Assembly (NCBI GenBank): GCA_963823335.1
Contig: CAWGLD010000001.1
Span: forward strand, 608,001 to 672,000
DNA: 64,000 nucleotides
Reading direction: 5' to 3'
Source of the DNA: an uncultured delta proteobacterium
Lineage (GTDB): Bacteria > Desulfobacterota > Desulfobacteria > Desulfobacterales > B30-G6
Both the position numbers and the translations under genes were made by a program. Of this stretch, positions 1 through 64,000 are shown piece after piece. Below the pieces are notes generated by a model. The model saw only the letters and a list, made by a program, of their open reading frames with translations, did no database searches and was not told the origin of the DNA. How positions within the stretch are numbered: the stretch's first letter is position 1; every line of letters begins with the position of its first letter.

Positions 1-2
1 AT

Positions 3-425
3 TATATTGACCAGGCAAAGATCGTCACTCGCAGCTCTGATAATGAAATTGAACAAGCCGAGTTTGATCAGTGGAGCGGTTCTTTCAAAAACAATATTAC
101 TGAGGTGTTAGCCGAAAATATTGGGAGTCTCTTGGGATCTGAGAAGACTTCTATTTTTCCGTGGCGCTCCTATGTTTTCATTGACTATCAGGTTCTTATT
201 GATGTCATTAGATGTGATGGCCGACTCGGAAAAGATGTGGTGCTTGTTGTGCGCTGGAGCGTACTTAAAAGCAAAGAAAAACAATTGGTTGCTATGAAAC
301 GAAGCCGCATCAACCAGGCCGTGGACTCTGCTGGATACGCTGCCCTGGTTGCCGCTTATAGCCGCGTTATTGGTGAACTCAGCCGTGAGATAACAGAGAC
401 GATTCAGGATGATGCGCGAAAATAA
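3..425 (+). CDS. PqiC-family (ABC-type transport auxiliary) lipoprotein, 5' end outside window
   Basis: Open frame from the window edge: YIDQAKIVTRSSDNEIEQAEFDQWSGSFKNNITEVLAENIGSLLG...IFPW...VRWSV, the PqiC/DUF330 pattern. Confidence 0.7.
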   Translation, partial: YIDQAKIVTRSSDNEIEQAEFDQWSGSFKNNITEVLAENIGSLLGSEKTSIFPWRSYVFIDYQVLIDVIRCDGRLGKDVVLVVRWSVLKSKEKQLVAMKRSRINQAVDSAGYAALVAAYSRVIGELSREITETIQDDARK

Positions 426-617
426 GTGCCGGGGCCATGTCAAGGACTTTAACCTGAAAAGGGAGGTTCAGCGAACAGTCAACATATCATAGTGGATCGT
501 TTTATCGATTGTTGCACCCGAAGGAATACCAAAGTGGTACGAAGGATCATTTCAGTTGAAATGCCATCAGGAGAACCTTTTAAAATCAAAAAACATTTGA
601 ACGTAACTTGCGGCGGG

Positions 618-845
618 TTAGTTGTTCTTTGTGGAAAAAAATCCCATTTTCTGAGCGGTGTCTATTACCTGAAGACGTCCTGAGACCTTCAATTTGCGGT
701 AAATGCTGGTGGCGTGGCTCTTGACCGTTTCGGGAGAAATGGTCAGATCCTCAGCAATCTCCCTGTAAGTAAGTCGTTTGACCAGCCTTTCAAGTATTAC
801 TAGTTCACGGTTCGTCAATAGGCTGGCGGAAGACAGATTCTGTCT
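618..845 (-). pseudogene. 5'-truncated LuxR/MalT-type C-terminal HTH regulator remnant
   Basis: LTNRELVILERLVKRLTYREIAEDLTISPETVKSHATSIYRKLKVSGR is a LuxR HTH. The upstream part of the ORF is just the antisense of the integrase remnant. Confidence 0.7.
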
Positions 846-1091
846 AAAGCGTGTGATAACCTTGATATCAAAGGCGTGGACCTTTATGGCGGGACAAAGC
901 ACTCGACCGCTACAGTGTTGGGAGAATTCCTGACATCGGAAGAGGTAAAACGTGGGGAGACGGGATCGGCAACAAACAAAGCGTTTGAGAGATACTTTCA
1001 ACCCCGCCGGACAGAGTCTGTTAAGGTTGTGTCTACAATCAAAGAGTTGCAGAAAAAGCAAGCGGGAAAAGTTGTCAAAATGCGGAAATAA
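846..1091 (+). pseudogene. C-terminal remnant of a phage-type tyrosine integrase
   Basis: KACDNLDIKGVDLYGGTKHSTAT...TNKAFERYF resembles the HxxR-box and catalytic-Tyr region of tyrosine recombinases. It has no N-terminus and ends ~85 bp from an att-like ssrA fragment. Confidence 0.6.
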
Positions 1092-1176
1092 AAAATGTTG
1101 TCAGACTGATTAACATCTGATCAACATCTTTTACACAAACAAAATACATAAATTATTGTTTTTATTATAATATAAA

Positions 1177-1352
1177 TGGTGGAGGTCTCAGAGCCTTACC
1201 CCAATTCGTTCTCCAAACCAAATTACATTCGCAAACCCTTCTTATTCAACATATTACAGCACATCAAAACCCTTCAAGCTGCCGGACGCCGAGAGAAATT
1301 TAATTCTCTACATTTTCCCGAAACAGAGAACGGACGTGGGTTCGATTCCCGC
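1177..1352. mobile_element. Split, partly inverted att-like copy of the tmRNA 3' end
   Basis: 1177-1185 TGGTGGAGG matches the ssrA 3' terminus. 1331-1352 CGGACGTGGGTTCGATTCCCGC matches the ssrA T-arm at 20/22 nt but in the opposite orientation. Confidence 0.55.
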
Positions 1353-1380
1353 TTGAATACCCGGCGGTGCGTTTTACAAC

Positions 1381-2364
1381 TCATGTCTTAACCGCCATTA
1401 CCGTGCTAATCAGCCATGCGGTATAGCCCACATAAACCAGTAACAAAGCCGCTCCCTCAAGGCGATTGATGCGCCCCTGACGTCCTCTGAATCCATAGCC
1501 AATCAGGAAAAGTGAAATGGTCAACGCTCCCATAACAACCATGTCCCGGGAGAGCGTTTCCGGCTCCACAGCGAAGGGATGAATCGAACCGGCAATACCG
1601 ACAACGGCCAGCGTGTTAAACAGATTTGATCCGAGCACATTTCCAAGAGCGATATCATGCTCACCTTTGCGGGCTGCAATGACCGATGAAGCCAGCTCCG
1701 GCAAGGAGGTCCCCACCGCTATAATCGTCAAACCGATGATCATGTCGCTGACACCGAATATCTGTGCTATCTCCACTGAACCCCAAACGAGAATTCGGGA
1801 ACTGGCAATGAGCAGTAGCAACCCGGCAACAAGCCAGAAAACAGCTCGCTTAATCGGCATCTCTTTTTCAGCGGTTTCAGACTCAACCTCTTTGGCCAGA
1901 GTATCTGTCTTTCGTTTCAGGCCCTGATAGATGGTCCATGCCATCAGGCCCGCAAATACAAGCAGCAAGATAACTGCATCGAGCCGTGACAAATCAAGGT
2001 CTGCGAGAAGGAACACTGTGAGAATGGTGACCAGCGTAAGTATAGGCAGCTCTTTGCGCAATACCATCGAATGAACCATGATCGGGCTGATCAGGGCAGA
2101 CACCCCGAGGATCAGGGCAATGTTGCAGATATTGGAGCCATACGCATTACCAAGGGCAATTCCCGCATTCCCATCGATCGAGGCCAATGCGGAAACAACC
2201 ATCTCCGGAGCAGATGTTCCAAAGCCAACGATCACCATACCAATCAACAGCGGCGGCATGCCGAAGTGGCGGGCTGTGGATGCCGAACCTTCAACGAAGC
2301 GGTCCGCACTCCAAACGAGCAGTACAAGACCGGCAATCAAAGCCAAAACAGCTAATCCCATCAT
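1381..2364 (-). CDS. Calcium/sodium antiporter (YrbG/CaCA family)
   Basis: Two alpha repeats GTSAPE / GTSLPE and GNAYGSN / GNVLGSN; hydrophobic, 327 aa. Confidence 0.9.
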   Translation of the reverse strand: MMGLAVLALIAGLVLLVWSADRFVEGSASTARHFGMPPLLIGMVIVGFGTSAPEMVVSALASIDGNAGIALGNAYGSNICNIALILGVSALISPIMVHSMVLRKELPILTLVTILTVFLLADLDLSRLDAVILLLVFAGLMAWTIYQGLKRKTDTLAKEVESETAEKEMPIKRAVFWLVAGLLLLIASSRILVWGSVEIAQIFGVSDMIIGLTIIAVGTSLPELASSVIAARKGEHDIALGNVLGSNLFNTLAVVGIAGSIHPFAVEPETLSRDMVVMGALTISLFLIGYGFRGRQGRINRLEGAALLLVYVGYTAWLISTVMAVKT

Positions 2365-2386
2365 CCAAATCCCTTATACATAGAAG

Positions 2387-2950
2387 TTAATCCTCATTGT
2401 TTTTATCATTCTTGTGCTCTATCTGTTTGAGCAATAGATCGAAGTCGCTTTCAAAGAGCCGATCCTGAACAATGCGGTACTTCTCAAATTCGGTTTCAGC
2501 ATGGGCCTTTGTCAGCTCAGCGGTTACCTTTCCAGCGTCTTGCAGAATCTCTCTATCCCAGAGTTTCAGGAACCCGCCCAAGCGCTCTTCCCAGTTAGCC
2601 ATGGTCATAGGGATTTTGCGCATGGCCTGCATTTCTGCCATGTCCAGATAGGCCTACACGACTCGCTGCATCTGTCCAAGTTCAAATTCCGAGAGGTAAT
2701 TTTTGGCGATGGATACATCGTATTTATGGATTTTTCCTTTTGGAGCTCCTTCCCAGCTGGTCAGCCCCATGTTTTCTTTTTGGTGGTCTGCACGATCTAC
2801 AATAACCTCAGCCGCTGTATTGCCATGAATGGCATAATGCATCTTGTTTTGGACAGCGGCGAAGAATCGCTTGGTAGCTGTAGCAGACGGATCATAGTCC
2901 AGTGCAGTTGCGTAAATATCGGTGATCTTCTGATAAAACTTGCGCTCGGA
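2387..2950 (-). pseudogene. RhuM-family protein, C-terminal half with in-frame TAG
   Basis: SERKFYQKITDIYATALDYD...VQNKMHYAIHGNTAAE...IAKNYL...RVV*AYLDMAE...QDRLFESDFD is RhuM-like. In-frame TAG at 2654-2656; N-terminus missing. Confidence 0.8.
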
Positions 2951-3178
2951 TATCTGAACATACTTGAAAGTGTTTAGATCAAATGGAACCCTGTCACCTG
3001 AATCCTGAGGTTCAAACAGATAGATAAGCCGGTTTTGCTCATGATGCTTGAGGGCGTAGCCTGCTTCCACATACACATTGGGACGCTGCCCGGTCAGGTC
3101 GCAGATGATGATTTCGGAACCGGCAATGGCTTCATACATTTTCTGATGGATCGGGAATCCTAAGCCTTTGATCCATGA
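2951..3178 (-). pseudogene. Fragment of a nucleoside 2-deoxyribosyltransferase-like domain fused in frame to the RhuM remnant
   Basis: IHQKMYEAIAGSEIIICDLTGQRPNVYVEAGYAL...VPFDL matches the DLT..RPNVY.E.GYA motif of NDT-like domains. Confidence 0.55.
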
Positions 3179-3281
3179 TACATATTTTACACAAGTAAGA
3201 AGAAGATGTATAGAGGACGACCATATAAGAAGTTTTAATGACTTTTTACAGGCTTTTTAATTTATGAAAAAAGGGATTTAA

Positions 3282-3683
3282 ATGTCAATCGAGAAAAAAC
3301 AATTTGACAATGAAAATGAACTGCATGGATGGGTAGAAAAAAATATAGAATTATTCTTTGGCGAAGTACTTTACGTGCCTGGGAATTTTTTCATTTCAAC
3401 AAAACGCAATAAAGGTGGAAAACCCGACGGCTTCATTTTAGATGTAAAAAATAATAGTTGGACAATTATTGAGTCTGAGCTCTTAAAACATGGTGTTTGG
3501 GAACATATACCCTATGAAATTTTAATAGAATATTTGCAACAAACCTTCACATCAAAAAATCCAGATGGCACAATTCGCCATTACCATCTTTATATAAAAA
3601 ATGAACCCGGGCATATGCTATGGATTAATCAAGACTCAATAACATGGGATGTAGAAGAACATTTTTTTGTTAATGAGTCCTAA
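3282..3683 (+). CDS. AT-rich PD-(D/E)xK nuclease-like protein, probably truncated or chimeric
   Basis: ENELHGWVEKNIELFFG...KPDGFILD...IIESEL pattern; low GC; short. Confidence 0.45.
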   Translation: MSIEKKQFDNENELHGWVEKNIELFFGEVLYVPGNFFISTKRNKGGKPDGFILDVKNNSWTIIESELLKHGVWEHIPYEILIEYLQQTFTSKNPDGTIRHYHLYIKNEPGHMLWINQDSITWDVEEHFFVNES

Positions 3684-3778
3684 TGTTTAATAGAATTAAT
3701 TATAGGTAGTGGGATACCAGTGGGATACCAGAAAAGGATGCTAAAATTAATTAACACCTTGATAATATTGACAATAAA

Positions 3779-3803
3779 TGGTAGAGGCGGCGGGAGTCGA
3801 ACC
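3779..3803 (-). repeat. att-like direct-repeat copy of the tmRNA 3' end
   Basis: TGGTAGAGGCGGCGGGAGTCGAACC versus TGGTGGAGGCGGCGGGAGTCGAACC at 5538-5562 (24/25). Confidence 0.85.
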
Positions 3804-3960
3804 TACGTTAGTCCTTACAGCCAGAAGGGTTTGCAGCGGTTTACCGAATGTTTACTGAATACCCCCAAGTGAACCGATTTTGTCGCACGCCCAACCGAAC
3901 TCTATACAAAAATCCGTACCCTCTCTTCCAAAATGAAGGGGACAGGTACTGATTGTCCTG

Positions 3961-5127
3961 TCAGTCGGGCAACTCGGTCCCTTGATTCATGATTTCCAGA
4001 TATCCTGTGTAACTGAAAATCCGATTGCGTTTGCGGGAGGTCAGTTCACGGACAATCCCCAACCGTTGCAGATGTTCCAGGGATTTGTTGACCGTGGCCG
4101 GCGTGATACCTGTTTTTTCCACTAGCCACTTGGAAGCCGTGATTGGACGACCCATCAGAGTTTGATGCACCCGCAGGGATGACGCTGCCGCACGGCCAAG
4201 TCCACTGATTCTGTCTCGGTCTTCATTGGCAAGATTTACGAGCTGCCTGGCGGTGTCCACCGCCTGGGTAGCAATGACGATGACCGCTTCGGCGAAGAAA
4301 TCGAGCCAGGCTTCCCAGTTTCCGTTTAAACGAATTTCATTGAGCAGCTCGTAGTAATATTGCCGGTGTGTTTTGAAATATAGGCTCAGATAAAGCATCG
4401 GCTCCCGAAGCATTTTTTGTTCGCACAATAGCAGTGTGATTAACAGGCGCCCTAAACGACCGTTGCCATCTAAAAACGGATGGATTGTTTCAAACTGCAC
4501 ATGGGCCAATGCGGCCTTGAGCAAGGCAGGCGTGGGTTCCGGCTGGTCATGCAGAAACAACTCCAATTTACCCAAACAATCCAACACTTGCTCAGCTGGC
4601 GGCGGAACAAAGGATGCATTACCGGGTCGGGTGCCGCCGATCCAATTCTGGGTTCTGCGAAATTGACCAGGTGTCTGGTTGGAACCCCGCCCTTTGGAAA
4701 GCAACACAGCATGCATTTCTTTGATCAGACGGAGGGACAAGGGATATCCTTCGGCAAGTCGCTTTAGTCCGAAATCCAGGGCAGCCACATAATTGCTGAC
4801 CTCACGTACATCGTTCAGCGGCACACCGGGCTCCATATCCAGTTCAAAAAGCAAGAGATCGGAAAGCGTCGACTGCGTTCCCTCGATCATGGAGGAAAGA
4901 ACGGCCTCTTTACGAACATACATGTAAAGAAATAGGGAAATGTCTGGTAAAAAGGTCGAGATGCTATCCAGCCTACCGAGCGCAAGTAGAGCATGGTCGA
5001 ACTTGCTACGCAACTCCGGCGTCCACTCGATGGAAGGATTCGGCGGCAGCGGGGCAGGGATAAAGGCCCGGGCCTTCTCTCCCACTGTTGAAATCGTAAC
5101 GTATTGTCCCTGGAGCTTTCGTTTCAT
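3961..5127 (-). CDS. Fic family protein (N-terminal Fic_N, C-terminal HTH)
   Basis: Canonical HPFLDGNGRLGR motif and EAVLSSMIEGT. Start placed at MKRKLQGQY. Confidence 0.9.
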   Translation of the reverse strand: MKRKLQGQYVTISTVGEKARAFIPAPLPPNPSIEWTPELRSKFDHALLALGRLDSISTFLPDISLFLYMYVRKEAVLSSMIEGTQSTLSDLLLFELDMEPGVPLNDVREVSNYVAALDFGLKRLAEGYPLSLRLIKEMHAVLLSKGRGSNQTPGQFRRTQNWIGGTRPGNASFVPPPAEQVLDCLGKLELFLHDQPEPTPALLKAALAHVQFETIHPFLDGNGRLGRLLITLLLCEQKMLREPMLYLSLYFKTHRQYYYELLNEIRLNGNWEAWLDFFAEAVIVIATQAVDTARQLVNLANEDRDRISGLGRAAASSLRVHQTLMGRPITASKWLVEKTGITPATVNKSLEHLQRLGIVRELTSRKRNRIFSYTGYLEIMNQGTELPD

Positions 5128-5438
5128 TGATTGAAACTGTCCTAAAAGAATACTTTTTGTTATTTTAACATAATGCCGTAAAATAAAATAACAAAAAACG
5201 GGGCAGGAGTCAAGCGAGTTGACTAAAATAGCGATCTCGATTATTTTAGCTTGGACGGCCTTTCTAAAATAAGGTGCATGAAAACAAGGTAGGTCACTCA
5301 CACGACTTAATCCAGCAGCCTCTGCAAATCCCATTCGGATGTCATCCATAGGAAGAATGCTATGGAACCAGTGGGTCTAAACCATAATTTGATGGGCTTA
5401 GGAATTGAATGAAAGCATTCGATAATCCATTTCTTAAA

Positions 5439-5480
5439 ATAAAAACCCAAATTGATATAGTCGTCAATTTGGGTTTTTAT
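5439..5480 (-). terminator. Intrinsic terminator downstream of tmRNA
   Basis: Perfect 17-bp inverted repeat ATAAAAACCCAAATTGA / TCAATTTGGGTTTTTAT with 8-nt loop, ~60 nt past the ssrA 3' end. Confidence 0.65.
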
Positions 5481-5537
5481 GAATACGTTACCGAACGAAT
5501 ATATAATTTATAACTAACTGTAATTATAGTATATTTA

Positions 5538-5890
5538 TGGTGGAGGCGGCGGGAGTCGAACCCGCGTCCGAAAATAATCCACTGTGACATCTACATGCTT
5601 GTCTCGATGTTTGGTGTTCGCCGTTTCAAGTCTCCATCGAGCAGGATGCTTAAAAGACTATCCTGTTAGAATTTCGCCAGTCTGGTAACAGGATTAACAG
5701 TCCGGCTATCCCGCAAGTCGACGCCCTGTCCGGATTAGCAGGATTGGTCCGGCAGAACGCTAGCCTTAAGCGGCTAGAGCGTAGTTATAATCGTCTGCGA
5801 TTACATTAAGTTCCGTCTTTTTTACGAGCTGACAGAATGCTCGGCATGCAACCAGAGTTTCTTTATCCCCGTCGAAGCCGTTTCGCCCCC
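5538..5890 (-). ncRNA. ssrA: tmRNA (transfer-messenger RNA)
   Basis: 5' GGGGGCGAAACGGCTTCGACGGGG, 3' GCGGGTTCGACTCCCGCCGCCTCCACCA, 353 nt. Tag ORF 5798-5766 reads ADDYNYALAA*. Confidence 0.97.
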
Positions 5891-6379
5891 AATATTCTCA
5901 AAGATCCAAATTCGAAGATTTCATGAAACTTGGTGAGTCATACTTTAATTAACAAAATAAATCAATTTCTTGTCATATGAAATACTAATCTATTTTATCA
6001 CCAAGTTTCACCCTTCGGGCGTCCCCGATCAACGCTGCCGCTGTGTTATTCAGCCTTCGCAGTAGCAAACTACGGCTTCAGGCTGAAATGCCTTGCGTCA
6101 GAGTCGATCAGGTTTGTGAAATTTCCGAATCCAATCGCTTAACGCGATTAAATTATATGCGGCTTACGCCGCTTTTAATACCCACATGTATAATTATAAT
6201 TTAATCAGGATGGAGATGATTGTCAAACAACAATAAATTCGTTATACGAATTTATCATACGCGGCGTTGCCGCTATATTTCCATTTCCAGACATTTTTGG
6301 TTTCAGTTCGAGGAGATAGTAAGCTCTGGCAAACAACACGCCTCTCCCTTGAACCCTGGAATCCTGGAACCCTCGAATC

Positions 6380-6991
6380 CTATTTTTTATTACCAATTAA
6401 CAGACCGGTCAAGTAAGTCCCACCGATGGCCAGGCATTCCATATCGATGTGCTTTTCGGCAGATTGCCGGAAAAGAATTGATGTTTGGGCCGGGAACATG
6501 TCATCCCGGTCGTTGAAACGAAAAAAAACCGGTACGCGGGGCAGCATCTGAAACATATAGGCCACATCGAAAGCAGGTGCTTCCATGGCACGGCCCCCCA
6601 TTTCCCGGCAGGCGGATTTCAGCCGATCGATGTGCCCGGCAAAGGTGGTTTCGATGATCTTATTGGTGTTGCTTGTGAAATAGCCGGTCAAGGGCCCGGC
6701 ATCCTTGAACTCGCGATAGGTCACCCACTCGCCGGGTTCAGGCTCCATTTCCGGGCACTGCAGGACATAGCAGCACAACAGCACACTCAAGGCAAAGGTG
6801 GCCTTTTGACCGGCGGCATTCAGAACCCCATCCTTTGATACCTGGTGTGGCTCGCCATAAAAGGAAATCACAAGCCTATCATCCTGTATGGCCCCGCCCA
6901 GAATGTCAGCTCTTGATAAAAGATCGATACCGGCGATCCGTTCCAGGTATTTATGGTAGGTTACTTCAAATACTTCTGCTTTTTTCATCAT
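6380..6991 (-). CDS. DUF3786-like protein
   Basis: LLCCYVLQCP...WVTYREFKDAG...LPRVPVFFRFNDRDDMFPAQTSILF...DMECL. Confidence 0.75.
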   Translation of the reverse strand: MMKKAEVFEVTYHKYLERIAGIDLLSRADILGGAIQDDRLVISFYGEPHQVSKDGVLNAAGQKATFALSVLLCCYVLQCPEMEPEPGEWVTYREFKDAGPLTGYFTSNTNKIIETTFAGHIDRLKSACREMGGRAMEAPAFDVAYMFQMLPRVPVFFRFNDRDDMFPAQTSILFRQSAEKHIDMECLAIGGTYLTGLLIGNKK

Positions 6992-6998
6992 GTCCCTT

Positions 6999-7619
6999 CT
7001 ATTGAACGATGACAATTCCCGCCAGGGTCCCCTTGGGTATGGTCTGTGGTTTGGCACCGCTGCCGATGGGATAAATGTCCCAGCCGGCTCTGGCCGTCAT
7101 TTGATAGACATCGATTCCCACCGCCTCCATGGATGGCCGGGCAACCAGAGAGAAGCGGCACTTCTTGCCTTCCATGGCCTGACAGGTGTCCATCTGCCCG
7201 CAAAAGGTATGACGGCAGGAACCTGCTGCAAATCCAAATGCATGGTAATGACCATCATAAAAGGCCTGGGATTCGATTTCACTGACCATCTTATAGACTT
7301 TCTGATAGGCATCCACCCGTTCCTTGATGGTCTTCCTGTCCCGAACGATCACTTCCGAAGGCACATCCATAATGAAAAACACGGCCCATTCAAAGCCCTT
7401 CAGGATATCGCGCAGTTCCTCCGGGGCCAGGGTATTGGGGGGACAATGCGCCCCGGCACCGTATCCGAAACAGCGTGGGACCTGGCACTTGAGGGTAATC
7501 CGCCGATCCACGGGGATATCTCCGGCTGAAACGATCGTGGCCTGGGTTGCCCCAAGGGTCAGAACATTTTCACAATATTTGTGGAGGTTTTCCTTGAGAT
7601 CACCTGCATTTCTATCCAT
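6999..7619 (-). CDS. DUF2284 predicted metal-binding protein
   Basis: KCQVPRCFGYG...CPP, GSC...C...C...C...ARPSMEAVGIDVY. Confidence 0.85.
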   Translation of the reverse strand: MDRNAGDLKENLHKYCENVLTLGATQATIVSAGDIPVDRRITLKCQVPRCFGYGAGAHCPPNTLAPEELRDILKGFEWAVFFIMDVPSEVIVRDRKTIKERVDAYQKVYKMVSEIESQAFYDGHYHAFGFAAGSCRHTFCGQMDTCQAMEGKKCRFSLVARPSMEAVGIDVYQMTARAGWDIYPIGSGAKPQTIPKGTLAGIVIVQ

Positions 7620-7681
7620 GGTGATTTTATCGATCTGTTTTTCCAAAACACTTCTCCTCTGGTTCTGAAGCACATCCTTTC

Positions 7682-7827
7682 TAAAAGGCTTCTCAAAAAG
7701 AGGATTTTGGGTCAAGGTCAAGGCGGGCGATCACTTCAACCCGCAGGAATACTTTTGTATTTTGAGGAGTTGGAGCGTGAGCCCAACACAGAGATTGATC
7801 CAAAAGGCCTTTTTGAGAGGCTTTTTA
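7682..7827 (-). repeat. MITE-like repeat family A (reverse copy)
   Basis: Terminal IR TAAAAGGCTTCTCAAAAAG / CTTTTTGAGAGGCTTTTTA; internal similarity to 23638-23780 and 41306-41477. Confidence 0.8.
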
Positions 7828-8355
7828 ACAGGCAATATCCATCTTGAACGTCTTCATTAAAATACTCGCACTCACCATGTTGGCGGCGTGCGACATGGCA
7901 TCCAGGATGTCACCATCCTGCCAGCCAATGCTGCGCAGGCCATCGACATCCTCCTGGGTAACGGTATTCGGGCCTTTTATGGCCTTCATCACGAAGACCA
8001 CCATGGCCCGGTCTTTGTCATCCAGGGGCACGTTTGCCGGATCCTGGGCTGTTTTTTGGATGTCCTCCTCGGACATGCCCTGCATCTTCAGAAAATTTTT
8101 GTTGAAGTTGATACAAAAAGCATAATCGTATTCCTCGGCCACCAGGTAGCGGATGGTAGACAGCACCCCAAACCCGAGATTCGGGTGCCGGGTAAAATAC
8201 TGAATCGACTGCCACATGGTCTTCATCATCCAGGGGCTGGCACTTGCCAGTTCCATGGGGGAAGGAATCATGCCGATATTTTTTTGCAAGGCATCATAGA
8301 TTTCCTTGACATCACCTTGCGCTTTTTCCGGATTAATGGTCTTGATCAGGGTCAT
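7825..8355 (-). CDS. AhpD/carboxymuconolactone decarboxylase-like protein
   Basis: IRYLVAEEYDYAFCINFN...PLDDKDRAMVVFVMKAI...LRSIGWQDGDILDA; SD AGGAGG upstream. Confidence 0.7.
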   Translation of the reverse strand: MTLIKTINPEKAQGDVKEIYDALQKNIGMIPSPMELASASPWMMKTMWQSIQYFTRHPNLGFGVLSTIRYLVAEEYDYAFCINFNKNFLKMQGMSEEDIQKTAQDPANVPLDDKDRAMVVFVMKAIKGPNTVTQEDVDGLRSIGWQDGDILDAMSHAANMVSASILMKTFKMDIAC

Positions 8356-8374
8356 GGTTACCTCCTTTTGGGTC

Positions 8375-8589
8375 GAGACCTTTGAAAAGCACCCCCTTTT
8401 GCTCGATTCCTGTATCAGGTGAAAATTTCATTCCTCAAAATACCCTATGTATTCACCCCAAAGGCATTTCCTTCGGGCGCCTGCGGTTGAAATTTTCACC
8501 TTCTTTGGACTCAAACAAAATTGACTGTTTTTGAAGAACCTCCCAGCAAGCTACGGAGAATGCTCCCGCTGTTTCGGTTCAAAGGCCTC
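8375..8589 (+). repeat. Family A-related MITE-like element with nested inserts
   Basis: Terminal IR GAGACCTTTGAA / TTCAAAGGCCTC; shares core CCTCAAAATAC..GTATTC..CTGCGG with family A. Contains a 26-bp module (8455-8480) and a family B copy (8531-8582). Confidence 0.7.
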
Positions 8590-8741
8590 GGGACTGTTGT
8601 TTTGTGATAAGCACTACGTTGTAAGCTTTAAGTCGCTTATCGCTAAAGGCTTAGAGCTTACAATCATCCATATCACAATCAGGTCAACTTTGCGAACATT
8701 CACTCTTGAGATTTTAGACAAGCAGGTTTATAATTATCACT

Positions 8742-8993
8742 ATGGCTGACAAACGAAAAATTGAAAGAACCATCTGCAACAGGCAGGTCTCGTTTTCCGT
8801 CGATGGTGAAGATTATGAGGGTACCATCGAAAACATCAGCAACGAAGGCACGCTTATCCTGGCAGACACCCCGGTGCAGCTTCAAGAGGACAAGGAAATA
8901 TCCATTACCATTACGAGCGCCGATCAAGGGGATATGAAAAAAGCCAGAGTCATCTGGGCGGATGATGGGGCTTTCGGGGCTGAATTCTTATAA
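8742..8993 (+). CDS. PilZ domain protein
   Basis: KRKIER...ENISNEGTLI...ARVIW...GAFGAEF (RxxxR and NxSxxG motifs). Confidence 0.85.
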   Translation: MADKRKIERTICNRQVSFSVDGEDYEGTIENISNEGTLILADTPVQLQEDKEISITITSADQGDMKKARVIWADDGAFGAEFL

Positions 8994-9009
8994 CAATCGT
9001 AAAATGCTT

Positions 9010-9636
9010 CTATAAGAGAAACAGCTTCTCCAGCTCTGCCGGTGTATGCACCATGTGGTCCGGTGTGCCTTCGGCGAGTTTTTCCACGCCATGCCAGCCC
9101 CACGTCACGGCAACCGTGACGGCACCCGCTTGCCTTCCCTCGATCATGTCGCCCTTGGTATCCCCCACATAAAAGGCTGGCAGGTCCGGATAGCGCTCCA
9201 TGGTTTTCTGGATTTTTTTCATCTTGCTCCTTTCCTTGTCCGCACCAACGATATCATCAAAACAGGCAATGTTTTCCTTTTCTAAAAATTGCCATACGAG
9301 TTGGGAATCATTGGAAGTGATTACCGTAAGGACATTGCGACTCGATATGATTTTCAACGATTCGTGTATTCCATGGAAAGGCTTTACCTTAGCGAGATAC
9401 TTCCGCACTTTGCGGTTATGGGCATCACCAAGAATTTCATCGATTTTGTGGGCCGAAAGACCCAGTTGGACCAGCGTTTCGAAGAAATTGCCATCAAACA
9501 GGCTGACGACCTGCTCATGTGTCTTTATGCCCGTATATCCGCAAGCACGGGATGCCTCCAGAAATGTGGTTGCAAATATATCCAGGGAATCAACGATCAC
9601 CCCGTCATAGTCGAACATGATCAAATTCTTTTTGAT
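9010..9636 (-). CDS. HAD-superfamily phosphatase (phosphoglycolate phosphatase-like)
   Basis: FDYDGVIVDS, TSN, K, VGDTKGD motifs. Start uncertain (see finding). Confidence 0.85.
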   Translation of the reverse strand: MKKNLIMFDYDGVIVDSLDIFATTFLEASRACGYTGIKTHEQVVSLFDGNFFETLVQLGLSAHKIDEILGDAHNRKVRKYLAKVKPFHGIHESLKIISSRNVLTVITSNDSQLVWQFLEKENIACFDDIVGADKERSKMKKIQKTMERYPDLPAFYVGDTKGDMIEGRQAGAVTVAVTWGWHGVEKLAEGTPDHMVHTPAELEKLFLL

Positions 9637-9650
9637 AGTGCTTCTCCTTA

Positions 9651-9717
9651 TTGAAGAACCTCGCAGCGTGTTTAGCACTGTCGCACGGTGCGGAATTCAT
9701 TTGCTGTTGCGGTTCAA
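9651..9717 (+). repeat. Repeat family B (TTGAAGAACCTCGCAGC...GCGGTTCAA)
   Basis: Shares ends with 8531-8582 and 36858-36999; partial copies at 14809-14831 and 16651-16678. Confidence 0.7.
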
Positions 9718-10025
9718 TTAAAATCCGACCAGTGATTAGCAGACTATTCAGCAGAGTTCAAGATCGGGTCGGATTTTTCTTGCCAAACCGGAAATCGTGC
9801 TATATGTTACGCGCCAACATGCTTTATCTATATATAAAGCAAGGAAATAAGAATCTCGCCTAGAGCGTGGTTACCTAGTTCACCTTTCCTTTGTTAGTGT
9901 ATGATGGTCAGTTGACCCCTGTATTCATGACATAAAACTTAATCCGCCGGCATGCTGTATGCCCTCGGCTATTGGAACGTTAAAAAGGCCGGTTATTATA
10001 ACCGGACGAAAAAAAAAGAAGTGCT

Positions 10026-10226
10026 ATGGAAGATCATAAGATTAAATTGTATGAAACTCAGTTGCGACGGCTGTTCAAAGCCGCCGAGCAAGACGAACAA
10101 GAGGCGCCGACGGTGCCTGTTCACCGCGAAAAAATCCGCGTAATTCGCAGACGAAAAGGCGGTCCCGACCAGTACATCACTGAAAGCTCGCACCAGTATG
10201 CCCTGGCAGCGGCAGACATGGGATAA
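10026..10226 (+). CDS. Small hypothetical protein
   Basis: 66-aa ORF in an otherwise intergenic gap; basic RVIRRRKG segment. Confidence 0.5.
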   Translation: MEDHKIKLYETQLRRLFKAAEQDEQEAPTVPVHREKIRVIRRRKGGPDQYITESSHQYALAAADMG

Positions 10227-10491
10227 GACCGACTTCTCGGCAATTTAGCCCGGAAATTTCACACACCCGAAAACATAACGCACCACCGCCCGCCCTCCTC
10301 TCGGCTGGACAGGTGGGGTGCGCCCGCACTGTGGGAAATAAGCACATATGGATCATCTCCAAGAGATGAAATCGGGAATGTCGAGAGAATGTTGAAATCA
10401 ATGGTCCATTCCCTGGAAAACAAACACCTGGATCCTTGATTCCTCGACCCCTGGAATCCTTTCTCCCGGCGAACTGGGAGAAGAACCACAA

Positions 10492-11598
10492 TTACTTATC
10501 CTTTCGAACCACCTCGATTTGACCGATGTCCATGATGACAAAGCGGGAGGGATCCAGGTTTTGCCGTTCAATCGTTCTTTTAAGATCCAATACAGGGTAT
10601 CCGGGCGGATTGTCACCTAACTGAAAGGCGCCCCACTGGGTTGGAATGTAATATCGGGCTCCCAGATTCTGGAAAGCCCGGACGGATTCAGCGGCGTTCA
10701 TGTGAGCATAATGCATAAACCAACGCGGGTGATATGCCGTCAGGGGCATGAGTGCATAGTCGATTCCTGGAAATCGCTTCCCGATTTCCCGATACCCGAC
10801 AAAAAAGCCACTGTCCCCACCATAATAAATCGTCGTTTCCGGCGTCACCAGCAGGTAGCTGGCCCATAGCGTGGTATTGAAATCCTGCCCGATCCGTCGC
10901 GACCAATGCTGGGCAGGTAGCGACACGAGCTGAACGCCATCTCCCAGCTCGACGCGTTCCCACCAGTCCAATTCCTGAATTTCCCCGTCAAAGAAAGATC
11001 GCAGGGTTTCCTTGAGGCCCGGCGGCACAAAAATTCGAGCGTGATCAGGCAGGGAGCGGATGGTATCCTTGTCCAGATGGTCATAGTGGTTATGCGAGAT
11101 GAGAACGTTAAGCGGGCCCGATATTCCTTTAAGATCATCCTTTCGCAGCGCCGGCTGAGTGACCCTTTTTGGCAGCAGGGCCCGTTGGGACAACATGGGA
11201 TCGGTCAACCAGGTAACACCTGCGGTATGTATGAGAAACGTGGCGTGTCCGACCCAGGCAATAGTGTCGCTGCGGGCTTTTTTCTGAATACGCCCGCTGA
11301 GATCCGTGAGAACCCCGGGCAGAAACGTGCACTCCTTATCCGTATACACGGCCTTCTTGGAGAAGCGCCATTTCAGGAACGACCGAAACCGGTCTGCCTC
11401 CATGGGCATCCATGGATTGAAATAGGCACCGTCCTTGAAATGAGGCGCATACAACATTTCCACACGCCGGTCTTCCACTTCCCGCTGCCATGCGTCCTCA
11501 TCAAATGGCGGGGGCGTTGCTATACAGGACGCCAGCACCAGGGCCAGGGTCAGAGCCAGGGTCAGATAGCGTAAGATCCGCAAAACGGTTTTTGGCAA
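10492..11598 (-). CDS. MBL-fold metallo-hydrolase lipoprotein (NAPE-PLD/RomA-like)
   Basis: WVGHATFL, SHNHYDHLD, PAQHWSRR, GDSG motifs; lipobox LASC. Start approximate. Confidence 0.85.
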   Translation of the reverse strand: MPKTVLRILRYLTLALTLALVLASCIATPPPFDEDAWQREVEDRRVEMLYAPHFKDGAYFNPWMPMEADRFRSFLKWRFSKKAVYTDKECTFLPGVLTDLSGRIQKKARSDTIAWVGHATFLIHTAGVTWLTDPMLSQRALLPKRVTQPALRKDDLKGISGPLNVLISHNHYDHLDKDTIRSLPDHARIFVPPGLKETLRSFFDGEIQELDWWERVELGDGVQLVSLPAQHWSRRIGQDFNTTLWASYLLVTPETTIYYGGDSGFFVGYREIGKRFPGIDYALMPLTAYHPRWFMHYAHMNAAESVRAFQNLGARYYIPTQWGAFQLGDNPPGYPVLDLKRTIERQNLDPSRFVIMDIGQIEVVRKDK

Positions 11599-11728
11599 TG
11601 TATGTGTGATGAAAGCACACCCCCTTTGTGGAAAAAGGAAAATATCTTCAATTATTATTTGACAAATAAACCTCTTTTTTACACCATGCCGTTGGATTTC
11701 ACAAAGCACAGTTCGCACAGGAGACCCC

Positions 11729-12196
11729 ATGGACAGGACCGACCTTCAGACGTTTATCGACGATCAACAGATCCAGGCCACCATACTGCCCTTGAGCGAG
11801 CACACCCTCACGGTGGGGGACGCTGCCAGGGCCCTTGCGGTGAACACCGACCAGATCATCAAGTCCCTGGTCTTCCACATCGATGGCAAGCCCCTGCTGG
11901 TGATCAACAACGGCCTGGCCCGGGTAGACCGCAGGAAACTGGCCGCTCACCTGGGTGTGGGCAGAAAAAAGGTCAAATTTGCCAGCCCGGACACGGCCTT
12001 CACCCTGACCGGCTTTGTCGTGGGAAGCATGCCACCCTTCGGCCATAAGCTGCCACTGCGCACCCTCGTGGACACGGCCGTAACACAACTGGACATCATC
12101 TACGGCGGCGGGGGGGATGTCGACGCCATGATGCGCCTCACTTCGAAAGAACTTCTGCGGGTCAGCCAGGCAGAGGTGGTACCCTTCTCCGAATAA
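11729..12196 (+). CDS. YbaK/EbsC aminoacyl-tRNA editing family protein
   Basis: QIIKSLVF...TGFVVGSMPPFGH...YGGGG. Confidence 0.85.
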   Translation: MDRTDLQTFIDDQQIQATILPLSEHTLTVGDAARALAVNTDQIIKSLVFHIDGKPLLVINNGLARVDRRKLAAHLGVGRKKVKFASPDTAFTLTGFVVGSMPPFGHKLPLRTLVDTAVTQLDIIYGGGGDVDAMMRLTSKELLRVSQAEVVPFSE

Positions 12197-12428
12197 ATTC
12201 GCTTCACGAATTTATTTGCGCGGCAATGCCGCTCTTTGGGATCAGAAGATTTAATCTGAACAATCGCTTTTTATCTCGGTCTGCACCAATCTCTTCGGGA
12301 AAAATCGCTCAATGCAGGTTTAAATTATTCCATAAAAGAGCTGATAAACTCCCTGACCGCAGTCTTCCCGTTAAAAATGCCGTAGTGGCCCTCGCAGAGA
12401 ATATCCGCGTTCAGCTCCAGCATTTTCT

Positions 12429-12728
12429 TTAATGAATTCTGGTACGCATCCGGATCCGAAAGTGTGCCACAAGCTTCAGGTTCAGCCGTTTTTTCAATGC
12501 AGCCGCTCCCCCGGTGTGATCGAAATGGCAGTGGGTAATCAGCAGGTAATCAATGACGGCATCGGGTACGTTACAGCGACGAATATTTTCCAACAGCCCG
12601 TCCGTAGCATTGCCACACCCGGCATCCACGATAGCCGCCCGTCCGTCCACGTGAATCAGATAGGCGGCGGCATCTTCCGGTGCAGTAAACCCGCTGCCGC
12701 CGATCTGGTAAATTTCCTTGGTAATCAT
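12429..12728 (-). pseudogene. 3'-truncated MBL-fold hydrolase
   Basis: AYLI...VDAGCG...THCHFDHTGG...LVAH, then similarity stops (~95 aa). ATGA-coupled to the queG-like gene. Confidence 0.75.
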
Positions 12729-13846
12729 CCGCACAGCTCCAGGGCATAATCAATTTCATTGGCTACCAGCCCCATGGCGCCCGAACGGAAACGGTCCAGG
12801 GCAGACCGCGCCCGGCGCCCCCCGATGCGGCCCAGGGCCCAGGCACACATGCTCTTCACCCGCTCATCCACCGATTCTTCAAAGGCCCGCACAAGGTCCG
12901 GGATGTGACAAGGATCCAAGGTGTTTCCCATGGCCCGGGCTGTGTTCATCTTCCAGCGCCAGATCTGGTCAGGAGACATATAGAACATGTGAGGCCATAT
13001 ACGCTGCTCGAAATAGGGACGATCCATGTGCAGCAGTTTGGCCAGATCAAAGTCGGCAGCCTTTTGGGCAGCTCTCTGGTTGATGGGCAGATCCGCCGCA
13101 AGCCAGGCCTGGTTCCGGGGACAGACATTCTGACAGCGGTCACAGCCATAGATGAACAAGCCCATGGGTTCCCTGAGGTCTCTGGGAGTAAGACCCTCCC
13201 CGAAATAGGTCAGAAAAGAAATGCAGCGCCGGGGATCGATATGGCGGGGCCCTTTGAGCGCGCCTGTGGGGCAGGCCACCAGACAAGTGTTCCGGCACCA
13301 GGTGGGGCAGCCTGTCACCAGGGTGGGTTCGCCGGGCTCGAATTCCGCGTCCACCACCACGGCGATGGGCAGCACCCAGGAACTCTTGCGCGCCACCCGG
13401 TTGGAATAGAAAAGACAGTTTTTTCCGAAAGTGCCCATTCCAGCGCGCCCCGCGGCCAGCCGGTGGGGCAGGTTGAAAGGAACCTTGGACTGAATGCCGT
13501 TGTCTCGCAAATAGGAACGAAAGGCTTTAATGCGAGTGGCCAGACCATCCCGCAGGACACGATCGTCATCCAGGTAGCAGCGACCGAAAAAGGGCTCCAG
13601 GGTGTGGGGGTAGGACTCACGAAAATAGACCTCCATGAGGACAAAAATCGATTTCGCCCCGGGTAGAATATTCTGCGGGTCTGTTCCAGACATCAGGTCC
13701 AGACCGTTGGTCATGGTCCAGGCATAGGACGCGTGGCGTTCCTCCAGGATACGCTGCTGGGATTCAAATGGCTCCGCACTGGTGACACCGATGTCCTCGA
13801 ACATGAGTTCGTGGGCCCGGTCGGTTATCTGCTGCTGCGTCAACAT
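12725..13846 (-). CDS. Epoxyqueuosine reductase QueG-like Fe-S/cobalamin protein with C-terminal HEAT repeat
   Basis: AAGRAGMGTFGKN, CxxxCxxxCxxxCPTGAL, RCISFLT, YGCDRCQNVCPRN. Confidence 0.8.
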   Translation of the reverse strand: MLTQQQITDRAHELMFEDIGVTSAEPFESQQRILEERHASYAWTMTNGLDLMSGTDPQNILPGAKSIFVLMEVYFRESYPHTLEPFFGRCYLDDDRVLRDGLATRIKAFRSYLRDNGIQSKVPFNLPHRLAAGRAGMGTFGKNCLFYSNRVARKSSWVLPIAVVVDAEFEPGEPTLVTGCPTWCRNTCLVACPTGALKGPRHIDPRRCISFLTYFGEGLTPRDLREPMGLFIYGCDRCQNVCPRNQAWLAADLPINQRAAQKAADFDLAKLLHMDRPYFEQRIWPHMFYMSPDQIWRWKMNTARAMGNTLDPCHIPDLVRAFEESVDERVKSMCAWALGRIGGRRARSALDRFRSGAMGLVANEIDYALELCG

Positions 13847-13968
13847 GGTTCATCCTCCAGGGATTACAGGGTTTATCGAAGGACCCAGCTTTTTCATGGA
13901 AAGGTTTAGTTGTCAAGTTCGATCCACTCATGCACGGCAGCAAGATCCTTGACAAAAGGGTGCCGTTA

Positions 13969-14712
13969 TCACTGCACCAGTGTCGCGGCAAGAAACTCCT
14001 GAAAGCGTTTCCAGGATTTTTTATCCGCATCCTCCTGATAACGGGACCCGTCAAAAACGGTAAAGGCGTGTTGTGCCCCACCATAGGTAATCATCTCATG
14101 GGAAACTCCGGCCGCTTCCAGTTCATTCGTCAGGGCTGCAAACTGGTCCATGGTGATGGCCGAGTCGGCTGAACCATGCATGATCAAAATCGATCCTGCC
14201 GTCTTGCTATAATTCTGACCCTCGGGTGTCTTCAAACCTCCGTGAAAGGTGGCAAAGCCTTTCAATCCCACTCCGGAGCGCGCCCATTCAAGTACGGCCG
14301 CACCGCCGAAGCAGTAACCTGCGGCAATGGCATTATCGATCCGGGCGCCTTTTTGTCCGGCGGTTTCGAGGGCACCGTTCATCAGGGCCCGCATTTTGTT
14401 TCTGTCTTTGTACAATTCGCCTGTATGCTGCCGTTTGTCCTCCATCTCGGTCGGTCTCACACCGGCACCAAACAGATCTGCAGCAAACACTGCGTACCCT
14501 GATGCGGCCAGCATATGGGCCCGCTTGACTTCATATTCGGTAAGACCGTCCCAGTCATGAATCAGCACCACCAGGGGGGCCTTGTCTGAAGGGCTGATAT
14601 AATACCCCTCGTATGACTGTCCGTTGACCTGATACCGCACCACTGACCCATCCGCTCCCATGGCGGCGCTGGCGACGACAAAAACCAACAATATCGATAG
14701 TATATATTTCAT
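13969..14712 (-). CDS. Dienelactone hydrolase family protein, signal peptide
   Basis: IHDWDG, GYCFGG, FHGGL, HAFT. Confidence 0.9.
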   Translation of the reverse strand: MKYILSILLVFVVASAAMGADGSVVRYQVNGQSYEGYYISPSDKAPLVVLIHDWDGLTEYEVKRAHMLAASGYAVFAADLFGAGVRPTEMEDKRQHTGELYKDRNKMRALMNGALETAGQKGARIDNAIAAGYCFGGAAVLEWARSGVGLKGFATFHGGLKTPEGQNYSKTAGSILIMHGSADSAITMDQFAALTNELEAAGVSHEMITYGGAQHAFTVFDGSRYQEDADKKSWKRFQEFLAATLVQ

Positions 14713-15045
14713 GATATCCCTCCTTAATAAAATCAATACCCGTTTTAATGCCACAATGTAATACATCAAATGCGAGCCGTCGAGGTTGTGTGATGTTTTT
14801 TTTCGACATTGAAGAACCTCACTGCAAGCTGAAAGGCATCCTGGGCCGTCGGGAATTATGCCGGATCAAGTCCGGACTTGAATCAAGAAATTCTTTGGAG
14901 TATATATTAGCCCTAAAGTGAAAGCTGTAAGGAATGGATCATCTCCCAAAGAGTTGATCCAAATTAAGGATTGAAGGATTCCAGGGGTCCAGGGTTCGAG
15001 TGAGATGAAGTGAGGCATCCTGGTCTTTTAAGGAAGTCACTGAAA

Positions 15046-16257
15046 ATGACCTGCATCGTTCAGAAGTACGGCGGCAGCAGTGTCGCCGACATCGACAAGT
15101 TACGACAAATCGCCGGGCTGATCGCCCATGTCAAACAGCAGCAGATCCAGATTGCCGTGGTGGTTTCCGCCATGGGTAAAACCACCGACAGTCTCCTGTC
15201 CATGGCGCGCGAATTTTCCCCCAAACCACCCCGACGCGAAATGGATATGCTACTTTCCACCGGTGAACGCATCACCATGGCCCTGCTTTGCATGGCCTTG
15301 AACGAAAAGGGTATCGATGCCGTCTCACTCACCGGGTCCCAGGCCGGTATCATCACCGACGACCGGCACAACGATGCCCAGGTCATCGAGGTCCGGCCCT
15401 TCCGGGTGCAGGATGAAATGGCCAAAGGCAAGGTGGTAATCATCGGCGGTTTTCAGGGCGTCAGCTACAAAAGAGACATCACCACCCTCGGTCGTGGCGG
15501 GTCGGACACCTCGGCCGTGGCACTCGCGGCCGCACTGGATGCTGAACGCTGCGAGATCTATTCGGATGTGGATGGCGTCTATTCAGCTGACCCGGCAGTG
15601 GTGGCCGACGCCCGGCACCTGCCCGAAATTTCCTATCCCGAGATGCAGGAAATGAGCACCGCCGGGGCCAAAGTGCTCAACGCATCCGCCGTGCAGTTCG
15701 CCAAGGAAAAGAACATCGCCCTTTATGCCCGAAGCACCTTTCAGCCCGGTCGTGAAACCATCATACGGAAAATGCCCCCTGGAAAACTTACCGGCGTCCA
15801 GGCAGTCGTAAGAGAAGAACGGATCGAACGCATACGGATATCCGGTCTGGATGTGCGTCGCCGTTTCCAGCAGGTGGTATCCTACCTGGAAACCGAACAG
15901 GTGCCGGTCAAGGAAGTCAACCTCACCCATGTTGGCCAAAAAGGAGAGCTCTCCCGGGCAAGCTTTGTGGTACCAGCCGGTCAGGTATACGACTGGAACG
16001 ACATTAAGAGCGGTCTGGAAGATAAATTCGGTCCCAGCCTGGCCTTTGATACGGATCTGTCAGCGGTATCCCTGATCGGAGAAGGGCTGAACCGAAACAG
16101 CCAGACCCTGCTGAACACCCTGGAACTCCTGGCGGAAAACAACATCACCACCCATGGCGTCACCACGACTTCCTTTCGGATTTCGCTCCTGGTTCCCCGG
16201 GAACACGTGGATCAAAGCGTCCAGCTCTGTCATGAGCGCTGGGTTATCTCAAAATGA
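15046..16257 (+). CDS. lysC: Aspartate kinase
   Basis: [43 protein letters not shown]-terminal ACT domain. Confidence 0.95.
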
Positions 16258-16267
16258 CAGGGATGGA

Positions 16268-16650
16268 GGGCAGGGTTGAGAGGGTGGCTGATGACAGTGA
16301 GCGAAAGGCACCTGACAGCCTACAGTCTAAACTGCTAAAAGGCTAACAAGGGTTCAAGGGTGATTGACAGCTATTCGCGGATATCAGCATCCCGGTGTTC
16401 CAGCATCATAGGGTCCAAGCATACAATGGCTTGTGCTGAACGCGAACCTTTACGTTCTTGTTTTGATCATTCGAATTTATACCGCTTGTCATAATAATGT
16501 TCCGAAAATAGGATGGCGGCATAAGGGGTTATAGCAGAAAAAAGGTCCTCAATCGGAACGTTTTTCTGACAACCCCTATAGGTCATTGGGTATTGTTTCG
16601 GATTTGGGCTTGGTGCTTTGGATTTAAGCGGTATCAAACTGGTTTGTCGC
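16268..16650 (+). repeat. Composite repeat family D, copy 1 (interrupted by MITE C)
   Basis: Long block matching the reverse complement of 19410-19693; partial copies at 18011-18070, 47407-47471 and 57434-57575. Confidence 0.8.
16480..16578 (+). mobile_element. 99-bp MITE (family C) with TA target duplication
   Basis: Near-identical to 37063-37161; imperfect terminal IRs; flanked by TA...TA. The homologous empty site is at 19489-19490. Confidence 0.85.
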
Positions 16651-16699
16651 GGGGTTAGCGCTCGCTGTTGCGGTTCAATTTACAAAAAAGGAAGAAAAA

Positions 16700-18010
16700 A
16701 TGCACCCAAGCTACGACTGCATCATCATCGGTGCCGGGATATGCGGAGCGGCCATTGCCTACGAAATGTCCAAAAAAGGATATCGAACCCTGAATGTGGA
16801 TCAGTTAGCCGCTGCCGGACATGGTTCCACCAGCAGCTCCTGTGCCATCATCCGGACCCATTACTCCACCCTTGAAGGCACCGCCATTGCCTATAACAGC
16901 TGGTTCGACTGGAAAAACTGGTCGGACTACATCGTTGCCCCGGATGAAAGCGGCATTGCAACATTCCATCAGACCGGTCTGATAAACATCTACGCCAAGG
17001 GGCGCGAAGCAGCCAATCACATGAAGCTGCACGATATGCTGGGAATCCCCTATGAGATATGGAACCGGGAGAAACTGCTCCGTCGGATGCCCCATTTCGT
17101 GGACGATTCATTTTATCCACCCCGGCGCCCAGAGGATCCCCGGTTCCATGACCTGCCCAAGCAAAAAATTGAAGGGGCCATTCTCTATTACCCCAACGAC
17201 GGGTATGTCAACGATCCTGGGCTGGCGGTTCACAACATCCAGCGGGCTGCAGAGGCAAGTGGGGCTGTTTTCCTCTTCAATACAACGGTCGTATCCATCC
17301 GTTCCCGCCGGAATGCCGTCGTGGGTGTAGGCCTGAAAGACGGCGGCAGGATCGATGCCCCCATAATTGTCAATGCCGCCGGGCCCCACTCTGCCGTGAT
17401 CAACCAGATGGCCGGTCTTGCCGACAAAATGAACATCAAGACCCGGCCCCTGCGTCATGAAGTGCATGTTGTCCCCTCTCCGGAAACGTTCAGCTACGAA
17501 ACAGACGGTCTGGTGGTGGGGGATGGGGACGCGGGTGTCTATCATCGACCGGAAACAGGCAACCTGGTCCTGGTCGGCAGTGAAGATCCGGACTGTGATG
17601 AAAAGGACTGGGTCGACGATCCGGACCATTTCGACAGGGATGCCTCCCTGGCACAGTACCAGGCCCAGACCTATCGTCTGGCAAAACGTGTGCCGGATCT
17701 CCGGATTCCGAACAACCCCAGGGGCCTCGCCGACCTCTATGATGTCAGCGACGACTGGATTCCCATTTACGACAGATCCGATCTCGACGGGTTTTATCTC
17801 GCCATCGGCACCAGCGGCAACCAGTTCAAAAACGGTCCCTCAATCGGCCTCGTGATGGCGGAACTGATCCATGCCACTGAAAATGGCCATGACCACGATA
17901 CCACGCCATTGCAGATGCCATTGCGTCATGTGGATCTGGCTCTGAACACGGGTATTTTTTCCCGGAACCGTGAGATCATTCAGGACAGCTCCTTTTCGGT
18001 GATGGGCTGA
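16700..18010 (+). CDS. FAD-dependent oxidoreductase (DAO / sarcosine oxidase beta-like)
   Basis: IIIGAGICG, GSTSSSCAIIR, VNAAGPHS, YDVSDDWIPIYD, GTSGNQFKNGP. Confidence 0.85.
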   Translation: MHPSYDCIIIGAGICGAAIAYEMSKKGYRTLNVDQLAAAGHGSTSSSCAIIRTHYSTLEGTAIAYNSWFDWKNWSDYIVAPDESGIATFHQTGLINIYAKGREAANHMKLHDMLGIPYEIWNREKLLRRMPHFVDDSFYPPRRPEDPRFHDLPKQKIEGAILYYPNDGYVNDPGLAVHNIQRAAEASGAVFLFNTTVVSIRSRRNAVVGVGLKDGGRIDAPIIVNAAGPHSAVINQMAGLADKMNIKTRPLRHEVHVVPSPETFSYETDGLVVGDGDAGVYHRPETGNLVLVGSEDPDCDEKDWVDDPDHFDRDASLAQYQAQTYRLAKRVPDLRIPNNPRGLADLYDVSDDWIPIYDRSDLDGFYLAIGTSGNQFKNGPSIGLVMAELIHATENGHDHDTTPLQMPLRHVDLALNTGIFSRNREIIQDSSFSVMG

Positions 18011-18145
18011 GGGGCAGGGGTGGAGGTTTCAAGGGTGATACAAGGGTTGGAGGGTAGCTGACAGCTATTTGCGGACAGCAGTGTCCCAGCTTCCATGCAT
18101 CCTAGCCTCCCAGCAACCAGGAAGCCAAAAGGGAGATTTGATTCC

Positions 18146-19384
18146 TCAATTCGTTTCTGCCTCCACTTTCCGGGCAAGCTCCATATATCGCTGAGCCTCT
18201 GCAGGGTAGCCCTGACGCTTGTAAATATCACTGATCCTGCCAAAATAGAGACGCTGGTTTTCAGGGTTCTGCCGGCAAAGAGAAAAATAAGTTTCCACAA
18301 GCTCGCCTGAAATATCACCTGCTTCATATTTTAGCTCCGCATACCGCTGTCTGACAAAGGGATCTACCCGTCTGTGGCAGCTTTTACAACCGGTCATAAT
18401 TTCCTGGTACGTAGTCAGGGCCTCTTTTTTCCTGTCCATGACCTCGTAGATCCTTGCAAGGGCCACGGCGATCTGTTGGTCCCATCCAAGATATTCGATG
18501 CTTTTTTGATAGAATGAAACGGCCTGGCTCTGTTTTCCGGACCGGAACAGGGTTTCGCCCATCAACAGCAGGATCGGCATCGATGTCTTGAGTGTGTCCG
18601 GACAGGATTGCAGAAGCGTGTCCGCCAGGTCATACGCTTCGGATTCCCAATAGATCTCGCACAGCACTTCATAGGCCCGGAGGGATTGCGGGTATGCTTC
18701 GATAAATACTTCCAGAAGAGTCCTGGCCTCAGGGATATCTCCCAGATTCAGATAGACCGTGGCAAGTTCAAGGTGAACATGTGTGACACGTCCCCCCTGA
18801 TCATCCCGGGCCTTTTTCAGCAGGTCTGCCGCGGGACCGAATGCCCCCTTGTTCAACGCAATATACCCGGATTGAAAATTCCGGCCCAAACCCGCGTATA
18901 TATCCTGGACATCATCCGGCAGGGTGCTGCAGAGGACCAGAAAATAGTCCTCGTCGTCATTCATGTCAAAGACCTCATCATCAGTCCCATCGGCCTCTTG
19001 CCACGCCTCGGCACCCATTTCCATATGGACACCTGCGGCAACGTCGCTGACCAGTATCTCCACCTCCCTGATTAACTGTGCATCGCGGGTCAGTTCCCGC
19101 GCCAGTTCCAGAAGTTCCCCAGCCTCCTCAAAACATCCCGCCTCCACCAGCTCCTGCGCGGAAAGCTTGTGCTGCAGGGCCAGTGACTCACAGGCATTCT
19201 TGATCTTCATCTCGAGTCTGTCCCTGTGATCAGCCACATCCGGCAGGGAAGCTTTTTCCAGGCGTGACAAGGCCTCTTCATATTGCAGTTTGGCCAGCCC
19301 CAGATCGTTGGATCGCACCAGCCGGTCACCCCTTTTTTCAAAAACGTCAAATGATTTTTGAGAAAAAAATTGTAACAATCCCAT
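18146..19384 (-). CDS. Tetratricopeptide repeat protein
   Basis: Repeated helical TPR-like units; CxxC (CKSC) near the C-terminus. Confidence 0.75.
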   Translation of the reverse strand: MGLLQFFSQKSFDVFEKRGDRLVRSNDLGLAKLQYEEALSRLEKASLPDVADHRDRLEMKIKNACESLALQHKLSAQELVEAGCFEEAGELLELARELTRDAQLIREVEILVSDVAAGVHMEMGAEAWQEADGTDDEVFDMNDDEDYFLVLCSTLPDDVQDIYAGLGRNFQSGYIALNKGAFGPAADLLKKARDDQGGRVTHVHLELATVYLNLGDIPEARTLLEVFIEAYPQSLRAYEVLCEIYWESEAYDLADTLLQSCPDTLKTSMPILLLMGETLFRSGKQSQAVSFYQKSIEYLGWDQQIAVALARIYEVMDRKKEALTTYQEIMTGCKSCHRRVDPFVRQRYAELKYEAGDISGELVETYFSLCRQNPENQRLYFGRISDIYKRQGYPAEAQRYMELARKVEAETN

Positions 19385-19409
19385 ACGCACTCCTAATCAG
19401 ATTCACTCG

Positions 19410-19693
19410 CCAACCCCACAGCAAACCAGGCTGATACGGCTTAAATCCAAAGCACCAAATCCCAAATCCGAAACAATACCCAATGACCTAAATTCGAATG
19501 ATCAAAACAAAAACGAAAAAGTTCGCGTTCAGTACAAACCATTGTATGCTGGGACGCTAATAGTTGTCAGCTACCCTCGAACCCTTGTCAGCCTTTTAGC
19601 AGTTTAGACTGTAGGCTGTCAGTTGCCTTTCGCTCACTGTCATCAGCCACCCTCCAACCCTTGTATCACCCTCGAAACCTCCAACCCTGCCCT
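19410..19693 (-). repeat. Composite repeat family D, copy 2 (empty MITE site)
   Basis: Inverted homolog of 16268-16650 lacking the 99-bp MITE. Confidence 0.8.
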
Positions 19694-20425
19694 TCACCCC
19701 TTAATAACCGCCAGCACATACGGATAGATATTTTCCAGAATACGGCGATATCCCTCGGGATTGGGGTGCAACCGGTCCGGAAGGTTGTAACGTGTGTCGC
19801 CGGCCACACTTTCCAGAAAAAACGGAATCAAGGGGATATGATGCTTGTGGGCAATGTCTGGATAGACACTTGAAAAACGGGCGGTGTGGACCGGTCCAAG
19901 GTTGGGCGGTATTTTCATTCCGGCCAGGAGAATGTCGATATCATGGGCCTTTATGATGGTGATGATCCTATCCAGGTTCTCTTCGAGCACCTTGGGGTCG
20001 ACACCCCGCAGGCCGTCATTGGCACCGGTCTCCAGGATAATGATGTTCGGTTTGAGTGAACGGATCACCCATTCGATACGAGACAGGGTTCCGCTGCTGG
20101 TTTCACCGCTGATACCTGCATTGATGACCTTGAAAAAGAAACCATCCAAATGAAGACGTTTTTCGAGCAATGCCGGATATGCCTCGCTCTCATCCACACC
20201 ATACCCGGCGGTCAGGCTGTCGCCAACGGCCACGATGGTGCCCAGACCCAACCCATCGTTAGCCTGGGATTCAGACCGGCTCTCGGCGGAAGGAGACTCG
20301 TTGCTGCAGGCAGGCAGCACCAGCAGGACGCACAGGAACAGCAGGACTGCGATCCGGGTATTCCCGACCGTCCGGCATCTGCCCGCCGAATTCTTGCCCG
20401 CAACAAGAAAGCCTGGATTATGCAT
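19694..20425 (-). CDS. tesA: Arylesterase / acyl-CoA thioesterase I (SGNH/GDSL)
   Basis: GDSLTAGYG, NAGISGET, GANDGLRG, DRLHPN; adjacent to ybbA/ybbP-like genes. Confidence 0.85.
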   Translation of the reverse strand: MHNPGFLVAGKNSAGRCRTVGNTRIAVLLFLCVLLVLPACSNESPSAESRSESQANDGLGLGTIVAVGDSLTAGYGVDESEAYPALLEKRLHLDGFFFKVINAGISGETSSGTLSRIEWVIRSLKPNIIILETGANDGLRGVDPKVLEENLDRIITIIKAHDIDILLAGMKIPPNLGPVHTARFSSVYPDIAHKHHIPLIPFFLESVAGDTRYNLPDRLHPNPEGYRRILENIYPYVLAVIKG

Positions 20426-22916
20426 CGGGCTGCTCCCTCAGGTAGCTGATCGGTTTTTTTTTGAGAATCGATCTTGCCGAAAGGATCCCGACACCATTTA
20501 CAAGCACAACCGCACCCGCCACCATCAACAGGCAGGACAGTAAAAACATCCGAAAGTCGATTTCCAATACAAACCGGCATATCAGATAGGTTTCCACCTG
20601 GGAAATGACAACCGCCAGGACGCTGCTGGCAAGCCCTATCAACAGATTTTCGAGTGAGAACACCTTTACCACGAAGGCGGTCTTTGCCCCAAGAATCTTG
20701 TAATAGACGGATTCGGTTATGCGTTCCGCCCTGGTGGCAAAAACCGAACTGATGAGTATCAGTACACCGGCGAAGATACTGAGAACACTGAAGCCCCGCA
20801 CAATTTCCGACAGCTGTTTCATGATGCCAGCAAACACCCGAATCGTTTCGGAGACATCGATGACATTGATGTTGGGGAATTGCGTCACCACCCGGGTCTG
20901 TAGCGTCCCGATGTTCTCCTGGGGCACGTGAAGAGCGGAGAACAGGGTTTGCGGTGCTGAACCGAGGGTCTCTTTTTCAAAAACAAAGTAGAAAAATGGC
21001 TGCAACGACCCTTTTGTGCGGGATCGGACACTCGATATGCGCGCCGTCAGCGGAACACCCTGAATATTGAACTGAATGGTGTCCCCGATAATCATGGGGT
21101 GCATGTCAATGACGCTATCCAGGACCGACACCTGCAGATCCTGCCAGTCAGCACGAAAAAGTTTGCCGCCCTGGAGAAGGATCTCGTCGTCCAAAAGATG
21201 GTTCCGGTAGGTCAAATTAAAAACACGGGCAAGATTGTCACGCTTTTTGCTGCGCTCAGTCTTGCGATCGATGACGGCACCGTTGACATGGGTGACCCTG
21301 GCCCGAACGATGGGATAAAAAAGGACCTCTTTGTCCACGGCCATGGAAAAGGCCGTCGTCTGATGCGGCTGAATATCGAGAAAAAAGAGATTCGGACTAT
21401 CCTGGGGAAAAGACGTGACAAAAGTGGCGTCGAGATTCCGCTCCAGCAGGTAGATGGAAAAGATCACACAAAGTGCGGTTGTCAGCGATACCATGATTGT
21501 TTGTGTTGCAGCCCCCTTTCGAAACAGACCTTTGACAGCCTGGCGGAAAACCAGGTTCCGGATGTGCTTGCGTCTCAACACCCAGAGCATTCCAGAAGTC
21601 ACGACCGTTGCTATCATGATCAAGCTCCCCAGACCGGCCACAAAATAGAGCCCGAAACGGATATCCTGCATGTGTCGGAACACCAGCCCGAAGAAAAACA
21701 GGGCAAGCATTCCGTAGCATGCAAACACTGGCCACTGACGGGTCAGCACGGGGATGTCTTTGCGTAAAACCATGACCGGATGCATGCCCTTCAGTCGGTA
21801 GAGAGGTACAAAGGAGAAAATCAAGACCACTAGTATGCCCAACGCCACACTTTCCAGCATACCGGACCATGCGATCAAAAAAGGCGTCCCCGACGGCAGA
21901 AAGGCGGAAAGGAGATGGGCCAGACCATATTGAATGAGAACACCCATCAGGATGCCAGCGCCCATACCGATGCTTCCCAGCAGCATGACGATAATCACAT
22001 AATGAACCAGAATATGACGGCTGGTGGCACCCAGGGCCTTCATAATGGCGATGGCATACTGTTTTTCATTCAACAGGGCGGTCAAGGTGCTCTGAATGCC
22101 GACACCGGAAACGACCAGAATGAAAATACCCACCAGATTCAGGAAAAACATAAATCGTTCGAAAAAGCGCTTGATCCGCGACCGGGCCGTTTGAAATGTA
22201 TCGACCTGCTCCCTTTCCAACTCGGCAATTTGACTGAACCTGCGGGCCAGGGCGTCTGTCTGCGCGGCATCTTTGACCTTCAGTAGATGGACATGTCGTA
22301 TACGGCTGCCGGTCTGGAGCAAACCCAGGGCATCCAGATCTTCAGCGGCAATGAAGACACGGGGCCCAAAAGAAAAAAGACTGATGGGGCGGTCAGGCTC
22401 GGCCAGAACCACATCCTGGATGGTCAAAGAGGTGTAGCCCACCTGAATGGTGTCGCCAAGCCTCAGCCCCAGACGATCCAGAAGCGTCGGTGCCACGACG
22501 GTCCGGCCGGGTGTCAAGACCTCATGAAGTGCTCTACCGGATTGCAGCAGGACTTCCCCATAGAAGGGATACCCCTTTTCCACCACTTTCAGCTGTGAGA
22601 GCACGGAGCTGCTGTCATCGCTGGTTCGAATGACACTGTAGAATTCATGATATCGGGCAAGTGCCACGCGCCCTTCCTGAACATTTTCTGAAATCGCCTG
22701 GGACAGCGGCTCCGAGAGGGTCTCGTAACTCCGGATGACGATATCGGCGGCATGCAGCTTCCTGGCATCGTGCAGCAAAGACTGGTGGATACTTTTTGAA
22801 AAGCCGCCAAAGGCCGTCAGGGTGACCAGGGAAAGACCCACGCAAAGAATGAAAACCAAAGCCTGCTTTGACGACCGAGTGATTTCACGCCGGATGAAAC
22901 CATGATGGATCATCAT
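20418..22916 (-). CDS. ABC transporter permease (YbbP/FtsX-like)
   Basis: Two FtsX-type halves; PNLFFLDIQP; 832 aa. Confidence 0.9.
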   Translation of the reverse strand: MMIHHGFIRREITRSSKQALVFILCVGLSLVTLTAFGGFSKSIHQSLLHDARKLHAADIVIRSYETLSEPLSQAISENVQEGRVALARYHEFYSVIRTSDDSSSVLSQLKVVEKGYPFYGEVLLQSGRALHEVLTPGRTVVAPTLLDRLGLRLGDTIQVGYTSLTIQDVVLAEPDRPISLFSFGPRVFIAAEDLDALGLLQTGSRIRHVHLLKVKDAAQTDALARRFSQIAELEREQVDTFQTARSRIKRFFERFMFFLNLVGIFILVVSGVGIQSTLTALLNEKQYAIAIMKALGATSRHILVHYVIIVMLLGSIGMGAGILMGVLIQYGLAHLLSAFLPSGTPFLIAWSGMLESVALGILVVLIFSFVPLYRLKGMHPVMVLRKDIPVLTRQWPVFACYGMLALFFFGLVFRHMQDIRFGLYFVAGLGSLIMIATVVTSGMLWVLRRKHIRNLVFRQAVKGLFRKGAATQTIMVSLTTALCVIFSIYLLERNLDATFVTSFPQDSPNLFFLDIQPHQTTAFSMAVDKEVLFYPIVRARVTHVNGAVIDRKTERSKKRDNLARVFNLTYRNHLLDDEILLQGGKLFRADWQDLQVSVLDSVIDMHPMIIGDTIQFNIQGVPLTARISSVRSRTKGSLQPFFYFVFEKETLGSAPQTLFSALHVPQENIGTLQTRVVTQFPNINVIDVSETIRVFAGIMKQLSEIVRGFSVLSIFAGVLILISSVFATRAERITESVYYKILGAKTAFVVKVFSLENLLIGLASSVLAVVISQVETYLICRFVLEIDFRMFLLSCLLMVAGAVVLVNGVGILSARSILKKKPISYLREQPDA

Positions 22917-23620
22917 CGTCCCTGTCCTGGATTTCCTGAATTGTCCCGGGTGAACCTGCCGTCCTCGAGGGTCAGCACACGATCGGCGGCCCTGGCGATA
23001 TCCGGATTATGGGTAACCAGAATCAGCGTCGCTCCCTGTTCGGTTTTCAGGTCGATGAGTTGCGAGAGAACGATGTTGCCGTTTTCCGAATCGAGGTTTC
23101 CTGTGGGTTCATCGGCAAACAACAGTTTGGGTTTGTTGACCATGGCCCTGCATAGCGATACGCGCTGCTTTTCTCCTCCTGAAAGCTGGCTCGGCATATT
23201 GTCTGCCCTGTCTTCCAGGCCCACCCGTTTCAGCAACCTGCGGGCGGCCTGTTCGGCATCTTTTTTGCCCATGATTTCCGCTGGAAACATGATATTTTCC
23301 TTGGCTGTCATGGAAGGCACCAGGTGAAAGGATTGAAAAACAAACCCGATCATACGGTTGCGAAGGGGTGCCAGTTCATCTTCCGTGGCACCCGTGATCT
23401 CCTGTCCCTGGATGGCGACATGGCCGGAGGAAGGCTGGTCCAGACCGGAAAGAAGCGTCAGGAGGGTGGTCTTTCCGCTGCCGCTGCTGCCCGTAATGAC
23501 CACGAACTCCCCAGGGGCGACAGACAAAGAAATATCCTTCAACACCGTGATGCGGCGGTTTTCCAGCGCATAGGTCTTGTTCAGGTTCCTGGCTTCCAGA
23601 ATATTCGTACCATCCAACAT
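22913..23620 (-). CDS. ABC transporter ATP-binding protein (YbbA/LolD-like)
   Basis: GSSGSGKTT, LSGGEKQRV, LFADEPTGNLD. Confidence 0.95.
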   Translation of the reverse strand: MLDGTNILEARNLNKTYALENRRITVLKDISLSVAPGEFVVITGSSGSGKTTLLTLLSGLDQPSSGHVAIQGQEITGATEDELAPLRNRMIGFVFQSFHLVPSMTAKENIMFPAEIMGKKDAEQAARRLLKRVGLEDRADNMPSQLSGGEKQRVSLCRAMVNKPKLLFADEPTGNLDSENGNIVLSQLIDLKTEQGATLILVTHNPDIARAADRVLTLEDGRFTRDNSGNPGQGR

Positions 23621-23637
23621 GCCTGGGGTCCTTTACT

Positions 23638-23780
23638 GAAGCCATCTCAAAAAAGTTTTTTTGGCCCAATTTCTGTGTTGGTCCCTTGCTTCAACTCCTC
23701 GGAATACTACAGTATGCTTGCGGGTTAAAGTTCGGGCCCGCCTTGAACTTCAACCAAAACCCTTTTTTTGAGATGACTTC
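23638..23780 (+). repeat. MITE-like repeat family A
   Basis: Terminal IR GAAGCCATCTCAAAAAA / TTTTTTGAGATGACTTC; highly similar to 41306-41477. Confidence 0.85.
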
Positions 23781-24033
23781 TGAAAAAATAATTGCATATA
23801 ACTTAATACCGGCACTGGTAAAATACAAGGCGGTGCCGGGCCGCATCAAAAATCGGCAGAGCAAGACCACGCCCAGGACGGTCTTTTTCATGAAGGCTTC
23901 CGAGAATACTCTTTGCAGCACTTCCAAGGTTCAGGCTTGCGTTCGCTTCGCGTTGCGTGGCATAGTCAACCATCATCTTGCATTTCATCAGCAGCATAAC
24001 ATCGATACCATTTTATGAGAGCGTCAATTGACC

Positions 24034-25032
24034 ATGTATCTGGCCAGAACAACTATCGGAAACCAGACCCACTACCACATCAGAGAAACGTATCCGGATG
24101 GTGGTTGTTTGAAAAGTCGCGATCTTTTTCATCTGGGCACGGATCCTTCCAGATATATCATCTATCCGGGAGGAAAAGGTTACTACTTCGACGAGGTGCT
24201 GGAGGAAACCCTCAGAGAACTCGGTTTAAATCCGACCCAGGATGATCTCGATGGCATATTCTGGGATTTTCTGGATCCTGAAATCCAGCGGGTTATCCAG
24301 GGATTCGAGAGAAAAACAAAAACACCGCCATCCGGGCCGGATACGGTTGGTCAGGAATTTCATCTGTTTGACAAGCGGCGCATCCATTTTCTAAGATTCG
24401 GATCCATGGATCAACAGGATATTCAGCGGATGCCGGACAAATTCTTCCGGGCGCTCAATGCCAAATCCCGCGATGAAATCGAGCAGTATTTCATGCAGGA
24501 AGAACGCATCATCCGTCCACGTGAACTGATCCGGTACCTTTCTGTCATCTTCGGTTTTCAGCAGCACCTTGTATATTCCATGCCGGACCAGATGGCTGGT
24601 AACGCCCAACAGGAGCGGGTGGACACCCTGTTTATCGAATCCGTCTGTGCCCTGAACCAGGACAACACCTTCTGGACCGGTATGCCCATGACCGGTGACC
24701 TACAGGGGTATCTACGCCGATACGTCATTCTCTATTTCGATATGGCTGTCCAGCAGAGCCCCTCTATTCCGCGATACCTGCATGAATTTATGAATCGTCA
24801 TCGGTCCTATCGACCACCGCAAAAGGTCCGTTTGAACATGGCGGAAGCCAGCCGGCTGTTTGAAACACCATGGGAAAACCTGCATCAAATGGACGGCAAC
24901 GCGTTTACGCGCCTGTATCGTAAGCAGGCCCTCAAATTTCATCCGGATCAGGGCGGCAGCCAGAAAACATTTGTCAAGCTGACAAAACTCTACAAGAACC
25001 TTATGAAAAAGAAGGGCCACAAGCCATCTTAA
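24034..25032 (+). CDS. Hypothetical protein with C-terminal J-domain-like segment
   Basis: YRKQALKFHPDQGG (HPD motif) at the C-terminus. Confidence 0.7.
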   Translation: MYLARTTIGNQTHYHIRETYPDGGCLKSRDLFHLGTDPSRYIIYPGGKGYYFDEVLEETLRELGLNPTQDDLDGIFWDFLDPEIQRVIQGFERKTKTPPSGPDTVGQEFHLFDKRRIHFLRFGSMDQQDIQRMPDKFFRALNAKSRDEIEQYFMQEERIIRPRELIRYLSVIFGFQQHLVYSMPDQMAGNAQQERVDTLFIESVCALNQDNTFWTGMPMTGDLQGYLRRYVILYFDMAVQQSPSIPRYLHEFMNRHRSYRPPQKVRLNMAEASRLFETPWENLHQMDGNAFTRLYRKQALKFHPDQGGSQKTFVKLTKLYKNLMKKKGHKPS

Positions 25033-25095
25033 TTCCGATCGAAATCCCGCACCTCGGGTGGAGCCCTCGCCCGAACCTTTCATGAAGTGTCCGGG

Positions 25096-26583
25096 TTAGC
25101 CTACAGGCGGCAGGGTCACCGGCATACCCATCAGAGGCCAGAGAAAAAATACGGCAATTCCGGTGACCACCATCAGGATGATACTGGCCGGTATGCCGTA
25201 AAGAAAGAATTCCCCGGTCGTAAACTGCTTGGAGTCGTAGGCAATGGCATTTGGGGCGGCGCCCACCAACAACAGAAATGGCATTCCTGCCGTCACCAAA
25301 GCGCCAAACAGAATAACCTCACCGGACACACCCAGATAAGGAGCAATGACCAGGGCCACCGGCAGCGAAATAGCGATGGCCGCGACATTCATGATGACGT
25401 TTGTCATAACCATAACAAAAAATGCGATGCTCATGACAAATACAAACCAGTTGGCTTCCTGAAACATGGCCAGCCAGTTAACCGCCATCCAGTTGGCGGC
25501 ACCTGTCTGCCACAGGCAGTTGCCGATACTCATGGCACCCGAAAAAAGCAGTATGATGTTCCAGGGTATGGCTTCCAGGTCATCCAGATCCATAATCCCG
25601 GTGACAAAAAAGAGAATCGTTGAAATCAGAATAATGGCTGTTTTGTCGATGGGGGCAAGCACGGGCAGGAACTGCTTAGCCGCCATAACCAGGATACAGG
25701 TTCCCACAATCAGCGCAGCTTTGATTTCATTTTTTGTCATGGACCCCAGTTCATTGTTAAGTTTTTTTGCCTTCTCCCTCAAACCGGGAATGGTGGCTTT
25801 TTCCGGTTTGAAAAACACCATGAAAAATCCCCACAACAAAAAAGTCATGAGCCAGCCGATGGGAAACATGTACCAGGTTAGCTGAAAAAAGGAAATGTCC
25901 ACGTTCATGATGTCCTTGTAAAACTGAAGGGCCACAGCGCCACGCGCCGCTCCCAGCAGGGTGACAATGCTCCCTGCCCCGGCGACATAAGCCATCCCGA
26001 TAAACAGTCCTTTTCCAAACTTCGTTTTCTTGTCGCCTTCGCCATACAGGGCATAAATGGAGACAAGCAAAGGATAGATGGTGGCCGCCACCGCCGTGTG
26101 TGCCATGATGTGCGCCAGGGCTGCGGTAACCACAAAACACCCCAGGTAGATCATGCTTGTTTTTTCACCGACGATGATCAGCATTTTATAGGCCAGACGT
26201 CGGGTTAACCCTGTCTTTGTGAATACCAGGCCAATCATGATGGATGCAAAAATAAACATAACCGAAGGCACCATGAAATCCGTAAAGGCGTCCCTGGCCG
26301 GCCGGATCAGAAACAGGGCCTGCAGCACCCCTATGGCCAAACTTGTGACACCGATGGGAACCACTTCGAAAACCCACCAGGTAGCTGCCAGCAAGAAAAC
26401 AGCGATGGCACCTTTGCCCTCACGGGTTAATAAAAAATGTTTGTCCATGGGATCCACTGCATCCGGCCAGGCCGGCGAATAATACACCACACAAAAAAGC
26501 ACGATGCCCAAAACAAGAAACCCCGTCTTTTTCCAGTCAAAACTATTTCGCTGCAGATAATCGGCCGTTGAATCGTTCATCAA
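25096..26583 (-). CDS. SLC13/DASS family anion transporter
   Basis: WWVFEVVPIGVTSL, TLLGAARG, IPWNIILLFSGA, GAAPNAIAY. Confidence 0.9.
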   Translation of the reverse strand: MMNDSTADYLQRNSFDWKKTGFLVLGIVLFCVVYYSPAWPDAVDPMDKHFLLTREGKGAIAVFLLAATWWVFEVVPIGVTSLAIGVLQALFLIRPARDAFTDFMVPSVMFIFASIMIGLVFTKTGLTRRLAYKMLIIVGEKTSMIYLGCFVVTAALAHIMAHTAVAATIYPLLVSIYALYGEGDKKTKFGKGLFIGMAYVAGAGSIVTLLGAARGAVALQFYKDIMNVDISFFQLTWYMFPIGWLMTFLLWGFFMVFFKPEKATIPGLREKAKKLNNELGSMTKNEIKAALIVGTCILVMAAKQFLPVLAPIDKTAIILISTILFFVTGIMDLDDLEAIPWNIILLFSGAMSIGNCLWQTGAANWMAVNWLAMFQEANWFVFVMSIAFFVMVMTNVIMNVAAIAISLPVALVIAPYLGVSGEVILFGALVTAGMPFLLLVGAAPNAIAYDSKQFTTGEFFLYGIPASIILMVVTGIAVFFLWPLMGMPVTLPPVG

Positions 26584-26622
26584 GCCCTTCCTCCTTAAAA
26601 TATTCTAACCTGTAACGCTATT

Positions 26623-27174
26623 TCAAAAACACTCCCGCATCTTATGGAATACCGCGGCAAAAACATCCGTCAGTCTCAATATTCCAGTAATATCCCTTTG
26701 TCGCGTCACCAGCAAAGACTGATGGTTTCCCAGGACAAGCTGATGAATGGCCTCGTCCAGGGTGGCGTTTTCTTCAATGAATTCTCCTTCGGAAGGCGCT
26801 TGCATAAATTTCTTGACATTTTGTTCCCCGGCTTTGCAGCAGAGGTCTTCCAGGGAGCTGGCAAACAGGCGATACTCTTTCAGCATGGATTTCATAAATT
26901 CCTTGCTGAATCCCAGGTGATGAGATTGCCGACGATCCAACATGTCACCATATTTTGGTTCGAGGGCTCTGAGGGCGCCCAGCTGGGTCAGTTTGCCAAG
27001 GACCTTGCCGTTATGATCCAATATAAGGATGGCCCTGTGCCGGTAACGGGTATGATCAAATTCCTCCTGGGCCTTTTCCAGTTCCGAGACCGCCTCAAAA
27101 AGCGTAGCGTCTTCAGACACCTTTGCATATTCCGAAAGTGGTACCATCAAGTCCACGATTTTAAAGTCTTTCAT
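26623..27174 (-). CDS. CBS domain protein
   Basis: DLMVPLSEYAKVSEDATL...HRAILIL...GILRLTDVF. Confidence 0.85.
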   Translation of the reverse strand: MKDFKIVDLMVPLSEYAKVSEDATLFEAVSELEKAQEEFDHTRYRHRAILILDHNGKVLGKLTQLGALRALEPKYGDMLDRRQSHHLGFSKEFMKSMLKEYRLFASSLEDLCCKAGEQNVKKFMQAPSEGEFIEENATLDEAIHQLVLGNHQSLLVTRQRDITGILRLTDVFAAVFHKMRECF

Positions 27175-27240
27175 ATTGCCTCCTCACACGTTCACCTTCT
27201 TTGCGATCGTCCTTATGGAAATCCAGCAGAGCAAGCACGT

Positions 27241-27669
27241 TTAGATACCGTACTTTTTGATGCTACCCAATACACTGTCCAAGTGCTGTTTCTGAACAAT
27301 CAACATCTTTTCAGCCTTGGCTTCTTTAATTTTTTTTGAAAGCGCTTCCATGTCGGCCGGTTTCTCAAGATAATCTGACGCACCGATCTTCATCGCCTCG
27401 ACACCCTTTTCCAGAGATGCATGCCCGGTCAGCAGGATGATCTGTGCCTCGGGGTGCCTGGCCTTGATCTTTTTCAGGACAGCCATGCCGTCCATTTCCG
27501 GCAAATGAAAGTCTAAAATAACGGCGTCAAAAACATCGCTTTCGATGAACGCCAGGGCCTCTTTTGCGGATGAGGCTGTGGTGACATCCATACCCCGTAA
27601 ACGCATTCGTTCGGACATTGATTCCAGAAAATCTTCTTCATCGTCCACAAGCAAAACTCTTGCTTCCAT
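27241..27669 (-). CDS. Response regulator receiver protein
   Basis: LLVDDE, ILDFHLPEMDG, LLTGH, YLEKP. Confidence 0.9.
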   Translation of the reverse strand: MEARVLLVDDEEDFLESMSERMRLRGMDVTTASSAKEALAFIESDVFDAVILDFHLPEMDGMAVLKKIKARHPEAQIILLTGHASLEKGVEAMKIGASDYLEKPADMEALSKKIKEAKAEKMLIVQKQHLDSVLGSIKKYGI

Positions 27670-27937
27670 GGTTTTCTCCTTGCATCAGGAATATCGTTTT
27701 TTTACGTGAACTGAGTGATTTTTCCCGAAGTGCTGTGCCGAAATCTTGATGGAGAAGGATTCGCAAGAGATCGGTGCAGATCGAGATAAAAATCGCTCAA
27801 TTCAGGTTTTCATTTAATCAACGAAAAGAGTCCTATTCCTTAGCTTATCTTTTGTCAAAATGTCAAGAAAAGGCAACAAGAAACGGAATTCGTCATGTCA
27901 GGAGGGTTGGAGACTGATAGGCTGTAAGCGCTTATGG

Positions 27938-29293
27938 CTATAAAAGCTGTATGGCCAGATCCGACAGCTCGGATCTCTCGCCTTTTTCCAGGTTGATATG
28001 GGCATACAGTTTCTGCCCCTTCATCTTTTCAATGAGGTAGCTGAGGCCGTTGGACTGACTGTCCAGATAGGGGTGGTCGATCTGGTGGACATCCCCGGTG
28101 AAAATAAGCTTGGTGCCTTCCCCGGCGCGGGTAATGATGGTTTTAACTTCGTGGGGTGTAAGATTCTGGGCTTCGTCGACAATAAAAAACACCTTCACGA
28201 TACTCCTGCCACGAATATAGGACAATGGCGTAATAATGATTTTTTCCTCGGCCAGCAGATCCTCGATACGCCGGCAGCGGCCGTTCTTGCCCAAAAACTG
28301 ATTGTGTATGACCGTTAGGTTGTCGTACAGCGGCTGCATGTATGGGTCGAGCTTCGAATTGATATCTCCGGGCAGATATCCAATGTCCCTGTTGCTTAAA
28401 GGCACGATGGGGCGTGCAAGAAAAATCTGACGATAGTTGCGTTTGGTTTCAAGAGAAGCGGCCAGGGCCAGCAATGTCTTGCCTGTGCCGGCTTTTCCTG
28501 AGAGCGTCACCAGCGGGATGTCTTTATTCAGCAGTGCATTCAAAGCAAATGACTGCTCGGCATTTCGTGGACGAATACCATAACAGCTTTTATTTTCAAT
28601 GCGTTTGATCTGTTCCGCCTTGGCATCATAAACGCCCAGGGCGGATTTGCTGCCGTTGCGCATGATCAGAAATTCGTTGGGCAGCAACTGCCCTTCAAAA
28701 GATAGCTCCCCGGTTCCCATGCTATAGGGCGTTGCGTACATGAGATCGATAATCTGTTCAGGAATGTTTTCGACAACACGTTTTCCCTTGTAAAGCTCGG
28801 AAATATTCTTGACATGGTCGCTGGTGTAGTCTTCGGAAAGGAGTCCGACAGATTTGGCCTTCATCCGCAGATTGATATCTTTTGTGACCAGCACGACATG
28901 CTGAAAAGACCTGTCCAGGGCCACATGATAGGCTGCATTCAGAATGTGGTGATCGACCTTGTCTTTTGAAAAATTAGCGCTGATCTTTTGATGAAAGGGT
29001 CTTCCGAGTCTGACCGATATGTTTCCCTTGCCGCCGCCAATGGGAATACCACCGTTGAAAATGCTGTCACCTGTCAGGGCATCCAGGGAACGAAGAAATT
29101 CCCTGGCATTGCAATTGAGGATGTCCTTGCCTTTCTTAAATCTGTCCAGCTCTTCGATAACCACGATGGGAATCACCACATCGTGTTCATCAAACTGGTA
29201 TAGGCAGGTACTGTCATGCAGGATGACATTGGTATCGAGAACAAAAACCTTATTATTTTTCCCGGAACCAGGAAAACTGTCTGGAACGTTCAT
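27938..29293 (-). CDS. PIN-PhoH family protein (YlaK-like)
   Basis: FVLDTNVILHD PIN domain; GKAGTGKT, YIRGRS, VDEAQN, GDVHQID. Confidence 0.92.
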   Translation of the reverse strand: MNVPDSFPGSGKNNKVFVLDTNVILHDSTCLYQFDEHDVVIPIVVIEELDRFKKGKDILNCNAREFLRSLDALTGDSIFNGGIPIGGGKGNISVRLGRPFHQKISANFSKDKVDHHILNAAYHVALDRSFQHVVLVTKDINLRMKAKSVGLLSEDYTSDHVKNISELYKGKRVVENIPEQIIDLMYATPYSMGTGELSFEGQLLPNEFLIMRNGSKSALGVYDAKAEQIKRIENKSCYGIRPRNAEQSFALNALLNKDIPLVTLSGKAGTGKTLLALAASLETKRNYRQIFLARPIVPLSNRDIGYLPGDINSKLDPYMQPLYDNLTVIHNQFLGKNGRCRRIEDLLAEEKIIITPLSYIRGRSIVKVFFIVDEAQNLTPHEVKTIITRAGEGTKLIFTGDVHQIDHPYLDSQSNGLSYLIEKMKGQKLYAHINLEKGERSELSDLAIQLL

Positions 29294-29561
29294 GACGCAA
29301 CATATAGCATACAATACCCGTTGTTGCAACAACATGAAGTGTTCTTGACATAGAACCGGATCCCCATAGAAAGATGTGTTCCAGGTTGCCTGTTCGTCCA
29401 ATACGTGGCCCGTTGGTTTTACGAGTCCATATCCTGATATTGCCGAAATAGACTCCCGATCCTTTCACCGGCCCCCTTGCATTATGCTTTTTTTGGCTAT
29501 AGAATAACTTACCCTTGCCGGGTTCAGCAAATACGAAATGAAACAAGGAGACGAACCGTCC

Positions 29562-30902
29562 ATGAAAAAAGAGAAAGGTTTCAGCGTCAAGGATGTTTTA
29601 AGAGCGGAAGTGGCCCCTGCGCTGGGGTGTACTGAGCCAGTTGCCATCGCACTGGCCGCCGCCGCCGCTGCTTCCCTTATCCCGGGTGAGCCGATTACCG
29701 CTATAGAAATCTGGGTGGATCCCAATATTTACAAGAACGGTATCGCCGTGGTTATTCCCGGAACCAGGGGACTGAACGGCCTGGATTTGGCCGGTGCGCT
29801 GGGTGCGCTGGGTGGTGATCCAGCCCGTCGTCTGGAGGTGCTCGCAACCATCGACAAAACAGTTGTTCGCAATGCCAGGAAACTTCTGGATCGAAAAAAA
29901 GTGTCCATCAACCTCCTGGAAGAGCGGCAGGGAATCTATGTCAAGACCATCGTCAGGAGCAACGATAAGGCAGCCGAAGCCATCATAGAAACTCTGCATG
30001 ACAACATTGTTTCTTTGAAGGTAAATGGACAGCCTGTCGTGGACAACGTGCTCCTGTCCACCGGAAAAGATGGTGGGCAAAAGTCAAAACTCCTGCACGT
30101 AGAGGCGTGGTTGAAACAGCTCAGCCTGATGGAACTGGTTGAACTCCTGGACAATCTGGATGAAGATGATTTCACATTTTTAGAAGAGGGCGTCCAGTAC
30201 AACATGCGTCTGGCTGAATATGGTCTCAAACATGGATCCGGGCTTGGCATCGGCAAAACGCTGGAAAGACTTGTCAGGCTGGGCCTGATCCGGAAAGACA
30301 TGATCGTCGCCTCCAGGATTCTAACCGCTGCAGCGTCCGATGCACGCATGGCGGGTGTCTCCCTGCCAGCCATGAGTTCATCCGGAAGTGGCAATCATGG
30401 GCTTACTGCCATTTTACCCATATGGGCTGTCAAGGATTATGTTGAATGCGACAGACGGGTCGTTCTTGAAGCCATCGGCATCAGTCATATCATTACCGCC
30501 TATGTCAAGGCGCATACGGGCAGGTTGTCTGCCGTTTGCGGTTGTTCTGTGGCCGCGGGCGCAGGTGCAACAGCAGGAATTACCCACCTTCTGAATGGGA
30601 CCCTTGGTCATATGGCCGGCGCCATAACGAACCTTACCGAAGACCTGGCCGGTGTCATTTGTGACGGCGCCAAAGCAGGCTGTTCCCTGAAACTGGCTAC
30701 CGCTGCCGGAACAGCGGTTCAGTCAGCTCTCTTCGCCCTTCAGGGGGTGCAGGTACAATCCACGGATGGCATTATCGCTGCTTCAGCAGAAAAAACAATG
30801 CAGAATATCGGTCGACTGAGCACCCAGGGTATGATCGAAACCGACCGGACCATACTTAAAATTATGCTGGAAAAACAGTTTTCAGATATCAAGGAAATAT
30901 AG
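29562..30902 (+). CDS. L-cysteine desulfidase-like (CyuA/YhaM, serine dehydratase alpha family)
   Basis: PALGCTEPVAIA, SDARMAG...SSSGSGNHG, GRLSAVCGC, GVICDGAKAGC. Confidence 0.88.
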   Translation: MKKEKGFSVKDVLRAEVAPALGCTEPVAIALAAAAAASLIPGEPITAIEIWVDPNIYKNGIAVVIPGTRGLNGLDLAGALGALGGDPARRLEVLATIDKTVVRNARKLLDRKKVSINLLEERQGIYVKTIVRSNDKAAEAIIETLHDNIVSLKVNGQPVVDNVLLSTGKDGGQKSKLLHVEAWLKQLSLMELVELLDNLDEDDFTFLEEGVQYNMRLAEYGLKHGSGLGIGKTLERLVRLGLIRKDMIVASRILTAAASDARMAGVSLPAMSSSGSGNHGLTAILPIWAVKDYVECDRRVVLEAIGISHIITAYVKAHTGRLSAVCGCSVAAGAGATAGITHLLNGTLGHMAGAITNLTEDLAGVICDGAKAGCSLKLATAAGTAVQSALFALQGVQVQSTDGIIAASAEKTMQNIGRLSTQGMIETDRTILKIMLEKQFSDIKEI

Positions 30903-30911
30903 GAGGTAAGC

Positions 30912-31379
30912 ATGCAAACAGCCAAAAACATGGTGGCGGGCAAAGGACGTGAAATCGTGTCGGTTCCCGTGGGAACGACCCTTTTTGCCACCCTTGAAAA
31001 AATGAATCAGAAAAAAGTTGGTGCCATTCTTGTCACCAGAAACGAAAAGATTGTCGGCATCTGGACCGAAAGAGATCTTATGCAGGATGTCATCCAAGGG
31101 GGCTTTGACCTTAAAAACGCGTTGATCGAGGATTACATGACCACCCAACCGATTTCAGCACCCCACACCGATACGGTCTTCAATCTCATGGACAAATTCC
31201 TGGGGCTCAGGGTCAGACACCTGTTGATCGAAGAAAACGGCAACATTATCGGCCTGGTCTCGGGAGGGGATGTCATGAAATGCGTTATCCATGAAAAAGA
31301 CGCCGAGCTGAAACAACTCAATTCCATGGTGAGCTGGGATTACTACGAAAACTGGAAATGGAAACCCGAAGATCGTTGA
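30912..31379 (+). CDS. CBS domain protein
   Basis: KKVGAILV...VGIWTERD...RVRHLLI. Confidence 0.88.
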   Translation: MQTAKNMVAGKGREIVSVPVGTTLFATLEKMNQKKVGAILVTRNEKIVGIWTERDLMQDVIQGGFDLKNALIEDYMTTQPISAPHTDTVFNLMDKFLGLRVRHLLIEENGNIIGLVSGGDVMKCVIHEKDAELKQLNSMVSWDYYENWKWKPEDR

Positions 31380-31385
31380 AAAGAA

Positions 31386-31802
31386 TCATCCTCTGGGCGG
31401 ACTAACCATGGCCTCCCCTTGCAGCACAATGACGGCATCCTGATTCATACAGACTGTTTTCAGACGCACCTTTTTCTTGTCTATTTTTTCGACCACTTCC
31501 ACGCGCGCAGTGATGGTATCCCCCATGTAAACCGGTGCTAAAAAAGAGAGGGTCTGCTGCATGTAGATCGATCCGGGGCCCGGAAGTTGTGTCCCTATCA
31601 CGGCCGATATCAACCCTGCCGAAAGCATGCCATGTGCAATACGCGTCTTAAAAAAAGTACTCCGGGCATAAGCTTCATTGACATGGGCTGGATTGAAATC
31701 CCCTGAAATTCCCGCATACAGATAGATGTCCGCCTCTGAAAACGTCTTGGAGAATTCAGCACTATCCCCCAGGCAGAGCTGATCATATGTTTTTCCGATC
31801 AT
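31386..31802 (-). CDS. MaoC-family (R)-specific enoyl-CoA hydratase
   Basis: SGDFNPAH, RIAHGML, LPGPGSIY, FLAPVYMGD. Confidence 0.9.
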   Translation of the reverse strand: MIGKTYDQLCLGDSAEFSKTFSEADIYLYAGISGDFNPAHVNEAYARSTFFKTRIAHGMLSAGLISAVIGTQLPGPGSIYMQQTLSFLAPVYMGDTITARVEVVEKIDKKKVRLKTVCMNQDAVIVLQGEAMVSPPRG

Positions 31803-31921
31803 CGGTGACTCCTTTGACTTCATTTCTTTATTCTGAACCACCTGTTTTCAAGTCAGGTTACTTTTCGTGATCGTGTCTGTCAACAAGGTATATTTTAGTC
31901 GCACTCCTACAAATTTCTACC

Positions 31922-32006
31922 TTGACATATCGAGCATATGAACCCTATTGTTAGTGAATAATTAAATCGATAGCCCCTGGGTGAAAATTTTCATGACAGG
32001 GGATAT
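31922..32006 (+). promoter_or_regulatory. Putative sigma70 promoter and palindromic operator upstream of tetR
   Basis: TTGACA (31922)-18 nt-TATTGT; perfect palindrome TGAAAATTTTCA (31982-31993) flanked by CCCCTG / CAGGGG. Confidence 0.45.
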
Positions 32007-32090
32007 GAAACGATGTGCCAATTTGCGCGTCGTGCCGATTGAAACATAAGAACGAATACTTGTAGCAAGAAGACTATACAGGGAGTCTCT

Positions 32091-32666
32091 ATGAAAAAAT
32101 ATGACATCATTGACACGGCAACACGGCTTTTTGCCACCCAGGGTTTTGATGGGACAACGACGCTGCAGATCGCAAGGGAAGCCAAGGTCACCGAACCCTT
32201 GATTTATTACCATTTTGAGGGAAAAGACGATCTTTTTACCCATATCATTCGCAATGGCTTCGAGGCCTACTTTACCCGACTGGAATCGCTGAACCAGAAA
32301 ACATCGACACAATTTGAAAAAATTGAAAATATTTTTACCCTGCACTTTGATTTTATCAATGAACGACCGGATGAGATATATCTGGTTGTCAGTGCTTGTC
32401 CGGCCAAACTCAAAGACGCCAAACATATCTGCACACAAAAACTCGATAAGCAGCGCAAGTGGCTCGCGGCATATCTGAGAAAATGTATCAAGGAAGGTAT
32501 TGCGAGCGGTGAATTCAAAGAGATGCCGGTTTCCGAAACCGTAACGCTGCTACTTGCCGTCATCAGCGGCATCATCCGTCAGCGTACGCTGAAACTTGAG
32601 TCCCGCAGGGGAATGAAAAAGGCGGTCGTTGAATTCTGCCGCAGAAGCATGGTGCAGCAGGACTAA
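32091..32666 (+). CDS. TetR/AcrR family transcriptional regulator
   Basis: LFATQGFDGTTTLQIAREAKVTEPLIYYHFEGKDDL HTH. Confidence 0.92.
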   Translation: MKKYDIIDTATRLFATQGFDGTTTLQIAREAKVTEPLIYYHFEGKDDLFTHIIRNGFEAYFTRLESLNQKTSTQFEKIENIFTLHFDFINERPDEIYLVVSACPAKLKDAKHICTQKLDKQRKWLAAYLRKCIKEGIASGEFKEMPVSETVTLLLAVISGIIRQRTLKLESRRGMKKAVVEFCRRSMVQQD

Positions 32667-32673
32667 CCCGGGC

Positions 32674-33180
32674 ATGACACTTGAACCCCAATTGGTTCCC
32701 GTCCTCAGGGAGGGAATCGATGTCATCAAGATGGTTCTGTTCCGGGAACTGAAATCATTGCTGCTTTCCAGGGGCAGGGAACCGGTCTATGTAAACAAGC
32801 TCACGGGCGCTGTGGTGAATGAACTTTTCGGTATCATGCCTCCGGGAGCGGTCATTGAAAGTTTCAGCCGGACAAACCAGGATGCCGTCCAAAAGACACT
32901 GGGAATGATCTCCACAAAACTCGACCACCTCAAGATACCCTTGACAGATGCCCTGCGTATTCAATTTCTTTGTGACAGCCATGAGGGCTTGAACAGCACT
33001 GCTGTTTTGGAAAAAGCCCAAAAGCGTGACATTCTGATTGTAGAAAGGGACGTGCCCCTGCCGGGTGCATTCATGAATATCGTTCGCAGTTTCGGCAGGT
33101 CCTATGGGATCCTTGACCCACAACCATTGACCACACCGGGAACGACACAGACAAACCAGCATGGAGGAATTGTCAAATGA
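32674..33180 (+). CDS. Hypothetical protein in the mttB-mtbB operon
   Basis: Starts 7 nt after tetR; its stop overlaps the mttB start (ATGA). Confidence 0.7.
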   Translation: MTLEPQLVPVLREGIDVIKMVLFRELKSLLLSRGREPVYVNKLTGAVVNELFGIMPPGAVIESFSRTNQDAVQKTLGMISTKLDHLKIPLTDALRIQFLCDSHEGLNSTAVLEKAQKRDILIVERDVPLPGAFMNIVRSFGRSYGILDPQPLTTPGTTQTNQHGGIVK

Positions 33181-34673
33181 ATGAAAAAATTCAGCCACAA
33201 AGGTTGAAACCCCCTGCAGCGACGGGACTCCACATGGATATCCTGTCCGAAAAAGAGCTGAATGACCTCCACGACAGCACCCTTAAAGTCCTGGAAAAAA
33301 CGGGTCTCTTTATCGACAATGATGCGGCTTTGGATTGCTTTGAGAGGGCCGGTGCAAGCATAGATCGCAAAAGCGGCATCGTCAAGATACCGCCGCGGCT
33401 GGTGGAAGAAGCCGTTCAATCCGCCCCTTCAAAGGTCATGCTCGCCGGTCGTGATCCAAAACACGACCTGGTGCTCGGAGAAAATCGTGTTCACTTCACC
33501 AATTTCAGCGAAGGCGTCAAAATCAACGACCCATACACCGGTGAAAACAGGCCACCGGTCAAGAAGGATCTTGCGGATGTCGCACGGGTCATCGATTCTC
33601 TGGATGAAATTGACTTCTGTGAGAAAGCCATCGGCGCCCATGACGTACCCCAGGAGACCGTTCCCCTGCACAATGCCGAAGCTTTCCTCACCAACACCAC
33701 CAAACACTGTGCTTTTGGGCCCGGCAACGGAAATCTGCTCAACAAAATCATCGAAATGGCCGCCATCATCGTCGGCGGCGTCAAACAACTGGCAGAACGA
33801 CCCATCGTGTCATTCACTACCTGTCCGGTGAGTCCTTTGAAGCTGATCAAGGAATGCTGCGAGATCATCATGGTGTCAGCCAAAAACAATGTCGTATGCA
33901 ATATATTGTCCATGGCCATGGCCGGCGCCACATCCCCCGCAACCCTTGCCGGCACCCTGGTGACCCACAACGCGGAAATCCTGGGTGGTATCACGCTTTC
34001 GCAGTTGACCCGCAAGGGGGCTCCCGTGATTTACGGAAGTTCCACCACCGCCATGGATTTGAAGCTGGCCGAAGCATCGGTGGGCACACCCGAGTGCGCC
34101 CTCATCAGCGGCGCCGTAGTTCGGTTGGCGCGCTATTATGCGTTACCCAGCTACGTTGCCGGTGGGTAGGGCGACGGCAAGATATCAGACAGCCAGATGG
34201 GCCACGAAAAAACTCTCACCGGACTGATACCCGCATTGGCAGGTGCCGATATGATTTACGGTCCGGGGATGCTTGAAAGTGGCATCACCTTCGATCTTGC
34301 CCAACTGGTTCTCGACTGTGAATTTGCTCGTATGATAAAACATACCGTCAACGGTATTCCCGTTACCGAAGAGACCATTGCCCTGGGTGTTATCCAGGAA
34401 ATCGGGCCATTTGGCGATTTCCTGGCGCACAGGCACACATTTCAACACATGCGGGAACAATCGAGAGCCGAGATCATCGATCGCAGAATGCGAAGCGCCT
34501 GGGAGATGGACGGCGCCACCGACAGCTATACAAGGGCATGTCACAAGGTCCGCCAGATCCTGGAAAACCATTTTCCGGAGCCACTTCCCCCCGGCGTGCT
34601 GGCCAAGATCCGGCGTATCGTGCAAAAAACGGAGACCGAAATGGGTATTGCAAGCCCTGCTGAATCTTCATAG
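33177..34673 (+). CDS. mttB: Pyrrolysine-containing trimethylamine:corrinoid methyltransferase (TAG at 34167-34169, codon 331)
   Basis: ORFs 33177-34169 and 34197-34673 are in one frame. Context LPSYVAGG-TAG-GDGKISDSQMGHEKT matches the Pyl site of methanogen MttB; 498 aa in total. Confidence 0.93.
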
Positions 34674-34705
34674 TTTAATATGCAAACGAGGGTTCGAGGA
34701 GAAAT

Positions 34706-36127
34706 ATGAATAACCGAATTCTAACCAGAATGGGTGACGGCGAACGAAAATGGCACTCAGAATCCGATGTCCGAGCAGATATCGACCAAGGTACAGCCGA
34801 TGCTGCCAAAAGGGCCGCTATCCCCGCATTGACAGACGAAGAGAAAAGCCAGCTTTTCGATATCATGGCAGATCCCTCCAGAATTGTCAGTGTTCATCCC
34901 GGAGAAGAAGTCATTGTCACCGATGATGGTTGCAGCATGAGTTTCTACTCGGGTCAGGACGGCGGTGGTGTGGGTATTCCCATGAGCCGTATGCAGGCCG
35001 TACTCACCTATGAGCGCGCATGCTGCGGTGACACGACATCCATCGGTCACAGTGATTATTCTTTCAAGCCGGTCAAACCCATCATCAATTTTGAAAAAAA
35101 TGATTATTACAACATTTCCATGGTGTCCACGGCACCCCTTTTCTACGGGGCACAACCCAACATGGGTCTTTACTTTCAACCGGACGGACCCTGCCCCAAC
35201 CCTTCGGAACTTCTCCCCATCGGTAAAATTGCCGAAGCACTTCAGGCACAGGAAGAGGCCGCCGAACATCTGACCAGGGATCTGGTCTATGTCGGCAAGA
35301 AAATGGCCGAAGTGGGGTGTGAAGGACTCAATTTCGACACCTCCGGGTCAGCGGGAGATGCAGATTTCCTGGCAGCCCTCAGGGCCGTGGAAGCATTGAA
35401 GCAGGCAGTTCCGGATATGCCGATACTCATGGGGGCTTCCGGAGAATTCGTTATCGGTATGCACGGTGATGTTGCCTATAAGAATCAGCGTCTGGCGGGT
35501 CTCTACCCTCACGAGCAGGCCAAGGTGGTTTCGGACGCAGGTGCCGATGTTTTTGGTCTTGCCATCGGCACCAATACGACCCGGTCCGTGGCCTGGAATC
35601 TTTCCAGAACAGTGACCTTTCTAAAGGAAACCACCGCCACATCCCCTATTCCGGTGCATGCCAACGTGGGCATGGGTGTCTGCGGTATCCCCATGATGGA
35701 ACAGACACCCATCGACAGTGTGACACGCGTTTCCAAGGCCCTGGTTCAGATTGGTAAAGCAGACGGATTGTAGATTGGCGTAGGTGATCCCTTTGGGATG
35801 CATATGGCCCATATTCTGGCTTCATGCATGGGTGGCATTCGGACTTCCGGAGATCTGGTCGCCTGGATGCAAATAACCCGCAGAATGAAAATTAATGAAG
35901 CCAAAAAATATGTGGCCAAAAAATTGAATGTCAATATTCTGGATCTGACCGACGAAGAGGTGATGCGCCCGATCCGTGAAGAACTGGGTATCGGCGTGGT
36001 TACCTCCGTTGCCGGCAGCCCCAAAGGCATCCGGGCAAAATGGAAAATCGCCGAGCTTCTGGACATTTCCATACGCTCGGTCGACCTGTTCAAATCACAA
36101 CTGTCGCCTGAACATATTATGAGATAG
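34706..36127 (+). CDS. mtbB: Pyrrolysine-containing dimethylamine:corrinoid methyltransferase (TAG at 35771-35773, codon 356)
   Basis: [29 protein letters not shown], then [17 protein letters not shown]...[14 protein letters not shown] matching the MtbB Pyl site; 473 aa in total. Confidence 0.93.
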
Positions 36128-36132
36128 CCGGG

Positions 36133-36735
36133 TTAAGACAAGATACGCGTTTTGCTGCCCATGACCCTTCCTTGACATGCAAAATACTGCAGCGCCATCC
36201 ACAGCTTGACGTCACACATGGCGGTGCCGTCTGCAATGATTCGGGATGCCTCGGCAGAGGACAAGAGACAGACCTGGATGGTTTCGGTCCCTTGGTTTTT
36301 TTCGGTGGAAGGAACACCGTCACAGTCGCAATGGACCAGAGCAACCGATTCATCGGTCAGACCGGCGGTGTTGTACAGGGGTGGACTGATGCCCGTGATG
36401 CATTTCAGCGACAAGCCGGTTTCTTCCATGAGTTCCCGCCGGGCAGCCTCCTCAATGCTTTCACCGTCGTCGATCAGGCCTGCCGGAAATTCATATTGAA
36501 AACCTGCCAGCGATACCCGGTATTCCTTAAGCACAACCAATTTTTGTTCGGTGGTGTGAAACGGGATCATCAACACCGCATCAGGGATATTGAATTGACC
36601 CGAAACACACTTGGGCCGGCGGTTTCTCGATACGATCTGCCAGTTTCTCTTTCCGCCGACTTTATCGGTATAAGATATATCGAACAGGTTGATCCATTTG
36701 GCTTCGGTCAGTTTCTTAAATCCAGTTATTTTCAT
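36133..36735 (-). CDS. NUDIX hydrolase (ADP-ribose pyrophosphatase-like)
   Basis: EFPAGLIDDGESIEEAARRELMEETG Nudix box. Confidence 0.9.
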   Translation of the reverse strand: MKITGFKKLTEAKWINLFDISYTDKVGGKRNWQIVSRNRRPKCVSGQFNIPDAVLMIPFHTTEQKLVVLKEYRVSLAGFQYEFPAGLIDDGESIEEAARRELMEETGLSLKCITGISPPLYNTAGLTDESVALVHCDCDGVPSTEKNQGTETIQVCLLSSAEASRIIADGTAMCDVKLWMALQYFACQGRVMGSKTRILS

Positions 36736-36857
36736 GTTATACCTTCTTGGATGTCTAACAGTTGGGATCCCTTTTCGTGTTTTTAAAATTTCGTGTTTTC
36801 GTGATAAGTTTTTTTCCCCGCTTTTTAGATTAACAGCTTATGAAATTCTCATCAACA

Positions 36858-36999
36858 TTGAAGAACCTCGCAGCAAGCTACGAGGAATCTTCGACCGTAA
36901 GGAATTCTGTCTAATCTAGATTCGCTCGCTAACCCCGCAGCATGCGAAGCACTGCCGAACGGCAGAACCTACGGGGAATGCGCTCGCTTTTTCGGTTCA
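36858..36999 (+). repeat. Repeat family B, longest copy
   Basis: TTGAAGAACCTCGCAGCAAGCTACGAGGAAT...CCCCGCAGC...CTACGGGGAAT...CGGTTCA with two hairpins. Confidence 0.75.
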
Positions 37000-37062
37000 T
37001 ATAATATCCAGGTATTGCGACATGCCTAGCATTTCACCGGATAACCATCATAAACCTTTTTA

Positions 37063-37161
37063 TACCGCTTGTCATAATAATGTTCCGAAAATAGGATGGC
37101 GGCATAAGGGGTTGTAGCAGAAAAACGGTCCTCAATCGGAACCTTTTTCTGACAACCCCTA
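37063..37161 (+). mobile_element. 99-bp MITE (family C), copy 2
   Basis: About 3 differences from 16480-16578; flanked by TA...TA. Confidence 0.85.
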
Positions 37162-37222
37162 TAAATTTCGGCCGATCCGCTTGCCCCTTGTCCTAGTTGC
37201 TCAGATAGCGTAAAATACCCCC

Positions 37223-37648
37223 ATGATTCAGGTCACATCGAACATTCAAATCCATGAAAGTGATATGACCTTCGATTTCATTCGGGCATCCGGACCGGGA
37301 GGCCAGAATGTGAACAAGGTTTCCACGGCGGTCCAGCTTCGCTTCGCGGCCCTTCAATCCGGCAGTCTTCCCCCCGAGGTTTACTTTCGTCTGAAAAAGC
37401 TGGCGGGAAAACGGATCTCGGCGGAAGGCGTCCTGATTATCCAGGCCAAACGTTTTAGAAGTCAGGAGAAAAACCGTCAGGATGCCATCGAGCGCCTCGT
37501 CAGACTGATCCGGAAAGCAACTGAAAAACCAAAACCGCGCAGGAAAACACGACCTACAAGAGCCTCGAAAGAACGTAAACTGGCTGCCAAACAGCTTAGA
37601 AGCCGTTTGAAAAAAACCCGTCAACGTGTGTCGAGAGCAGACGACTGA
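37223..37648 (+). CDS. arfB: Alternative ribosome rescue peptidyl-tRNA hydrolase ArfB (YaeJ)
   Basis: IRASGPGGQNVNKVSTAVQL...RSQEKNR; basic C-terminal tail. Confidence 0.93.
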   Translation: MIQVTSNIQIHESDMTFDFIRASGPGGQNVNKVSTAVQLRFAALQSGSLPPEVYFRLKKLAGKRISAEGVLIIQAKRFRSQEKNRQDAIERLVRLIRKATEKPKPRRKTRPTRASKERKLAAKQLRSRLKKTRQRVSRADD

Positions 37649-37720
37649 GCCGATTATTTCATGAAAATTCCATGTTGATAAAGAACCCATGATTGCACCA
37701 AGCACGGGTTGAACAGGAGG

Positions 37721-38875
37721 ATGTGTTTGAGTGGACTGATTCTATTTGTTGCGGTGTATCTGAGCATTTATGGCGGCGTACATGTTTATGGTTTTATCAG
37801 AGTAAAACAAGGCTTGGTCTTTGGCTTCTGGCCGGGACTGGTGATGGCGATCTTCATGGTTGTGATGGTGGCGGCGCCCATCATGGTCCGGATTGCCGAA
37901 AAGTTCGGGCACAACTCTATCGCTCACATCCTGGCCATCATCGGATTCATCTGGATGGGCTTTTTGTTTGTATTTGTATCGGCCTTGTTTTTCTTCGACG
38001 TTTACAGGTTTTTCCTGGCCATAGGCCGTTTCGTCTTCCAAACCTATTTGTTATCCATCACACCCACAGCAGGCTTTTCCTGTGTGGTGTCCATGCTTAT
38101 CGCGTGCAGTGTCATGGGTTATGGCTTTTTTGAGGCGCTCAATATCCGCCTGGAGCATGTCACCATCACTACGGACAAACTGCCCAAAAATTTGGACAGC
38201 CTGAGAATCGCCCAGATATCAGATGTCCATCTCGGTGTTCTGGTGGGTGAAATGCGACTGAAAAGAATTCTCGACAAGGTCAAGACGGCAAAGCCCCATA
38301 TGCTGGTGTCCACCGGCGATCTCGTGGATGGGCAGATGGACGACCCGGAGCGGCTGGCAGGCATGTTGCGGGAAATCGTAACACCGCACGGCAAATATGC
38401 CGTCACCGGAAATCACGAGTATTATGCCGGTCTTCCCCGCTCACTCGATTTTACGAAAAAAGCCGGTTTTGTGTTGCTGCAGGGTGAGACCCGAACACTA
38501 CCGAATTCGATCCACATCGCCGGTGTCGAGGACCCTGCCGGAAGATCTCCGGGGACCGCGGACAACGATTCAGAATCTCGTCTGCTGTCCACGCTCTCCA
38601 AGGACCTGTTTACCCTCCTGCTGAAACACCAGCCGGTTGTCGACAAGAACGGCGCCAGGCATTTCGATCTGCAGCTTTCCGGGCATACCCACAAAGGACA
38701 GATTTTCCCCTTCAGTCTGTTGACGAGACTGTTCTATAAAACACATCCGGGTCTGACCCGACTCCAGGATGGTTCTTTTGCTTACGTGAGCCGCGGATCC
38801 GGCACATGGGGACCACCGGTCAGATTTCTGTCACCACCGGAAGTGACACTCATCGAAATCGTGAGAAACCCGTAG
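37721..38875 (+). CDS. Membrane-anchored metallophosphoesterase (YkuE-like)
   Basis: SDVHLG, TGDLVD, GNHE, HQP, SGHTHKGQ, SRGSGTWGPP. Confidence 0.9.
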   Translation: MCLSGLILFVAVYLSIYGGVHVYGFIRVKQGLVFGFWPGLVMAIFMVVMVAAPIMVRIAEKFGHNSIAHILAIIGFIWMGFLFVFVSALFFFDVYRFFLAIGRFVFQTYLLSITPTAGFSCVVSMLIACSVMGYGFFEALNIRLEHVTITTDKLPKNLDSLRIAQISDVHLGVLVGEMRLKRILDKVKTAKPHMLVSTGDLVDGQMDDPERLAGMLREIVTPHGKYAVTGNHEYYAGLPRSLDFTKKAGFVLLQGETRTLPNSIHIAGVEDPAGRSPGTADNDSESRLLSTLSKDLFTLLLKHQPVVDKNGARHFDLQLSGHTHKGQIFPFSLLTRLFYKTHPGLTRLQDGSFAYVSRGSGTWGPPVRFLSPPEVTLIEIVRNP

Positions 38876-38902
38876 CCTGGCTTTTTATACAGCGTTGACT
38901 CC

Positions 38903-39571
38903 CTACCTGATAGCAAGGGACAGCAGTGTCTTGCTTAGATCCGCGATTGTTTCAAAGACAACATCCGGACTGGCTGCGGCGATTTCATCCCGTGAACCAT
39001 AACCGTAAGCCACAGCCGCCGTCATGACCTTGTTTGCTTTGCCGCCCTCGATATCGTATACCCGGTCCCCCACCATTACCGTTGCCGCGGGATCGAGCCC
39101 CTCCTGATGGATGATGTGTGCAATCAACGCTCCTTTGTCCGACAGGTGACCATCCAGTTCGCTTCCATAAACAGTTTGGAAAAACGGGGTCATCTCGAAG
39201 TGATCGAGTATCTGTTGTGCAAACACCCTGGGTTTTGAGGTCGCAAGGAACAGGTTAAACTCAGACTTCTGAAGCTCGTCAAGAGACGAGACAACCCCGG
39301 GGTAAAGAATGTTTTCGAACATGCCCTTTTCAGAGAATCGCTTTCGATAATGAACCAGGGCCTGGTCGAGAATGGTTGCGTCCGTGGTATTCAACAGCTC
39401 TGAGAAAGAGGCTCTCAGGGGTGGACCGACACACCATTTGAGCTGGTCTGACAACGGCATGGCCGCGCCGAGGCGCTCAAGCGCATACTGGATGCAGCGT
39501 GTAATCCCCTCCCCGGGATCCGTCAGCGTACCATCCAGATCAAACAAGATGTTCGAAATATTAGACACCAT
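38903..39571 (-). CDS. HAD-superfamily hydrolase (phosphoglycolate phosphatase / 5'-nucleotidase-like)
   Basis: LFDLDGTLTD, ATSKP, MVGDRVYD. Confidence 0.9.
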   Translation of the reverse strand: MVSNISNILFDLDGTLTDPGEGITRCIQYALERLGAAMPLSDQLKWCVGPPLRASFSELLNTTDATILDQALVHYRKRFSEKGMFENILYPGVVSSLDELQKSEFNLFLATSKPRVFAQQILDHFEMTPFFQTVYGSELDGHLSDKGALIAHIIHQEGLDPAATVMVGDRVYDIEGGKANKVMTAAVAYGYGSRDEIAAASPDVVFETIADLSKTLLSLAIR

Positions 39572-39857
39572 CAAACCAGGGTTTTCCCTCCAGAAACCGA
39601 AACGTGACGTGATCTTCTTTATGCCATGCCTGATAACTTTCACTGTCAACAATACTGGTTAAATACTGAAACACTTTCTCCGGGGTGGTATTTATTTCAA
39701 TGGTATCTGTGAGAACCAGTTCTTCAAACAATGCCATTTGTTAACCTCCCTATCCCGCAAATTTCAAAATCCTTCCCTATCACCCATTTCAAACACGTCC
39801 TTGAGCCGTAGTATCATCCCTCAGTATGAAGGGCCAGAATGTGGGGCTTGCAGCGTA

Positions 39858-40217
39858 TTAAGTATCCTGTGGGCGACCTCTGTACATTTGAACCGCTGCC
39901 TTCTCAAGGGTTACCAGACCCTCCTTGACCACGGTTTCGATGGAGCCAAGAAACAACTGTATTTTTTCAGGTGTATCCACTATCTCCACAACAATAGGCA
40001 AGTCAAGCGAAAGCCTGAGTATTTTTGAGGTATGAATGCGGCTGTTGGCACCAAAGCCCATCAAACCACGCAAAACGGTAGCACCCGCTAAACCTTGTTC
40101 TTTTGCTTGAATTACAAGCCATTCATACAGTGGTTTCCCTTGGTGTTTATCACTCTCCCCAATAAATATTCGCAGGAGTTGGCCATTGGGTGGAAGGTTC
40201 ATCTGTTTTATCTCCAT
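39858..40217 (-). CDS. DUF190 (PII-like) protein
   Basis: LRIFIGESD...GLAGATVLRG..GFG...LRLSLDLPIVVEIVD; commonly paired with crcB. Confidence 0.9.
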   Translation of the reverse strand: MEIKQMNLPPNGQLLRIFIGESDKHQGKPLYEWLVIQAKEQGLAGATVLRGLMGFGANSRIHTSKILRLSLDLPIVVEIVDTPEKIQLFLGSIETVVKEGLVTLEKAAVQMYRGRPQDT

Positions 40218-40591
40218 ATGGATATGGTTGCGAATCTACCCAGCAAGACCGCTGCTAATCCTAAAACGACATGCGTTCCCATGTTTATCAACGCCAGAGA
40301 CAACCCGTGTTCCTGCAACAGATTCAAGGTCTCGTGGCTGAAGGTGGAATAGGTCGTAAAAGAACCCAGGAACCCCACCATCAGAAACAGACGCAATTCT
40401 GCTGTCATACCTGCCTGCGTTTCAACAAGGTGAGAAAATATGCCCATCAGAAAACAGCCTGCAATATTAACAGCAAGGGTGCCATGGGGAAATGTAACAC
40501 TTTGGGTTAAATTCTGAACCAAACCACTCATCAGATATCTTAAAACAGCACCGATAAAACCACCAACACCAACCAAAACGAGTGGGTGCAT
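40208..40591 (-). CDS. crcB: Fluoride efflux channel CrcB/FluC
   Basis: GGFIGAVLRY, FPHGTLAVN, GFLGSFTTYSTF. Confidence 0.93.
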   Translation of the reverse strand: MHPLVLVGVGGFIGAVLRYLMSGLVQNLTQSVTFPHGTLAVNIAGCFLMGIFSHLVETQAGMTAELRLFLMVGFLGSFTTYSTFSHETLNLLQEHGLSLALINMGTHVVLGLAAVLLGRFATISIWR

Positions 40592-40656
40592 ATGTCAATC
40601 CTCTTTACTAATTAAACAATAATCAGATAATTTATTAATCATATCAAATTGTTCTT

Positions 40657-40686
40657 ATCATACGCAAAACAACGAAATAATGTCAA
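40657..40686 (-). promoter_or_regulatory. Putative sigma70 promoter of crcB
   Basis: TTGACA-18 nt-TATGAT on the minus strand. Confidence 0.45.
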
Positions 40687-40834
40687 GGACACTTGGGGAG
40701 GTACTTAGGGACGGGTATTCATTACTATTGTTAAGCAGTCTTCACAAGCTTTTGCTTTTCAAGTTTGTAATAATATGTTTCATATTATATACGTCGTTAT
40801 GATACCCAACCGGCAACAAAACAGGGGAAACCTT

Positions 40835-41308
40835 ATGGCTATCGAAAATAAATTCCTGGCCCATTGCGGACTTTACTGCGGCGTTTGCGGTGTTTACTAT
40901 GCCACACGGGACCATAACGACAACTTTCTGGAACGGCTCCTATCCATGTATCAAGAAAAAATTCCGGATCTCGAAGGCGTTTCCATCGAAGATCTCAAAT
41001 GCGAAGGCTGTCTTTCCGACAGGGTCAGTCTGTTCTGCAGGTCTTGTTCCATCAAGGCCTGTACCCAGGAAAGGGGATACAGTGGTTGCCATGAATGTGA
41101 TGACTTTCCCTGTGACCACATCGAAAATTTTCCCATGCCCGTGGGAAAAAAAGTTATTTTACGCGCAGTACCCTATCGACGTGAACAGGGTACCGAAAAA
41201 TGGGTTCACGACGAAGAATCGCGTTATGGCTGTCCGGAATGCGGGCATAGCATTTTCAGAGGTGCGAAACGGTGTAATAAGTGCAAGGTTGCCGTCGATC
41301 TGGACTAG
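40835..41308 (+). CDS. DUF3795 Cys-rich protein
   Basis: CGLYCGVC, CEGC, CSIKAC, CHECDDFPC, CPECG, CNKC. Confidence 0.85.
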   Translation: MAIENKFLAHCGLYCGVCGVYYATRDHNDNFLERLLSMYQEKIPDLEGVSIEDLKCEGCLSDRVSLFCRSCSIKACTQERGYSGCHECDDFPCDHIENFPMPVGKKVILRAVPYRREQGTEKWVHDEESRYGCPECGHSIFRGAKRCNKCKVAVDLD

Positions 41309-41477
41309 AAGCTATCTCAAAAAAGTTTTTTGACCCAATTTCTGTGTTGGTCCCTTGCTTCAACTCCTCGGAATACTTCAGTATGCACCCCAAGGGCATT
41401 TCCTGCGGGCACCTGCGGGTTGAAGTTCGGGCCCGCCTTGAACTTGAGCCAAAACCCTTTTTTTGAGATGGCTTATA
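41306..41477 (+). repeat. MITE-like repeat family A carrying a 26-bp module
   Basis: Homologous to 23638-23780 plus insert 41387-41412; the left TA coincides with the DUF3795 stop codon. Confidence 0.85.
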
Positions 41478-41504
41478 GTCTTATAGAGGAATCATTCAAA
41501 TCTC

Positions 41505-41966
41505 ATGACAGACAAAAATCAAGAAATCACTATCTCAAAAGAGGATGCCGTTTTCTGGATGGATGGCAATGGCCGGTGGCACAACCAGCACGGGGAATTC
41601 GAACATAAGAAGGTCATCGCTTATTTTAACCAGTCCATCGGATACGACGCTGACGGATATTTTGTCAGCCAGGTGCGGGGAGACGTGGTTGAGAAGGTCT
41701 ATTTTCCATACCAGGAAACCGCCCTCTTCGTCGTCGACATTCTTGGGAATGACAACGTGCGACTCCTGCTCAACACCCGAAAGCAGGTTCCTCTGAATCC
41801 GGAAAAACTCTTCGTCAGAAATGACACCCTGTTCATGCACTTCGAAAACCAGTTGATCAAGTTTACGGATCGGGGCATGATAAAATTGTCCGACCGGCTT
41901 GACGATCTGAACGGGCAGTTCACGATTCGCTTTAACGGCGTGCGCCATGTCATCCCTGAGGCTTGA
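41505..41966 (+). CDS. Conserved hypothetical protein (possibly DUF1285-like)
   Basis: FWMDGNGRWHNQHGEFEH...EKVYFPYQETALFVVD. Confidence 0.65.
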   Translation: MTDKNQEITISKEDAVFWMDGNGRWHNQHGEFEHKKVIAYFNQSIGYDADGYFVSQVRGDVVEKVYFPYQETALFVVDILGNDNVRLLLNTRKQVPLNPEKLFVRNDTLFMHFENQLIKFTDRGMIKLSDRLDDLNGQFTIRFNGVRHVIPEA

Positions 41967-41985
41967 ATCGGTCAACCGGTGTCAC

Positions 41986-42792
41986 TCATCCGCCCGTCCG
42001 CAGGGTCGCAGCTTTCAGAACCTTGACGGATTCTGAAAGAATCCCTACCAAGCCGGGGTCTTCGATATGCGCTTCGATCAGTTTTTCGAAGGCGCTCCCC
42101 ACCACGACACCATCCGCCACGGCCGCGATCCCCGCCACATGGTCGGGGGTTGAAATGCCAAAGCCCACACAAATGGGCAGGGCCGTGATTGCTCGCAGAG
42201 GCGTGATCTTCTTGGCAATGTCCGCAAAATCCAGCCCATGACTGCCGGTGACGCCGGTCTTGGAAACCAGATACAAAAACCCCTTGCCGGCCCCGGCTAT
42301 TGCGGCCATACGATCTTGTGGGGTGGTGGGGGCCACCAGGCGTATCAAGGCCAGCTCCTGCCCCCCCCACACATCCGTCATTTCATCCGATTCCTCAGGC
42401 GGCAGGTCCACCACCAGCACACCATCCGCACCTGCACTAAGGGCGTCCCGGTAAAACCGGGCTGCACCGTAATTGAATATGGGATTGTAATAGCTGAAAA
42501 GAACGATGGGTATGCCGGTTTGCGTGCGGACCTTGCGGGTCATGGCCAGGACGGTCGTCAGGGATGTCCCCTTTTCAAGAGATCTTTCCGAAGATCTTTG
42601 AATAACCGGTCCGTCAGCGCTGGGGTCGGAAAACGGGATACCCAGCTCCAGGATATCCAGACCCGATCCACACATACCCAGGATAATTTCCAAAGACAGT
42701 TCAGGCGTCGGGTCACCGGCCGTGACAAACCCCACCAGTGCTTTTTCATTTTTCTGCTGTAGATTTAAAAATGTTTTTTGGATTCGATTCAT
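41986..42792 (-). CDS. trpA: Tryptophan synthase alpha
   Basis: [34 protein letters not shown]. Confidence 0.96.
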
Positions 42793-42937
42793 ATAATACC
42801 CCTTTACTGCATTGTAACCGTTTTCATGAATAGATATTGTTTCCCCGCCGAAGCACCAGTCAAAAGTCAGACGGAACACATACATGGCAACAACTATAAA
42901 GCGGCAAAGCCGCGTCAGATAATATCGTGCAACGCTT

Positions 42938-44158
42938 TTATTCGGGAAATACAATCCCCAGATCCTTGTCTCCCCTGCCGGACAGATTGACCACGATGAT
43001 CTCATCAGGGGACCGCCGGGCCGCTTCCTTGATGGCATGGGCCAGGGCATGAGAGCTTTCCAGCGCCGGAAGAATGCCTTCCAGAGTACAGAGCTTGTGG
43101 AAGGCCGTCAGGGCTTCCGCGTCGGTAACGGTGACGTATTCCGCCCGCCCGATATCCTTGAAAAGAGCATGTTCAGGCCCTACTCCCGGATAATCGAGCC
43201 CGGCCGATATGGAGTGGGCCTCTTTTATCTGCCCGTTTGGATCCTGAAGCACATAGGACTTGGCCCCGTGCAAGACACCGACGCTTCCCGCCGTTAGGGT
43301 TGCAGCATGTTTTCCGGTGTCCATCCCCTGGCCACCGGCCTCCACGCCGATCATGGGCACATGGTCCTGGAGAAAAGGAAAAAAGAGCCCCATGGCATTG
43401 CTGCCGCCCCCCACACAGGCGATAAGAACATCCGGCAGCCGGCGGGTCATCTGCAGGATCTGCTTGCGGGTCTCTTCGCCGATAATTCTCTGAAAGTCGC
43501 GTACCATCTGTGGATATGGGTGGGGGCCTGCCACGGAGCCGATAACATAAAATGTGTCCTGGACCGAAGAAACCCAGAAGCGCATGGCCTCGTTCATGGC
43601 ATCTTTGAGTGTTCCGGTGCCGGTCTTTACCGGAACAATCTGCGCCCCCAAAAGCGTCATACGCCGCACATTGGGTGCCTGGCGGCGGATGTCTTCGGTA
43701 CCCATAAAAATCCGACATTCCATTCCAAAAAGCGCGGCCGTGGTGGCTGTAGCGACGCCATGCTGTCCGGCACCGGTTTCCGCAATCAACTTGCTTTTAC
43801 CTGTCCATTGGGCCAGCAGTCCCTGACCTAGAGTATTGTTGATTTTATGCGCCCCGGTATGGACCAGGTCTTCGCGTTTCAGATAGATGGCGGCACCCTT
43901 GGTATCATCGCTCAATCGACGGGCATGAAACAGGGGCGTCGGCCTGCCGGCATAGGTCTCGAGAAGTCGGCACAGCTCCCGCTGGAACGCAGAGACTCCC
44001 TGTATCTTTTGATATGATTCCTCCAGTTCCAGAAGCGCCGGCATAAGCGTCTCCCCGACATAACGACCCCCATAAGGTCCAAAATGCCCCTTTTTATCGG
44101 GATAGGGATGGGGCCCTGTCTGATCGGGTCCATGATTGGTTTGATCCGTTCTCAACAT
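42938..44158 (-). CDS. trpB: Tryptophan synthase beta
   Basis: [40 protein letters not shown]. Confidence 0.97.
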
Positions 44159-44852
44159 TAAATATCCTCCTGTTTGGTTTGGTTATGAGGGTCTTTTGGG
44201 TGGCCATAATAAATTGCTTCACTTTGCTGAGATCTTTTTCCCCGGGCATACTCTCAACACCGGAACTGACGTCCACAGCATCCGCTTGACATTGCGCTAT
44301 GGCTTGCCTGACATTGTCAACGGTGAGCCCCCCGGCCAGAACAAGGGCGACGTCTCGCCCGAAATTATGTAACAGGGAAAAATCCCAGGCCCTGGCATTG
44401 CCTCCCGGCAGGGGTCCCAGGCCACATTCCACCAGAAAGGCTGGCGCCGGGTAATGGTCGGTTTGGGTGAAAAAGGGTTCACGATGACTGAAAAGCGCCT
44501 TGATGACCGTTAGCCCCTGGTCACTTAATTTTTTCACGAGATCCGGCGGTTCCATACCGTGCAGCTGAACAGCCTGTAACCCAACTTTCCGGGTAACCTG
44601 CATGATGATATCAAAGGTTTCATCCACAAAGACACCCACCCTGCAGACAGACGGCGGCAGTGCCATGCAAATTTCTCGCGCCTGACCGACCGTGACATAT
44701 CTTGGACTTTGGGCATAAAAAACGAGACCGATGGCATCCGCACCCAGGGAGGCACAAGTTACAGCCTCATGGATGCGTGTCAGACCACAGATTTTAACCT
44801 GGGGCGAATAAAGGTTCTTTGCTGAATTCTGCGCCAGTTCTGTTCTGTTCAT
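44094..44852 (-). CDS. trpF: Phosphoribosylanthranilate isomerase
   Basis: VKICGLT, VQLHG, LAGGL, DVSSGVE. Confidence 0.95.
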
Positions 44853-44856
44853 TCTG

Positions 44857-45651
44857 TTATGCACACTGAACCTCCAGGTAGGATCTCAAGCGCTCGCCCG
44901 GGTGGCCGGACCGTACAAGACTTTCACCGATCAGAAAATTGTGCAGACCAGCCCGGCAGTTCCTGACAATGTCAGCCCTGTTCTGAATACCGCTGGCCAC
45001 GACAGGTATCTGCTTCGGGCCAAGCAGTTTGCCCATATCCAGGGCTCTTTCAGTATGGGTTTCAAATGTGGAAAGATCGCGGTTGTTGATACCGATCAGT
45101 CTGGTATCGATCCCCGCGGTCCTGCTGACATCTTCCTGTGAATGCACCTCCACCAGCGCTTCGAGATTCAACTCACGGCATAAGGCAAGATAGCGTGTGA
45201 GCTGCTTCAGGGTCAGAATTCTCACGATCAGCAGAATGGCATCGGCACCCATGGCGGCCGATTCCAACACCTGGTATTCGGATATGATAAAGTCCTTGCG
45301 TAAAACCGGAATGCTTGTCACCGCTTTTACCTGATGCAGATCATCGGGCCCGCCCTTGAAAAATCGGCTGTCCGTCAAAACCGAGATGGCAGCAGCACCC
45401 GATTCTTCATAGATACGTGCCATTTCTGCGGCATCGAGAGTTTCGCGCAATATGCCCTTGGAAGGGGAAGCGCGTTTGATTTCAGCAATAATGTTCACCT
45501 GGCCCGGCCGGCACAAGGCCTGGCTCAACGACCGTCTGGGCCTGTCCTGACGGATGGTTTTCATCAGTGCCGCTTCGGGAGTTCTTCGTCTGGCCTCCGC
45601 AACCTCCTGTTGCTTGTGTTGCACGATGGTTTCAAGAAAGGGTTTTGCCAT
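44857..45651 (-). CDS. trpC: Indole-3-glycerol phosphate synthase
   Basis: IAEIKRASPSKG, LRKDFI, GINNRDL. Confidence 0.96.
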   Translation of the reverse strand: MAKPFLETIVQHKQQEVAEARRRTPEAALMKTIRQDRPRRSLSQALCRPGQVNIIAEIKRASPSKGILRETLDAAEMARIYEESGAAAISVLTDSRFFKGGPDDLHQVKAVTSIPVLRKDFIISEYQVLESAAMGADAILLIVRILTLKQLTRYLALCRELNLEALVEVHSQEDVSRTAGIDTRLIGINNRDLSTFETHTERALDMGKLLGPKQIPVVASGIQNRADIVRNCRAGLHNFLIGESLVRSGHPGERLRSYLEVQCA

Positions 45652-45702
45652 GCTGCAGCTCCTTTGGATTTCCTTTAATCAGCTTTGCCATAATTCCAGG
45701 GA

Positions 45703-46716
45703 TCACGCCTGATTGGTAAACTGAATAAGCTGGTAGAGCTTATCTTCAGCCGCCCCGGAATCGACGGCCTCACCTGCCAGATGGATACCGTCCTTGATGT
45801 CTGCAGCCTCACCTGCCACCACCAGAGCCGCACCTGCATTCAACAGCACCACATCCCGTCTGGGCCCTTTTTCCCCTTTCAGGATCCCCAGAGTGATGGC
45901 TGCATTCTCAGACGGGCCGCCGCCTGCCAGATCCTGCAAATCGGTGTTCCGGTCAAAGAATTGATCGGGCAACAGATCATAGGTCTTGATTTTTCCGTCG
46001 ATCAATTCGGAGATGCGTGTGGGAGCACTGAGGGATATTTCATCCAGCCCATCGTGGCCATGGACGACAAAAGCGCGCCGGGTTCCCATGCCCTGCAGGG
46101 CCTGGGCGAACATTTCCGTCAATTCGGGGGCATACACGCCCAGGAGTTGACAATTCGCGCCGGCAGGGTTGGTCAGGGGGCCCAGCATATTGAAAATAGA
46201 CCGGATACCCACTTCCTTTCTGGCAGTTGCGGCGAACTTCATGGCGCCATGATACAATGGCGCAAACAGAAACCCGATATTGATGTCGCAAATCCCCTCT
46301 TCAACCATTTCCGGGTCAAGATTCAGGTTGACACCCAGGGCTTCCAGAAGATCGGCGCTGCCGCACCGGCTGGACACGGAACGATTGCCGTGTTTTGCCA
46401 CCGTAACCCCACAACCCGCAACCACCAGGGCCGTGGTGGTGGAAATATTGAAGGTGCTGGCTCCATCACCGCCGGTCCCGCAGGTATCGAGCACAACGGA
46501 GCGGGTGCCCTGAACACGCTTGGCCTTCCTGCGCATGGCCCTGGCAGCACCGATCAGCTCTTCGAAGGTTTCTCCCTTGGTGGACAATGCCCCTATGAAT
46601 GCGCCGATCTGTGAATGGGTGATGGTACCAGACAAAATTTCCGTGATCATCTGCGACATGGTCTCTTCGCTCAAATTCCTGCCCCTGATGATTTCTTGCA
46701 ACCCTTCTTTGAACAT
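45703..46716 (-). CDS. trpD: Anthranilate phosphoribosyltransferase
   Basis: DTCGTGGDG, FNISTT, AKHGNRSVSS. Confidence 0.96.
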   Translation of the reverse strand: MFKEGLQEIIRGRNLSEETMSQMITEILSGTITHSQIGAFIGALSTKGETFEELIGAARAMRRKAKRVQGTRSVVLDTCGTGGDGASTFNISTTTALVVAGCGVTVAKHGNRSVSSRCGSADLLEALGVNLNLDPEMVEEGICDINIGFLFAPLYHGAMKFAATARKEVGIRSIFNMLGPLTNPAGANCQLLGVYAPELTEMFAQALQGMGTRRAFVVHGHDGLDEISLSAPTRISELIDGKIKTYDLLPDQFFDRNTDLQDLAGGGPSENAAITLGILKGEKGPRRDVVLLNAGAALVVAGEAADIKDGIHLAGEAVDSGAAEDKLYQLIQFTNQA

Positions 46717-46727
46717 AGACTTTCTCC

Positions 46728-47384
46728 TTATTCGGTCTTAGGCCCTTTTTCGTGTTTTCGTACTTTCGTGATTTGGTGATAAAGATCTTTTTCTTTTCCT
46801 GTTTGTCCGGGTTGGCTTATTGTCTGCGACAAAAAATTTCTCAACAACCGTTTGCCCACCGTGGTCATGATGGATTCCGGATGAAACTGGACACCTTCGG
46901 TTGGGTGTTCCCGGTGACGGATACCCATGATCTCGCCATCATCGGATTCCGACGAAATATCGAACACACCCGGCAGAGTATCTCTGTTTACCGCAAGTGA
47001 ATGATAGCGCATGGCCTTGAACGGCGAACGGATTTTTTGATAAATTGCCTTGCCGTCTCCGGTGACATCGGAAGTTTTGCCATGCATGATGTTTTTTGCA
47101 GAAACAATCTGACCCCCAAAAGCCATGGCAATGGCCTGGTGCCCGAGACACACCCCCAGCAAGGGAATTTTACCGCTGAAGATCTGAATGGTATCAACCG
47201 AAATACCGGCATCCTCGGGTCGCCCAGGTCCCGGTGAAATGACGATACCAGAAGGATCTAAGTCCCTGAGCGCATTCACGCTGGTCTTGTCGTTGCGGAA
47301 CACCTGAACATCCGCCCCGAGTTCCTCCATGTATTGCACCAGGTTATAGGTAAACGAGTCATAGTTATCGATCATAATGATCAT
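46728..47384 (-). CDS. trpG: Anthranilate synthase component II (glutamine amidotransferase)
   Basis: MIDNYDSFTYNL, SPGPG, GVCLGHQ, QFHPES. Confidence 0.95.
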   Translation of the reverse strand: MIIMIDNYDSFTYNLVQYMEELGADVQVFRNDKTSVNALRDLDPSGIVISPGPGRPEDAGISVDTIQIFSGKIPLLGVCLGHQAIAMAFGGQIVSAKNIMHGKTSDVTGDGKAIYQKIRSPFKAMRYHSLAVNRDTLPGVFDISSESDDGEIMGIRHREHPTEGVQFHPESIMTTVGKRLLRNFLSQTISQPGQTGKEKDLYHQITKVRKHEKGPKTE

Positions 47385-47471
47385 GTCCGTTCTCCTTTCA
47401 GTAAATCCATTGTATGCTGGAAAACGAGGATGCCTGGAAACTGGGATGCTGCTGTCAGCCACCCTCGAACC

Positions 47472-48947
47472 CTACTCTTGCATCATCTCCAGGGCTTTCT
47501 GGATTGACATGGCTTTGTTGACGGTTTCGGCATACTCCTTCTCCGGGTCGGAATCGACAACAATACCGGCCCCGGCTCTCACGGTCAGACGGCCCTTTTC
47601 GATACAGGCCGTACGAATCGTTATGGCCAGATCCATGTTGCCGCCGAATGAAATGTAGCCCACGGCACCGCCATAAGGTCCCCGCGGTTCGGTTTCGAAC
47701 ATGGAAATCAGCTCCATGGCCCGCACCTTGGGTGCGCCGCTCAGGGTTCCTGCCGGGAAGGTGGCTTTCAGAAGATCCCAGGCGTTCAGGTCACCCCTGA
47801 GATCACAGCAGATATTGGATACCATGTGCATGACGTGCGAATAACGTTCGATGATCATCAGATCCGTAACCTGCACGGTACCTGTCTCGGCAACACGTCC
47901 GAGATCGTTTCTACCCAGATCCACCAGCATGAGATGTTCGGCTTTTTCTTTTTCATCTTTGAGCAGTTCATCGGCCAGGGCGCGGTCCTCTTTTTCTGTT
48001 TCGCCCCTTGGCCGCGTACCGGCGATAGGTCGCAGTGTGGCAACCCCATTTTCAAGACGCACCATGGTTTCCGGCGAAGACCCCACCAGGGTTATGTCGT
48101 CCAGTTTCATGAAATAGAGATACGGTGAGGGATTGATGTAACGCTGGGCCCTGTACAACAGCCATGGGTCAGGAGCCGCGTCATATACAAATGGCTGGGA
48201 AATGACGGCCTGAATGATATCTCCCTGATAAATGAACGCTTTGATTTTCTTGACAATGTCCTGGTACGACGATGCCTGGGGAGATACCCGCAGGACAGGT
48301 TTGTGCGTTAAAAACTTTGTACGCATTTTTGGAACCGGTGAGGCAATAATGTGCAAAATTTCCTTTATGCGGTCATGGGCCTTGTCGAATACGTCTGCGG
48401 GTGCCATGCCATCTGAAATAAATCCCGTCACGACGCAGTAAAGCGTGTGACGGACATTATCAAAAATGATCAACTCATCCGGCAGAATAAAATGCGCCAG
48501 GGGTTTGGCGGAATCATACTGATGTGGAATCGCTTCGAAAAATGAAACCATCTCGTAGGACAGATAACCCACGATACCACCCCAGAAGCGTGGCAGGTCG
48601 GAAATCTGTGCCGGTAAATACCGCGCCATAAAGCCTTTCAGAATCTTTAACGGATCACCCTTGTGGGGAAGACTTTCCGATTGGTCTGCGGTCTGGATTT
48701 CGACTGCCTCGGCATACACCTTGAGGTGACATTTTGCCGATATACCCAAAAAGCTGAAACGACCCCAGCGTTCCCCTCCGGCGGCGCTTTCCAGCAGAAA
48801 GACAGGCTTGGGGGTGTCATAGAATTTCTGTAGAATGGAGACGGGTGTTTCCGTATCCGCCAGAATCTCCACCCAAACCGGTATCACATTAAATTTTTTG
48901 GCAAGTTCGCAAAATCTTGCTTTGTCCGGTAGTTGATTGATCTGCAT
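47472..48947 (-). CDS. trpE: Anthranilate synthase component I
   Basis: LLES, NPSPY, PIAGTRPRG, EHLMLVDLGRND, FPAGTLSGAPKVRAM. Confidence 0.96.
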   Translation of the reverse strand: MQINQLPDKARFCELAKKFNVIPVWVEILADTETPVSILQKFYDTPKPVFLLESAAGGERWGRFSFLGISAKCHLKVYAEAVEIQTADQSESLPHKGDPLKILKGFMARYLPAQISDLPRFWGGIVGYLSYEMVSFFEAIPHQYDSAKPLAHFILPDELIIFDNVRHTLYCVVTGFISDGMAPADVFDKAHDRIKEILHIIASPVPKMRTKFLTHKPVLRVSPQASSYQDIVKKIKAFIYQGDIIQAVISQPFVYDAAPDPWLLYRAQRYINPSPYLYFMKLDDITLVGSSPETMVRLENGVATLRPIAGTRPRGETEKEDRALADELLKDEKEKAEHLMLVDLGRNDLGRVAETGTVQVTDLMIIERYSHVMHMVSNICCDLRGDLNAWDLLKATFPAGTLSGAPKVRAMELISMFETEPRGPYGGAVGYISFGGNMDLAITIRTACIEKGRLTVRAGAGIVVDSDPEKEYAETVNKAMSIQKALEMMQE

Positions 48948-48974
48948 TGAATCTGTCTCCTTCATACCCATGCT

Positions 48975-49078
48975 GTTTGTCAGAATAACGTTCCGAAACT
49001 GCTTCGGCAAATAACGTCAAACAGCCGCCGAAGCGTTAGCCTAAAGCCAAACGGAGCATCCTTATGACAACGGCTATA
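48975..49078. repeat. Diverged family C-related element upstream of trpE
   Basis: TTGTCAGAATAACGTTCCGAAA...TTATGACAACGGCTATA resembles the ends of 16480-16578. Confidence 0.5.
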
Positions 49079-49081
49079 AGC

Positions 49082-49160
49082 AAAAAAAGGGCCGTGGTTG
49101 CAGCCACGGCCCTTTTTCATGCATAAAAAAAGCCGCGGTGAGTCGAGCTGCCCGCGGCTT
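49082..49160 (-). terminator. Two tandem intrinsic terminators of the trp attenuator
   Basis: AAGCCGCGG...CCGCGGCTTTTTT and GGGCCGTGG...CCACGGCCCTTTTTTT. Confidence 0.85.
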
Positions 49161-49185
49161 GTTTCAATCTATGTCACTTATGGTA

Positions 49186-49272
49186 TTACACGTATAAAAC
49201 TCCGTAGGCAGGTCTGGATATTTGAACCTGCCACCACCAAAATCGACTGTTTGTTTGTATAAAATGATTCAT
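49186..49272 (-). CDS. trpL: trp operon leader peptide (28 aa)
   Basis: MNHFIQTNSRFWWWQVQISRPAYGVLYV*, three tandem TGG codons upstream of the terminators and trpE. Confidence 0.9.
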   Translation of the reverse strand: MNHFIQTNSRFWWWQVQISRPAYGVLYV

Positions 49273-49353
49273 GACGGTGACCTCTATCACAGTGCGAAAA
49301 CACTGGCAAGTTGTTTCTGTATCGGATCGGCAAAACCCTCCCGGATCATCCGC

Positions 49354-50085
49354 TTATGACTTTTTTCCCAGGCGCTGATGAATCCTCTGAACGGCCGCCA
49401 TGAAAGCAGATCGGCTCTCCGCGGCATAGGGGTTGTAGGTATTCATGTCCTCGAACAACTGCCAGGTGTCGTTTTCCACCACCCCAAGAACATGCAGCAG
49501 TCGCTGGTAACCTTCGGTGTCGACATCCAGGGGCGTGGCCCCGAATTCGGACAGGGACCGGCCGATAAAATGTGTCAGCGCAAGACTGACGGCGATCTGC
49601 CGGTCATGCACTTCCGGTGTGGCTTCGATGACCATCAATCCCTTGGACATCAGATAGGATTTAATTTTATGGCAGGCCGAATCATTGATCCTTTCTGCAC
49701 ACACAACAATCTTTCTCCCCTGGAGCGTATGGGCGGCACTGTCGGGGCCGAACATGGGGTGGGTCGCCAGGATGGACACCTGTTCCGGCAACAACTCTTT
49801 CATCAACCTGACCGGGTATTCCTTGACCGAGCACACATCGATCACCAGGGCATCCGGATCCAGCAGCGGTGCAATCGTTTCGAGGGTATCACGTAAAACA
49901 GATATGGGCACCGAGAGGATGATTATTTTTTGACGACATGCCACGTCAAGAGATGCGGGTTTCGCACCGCTTGCCAGAATCGCATGGGCATTATCACTAC
50001 GGTTGTAGATCATGACATCAAAATCTTTTGCCAGGTAATGTGCCATCAGTTTTCCGAATCGACCAAACCCCAAGATACCGATCAT
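49354..50085 (-). CDS. tyrA: Prephenate/arogenate dehydrogenase
   Basis: GILGFGRFG, DVCSVK, THPMFGP, HDRQIA. Confidence 0.88.
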   Translation of the reverse strand: MIGILGFGRFGKLMAHYLAKDFDVMIYNRSDNAHAILASGAKPASLDVACRQKIIILSVPISVLRDTLETIAPLLDPDALVIDVCSVKEYPVRLMKELLPEQVSILATHPMFGPDSAAHTLQGRKIVVCAERINDSACHKIKSYLMSKGLMVIEATPEVHDRQIAVSLALTHFIGRSLSEFGATPLDVDTEGYQRLLHVLGVVENDTWQLFEDMNTYNPYAAESRSAFMAAVQRIHQRLGKKS

Positions 50086-51212
50086 AATACGCTCGCAATC
50101 CTTTGAAAACCAGTTATCAGCTCTTTTTCCGGAACAGCATAGGATATCCGGATATGGCCTCCCGTTCCGAAAGCCTCACCGGGGACCACCGCAACACCCC
50201 CTTTTTCGAGAAGATGGGCAGAAAAATTTTCGGATGTGTAGCCTTCTTTCAAATATTGAGACACATCCGGGAAAAGGTAAAAGCCACCCGCGGGCTTAAT
50301 GCAGTCGAACTGTCGACATGCATATTCATAAGCCAGATCTCTTTTTTTCTTCATTCGTGCACAATTCTCTTCCATCAGCAAGGGATCCAGGGAGAGAGCC
50401 GCCAGGGCACCTTCCTGGGCAAAGGTGCATACATTGCCGGTCAGATGGCTTTGAAGCCGGGCCATCGCTGCAATGACTTCTCTGGGTGCCGCCACATAGC
50501 CGACCCTGAAGCCTGTCATACCATAGGTTTTTGAAAAACTCCTCACCACAATAAGTCTGTCCCGAATATCTTCCATACTGGAAAAACCGTCCGACAGACC
50601 GTCTTCATACAGGAAGGCGCAATAGGCTTCATCCGCAATGATGAACAGATTCCTTGATACGGCGATATCGGCAATCTTTCTCAAAACGCTGAAAGGATAG
50701 ACAGCCCCTGTGGGGTTGTTGGGAGAGTTAATGATAATTGCACGGGTCCGATCCGTCACAGCTTCGGCCACAGCCCGGCAGTCGAGCTGGTGCGCCACGG
50801 TGTCCACGAACACCGGAACTGCGGAAGCGAGTCTCACCTGCTCTGAAAAACTGACCCAGTAGGGTCGTGGAACGATCACCTCGTCCAGCGGGTTACAGAT
50901 GATCTGGAAGATGGCATAAAGGGCTTGCTTGGAGCCGTTGGAAATGATGATGTTCTCTTCATTGTAGCCTTCAATCTGTTTGGAAAGCCTGGATCTCAGC
51001 GCCTTGATTCCCTGGACAGCACTGTAACGTGTCTTCCCGTCGTCAAGAGCTTGTTTGGTAGCAGCAACCACAGATAGCGGTGTTTCATGATCGGGTTCAC
51101 CCACGGCCAGGTTGATGATGGACTCACCTTTTGCGGCACGCCTGGCCAACAGGGATGTAAACTGTACGGTTCTGGATTCCGTGACAGCCGTCAGGCGATC
51201 GGAGAGTCTCAT
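50082..51212 (-). CDS. Class I PLP-dependent (aspartate/prephenate-type) aminotransferase
   Basis: [32 protein letters not shown]. Confidence 0.9.
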
Positions 51213-52300
51213 GACAGATCCTGTTTTCTTGTCTTCTGCAGCAACAGCATGTCTGCGATCACCAGGGCGGCCATCCCTTCCACAATGGGCACGGCACGCG
51301 GGACGACACAGGGATCGTGCCGCCCACTGGCTTCCAGAATCGTTTCGACACCTTCGAAATCAACGGTCTGTTGAGCGATTCCTATGGTGGCCGGGGGTTT
51401 GAAAGCCACCCGGAAATAAATCTGCTCACCGTTGGTAATACCACCCTGGATACCGCCGCTGAAATTGGTTTTGGTCCTCAAACCTTTTTCCGTCGCTATA
51501 AACGGGTCGTTGTGTTCCGAGCCCTGCATTCGGGTTCCGGAAAAGCCGGATCCGATTTCGAAACCCTTCGTGGCTGGAATCGACAGCATGGCCTGAGCCA
51601 GGGCTGCCTCCATTTTCCCGAACACCGGCTCTCCCAGACCTGCCGGAACCTGCCTGCAAACACAGTTCACAATACCGCCAATGGAATCCCGTTTCTCTTT
51701 CAGGGATTTGATGTGTTGGATCATCTTTTCTGCGGTTGCCAGATGGGGGCAGCGAATCAGGTTCTGATCCACCTCTTCCCGTGAGATCTGTTGCATATCG
51801 ATGTCGGGTGCCTGGATATTGCCCACGGCACTTACCCAGGCAACAATCTCCACACCTGAATGCTCCACGAGGATCCTCTCTGCGATGGCACCACCTGCCA
51901 CGCGTGCGATGGTTTCCCTGGCACTGGCCCTGCCACCGCCACTGACGGATCGCGTACCGTATTTTGCCTGGTATGTAAAATCGGCATGGGACGGCCGGGG
52001 AATGGTTCGAAACCGTTCATAATCTCCGGGCACCTGGTCATGGTTGGCCACATAAAAAGCGATGGGTGTTCCCAGCGTACGATCCTCTTCGACACCTGAG
52101 ACAATCGTAACCGTATCGGCTTCTTGTCTATCGGTGGTCAGAGAGCTCTGCCCCGGCCGCCTGCGATTCAACTGTGCTTGAATGTGCGCTTCCGTCAGGA
52201 AAACATTGGCAGGACACCCGTCCAGAACACCGCCCACGCTCTTCCCATGGGATTCCCCAAAACTTGTAAGACGCAACACCTTACCTAAATGACTCGACAT
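51209..52300 (-). CDS. aroC: Chorismate synthase
   Basis: [26 protein letters not shown]. Confidence 0.96.
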
Positions 52301-52415
52301 GATGACTCCTCAATTATAGGGATAGGCTATAGACTATAGACTGTTAGTCATTTAGCGGCTTGCAGCCTGTAGCTCAACTTTCGGTTTTCACCATCGATAG
52401 AACGAAATGAGTGAT

Positions 52416-54332
52416 TCAATGGCGATTTGTGCTGTTTGAGCCGCTTAGGGCTTCACTTACGGCCGCCCGCATCACCTCAACAGGTGCCTGCATGCCTGTC
52501 CAGAGCTCAAACTGGAACGCACCCTGATAGACGAACATGGGAAGACCATGAATGGTGGCACACCCGGCTGCGGTCGCGTCTCTTAACAGGCGTGTCTGCA
52601 GGGGTGTGTAGATAACATCCATGACCGTCATGTGCTCCTTAAAAAATGTTCCGGGAACCGGTGTCGCGTCGACATTCGGAAACATCCCCACCGGTGTCGT
52701 GTTGATCAGGATATCACACCCCACCCCTTGGATCTCCGCCAGCGGAGAAAACTCAGCGCCAAGATCGTCAGCCAGCTGCTCACCGGTTTTTGTCGTTCTG
52801 TTTACCACGATCACGCTGCCCTTATTTTCCAGGATACCGAACCCGATAGCCCGGGCAGCACCCCCCGCGCCAATAATTGCCACACGCCGGTTTTTTAGGG
52901 AGCTTCTCTCGGTGAGGGCCGACACAGCACCCAGGGCATCTGAATTATATCCGGTCAGGACGCCGTTCTGATTGAGAATCGTGTTCACGGCACCGATTTT
53001 TTCCGCCATGGCATCCACATGATCCAGGTGGGGCATCACCCGGACCTTGTGAGGTAATGTAATACTGGCACCCTTCATATTGAGGGTTTTCATGGCCGAA
53101 ACAGCCCCGGCGATGGTTTTGATTCTAAAGGGGAGATAGACGCCGTTATACCCTGAAAATGCAAAGGCCCTGTTGTGCATGACCGGGCTCAGGCTGTGAG
53201 ATATGGGATCACCAAAAATACCGAAAAGTGCCGGCGTTTCACTTTGCAATCGTCTTTCTGCACCCCTTGAAATATGGGCCCGGGACCGGCTCTCGCCCGT
53301 GGGAGATGTCAGGCACTTCATACCCACTCGAACCTCCTCCAGGGAGAGGGAGCGGACAACCGTACGGCCTAATTTTTCCAGAAGGACAAAATGAATGAAA
53401 CCCCCTTCACGTTTTTTGTCTTTTTGCAGGGCATCCCACACCCGGTCTGCATCCACCGCTATCTGGGTTGGCAGGGCCAGGTCCTGCAACAGACGCTGCA
53501 GTCGTTTGACGTCGGTGTTCTTCAGAAGACCTTTTTCCTCTGAAACAGCCGCAGCAATCATCATGCCCACGCTGACCGCCTCGCCGTGGGAAATACCGGC
53601 GGTCTTTTCGATGGCATGACCAAACGTGTGTCCAAAATTCAGTTTCCGCCGCTCGCCTTTTTCGCGTTCATCCCGGTTGACAACTGCGGCCTTGATCCTG
53701 ACGGACTCATAAACCAGTTTCTCGATGACGGAAAGATCAAGGGCGAGTGCTCGCGCTGCATTCACCTCCAAGTATGCAAACATGTCGGCATCTGCTATGG
53801 CACCATGTTTGACGATCTCTGCAAACCCGCAGGATATCTCCCGGTCAGGCAGGGTCGTCAACAACGACAGATCGCAGATGACGAACTCCGGCTGGTTAAA
53901 CACCCCGACAATATTCTTATACCCCTGGAAATTGACACCGTTTTTGCCTCCCACGCTGGCATCCACCTGTGACAGCAGGGTGGTGGCAACATACCCGAAC
54001 CGCAAACCACGCATGAAGGTCGAAGCAACAAACCCTGTGATATCACATACGATTCCGCCACCGATGCCCACAAGAAATGTCGACCGGTCCGCCCCGAAAG
54101 AGAGAAGCTGCCGATAGATGTTCTGGACGGTTTCAAGACGCTTGACGCTTTCCCCCACTCCGATGGTAACAACCTTACAGGGGGGAAAGCGTTTGCCATA
54201 AATTTCAGCTACGCGGGTATCCGTGATGACAATGGTATTCTGCACAGGTACATAAGTACTTAGACTGTCTATGGATTCCCCCACCAGGATGACAGTATCA
54301 CCCGTGCCCCCTTTTATCTGAATCGTTTTCAC
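52416..54332 (-). CDS. aroB: Fused 3-dehydroquinate synthase (AroB) and shikimate dehydrogenase (AroE)
   Basis: GGGIVCD, DASVGGKNG, LNFGHTFGHAIE, then SHSLSPVMHN, TLPHK, GAVNT, NSD, GAGGAA in one 638-aa ORF. Confidence 0.9.
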   Translation of the reverse strand: MKTIQIKGGTGDTVILVGESIDSLSTYVPVQNTIVITDTRVAEIYGKRFPPCKVVTIGVGESVKRLETVQNIYRQLLSFGADRSTFLVGIGGGIVCDITGFVASTFMRGLRFGYVATTLLSQVDASVGGKNGVNFQGYKNIVGVFNQPEFVICDLSLLTTLPDREISCGFAEIVKHGAIADADMFAYLEVNAARALALDLSVIEKLVYESVRIKAAVVNRDEREKGERRKLNFGHTFGHAIEKTAGISHGEAVSVGMMIAAAVSEEKGLLKNTDVKRLQRLLQDLALPTQIAVDADRVWDALQKDKKREGGFIHFVLLEKLGRTVVRSLSLEEVRVGMKCLTSPTGESRSRAHISRGAERRLQSETPALFGIFGDPISHSLSPVMHNRAFAFSGYNGVYLPFRIKTIAGAVSAMKTLNMKGASITLPHKVRVMPHLDHVDAMAEKIGAVNTILNQNGVLTGYNSDALGAVSALTERSSLKNRRVAIIGAGGAARAIGFGILENKGSVIVVNRTTKTGEQLADDLGAEFSPLAEIQGVGCDILINTTPVGMFPNVDATPVPGTFFKEHMTVMDVIYTPLQTRLLRDATAAGCATIHGLPMFVYQGAFQFELWTGMQAPVEVMRAAVSEALSGSNSTNRH

Positions 54333-55447
54333 CAGAGCGGCTCCTGAATCTTGTCGATAATCCGGGTTGTTGACCCACCGCCATAGGCCATGTTTCTGAA
54401 GTAGTAGCGGCCCAGTTTTTCATGGGCGTTTAAAAGCAACTGTTCGGTCGCTTCCCATGAAATACACTCGTCGGTGATGGAAACCCCATATTTCAAATCG
54501 GCATGGCTACCGCTAAATTTCTGATTTCCCTCATGGAGATTGCTCTCCAGCATCATTCCCATGATCGCGTCGTTACCATTGAGAAACTGGTGCAGAATAT
54601 TTCGCCATACAACCGACTGACCCTGGAATTTCTTTTTGGAATTGGCATGCGAACAATCGACCATGATTTTGGCCGGCAGGTCCTTGGATACCAGGTCGAG
54701 GTGTGCCTCTTCGATACTCAAGGCATCATAATTCGGCCGACTGCCACCTCGAAGAACCACATGCCCGCTTGAATTCCCCATTGTCTGGACAATACAGGTC
54801 TGCCCTTCCTGGTCGATGCCCAGAAACGACTGGGGTGCTCTGGCCGCTAGCATGGCATTGATGGCCGTGGAAAGATTGCCGTCCGTGGCATTCTTAAAAC
54901 CAACCGGCATGGACAGACCGCTTGACATCTCCCGATGAATCTGGGACTCGGTGGTTCGGGCACCGATGGCCGCCCAGGAAATGAGATCGTCCACATACTG
55001 GGGTGTAATGGTTTCCAGGAGCTCCGTTCCGGCCGGCATGCCAATCTCCGTGATGCGGCGTAGAATTCTTCTTGCCTTTCGCAGACCCTCCTGAATATCG
55101 CAGGTACCGTCGAGGTTCGGATCATTGATCAGCCCTTTCCAGCCCACGGAGGTTCTCGGTTTTTCAAAATAAACCCGCATGACGATGAACAGGGTCTTTT
55201 CAACTTTTTTTCTCAACTCGTTCAGTCGCTCAGCATATTCGTAAGCAGCCTTTTCATCGTGAATCGAACAGGGTCCGACAATCACCAATAACCGTCGATC
55301 GATACCCTCAAGAATATTATCGATACACTTGCGACCGAAAATGACTGTTTTTGTGGAAGCTTCGTTCACTGGAATCTCTTTCTTAAGGGCTCTCGGTGGC
55401 ACCAGGGGTTTATAACCACCGACTCTTAAATCCTGTGTCTGTTGCAT
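54329..55447 (-). CDS. aroF: DAHP synthase, class I-alpha
   Basis: GPCSIHD, MRVYFEKPRT, IGARTTESQ, VDCSHANS, YGVSITDEC. Confidence 0.93.
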   Translation of the reverse strand: MQQTQDLRVGGYKPLVPPRALKKEIPVNEASTKTVIFGRKCIDNILEGIDRRLLVIVGPCSIHDEKAAYEYAERLNELRKKVEKTLFIVMRVYFEKPRTSVGWKGLINDPNLDGTCDIQEGLRKARRILRRITEIGMPAGTELLETITPQYVDDLISWAAIGARTTESQIHREMSSGLSMPVGFKNATDGNLSTAINAMLAARAPQSFLGIDQEGQTCIVQTMGNSSGHVVLRGGSRPNYDALSIEEAHLDLVSKDLPAKIMVDCSHANSKKKFQGQSVVWRNILHQFLNGNDAIMGMMLESNLHEGNQKFSGSHADLKYGVSITDECISWEATEQLLLNAHEKLGRYYFRNMAYGGGSTTRIIDKIQEPLW

Positions 55448-55494
55448 CGTACCTGCCTTTTGTTAGAAGCTAGTTATGATTATCCGCCACACCA

Positions 55495-55568
55495 AAAAAG
55501 GCCGTGCGGTCTCCCCCACGGCCTCAAAATAAAAAAGCCGTGGGATTCCGGTCTGCCCACAGCTTTTT
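55495..55568 (-). terminator. Two tandem intrinsic terminators of the aro attenuator
   Basis: AAGCTGTGGG...CCCACGGCTTTTTT and AGGCCGTG...CACGGCCTTTTTT. Confidence 0.85.
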
Positions 55569-55591
55569 GCGCTTTTTCCTTTTTTGTCTTT

Positions 55592-55666
55592 TCAGCGCAA
55601 CACAGGCAGACCGGTTTTATAGTAAAACCAGTAATAATAGTCGTTGCCTGAATTGGAATATTTCAC
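55592..55666 (-). CDS. aro operon leader peptide (24 aa, Tyr/Trp/Phe-rich)
   Basis: GTG start after SD AAAGGA: MKYSNSGNDYYYWFYYKTGLPVLR*. Confidence 0.85.
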   Translation of the reverse strand: MKYSNSGNDYYYWFYYKTGLPVLR

Positions 55667-55937
55667 TGAAAATCCTTTCGATCGTATATGGGCCCGTTTA
55701 CAGGAACCTTCCGGGATTGTCAAGGCCTTTTTCCACCAGTCTTCTGACCGTTTCCCCATACAAAGGCATTCAGAACCTGCCAACCGCTGGTGAGCTGAAA
55801 CAAGGCCAGCAGCACAAGAACAAGATTGTTCACAGCATGGATCAGGAGCATCTGCCCGGGTATCTCCTTTTTGGTATTGAGCAGCAGTAAGCCATATGCG
55901 GCGATCGGCATATGGCTTACTGCTTAAAGCTTATAGC

Positions 55938-56339
55938 TTAGTTCTCAATCCGATATGAATGTTCAAACTCAGCATTCAGGGAGGCCATGGCGCTGCAGTA
56001 TTTTTTTTCTGAAAGCGCGATGGCCTGTTCCACGGCCTTGGGCTTGATGTCTTTACCGTACAAACGATACACAATGGTAATTTTCGTATAGCGTCTTGGA
56101 TTATCCTCGGCCTGTTCTCCGGAAATCATAATCTCGAACCGGGACAGATCTAGACGTTTTTTCTTCAGAATGGCAATAATATCGATGGCCGTACACCCGG
56201 CCACCCCCATCAGGACCAACTGCATCGGACTGGCACCACTGGCGCCGTCAGTACTGTCCAGGATAACCGCGGGTCCCTCACCTGCCCTTGCTACGAACTG
56301 CAATCCATCCGTCCATTTCAGATGTGCTTGAACCGTCAT
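55938..56339 (-). CDS. OsmC/YhfA family protein
   Basis: SPMQLVLMGVAGCTAID...LSEKKYCSA. Confidence 0.9.
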   Translation of the reverse strand: MTVQAHLKWTDGLQFVARAGEGPAVILDSTDGASGASPMQLVLMGVAGCTAIDIIAILKKKRLDLSRFEIMISGEQAEDNPRRYTKITIVYRLYGKDIKPKAVEQAIALSEKKYCSAMASLNAEFEHSYRIEN

Positions 56340-56495
56340 GTGACGCTCCTTTAAGATGATCTGTTTTTGACTTTACTGCACAACAATAGTATGCATAAGG
56401 TCAATTATCAATGATTTGATGCTGGTATAAGCTGCATTCTAAGTTTTAAGCTATAAGCTGCTTAAAGCTTACGGCTTATAGCTTAAAAGGTTACC

Positions 56496-57425
56496 ATGAC
56501 ACGATTCACATATTTATTGCTGTTGTCCATACTCCTGCTGGTTTTCTCCTGCGGCGGCGGCTCCGTCAAAAAAGATCCGGCACCCTCGCATCTGGCCATG
56601 AAACAGCTCCAAAAGGGTCTTGCCTGGTATCAACAGGGCTGTTTTCATCAGTCCCTGGAGGCTTTTACCAAGGCTCACGAGCTGTTTGCCGCATCAGATC
56701 GCCTGCCGGGTGTCGCCATGAGTCTGAATAACATCGGTAATGTCTATCGCTATATCGGCGACTCCCGGAGCGCGCTGCTTTTTTTTCAGGAAGCTTATGA
56801 AATCTATTTCCGGCTCGACAACCTGGAAGGTGTGATTCAGGCACTTTCCAACCAGGCAGCCATCCATCTCCAGAACGATCAGCTCGATGAAGCTGCCGCA
56901 GTGATTCAAACCACTGAGAAAATGGCGGAATCTTCCGGAAAAGTTCTGGCCCACGTCCTGAACAACAAGGGCATTTTGCTCACCAGACAACACCGCTATG
57001 AAGAGGCCGAAACAGTTCTGATGCAGGCACTCGACGCCACAGCACCTGAAAATATCCATGCTTACGCCACTGTCTGCAGCGCTCTTGGAAATCTCATGGC
57101 TGAAAAAAGCGACTACGACAAAGCTCTGGCCTTCTATGAGAAAGCCCTCTTCTTCGATCGACAATCCGAATTCCATCCCGGTCTTGCAGATAACCTGAAG
57201 GCCCTCGGCAGGGTGTCTCTGCAACAGAAAAACTATGACCAGGCAACTGCCTATTTTCAGCGCAGCGTTAAAATTTATGCCCTTTTCGGAAACAGTGAAC
57301 AGGTATCCAGCACCATGAACATCCTTGAAGAGACCGCCAAACACTCGAATACGGATGTGACCCTTACCCGCTATTTTGTCGACAAATGGTCAAGAGGTGA
57401 AATACTCGAGCATCCATGTCAATAA
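56496..57425 (+). CDS. TPR lipoprotein
   Basis: Lipobox VFSC; TPR repeats (AMSLNNIGNVY, AHVLNNKG). Confidence 0.85.
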   Translation: MTRFTYLLLLSILLLVFSCGGGSVKKDPAPSHLAMKQLQKGLAWYQQGCFHQSLEAFTKAHELFAASDRLPGVAMSLNNIGNVYRYIGDSRSALLFFQEAYEIYFRLDNLEGVIQALSNQAAIHLQNDQLDEAAAVIQTTEKMAESSGKVLAHVLNNKGILLTRQHRYEEAETVLMQALDATAPENIHAYATVCSALGNLMAEKSDYDKALAFYEKALFFDRQSEFHPGLADNLKALGRVSLQQKNYDQATAYFQRSVKIYALFGNSEQVSSTMNILEETAKHSNTDVTLTRYFVDKWSRGEILEHPCQ

Positions 57426-57589
57426 CTGTAACGAGAGGGTCCAAGGGTCGGAGGGTGATACAAGGGTTCGAGGGTAGTTGAAAGCAATCAGTCAAAGAAA
57501 ATATCCGTTTCATCAACCCAATGAACCCAAGAAACTCAAAAAACGCAATGAACCCTATTGCCCTCCAACCCTTTACACAAAGACCCATC

Positions 57590-58021
57590 CTACCCCCGGC
57601 CATCATGCAACAGCTCCAGCAGGCGTTTGAGGAGCGGCGGTGCCGGCGGTCGCAATCTGGGGTGCATCGCCAGATCGTCTTTCCATGAAAAATCGACCGC
57701 CTCGAACATTTCAGGGATAAAGTTTTTCCCGTCCAAGCCATAGGTTTTCCGGGGATAGTATTCTACGAATTGCATGCGGCTGGGCGCCACATGAAACTGT
57801 TGGCTGACCATTGTGGCAATATGGCTCGAGCAACTTCTTACCGACATCTTGCTCTCCGGGTGGTCGGTGGCAATAACGACGATGGGTTTCAGGTGTACCA
57901 GGCCGTCAGCCCGATCTTTACTCAAATCATAAATTTTCAATCGGCACTTTCCGCTGGCAAGTTTGAGCTTGCCCCCAAATCCTTTCCAGTTGAAAATGTC
58001 ATCGTAAATAAGCATTACCAC
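57590..58021 (-). CDS. Conserved hypothetical protein cotranscribed with norQ/norD-like genes
   Basis: Starts 1 nt after the VWA gene stop; YDDIFNWKGFGGKLKLASGKCRL. Confidence 0.7.
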   Translation of the reverse strand: MVMLIYDDIFNWKGFGGKLKLASGKCRLKIYDLSKDRADGLVHLKPIVVIATDHPESKMSVRSCSSHIATMVSQQFHVAPSRMQFVEYYPRKTYGLDGKNFIPEMFEAVDFSWKDDLAMHPRLRPPAPPLLKRLLELLHDGRG

Positions 58022-58022
58022 C

Positions 58023-60833
58023 TCACATACGGGTCATGGCACCATAGATGCGCAACAGCTTGTCCGGAAGTTCTTTGATATCCGATATCAGACTATGCTG
58101 ATATTTTCCATACAAAGCATCCAGATTGGGATCACCGGCCATGTTGACCACAATGGCCTTGAAATAGATATGTTTCGCATACGCTTCAAAAACGGCCTTG
58201 CGCGTATCTGCCACGGCATACCCCTGCTTGTACCCGATATCATTGGGAAAACCATCCGTGAGGGTCAGCAGCAATCGTACCCTGGCTGGCATTTTCTCCA
58301 GTGCCTGGGTGGCATGACGTATGGCCGCACCCATCCGGGTGCTCCGCAGGGGTTCCACCGCATTGATACGCCGGTGAACCCCAACATCGAGTCCATCGGA
58401 AAAATCTTTTATTCTCAGATATTCGACACCGAATCGACCGGCACCTGAAAACCCGGCCACGGCAAACTGATCGCCGGCCACATTCAGGGCCTCCGAGAGT
58501 AGCACCACAGCCTCTTTTTCAATGTCCAGAATTCTGGAAGAGGACCCTGATGCACAGTTTGCCGTAGATTTTGAAAGATCCACCAGGACCAGTACGGCCA
58601 CATCTCTCTGGCGCTTGTCTCGTTTGATATATAAGCGGTCCGAGGGAATCCATCCGGTCTTGCGGTCTACAGCAAAATCAAGCAGCGCCCGGTAATCGAA
58701 CTGATCTCCCTCTATCCATGGTCGCATCATGGCTAACCCTTCGGGTTTCAACTGTTCAAAGGCACGTCGCATGTGATGAACCAGGCCGTGGTAGTGGTCC
58801 AGTGTGGCAGGATAAAAATCCCCGTCCACTTCATCGACCTTGCGGTCGCTAACCCGGACATGACCCGTGAGGTAATCGCCCAGATGACAGTCCCATTCAT
58901 GATAGACAGTGACATCTGCGTACGGATCCTTCTCGAGACCGCCAACCTCCTGGATAGCCCCGCATACGTCTGAAAAGTCGAACCAGGACAAATCGATACG
59001 CTGTCCGGCTGCAAGTGCTTTTCCCGCTTTACCATGGGGCTGCCGATGGACAATCAGACACTGGATGTCATCGGGGGACATTCTTCCATTATTTTCAGTC
59101 AGTTTTTTTCGAACATCCATCCGATATACGCGCAAACCCTTTTGGCGCAATTTTGATTGAATCGAAACGGCCATGCGATCCACCCGGGTGTCCACATGAA
59201 AACGAAAATCCGGTTTGAAACCTCTTCCAAACGGCGTGTTCAACGCCTGCCGTCCGTCCTGATCACTTTTTGAAAACACCTCTCCTGCCATGGCTCGAAC
59301 AACAGATTCATAAGTCAACAACAGGAGGCGCCCGCATGTTTCCACCGCAGGGTTTTTCTTTATTTCCGTTTCAGCCAGATCCCGGATCTTCCGGACCCTG
59401 GCCAGGGTTTGCGGTTCCGGTCCGGCCACTGATTCCGGAGCTATTCCCAGAGCGATGTCGGCGTAAAGAAGGTTCAGAACGTGCTGCTCCCGCACTTCCT
59501 TACAAATTCGCAGCATCTCCTGCTGCATGACCGGCAGGGCCTGGTGGACAATACCGGGATACCGCTGCATGAGGCACCAGCGCATACGCCCGTGTTCAAA
59601 TATGAGGAACAGATCTGCTGCCAGCTTCTGGCAGTCAAACAGATGTAAAAACCGTTCAATCTCGGAGTTGCCCTCCATCGTAAGCAGCGTCGTTCCTTTG
59701 TCTTCGTTCCCCGCCCCTGTTTCCGGAAAAACACCGGATCGTTCCAGGGCTTTATCAGCATCAAAATTGTAAGTTCCAAACTCGATCTGGGCTGATTCAA
59801 GTTTTACCAGGCTCTTGAAGAGGTCCTGGTTTTCCTTTCTGGTATCAAATATATCAATTTCTTTTGGCAGATAAATGGTCTGTTCGTCAGAGAAGACCTT
59901 GATGACGCCGCTTTCACCTGACCTGCCGGATACGCAAAACGCTTCGTTGGCCCTGATGGCGATGGCCTGACCGGTTCGGGTTCTGACATAACGTGAAAGT
60001 TTCCCCTGGATTTGAGACAGGGGTACCGCCACCTGCATTGTCCGGCAGGTTTCCAGAGACACCCTGGATTCAAGAGACAGGAATCGGCAGCCCCGGGCTC
60101 TGCTTCGGTTATATCTTTCCAGACCCATGGCAACAAAACTTTCCAGCGCCTCCTCATGCAGAAGATTCAGTCCCTTTTTCAATCCCGTGATGAAGCATTC
60201 CGCCGCTGACATGTCGATTTTTATGATGCGGGACAATGCCGACATCTGCCAGATACGCTTCAACGGCAACATGGCACCGACGGCCCTTGGAATCGTATAT
60301 GTCATCTGGAGACTCTGCTGATAGCTCAATTCCCGGTCGTAGGCATGACAGAGAAGTTCGAGATACACCCGTCCGCCGGCCAGATCCCCGGCTTCCAGCA
60401 ATCGTGACAATCCTTCCAGAGGTCCCTTCAGGGTATAGGTTCCCTTGCGGCGCATGACCTGGCAGGCTGTCATAAAACCATCGAGGAGGGCCTCGTCACC
60501 GCTCAATAAAACAGGCACCAGGTGGGTTGCCATGATTTTCCCCACAGTCGGCCCATTCCTGCCGGTCTTTCTGACAATCGCTTGAAAGGTCTTTATACCC
60601 AGATTGCGGACTGCCAGAAGCTGCGCATATCCACGACCCACTGCCCTTCCAAAAGAAATTTCCTGTGAAAGTGCCCAGAGGGTTTCCTTCACAAGCATCG
60701 CCAGATCATTTTGCCGAACAGAGGTGCCGGCCATGTCGAGCATGCTTTCAACTTCTGTTGCAAGGTCTGGGTCGGCGACGGCCAAACAGGTCAGGGTATG
60801 ATTCTCATGGGAATGATCCTCATGACGCATCAA
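58023..60833 (-). CDS. NorD/CbbO-like VWA domain protein
   Basis: [31 protein letters not shown]. Confidence 0.85.
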
Positions 60834-61644
60834 AAATATCCTCTAATAGTTCTGCAAGTGTCTCCTGTAGTCTTTCATCATCGGAAAGAGGGAGACAAAT
60901 GGCCACCCTGCAGGCTTCTTTGGCTGAAATTCCGTTTTGAATCAACTGGGCAGCATAAATCAGCAAACGGCTACTGGCGCCTTCTGTCAAACCATACTCT
61001 CGGATATTGCGGACTTTCCCGGCAAACAAAACCAGCCTGCGTGCCGTCGCATCATCCACTTTGCCTTCGTGGGATACGATTTGGATTTCCTTTTCAGAAG
61101 GGGCATAATCAAACGACAGAGAAATGAATCTCTGGCGGGTGCTTTGCTTGAGGTCCTTTAATACGGATTGGTAGCCCGGGTTGTAGGAGACCACCAGCAT
61201 AAAATCCGGATGGGCGGACAGGATTTCTCCTTTCTTGTCAATGGTCAATATCCGGCGATCATCACTCAAGGGATGGATAACCACCGTGGTGTCTTTTCTG
61301 GCCTCGACGATTTCATCGAGGTAGCAGATGGCACCGGTGCGAACCGCACTTGTCAGGGGTCCATCCATCCAGATTGTTTCATCATTTTTTAGCAGATAAC
61401 GGCCGATAAGATCCGAAGCAAAAAGATCCTCATGACATGGGATGGTAATCAAGGGTCGTTTTAGTTGATATGCCATGTGCTCCACAAATCTTGTCTTACC
61501 GCAACCGGTCGGTCCTTTCAGCATAACCGGGAGTTTTTCCTTGAATGCCGTCTTGAACACCAGCACCTCGTTTCCCAGAGGTATGTAGTAGGGCTCCGAC
61601 TCGATAAACCGTTTATCAATTCCAACCTGGGACAAAGACGCCAC
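60820..61644 (-). CDS. CbbQ/NirQ/NorQ family MoxR AAA+ ATPase
   Basis: [44 protein letters not shown]. Confidence 0.92.
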
Positions 61645-61765
61645 GATTCCTCCTTCATTTCAATCTTAGATTGACATCTAGCGCAAAATTGTTATGGTTC
61701 TGGCCTTGTAATCGTTATCGATGGCTTCTAGAATAACCTGATATGGAACTACAGACAACAGCAAT

Positions 61766-62911
61766 ATGATTCAACATCTCACACTCGGTCAAAAAGAATT
61801 TCTGATAGTCGGGACAGCCCATGTCTCCAAAGAGAGCACCGACCTCGTCAAAGCTACCATCGAAGAGGAAAGACCCGACACGGTCTGTGTTGAACTATGC
61901 GATTCACGCTTCCAGTCAATCCGCCATAAAAGTCGCTGGCAGGATATGAATATTACCAAGGTTATCAAGGAAAAAAAAACATTCCTCCTGCTCTCAAACC
62001 TTCTTCTGGCATCTTTCCAGAAGCGGATTGCAGACAAGCTGGATATCCAGCCGGGTGCGGAGATGATTCAGGCCATTGAAAGTGCCGACGCCATTGAGGC
62101 GGACATCATACTGGCTGACCGGGACATCCGGATAACCCTCTCCAGAATCTGGCGGGTGACCGGGCTGTGGGACAAACTGAAAATTATTTTCCAGCTGGCT
62201 TTGTCACTGGGGGACGTGGAAGAAATAACCGAGCAAGACATCGAAAAAATGAAGCAGGAAGATATGCTTCAGTCCCTGCTTTCCGAGGTTGAAAAGTCAC
62301 TGCCGGTTCTCAGAGAGATTCTGATCGATGAAAGGGACCGCTATCTGTCCCAAAAAATAAAGATGTCGCCGGGAAATAAAATTGTTGCCGTTGTGGGTGC
62401 CGGGCATGTTCCCGGCATTTTAAAATACTGGGAGGAAGAGATCGACACACTGGCACTCGAGGAAATCCCGCCCAAAGGAAAACTGACCGGTGTGTTGAAA
62501 TGGCTTTTGCCTTCCCTGATCCTGGCCCTGTTCATTTTCGGATTTATCTATGGCGGACTTGGCACCGGAACCGACATGCTCACCTGGTGGGTCATGGCAA
62601 ACGGAATTTTGGCGGGACTGGGGGCCACCCTGGCCCTGGCACACCCCCTGACGATCCTGTCTGCCGTTCTTGCCGCGCCCCTGACGTCGCTGAACCCGCT
62701 CATTGCGGCCGGCTGGGTTTCCGGACTCGTGGAAGCCTTTGCAAGCCGGCCCAAAGTTCGCGATATGGAACGCCTGCCAAAGGATATTCTGACCATCAAG
62801 GGTTTCTGGAAAAATAAATTGACGCGTATCCTGCTGGTGGTGGTGTTCACCAACCTGGGAAGCACCATCGGCACACTGGTGGCCATCCCCTTGATGCTGA
62901 AGCTGCTTTAA
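61766..62911 (+). CDS. TraB/PrgY (pheromone shutdown) family protein
   Basis: VGTAHVS, VCVELC, PGAEM, ADRDIRITL, ERDRY, VVGAGHVPG. Confidence 0.9.
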   Translation: MIQHLTLGQKEFLIVGTAHVSKESTDLVKATIEEERPDTVCVELCDSRFQSIRHKSRWQDMNITKVIKEKKTFLLLSNLLLASFQKRIADKLDIQPGAEMIQAIESADAIEADIILADRDIRITLSRIWRVTGLWDKLKIIFQLALSLGDVEEITEQDIEKMKQEDMLQSLLSEVEKSLPVLREILIDERDRYLSQKIKMSPGNKIVAVVGAGHVPGILKYWEEEIDTLALEEIPPKGKLTGVLKWLLPSLILALFIFGFIYGGLGTGTDMLTWWVMANGILAGLGATLALAHPLTILSAVLAAPLTSLNPLIAAGWVSGLVEAFASRPKVRDMERLPKDILTIKGFWKNKLTRILLVVVFTNLGSTIGTLVAIPLMLKLL

Positions 62912-62964
62912 GTGATAGACTAATAGTCTAATAGTCTAACAGCCTATAGCCTATTTCCTATTGC

Positions 62965-63765
62965 CTATTGTCTGGGCAGCACCCTCACAACCGTTCGTTG
63001 AATCGTTTTTCCGTTCTTTAGATGATGGATCATCTGTTCTGTCCTGAGTCGTCCCTCTGCCGCATACTGAATACATTTTGGGTAAAGCCGCCACTCTTCT
63101 GCCAGACCTTTTTTTTGGATGGCATCGAGATCGTCTGTTTCTGCGATTTCGAAGAATGCCTGACCGATGATGGGACCTGTATCTTCCCCGTAGTCGACAA
63201 AATGAACCGTACATCCCCCCACCTTACAGCCATATCGGAACGTATCGCCGTATCCATCCACACCTGGAAATGCCGGCAACAGGGCCGGATGAATGTTCAT
63301 GATCCGTTGGGTACCCGGTGGATCATTGATCCTGTCGATGAAATAGGGTGTCAGTGTCCGCATAAATCCCGCCAGCACCAGCAGATCGAAGGGGTACAAT
63401 GCCAGATGCTCGAGAAGTCTGGCCTCCGCCTGTATTCGAGTTCGTAAAAAGGTGTTCAACTTTTCTGAATTCTGGTAGCGACCCGTGGCCATCATCGTGG
63501 AAAAAACATGGTCCATATCCAGATCCCGGATATGTCGAACATGCGGTGGGTCTGCTTTGACTTTTTGCGCAACGGCACCATAATCGACTGAAAACCATGG
63601 AATGCCATGCTGTCTCGCCCTTTCCAGGCCGGACGCCGCCGGGTTGTCCGACCCGACAAAAACAACCTTCCCATGGATGCCGCCGGAATCACAGGCGTCG
63701 ATGATGGCCTGCAGATTGGAACCGCCACCCGATATCAGCGCACCGATTTTGATTTTATTCCCCAT
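62965..63765 (-). CDS. purN: Phosphoribosylglycinamide formyltransferase
   Basis: ISGGGSNLQAII, VLAGFMR, NIHPALLPAFPG, GCTVHFVD..EDTGPII. Confidence 0.93.
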   Translation of the reverse strand: MGNKIKIGALISGGGSNLQAIIDACDSGGIHGKVVFVGSDNPAASGLERARQHGIPWFSVDYGAVAQKVKADPPHVRHIRDLDMDHVFSTMMATGRYQNSEKLNTFLRTRIQAEARLLEHLALYPFDLLVLAGFMRTLTPYFIDRINDPPGTQRIMNIHPALLPAFPGVDGYGDTFRYGCKVGGCTVHFVDYGEDTGPIIGQAFFEIAETDDLDAIQKKGLAEEWRLYPKCIQYAAEGRLRTEQMIHHLKNGKTIQRTVVRVLPRQ

Positions 63766-64000
63766 GCAACTCTCCAGAAGTAGAGGATTTTCAGTGTTAA
63801 TGTTACATATAACACCCATAACAAGATAAACAACCCATTTGATAATTCGGCTCCTCTCTGTCTGCGGGGTTATTTTATGATACCCTCTTTTTTCCGTAGC
63901 CGGTTCCGGGTTGTAGGTTGACATTGGGAAGACGACTTATTATATTTCAAAAATTCATCTGACTTTTATGATAGAAAGGAACCGATAACATGACTGAAGG

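Follow-up and report, generated by a model that had tools for sequence, protein, structure and literature searches.

Four genes, tetR-orf168-mttB-mtbB, on the + strand of a 64-kb stretch of DNA (here called the window) form, to judge from their sequences, a genuine operon in which both methyltransferase genes need pyrrolysine (Pyl) at an in-frame TAG. We consider it highly probable that this is a TetR-controlled operon of a sulfate-reducing sediment bacterium in the Desulfobacterales, and that each of its two enzymes is completed by one UAG read as pyrrolysine. The genes make up one tight unit (32091-36127). The first, tetR (32091..32666, +, 191 aa), is followed after 7 nt by orf168 (32674..33180, +, 168 aa, with its ATG at 32674), the stop codon of which overlaps the start of mttB by 4 nt (ATGA), and 32 nt separate mttB from mtbB. 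The same gene order is kept in related genomes, which is a modest new point.

With the TAG read through, mttB (33177..34673, +), which encodes a Pyl-type trimethylamine:corrinoid methyltransferase, specifies 498 aa with the recoded residue at 331 (TAG at 34167..34169, +), and mtbB (34706..36127, +), which encodes a Pyl-type dimethylamine:corrinoid methyltransferase, specifies 473 aa with the recoded residue at 356 (TAG at 35771..35773, +). The terminal stop is TAG in both genes alike. A sequence-only reading of this DNA had predicted that standard annotation would split the pair into four fragments, and translation with table 11 yields exactly four ORFs for it: 33177-34169 (330 aa), 34197-34673 (158 aa), 34706-35773 (355 aa) and 35798-36127 (109 aa). 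The same reading had placed a TetR and a 168-aa ORF at the head of the operon; the coordinates agree, and the TetR has a PF00440 (TetR_N) match of 63.2 bits at residues 6-50.

The read-through MttB scores 718.2 bits against TIGR02369 (equivalog cut-off 525; model positions 2-469 of 469), and a single PF06253 (MTTB) match of 313 bits runs across the TAG, from residue 15 to 490. MtbB scores 544.9 bits against TIGR02368 (cut-off 369.1) and has a single PF09505 (Dimeth_Pyl) match of 648 bits at residues 7-464, also across the TAG, which covers profile positions 5-462 of 463 (458/463). The Pfam matches thus span both sides of each codon, which cannot be accidental, bearing out the proposal that mttB and mtbB are each broken by one in-frame TAG (34167 and 35771). 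Window MttB aligns over residues 14-486 with PDB 7xcm_A from M. barkeri (E 5.8e-111), and its residue 331 aligns with position 334, named Pyl334 by Li et al. (2023, PMC9842639); this puts the mttB TAG, as had been claimed, at the catalytic Pyl site of Methanosarcina MttB. It stands at the same column in 11/11 orthologs and in 5/5 other full-length Pyl-type paralogs.

For MtbB we found no solved structure to align with. The Pyl of archaeal MtbB lies, we presume, near residue 356. The mtbB TAG occupies the same column in 5/5 genomic paralogs and is codon 356 in 9/9 orthologs, which, together with the Rfam match starting there, places it at the Pyl column of the family, again in line with the earlier proposal. 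The two Rfam models, PYLIS_3 (mttB; 34167..34266, +, 72.4 bits, gathering score 38, E 6.8e-14) and PYLIS_2 (mtbB; 35771..35870, +, 73.8 bits, gathering score 36, E 4.9e-17), each start exactly on the respective TAG; they cover coding sequence and are markers of the site, not proof of RNA structure. Rfam gave no match besides these two over 31300-37000.

If the TAGs were true stops, the loci would be pseudogenes or split genes, with the N-terminal fragments alone being made. TAG is not depleted in this genome: it is a common terminator, ending 563 of the 2655 ORFs of at least 200 aa (21%). However, TAG occupies an identical column in 11/11 full-length Pyl genes of the genome (6 Pyl-mttB and 5 Pyl-mtbB, the window pair included) and in the orthologs (11 mttB and 9 mtbB, with 75-91% protein identity). 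Conservation of the TAGs led us to reject the pseudogene reading; no nonsense mutation would persist in this way. In addition, identity among the orthologs is 72-87% after the TAG versus 75-91% before it, so that the downstream parts are as conserved as the upstream ones. With the pyl gene set also complete (see below), true stops are scarcely credible. Since TAG still ends 21% of the long ORFs, UAG would be read ambiguously or conditionally.

The genome was searched for pyl genes, which had been set beforehand as the refuting test, and pylT, pylSc, pylSn, pylB, pylC and pylD were all present. PylS is split into PylSc (326.6 bits, cut-off 178) and PylSn (133.1 bits, cut-off 51); PylC scores 389.6 bits (cut-off 248), PylD 251 (150) and PylB 455.1 (348). 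pylT(CUA)-pylSc-pylC-pylD-pylSn lie together on contig C2, and pylB, unlinked from them, is ~817 kb away from the operon. This set is to be read with the facts that the genome has an estimated contamination of 4.6% and that the pyl cluster is on a contig other than the operon's; PylSc is found in 8/9 other genomes of the genus. Read-through of UAG by near-cognate decoding or another suppressor, with a standard residue inserted instead of Pyl, is very improbable: the sole CUA-anticodon tRNA among the 46 tRNAs found is tRNA-Pyl itself (C2:80111-80184), directly upstream of pylSc, and the pyrrolysine of MttB lies at the active site, where it is proposed to bind and activate trimethylamine (TMA) (PMC9842639). 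Contigs of 4 estuary RNA libraries, 90-99% identical to the operon, cover it and run across both TAGs and all the gene junctions, with the proviso that contigs of RNA libraries can contain DNA.

The same Pyl-dependent chemistry might act on another substrate, the orf168-linked MttB/MtbB clade having diverged to other methylated amines that are sensed by TetR. Such divergence would fit the replacement of Gly110-Thr111 of M. barkeri MttB by Ser111-Glu112 in window MttB and 11/11 orthologs, as the 5 other full-length Pyl-mttB paralogs of the genome keep Gly at the Gly110 position, and Gly110, which forms a cis peptide with Thr111, was reported to be 100% conserved in 66 UniProt Pyl-MttBs (Li et al. 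2023, PMC9842639). Specialisation is also suggested by the 6 Pyl-mttB and 5 Pyl-mtbB genes, which differ in context and several of which adjoin DMGDH-like flavoproteins, and the nearest full-length 50%-cluster representative is only 57% identical. Gly110, however, acts via its main-chain carbonyl (PMC9842639), and of 57 cluster representatives ending at the Pyl column, 40 have G at this position, 5 have S and 12 have another residue or a gap. With G in only 40 of them, Gly110 is typical of Pyl-MttB but not defining. The equivalents of Tyr364 and Met249 are kept, as Y361 and M246, in window MttB and 11/11 orthologs, and both MttB and MtbB exceed by a wide margin the equivalog cut-offs of the enzymes for TMA and dimethylamine (DMA). 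Divergence to another substrate is thus distinctly unlikely.

The idea that Ser111 is unique to the window mttB clade was rejected, given the five representatives that share it; the presence of Ser at the Gly110 position in this clade is a modest new point. We keep the family assignment but, because Ser stands where Gly was reported to be fully conserved, infer the TMA specificity of window MttB from its sequence. The earlier proposal that Pyl is used here to demethylate TMA and DMA is upheld as to the Pyl columns and the full pyl set, with its TMA part qualified in this way.

Pfam scanning of the window (61 ORFs and the 4 operon proteins) found no B12-binding, RamA or pyl genes, which agrees with the absence of corrinoid, ramA and pyl genes from the 64 kb noted before. 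That the usual partners are missing is, however, true of the window and not of the genome, which encodes them in trans: there are 4 corrinoid proteins (C2:80311, C1:1091266, C5:239908 and C7:376242), as many RamA-like activases (PF14574) and 9 URO-D-family (PF01208) matches, and a pterin-binding enzyme near pylB is an MT2 candidate. With 4 corrinoid proteins for 11 Pyl-type genes, ~12 MttB-family genes of the non-Pyl type and one gene of the MtmB family, naming the partner of this operon would be a guess. The genome also contains dsrA (616 bits) and CdhC (CODH/ACS), consistent with the sulfate-reducer-like bacterium that had been suggested.

In the TMA/DMA operon that we favour, TetR would repress the conserved promoter until a ligand, perhaps a methylamine, binds. 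MttB(Pyl331) would then demethylate trimethylamine, handing the methyl group to the Co(I) form of one of the corrinoid proteins encoded in trans, and MtbB(Pyl356) would carry out the same transfer on the resulting dimethylamine. Tetrahydrofolate (THF) would receive the methyl group from a second methyltransferase, of the URO-D type or pterin-binding, and oxidation could follow via the reverse Wood-Ljungdahl pathway in a process coupled to sulfate reduction; the RamA-like activases would re-reduce Co(II).

A consensus scan revealed a sigma-70-like candidate promoter (TTGACA, 18 nt, TATTGT; 31922..31951, +) with 10/12 matches, ~140 nt upstream of tetR. This block is the sole invariant one across 8/8 aligned upstream regions, the flanks of which diverge, suggesting that it functions as a promoter. 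The leader that follows (31958-32095) has a fold z-score of -4.0, and two hairpins are predicted in it (31972..32033, +; fold z-score and inverted repeat), the inverted repeat being 31970-31979 / 31997-32006. Their pairs are mostly retained in a 5-sequence alignment, with a covariation term of +0.28, that is, no covariation support; the hairpins could tentatively be read as 5'-UTR structure or a TetR operator. Beyond its N-terminal domain the TetR has only weak TetR_C matches, below the cut-offs. Its counterparts at the same position in 7 related loci are 80-93% identical to it, and the TetR beside a second mttB-mtbB pair on contig C2 is 42.6% identical. A search of the literature on TetR with mttB was uninformative, since 'tetr' also matches tetrahydrofolate and tetramethylammonium.

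orf168 has no match in Pfam or NCBIfam and no paralog in the genome. It has 271 homologs at E<=0.001, none of them named, and an invariant motif, PLTDALRxQxLCD, is shared by 45 sequences. The AF2 model is all-alpha (pLDDT 86.5); Foldseek against PDB gave no match at E<=0.001, the best hit of a wide VIA-align search (Z 5.5) was in the noise range for helical proteins, and ESM Atlas offered no usable match. A TetR-like domain was considered and rejected, as the orf168 alignment, compared by hhalign with the TetR encoded next to it, reached a probability of 0.6%. Complex prediction of orf168 with the two code-11 MttB halves, for which alignments served as input throughout, reached a score of 0.00, the mark being 0.32, and gave no answer in either direction. 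No function could be read from gene context across 80 related loci, of which 68 show none of mttB, mtbB and tetR in the fetched flanks; ten distant loci have unrelated neighbours, for example TPR proteins (two) and molybdopterin oxidoreductases (two Desulfacinum genomes). orf168 thus represents a Desulfobacterota-wide family that neither Pfam nor NCBIfam recognises and that has no clear counterpart among solved folds, another modest new point. We regard it as fairly unlikely that tetR-orf168-mttB-mtbB is a distinct, lineage-specific Pyl demethylation system, in which the Ser-clade MttB would act on a methylated amine other than TMA, with orf168 recruited to the Pyl enzymes as a new factor, accessory or regulatory. 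Possible roles of orf168 in such a system are assembly, docking of the corrinoid protein, or ligand sensing together with TetR.

The operon is a clean, verifiable instance of an expanded genetic code in bacteria, one that standard annotation would cut into four pieces, and it leaves the known picture of bacterial Pyl methyltransferases unchanged. It speaks for the idea that sulfate reducers and methanogens are rivals for the methylamines of sediments. A genome with 11 full-length Pyl genes in which TAG is also a common stop is a useful system for studying the tolerance of bacteria to an ambiguous UAG. TetR and orf168, both conserved, provide handles on regulation that are not described in the papers cited here.

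The case is not novel in kind, as Pyl-type MttB/MtbB in sulfate-reducing Deltaproteobacteria were already published in 2007 and 2021. Kivenson, Paul and Valentine (2021, PMC8318568) describe Pyl-dependent TMA and DMA methyltransferases in marine sulfate-reducing Deltaproteobacteria, in organisms that, like the present one, combine sulfate reduction, the Wood-Ljungdahl pathway and Pyl and Sec machinery. The MttB in-frame amber is at 327 of 485 there and at 331 of 498 here. Also shared are several copies of the TMA methyltransferase (up to five per genome there, versus 6 full-length Pyl-mttB, beside 5 Pyl-mtbB, here), an in-frame Pyl in the DMA methyltransferase, and the proposed transfer of the methyl group to THF; a cognate corrinoid gene, however, lies within 10 genes there, in contrast to none within 64 kb for this operon. 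In the passages of that paper that were searched, neither a TetR regulator nor an orf168-like gene was found.

The pyrroproteome of the Olavius algarvensis delta-1 symbiont, as reported by Zhang and Gladyshev (2007, PMC1976440), includes 8 Pyl-containing MtbB/MttB genes. This organism is likewise a deltaproteobacterium, with Pyl-mtbB/mttB genes partly clustered or in one operon, pylT, pylSn, pylSc, pylB, pylC and pylD, and many selenoproteins; it differs in being a symbiont and in having a pylB-pylC-pylD operon, whereas pylB is unlinked here. M. barkeri MttB-MttC (PDB 7XCL/7XCM/7XCN; PMC9842639) shares with the window MttB the Pyl334 column and the equivalents of Tyr364 and Met249. There, however, the methyl group goes towards coenzyme M and mttB lies beside mttC, whereas here THF is the presumed acceptor and the corrinoid protein is encoded in trans.

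A further comparison, within the same genome, is a second module (C2:76703-88028), the MttB and MtbB of which are 58.7% and 48.9% identical to the window pair. Unlike the window operon, it adjoins pylT-Sc-C-D-Sn and a corrinoid protein gene, has its TetR downstream and convergent, contains no orf168, and encodes an MttB that keeps Gly at the Gly110 position. It is alike in that Pyl-mttB is followed by Pyl-mtbB, with PYLIS_3 and PYLIS_2 matches, and that a TetR accompanies the pair.

We re-derived the ORFs, TAG positions and gene spacing of the operon, which lies on the plus strand at 32091-36127, and found the coordinates and description in the sequence-only reading to be correct. A TetR gene (tetR, 32091-32666) is followed after 7 nt by a 168-aa ORF (orf168, ATG at 32674, end at 33180), the stop of which overlaps the ATG of mttB (33177-34673) by 4 nt; mtbB (34706-36127) begins after a further 32 nt. 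Translation table 11 divides the plus strand from 33177 to 36127 into four ORFs (33177-34169, 34197-34673, 34706-35773 and 35798-36127). When the in-frame TAGs of mttB (34167-34169) and mtbB (35771-35773) are read as sense codons, these join into two proteins of 498 and 473 aa, recoded at residues 331 and 356, respectively. The terminal stops of both genes are also TAG, and a convergent NUDIX gene lies 5 nt beyond the end of mtbB.

With the TAG read through, the window MttB matched Pfam MTTB over residues 15-490 (313 bits) and NCBIfam TIGR02369, the equivalog for [trimethylamine--corrinoid protein] Co-methyltransferase (718 bits; cut-off 525). Similarly, the read-through MtbB matched Pfam Dimeth_Pyl over residues 7-464 (648 bits) and TIGR02368 (545 bits; cut-off 369). 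The structure of Methanosarcina barkeri MttB (7xcm_A) aligned with the window MttB (E 5.8e-111), placing its chain position 334, described as Pyl334 by Li et al. 2023 (PMC9842639), at residue 331. The mttB TAG therefore falls on the column of pyrrolysine (Pyl) in the Methanosarcina enzyme. The structures compared with the window MtbB included no solved MtbB. Rfam gave two matches within 31300-37000, PYLIS_3 in mttB (34167-34266, +, 72.4 bits, gathering score 38) and PYLIS_2 in mtbB (35771-35870, +, 73.8 bits, gathering score 36), each starting exactly on a TAG; since these models overlie coding sequence, we took them to mark the sites, not to prove an RNA element.

The TAGs are conserved in relatives. 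The column is TAG in all 11 mttB orthologs, as is codon 356 in all 9 mtbB orthologs; the terminal stops of these orthologs are TAA, TGA or TAG. Conservation is as strong downstream of the in-frame TAG as upstream of it.

The 4.37-Mb source genome (11 contigs, 93.9% complete, 4.6% contamination), in which the window spans C1:608001-672000, encodes the entire Pyl system. ARAGORN found tRNA-Pyl (CUA) at C2:80111-80184 (-), clustered on this contig (C2:76703-80184) with pylSc (79183-79914, 327 bits, cut-off 178), pylC (78045-79142, 390 bits, cut-off 248), pylD (77134-77955, 251 bits, cut-off 150) and pylSn (76703-76969, 133 bits, cut-off 51). The remaining gene, pylB (C1:1461420-1462460, L022:8405-9484; 455 bits, cut-off 348), lies outside the cluster, ~817 kb from the operon; its neighbourhood holds genes for an aldehyde:ferredoxin oxidoreductase, a class-III aminotransferase, ABC transporters and, three genes away, a pterin-binding enzyme. 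A tRNA-Sec gene is found at C6:16589-16686. PylSc was found in other genomes of the genus (8 of 9) and of the family (13 of 14), but in only 4 of 46 other families sampled within the order, which marks Pyl use as a trait of this lineage.

UAG also serves as an ordinary terminator: 563 of 2655 genomic ORFs of at least 200 aa (21%) end in TAG (TAA 1155, TGA 937), and in these ORFs the next in-frame stop is no closer after TAG than after other stops. The codon is therefore ambiguous in this genome. Within the window, a TAG closes a serine-dehydratase-alpha-like gene 9 nt ahead of a CBS-domain gene in the same frame (29538-31379, +); the two would merge if the TAG were read through, yet they look like two ordinary genes. 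An RF-1-domain protein of 141 aa (ArfB/YaeJ-like peptidyl-tRNA hydrolase) is encoded 1.1 kb downstream of the operon (37223-37648, +), a nearness that is probably coincidental. Elsewhere in the window, a DUF3786 gene and a DUF2284 (predicted metal-binding) gene form an overlapping pair (6380-7721, -).

The sequence-only reading had also held that the usual partners are absent from the 64 kb. This stands, as Pfam scans of the window ORFs found no B12-binding, RamA or pyl genes. The genome, however, encodes four corrinoid proteins (C2:80311-80892, directly adjoining pylT; C1:1091266; C5:239908; C7:376242), four RamA-like proteins and nine URO-D-family matches. The partners that seemed to be missing would thus be supplied in trans. 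This is usual within the genome, as the C2 copy alone, among the paralog loci examined, has an adjacent corrinoid gene. The genome further encodes CODH/ACS and dsrA (616 bits; an adjacent weaker dsrA-family match is likely dsrB), marking the organism as a sulfate reducer equipped with the Wood-Ljungdahl pathway. Family matches, TAG columns, pyl genes and dsrA together support the interpretation of a Pyl operon in a sulfate reducer.

A single MtmB-family gene (292 bits, C7:374563-375909, -) has no in-frame stop and adjoins the C7 corrinoid protein gene and a URO-D gene; as a 2026 paper connects the use of tetramethylammonium and choline with a non-Pyl MtmB homolog (PMC13044021), it may encode a quaternary-amine enzyme. 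Two URO-D-family (MT2-like) genes (C5:244023-245006 and C7:372504-373487) have one in-frame TGA each and may therefore encode selenoproteins.

A tblastn search of the genome with the window MttB returned 20 matches: at the Pyl column, a stop is seen in six full-length genes and in a 56-aa fragment, an ordinary residue in 12, and one match does not cover it. All five matches to the window MtbB have a stop there, and in all 11 full-length mttB and mtbB paralogs it is TAG. Contig C2 carries a second mttB-mtbB pair beside the pyl cluster (MttB 58.7% and MtbB 48.9% identical to the window pair), linked to a TetR 42.6% identical to that of the window; by this comparison, the window operon resembles a duplicate of a TetR-linked module that has since diverged. 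A gene for a 670-aa hydantoinase/oxoprolinase-like protein (L015:9269-11278; C2:81269-83278, -) lies between the C2 pair and the corrinoid protein gene. MttB-family genes also lie beside DMGDH-like flavoproteins (DAO-FAO_M-GCV_T) at C7:53677-59529 and C6:87179-94355, where they are of the Pyl type, and at C5:308404-313491, where the gene is non-Pyl. The 56-aa remnant, also at this C5 locus, retains its TAG and is 78.6% identical to the window MttB.

At M. barkeri Gly110-Thr111, the window MttB and its orthologs have Ser-Glu, although Gly110 was described as 100% conserved in 66 Pyl-MttBs by Li et al. (PMC9842639). Ser occupies the Gly110 position in all 11 orthologs, and Gly in all five other full-length Pyl paralogs of the genome. 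Among 150 cluster representatives, the 57 that end at the Pyl column have G (40), S (5), D (3), L (2), A (2), Y, R, K and M (one each) or a gap (one) here; Gly is therefore typical of Pyl-MttB, not defining. A shifted substrate range of this Ser111 clade is possible.

orf168 is a real gene, with 271 homologs (E<=0.001), none of them named or with a Pfam domain. The motif PLTDALRxQxLCD is invariant in an alignment of 45 sequences. The gene occurs in other genomes of the genus (8 of 9) and of the family (12 of 14). Scanning one genome per species, we found 132 relatives and kept 80, mostly from Desulfobacterota with some Nitrospirae. Six of the 80 loci have tetR-orf168-mttB-mtbB in the same order; one has orf168-mttB-mtbB on a contig cut upstream, one has tetR-orf168 on a contig cut downstream, and in four orf168 precedes a Pyl-type mttB, three of these with a non-Pyl MttB-like gene ahead. 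The flanks of the other 68 contain no tetR, mttB or mtbB, and linkage to mttB is confined to the orf168 subclade at least 47% identical to the window protein. An AF2 model predicts seven helices with confidence (pLDDT 86.5). PDB fold comparison, the ESM Atlas, TetR profile comparison and gene context at distant loci yielded no function.

A candidate sigma-70-like promoter (31922-31951; TTGACA, 18 nt, TATTGT) falls within the only invariant block of eight aligned upstream regions. Two hairpins are predicted in the leader (z = -4.0), with no covariation support in the alignment. Each of seven estuary RNA-seq libraries contained 32-58% of the words sampled from the stretch, and four yielded contigs over the locus (90-99% identity), of which one bridges tetR, orf168 and mttB (32355-33807), one the first TAG (33908-34247), one the mttB-mtbB junction (34218-34717) and one the second TAG (35581-36272). 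As these contigs come from RNA libraries in which DNA carry-over is possible, they are consistent with expression of the operon in the estuary samples but are no proof of it.

Systems of this kind are already known. Zhang and Gladyshev 2007 (PMC1976440) describe a deltaproteobacterial symbiont with eight Pyl-containing MtbB/MttB genes, some in operons, along with pylT, pylSn, pylSc and pylBCD. For marine sulfate-reducing Deltaproteobacteria, Kivenson et al. 2021 (PMC8318568) report Pyl-MttB with an amber codon at 327 of 485, in up to five copies per genome, plus Pyl-MtbB, methyl transfer to THF and in-situ transcripts. Set beside what these two papers describe, the operon is a sound further example. 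What is added to the known picture is minor: tetR and orf168 as conserved lead genes, a pylB unlinked from the other pyl genes, and the Ser111 clade.

Follow-up and report, generated by a model that had tools for sequence, protein, structure and literature searches.

In the methanogen M. acetivorans, UAG is described as both a stop codon and a codon for pyrrolysine (Pyl), and this dual use operates without a cis element (Shalvarjian et al. 2025, PMC12626013; Britt et al. 2026, PMC13663744). The available portions of these papers treat any UAG as a competition between release factor and Pyl-tRNA. The rnfA gene of M. acetivorans, for example, ends in TAG while its homologues end in TAA or TGA and so lack its hypothetical C-terminal extension, and this TAG has been argued to be a bona fide stop; among Pyl-positive archaea, the reported median for TAG stops is 5% (PMC12626013). 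In bacteria, the Pyl-using Deltaproteobacteria and Desulfobacterales carry several copies of mttB and mtbB (Zhang & Gladyshev 2007, PMC1976440; Kivenson et al. 2021, PMC8318568). According to the available portions of these two papers, TAG remains common as a stop among Pyl bacteria, and a PYLIS-like element was not found; the same portions hold no discussion of the mttB-mtbB junction or of the terminal stops of methyltransferase genes. Genetic-code expansion that depends on the carbon source has also been described for bacteria (Prat et al. 2012, as cited in PMC3941956).

The locus studied here lies in a window of 64,000 nucleotides, by which we mean the whole stretch of DNA that was analysed. 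It belongs to a genome of 4.37 Mb (11 contigs, 49% G+C) for which Desulfobacterales and 'delta proteobacterium' MAGs are the nearest public relatives. The genome contains a complete pyrrolysine system (pylT, pylSc, pylSn, pylB, pylC, pylD). A tRNA-Pyl gene (pylT, CUA anticodon) is found at C2:80111-80184, and adjoining it are genes for PylSc (326 bits), PylC (390 bits), PylD (251 bits) and PylSn (132 bits), all above their NCBIfam cut-offs. PylB is encoded apart from the other pyl genes, at C1:1461420-1462460 (455 bits against a cut-off of 348). Also encoded near the tRNA-Pyl gene are a corrinoid protein and another mttB-mtbB pair. In its gene families, its lineage and its multicopy methyltransferases (six mttB and five mtbB of the Pyl type), this organism resembles the Pyl-using Desulfobacterales described in the available parts of PMC1976440 and PMC8318568.

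RF1 is encoded in this genome as well (526 bits against a cut-off of 423). Among 3537 gene calls, 783 (22%) end in TAG, 1499 in TAA and 1255 in TGA; the calls come from a crude caller based on open reading frames and codon usage, in which the 11 Pyl genes are each counted as two halves. Because TAG ends 783 of 3537 genes with RF1 present, TAG is a normal stop codon in this genome, which matches what the available text of PMC1976440 and PMC3941956 says of Pyl bacteria. Unlike the Pyl methanogens, the window organism is a bacterium that has RF1 and in which TAG makes up about 22% of the stops, against the archaeal median of 5% given in the part of PMC12626013 available. Regulation of the type attributed to Prat et al. 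(2012), with the pyl genes on only in the presence of methylamines, would explain how tRNA-Pyl is tolerated in a genome with this many TAG stops.

The operon lies on the + strand of the window and consists of genes for a TetR-family regulator, a conserved 168-aa ORF, mttB and mtbB, in that order; a NUDIX gene follows on the opposite strand. The regulator gene, the first of the operon (32091..32666; Pfam TetR_N, 1.9e-17), is also found upstream of mttB in L005-L010 with 80-93% identity. The 168-aa ORF (32674..33180) has tblastn matches upstream of mttB in L004-L010 and L017 (8 of 80 loci, 51-79% identity), and it has no match in Pfam, NCBIfam or the Atlas. The third gene, mttB (33177..34673), encodes a trimethylamine:corrinoid methyltransferase with 718.1 bits on TIGR02369 (cut-off 525), a model that ends at residue 486, and with a match to Pfam MTTB (PF06253) of 2.8e-93 and 313 bits against a cut-off of 25. 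The fourth, mtbB (34706..36127), encodes a dimethylamine:corrinoid methyltransferase with 544.8 bits on TIGR02368 (cut-off 369.1), where the model ends at residue 466; the Pfam result (PF09505) is in agreement. The identities of mttB and mtbB are therefore firm on these scores. Translation and alignment place the Pyl codon of mttB, O331, at TAG 34167-34169, which aligns with a TAG of the in-genome paralogue and of 57 other loci. The Pyl codon of mtbB, O356, is TAG 35771-35773, and TAG stands at this position in 79 of 79 aligned copies.

Both methyltransferase genes end in an amber codon. The terminal TAG of mttB is at 34671..34673, 35 nt upstream of the mtbB ATG, and it is followed by a segment of 11 sense codons and a TGA (34674..34709). 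If this TAG is translated as Pyl, 12 residues are added before the stop at TGA 34707-34709, which overlaps the ATG of mtbB (34706-34708) as ATGA 34706-34709. Four nucleotides before that ATG, the sequence GAGGAG at 34696..34701 provides mtbB with a Shine-Dalgarno (SD) motif of its own, and a mini-ORF of nine codons begins inside the read-through segment at ATG 34680. At its other end, mtbB stops at TAG 36125-36127, and a TAA is met as the third codon beyond it (36134..36136, after CCG GGT); codon 467 of mtbB is TCG (36104-36106), a stop in most close orthologs. The initial annotation had described the mttB terminal amber, the 12-residue extension, the ATGA that closes it, the SD motif and the TAG of mtbB with the TAA behind it, and all of these were confirmed. 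It had also noted correctly that the upstream ORF joins mttB by a direct ATGA, where TGA 33178-33180 lies over ATG 33177. ATGA is the commonest gene overlap in prokaryotes. The upstream join is like ordinary ATGA termination-reinitiation coupling; unlike in such direct coupling, the ATGA between mttB and mtbB is met only after read-through.

From this arrangement, the initial annotation had proposed that Pyl availability could gate translational coupling to mtbB, or else that the terminal ambers are simply read as Pyl, while allowing that the arrangement may be due to chance. Orthologous junctions bear directly on this proposal. A scan of one genome per species gave 80 loci with a relative of mtbB, of which 58 have a Pyl-type mttB ending no more than 600 nt upstream; in 13 it is absent, and nine lie too near a contig end. 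For the seven closest mttB orthologs (L003-L008 and L016; 85.5-90.3% identity), the stop is TAA or TGA in every case. These loci have in common the TetR gene and the 168-aa ORF upstream, and NUDIX and ArfB genes downstream, which identifies them as positional orthologues. Five of the seven show the form TAA-t-ATG, and the other two have a TGA with a 9-nt gap (L003) and a TAA with a 25-nt gap (L006). TAG-ended mttB genes are found in four of the 58 other junctions (L014, L065, L067 and L072), and in all four of these, the next stop misses the start of mtbB. When orthologs were compared at this junction, as the initial annotation had suggested, the arrangement did not recur, which is the comparative outcome that the annotation had named as speaking against its proposal: the terminal TAG is present in none of the seven closest relatives, and the frame relationship in none of the four other TAG-ended genes. 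In the paralogous mttB-mtbB pair beside the pyl genes, mttB ends in TAA, the spacer is 13 nt and mtbB has its own SD. The comparative pattern of the window's mttB is like that of methanogen rnfA as given in the available part of PMC12626013, with a TAG where homologues have TAA or TGA, and with no conserved extension.

In the DNA alignment, the window and L006 carry some 30-40 extra bases between the conserved C-terminus of MttB and the start of mtbB; the L006 tail has the same length as that of the window but is unlike it, with TAA where the window has TAG. A relative at 95% identity, seen in the DNA run X5, diverges after 34655 and reaches a TAA five codons on. Past residue ~491, the MttB tail cannot be aligned among relatives, and it has no counterpart in the 58 other loci. 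Overlapping mttB-mtbB junctions are found in 12 of the 58, namely ten 4-nt NTGA overlaps, one TAATG and one overlap of 8 nt that rests on a guessed start codon; five further junctions have a 1-nt gap, so that tight coupling totals 17 of 58. The ten loci with a direct NTGA overlap are more distant relatives. Across these junctions, the conserved trait is tight coupling itself. The TAA-t-ATG loci have no clear SD in the alignment, and the inserted segment of the window supplies a canonical GAGGAG; for this reason, the window junction looks to be derived and loosened, with mtbB initiated independently.

Terminal ambers were also counted in the other genomes. Pyl-type mttB ends in TAG in 4 of 57 cases, which is rarer than the 22% of the window's genome (naive P = 0.002, or P = 0.03 after removal of 17 junctions where the overlap allows only TAA or TGA as the stop), and mtbB does so at an ordinary frequency (18 of 77, P = 0.44); the loci in these tests are related to one another, and the 22% background is that of the window's genome, not theirs. 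The counts hint at less than full neutrality for a terminal amber on mttB. If the difference is real, such an amber is mildly disfavoured, and the window would be an exception and no evidence of a device. If an amber in this place is indeed non-neutral, the exception in the window could matter. Within the window's own genome, one of the six Pyl-type mttB genes and three of the five mtbB genes end in TAG, the latter with a naive binomial P of 0.076 against the 22% background; an excess of terminal TAG among the 11 Pyl genes was not supported (4 of 11 against 22%, P = 0.21).

The chance level of the arrangement was estimated genome-wide by counting how often the TAA or TGA that comes next behind a gene's first stop makes an NTGA together with a candidate start codon of the gene predicted downstream. 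With a start criterion that is loose, this pattern follows 41 of 783 TAG stops (5.2%), 79 of 1499 TAA stops (5.3%) and 115 of 1255 TGA stops. The TAA control is the set where read-through cannot be acting, and the TAG stops show no excess over it in landing on the next start; the TGA control is higher. Direct NTGA overlaps number 215 among the 3537 crude gene calls. Enrichment of in-frame neighbours, which read-through would fuse, was likewise rejected as near chance, at 64 of 783 after TAG, a count that takes in some 11 split Pyl genes; the control figures are 90 of 1499 after TAA and 56 of 1255 after TGA. A backup-stop signature behind TAG was ruled out, as following stops are rarer there: a TAA or TGA lies within three codons after 7.7% of TAG stops, against 12.5% for TAA and 12.8% for TGA, and the median distance to the next TAA or TGA is 20 codons after TAG, 18 after TAA and 17 after TGA. 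Since there is no such signature, the TAA at 36134 behind mtbB is unremarkable. Together, these comparisons show that the read-through arrangement is neither conserved nor enriched, and they indicate that it is recent and arose by chance; the suggestion in the initial annotation that it may be chance, given that mtbB has its own SD, is upheld by the genome controls, the orthologs and the GAGGAG.

Contigs from the RNA runs X7 and X11, which represent strains 98-99% identical to the window, cover 34671-34673 with no difference listed. Both strains keep the TAG and the ATGA, although conservation over so close a distance shows little. Variants in the read-through segment are 34685 A>T (Q>H) and 34688 G>A (silent), and one replacement and one silent change in 11 codons are too few for a rate test of the tail. 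The junction is bridged by X11 record 4 (34440-35400) and X7 record 26 (34218-34717), which, as metatranscriptome contigs, show neither a single transcript nor an expression level nor translation. A gate in which read-through opens the mtbB start would call for a structure that hides this start. An RNA structure that masks the SD or stimulates read-through was dismissed, as the fold of the junction does not outdo those of dinucleotide shuffles (z = 0.11 over 121 nt and -0.26 over 61 nt). In the centroid of the junction, the sole helix is formed between the SD region and the codons immediately preceding the TAG, and a ribosome terminating at TAG 34671 would melt it anyway.

Several explanations of the terminal amber may be weighed against this evidence. 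In one of them, selection has made the terminal UAG a second gate: only when Pyl-tRNA is plentiful would ribosomes read through to the ATGA and reinitiate on mtbB, and the MtbB:MttB ratio would be tuned to the Pyl supply. The frame relationship to the ATGA is real, the TAG is retained in the X7 and X11 strains, and delivery of ribosomes to a 4-nt NTGA overlap is a solution used in 10 of the 58 other loci. Against this stand the seven closest orthologs, all without the TAG, the four other TAG-ended mttB genes, all without the frame relationship, the TAA of the paralogous pair and the lack of genome-wide enrichment over the TAA control. The junction has no SD-masking structure better than shuffles, mtbB has its own GAGGAG, and the gate would be redundant, as the internal UAG would already make arrival at the junction Pyl-dependent. 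Gating by the terminal amber is therefore unsupported by these comparisons, and we regard it as very unlikely. Pyl-gated coupling was not found in the titles and abstracts of a non-exhaustive literature search. A wider form of the idea, that terminal ambers of methylamine methyltransferase genes in Pyl-decoding Desulfobacterales, genes whose translation would require plentiful Pyl-tRNA, are usefully read through during growth on methylamines and exploited by selection, with an ATGA hand-over raising MtbB:MttB with Pyl in this locus and fusions of MtbB to corrinoid protein elsewhere (L021, L025 and L049), seems to us similarly improbable.

The terminal TAG could instead be obligate sense, a second Pyl codon that moves the C-terminus of MttB to TGA 34707. 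Such a reading agrees with the complete Pyl machinery and with a frame that is open up to the TGA, but it must contend with RF1, with the 22% of genes that end in TAG, with a TIGR02369 model that stops at residue 486, and with a tail of 12 residues that lacks any counterpart in the 58 other loci and shows an amino-acid change between near-identical strains; we hold it to be very unlikely. There is little to recommend a relay through the mini-ORF, wherein ribosomes let go at TAG 34671 would restart at ATG 34680, translate nine codons, halt at the ATGA and begin again on mtbB. This ATG lies 6 nt past the TAG in a frame that ends at the ATGA, and it is kept in the X7 and X11 strains; however, no SD precedes 34680, no equivalent is seen in L006 or the other close loci, and mtbB, having its own SD, would not need it, which makes such a relay highly improbable. 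That the TAG is a sequencing or assembly error, with TAA or a sense codon as the true reading, is scarcely credible, given the independent contigs from X7 and X11 that cover the codon with no difference listed.

We therefore consider it probable that TAG 34671 is an ordinary amber stop, recently acquired and lineage-specific, with incidental partial read-through. Under this explanation, most ribosomes would terminate at TAG 34671, and mtbB would be started from its own GAGGAG, possibly helped by termination-reinitiation of the ordinary, short-range kind 32 nt downstream. The Pyl system, presumably inducible, would be on at just the times when mttB is translated. With the full Pyl machinery in the genome, partial decoding of the terminal UAG as Pyl is plausible as a by-product, and the parallel with M. 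acetivorans makes some of it likely during expression of the pyl genes. Some ribosomes would probably add the non-conserved 12-residue tail and would then halt at the TGA of the ATGA. The meeting of the read-through frame with the ATGA would be a coincidence of frame and of a second mtbB codon that starts with A. Since a ribosome comes to the junction only by way of decoding the internal UAG at 34167 as Pyl, the coupling of mttB and mtbB would already be Pyl-dependent; the second amber would add no new information, and the same would hold for the coupling in every orthologue. What is found here is the already known ambiguity of UAG, met where a Pyl gene ends, in a bacterium for which TAG is a common stop. 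The competition between release factor and Pyl-tRNA was described for methanogens in the available parts of PMC12626013 and PMC13663744.

In sum, a Pyl-gated coupler, if true, would have been the first natural recoded stop used twice in one operon for enzyme stoichiometry. The evidence is that the junction is not such a coupler, but one more example of a known situation. The analysis also defined the true ends and the Pyl codons of mttB and mtbB, and it provided a survey of 58 mttB-mtbB junctions, in which tight coupling is found in 17 and TAG in only four. For the organism, it follows by analogy that TAG-ended genes translated while the Pyl system is on probably yield a minor extended form, and any gene coupled behind a Pyl gene would be Pyl-dependent via the internal UAG alone.

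The mtbB gene of the window has lost its ancestral stop. Its codon 467 is TCG (36104-36106), whereas the corresponding position holds TAG in the positional orthologues L002 (1500-1540), L004-L007 and L009, and TAA in L003 and L008. The reading frame of the window's mtbB is therefore longer by seven codons (SPEHIMR), which run up to the next TAG; residue 466 is the last one of the window's MtbB covered by the TIGR02368 model. The closest MtbB is that of L002 (93.7% identity). In that locus, mttB was not found in the 106 bases 5' of mtbB (L002 1-106), which carry a T-run and a different Shine-Dalgarno (SD) sequence; the arrangement there is uncertain because the contig starts at that point.

The TetR gene and mttB are separated by a conserved ORF of 168 aa that belongs to no known family (32674-33180, forward strand) and is joined to mttB via ATGA coupling. 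The ORF occurs once in the genome, is restricted to a close clade (L004-L010 and L017), and had no match in Pfam, NCBIfam or Atlas. Between mttB and mtbB, a 9-codon mini-ORF (MQTRVRGEI; 34680-34709, forward strand) starts 6 nt past the mttB TAG and ends within the mtbB ATGA; no SD precedes it, and no equivalent was found in close loci. Downstream of mtbB, at a distance of 1.1 kb, is a gene for ArfB, an alternative ribosome-rescue peptidyl-tRNA hydrolase (37223-37648, forward strand; NF006718, 181 bits against a cut-off of 100). Ten related loci share the synteny of ArfB with mtbB and NUDIX, which probably reflects no more than a conserved neighborhood. The tmRNA gene (5538-5890, reverse strand) encodes the tag peptide ADDYNYALAA.

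The pyl genes are located on separate contigs of the window's genome, with pylB on C1 (1461420-1462460) and pylT-pylSc-pylC-pylD-pylSn on C2 (76650-80184). An IS200-like transposase gene lies near the latter cluster (L001 5871-7091). In the window, a RhuM-family gene (2387-3139, reverse strand) contains an in-frame TAG within its Pfam domain, and the profile match covers positions 81-184 before the TAG and 190-249 after it; the TAG is a candidate Pyl codon, unless the gene is a nonsense pseudogene.

Two further TAG-ended genes of the window share the reading frame of their downstream neighbor, without an intervening stop: an SDH_alpha-like gene that precedes a CBS-domain gene (29538-31379, forward strand), and trpE, which precedes trpG (46728-49010, reverse strand). 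In the genome-wide control, based on crude gene calls in the window's genome, in-frame neighbors after TAG were found at about chance level, and by this control both pairs are chance-level. Among the loci with an mtbB relative, a TAG-ended mtbB is in frame with a downstream corrinoid (B12-binding) protein gene in L021 (5411-6080), L025 (5411-6080) and L049 (2719-3400), and the frame is free of other stops over 221-224 codons. In these three loci, the product of read-through would be an MtbB-corrinoid protein fusion.
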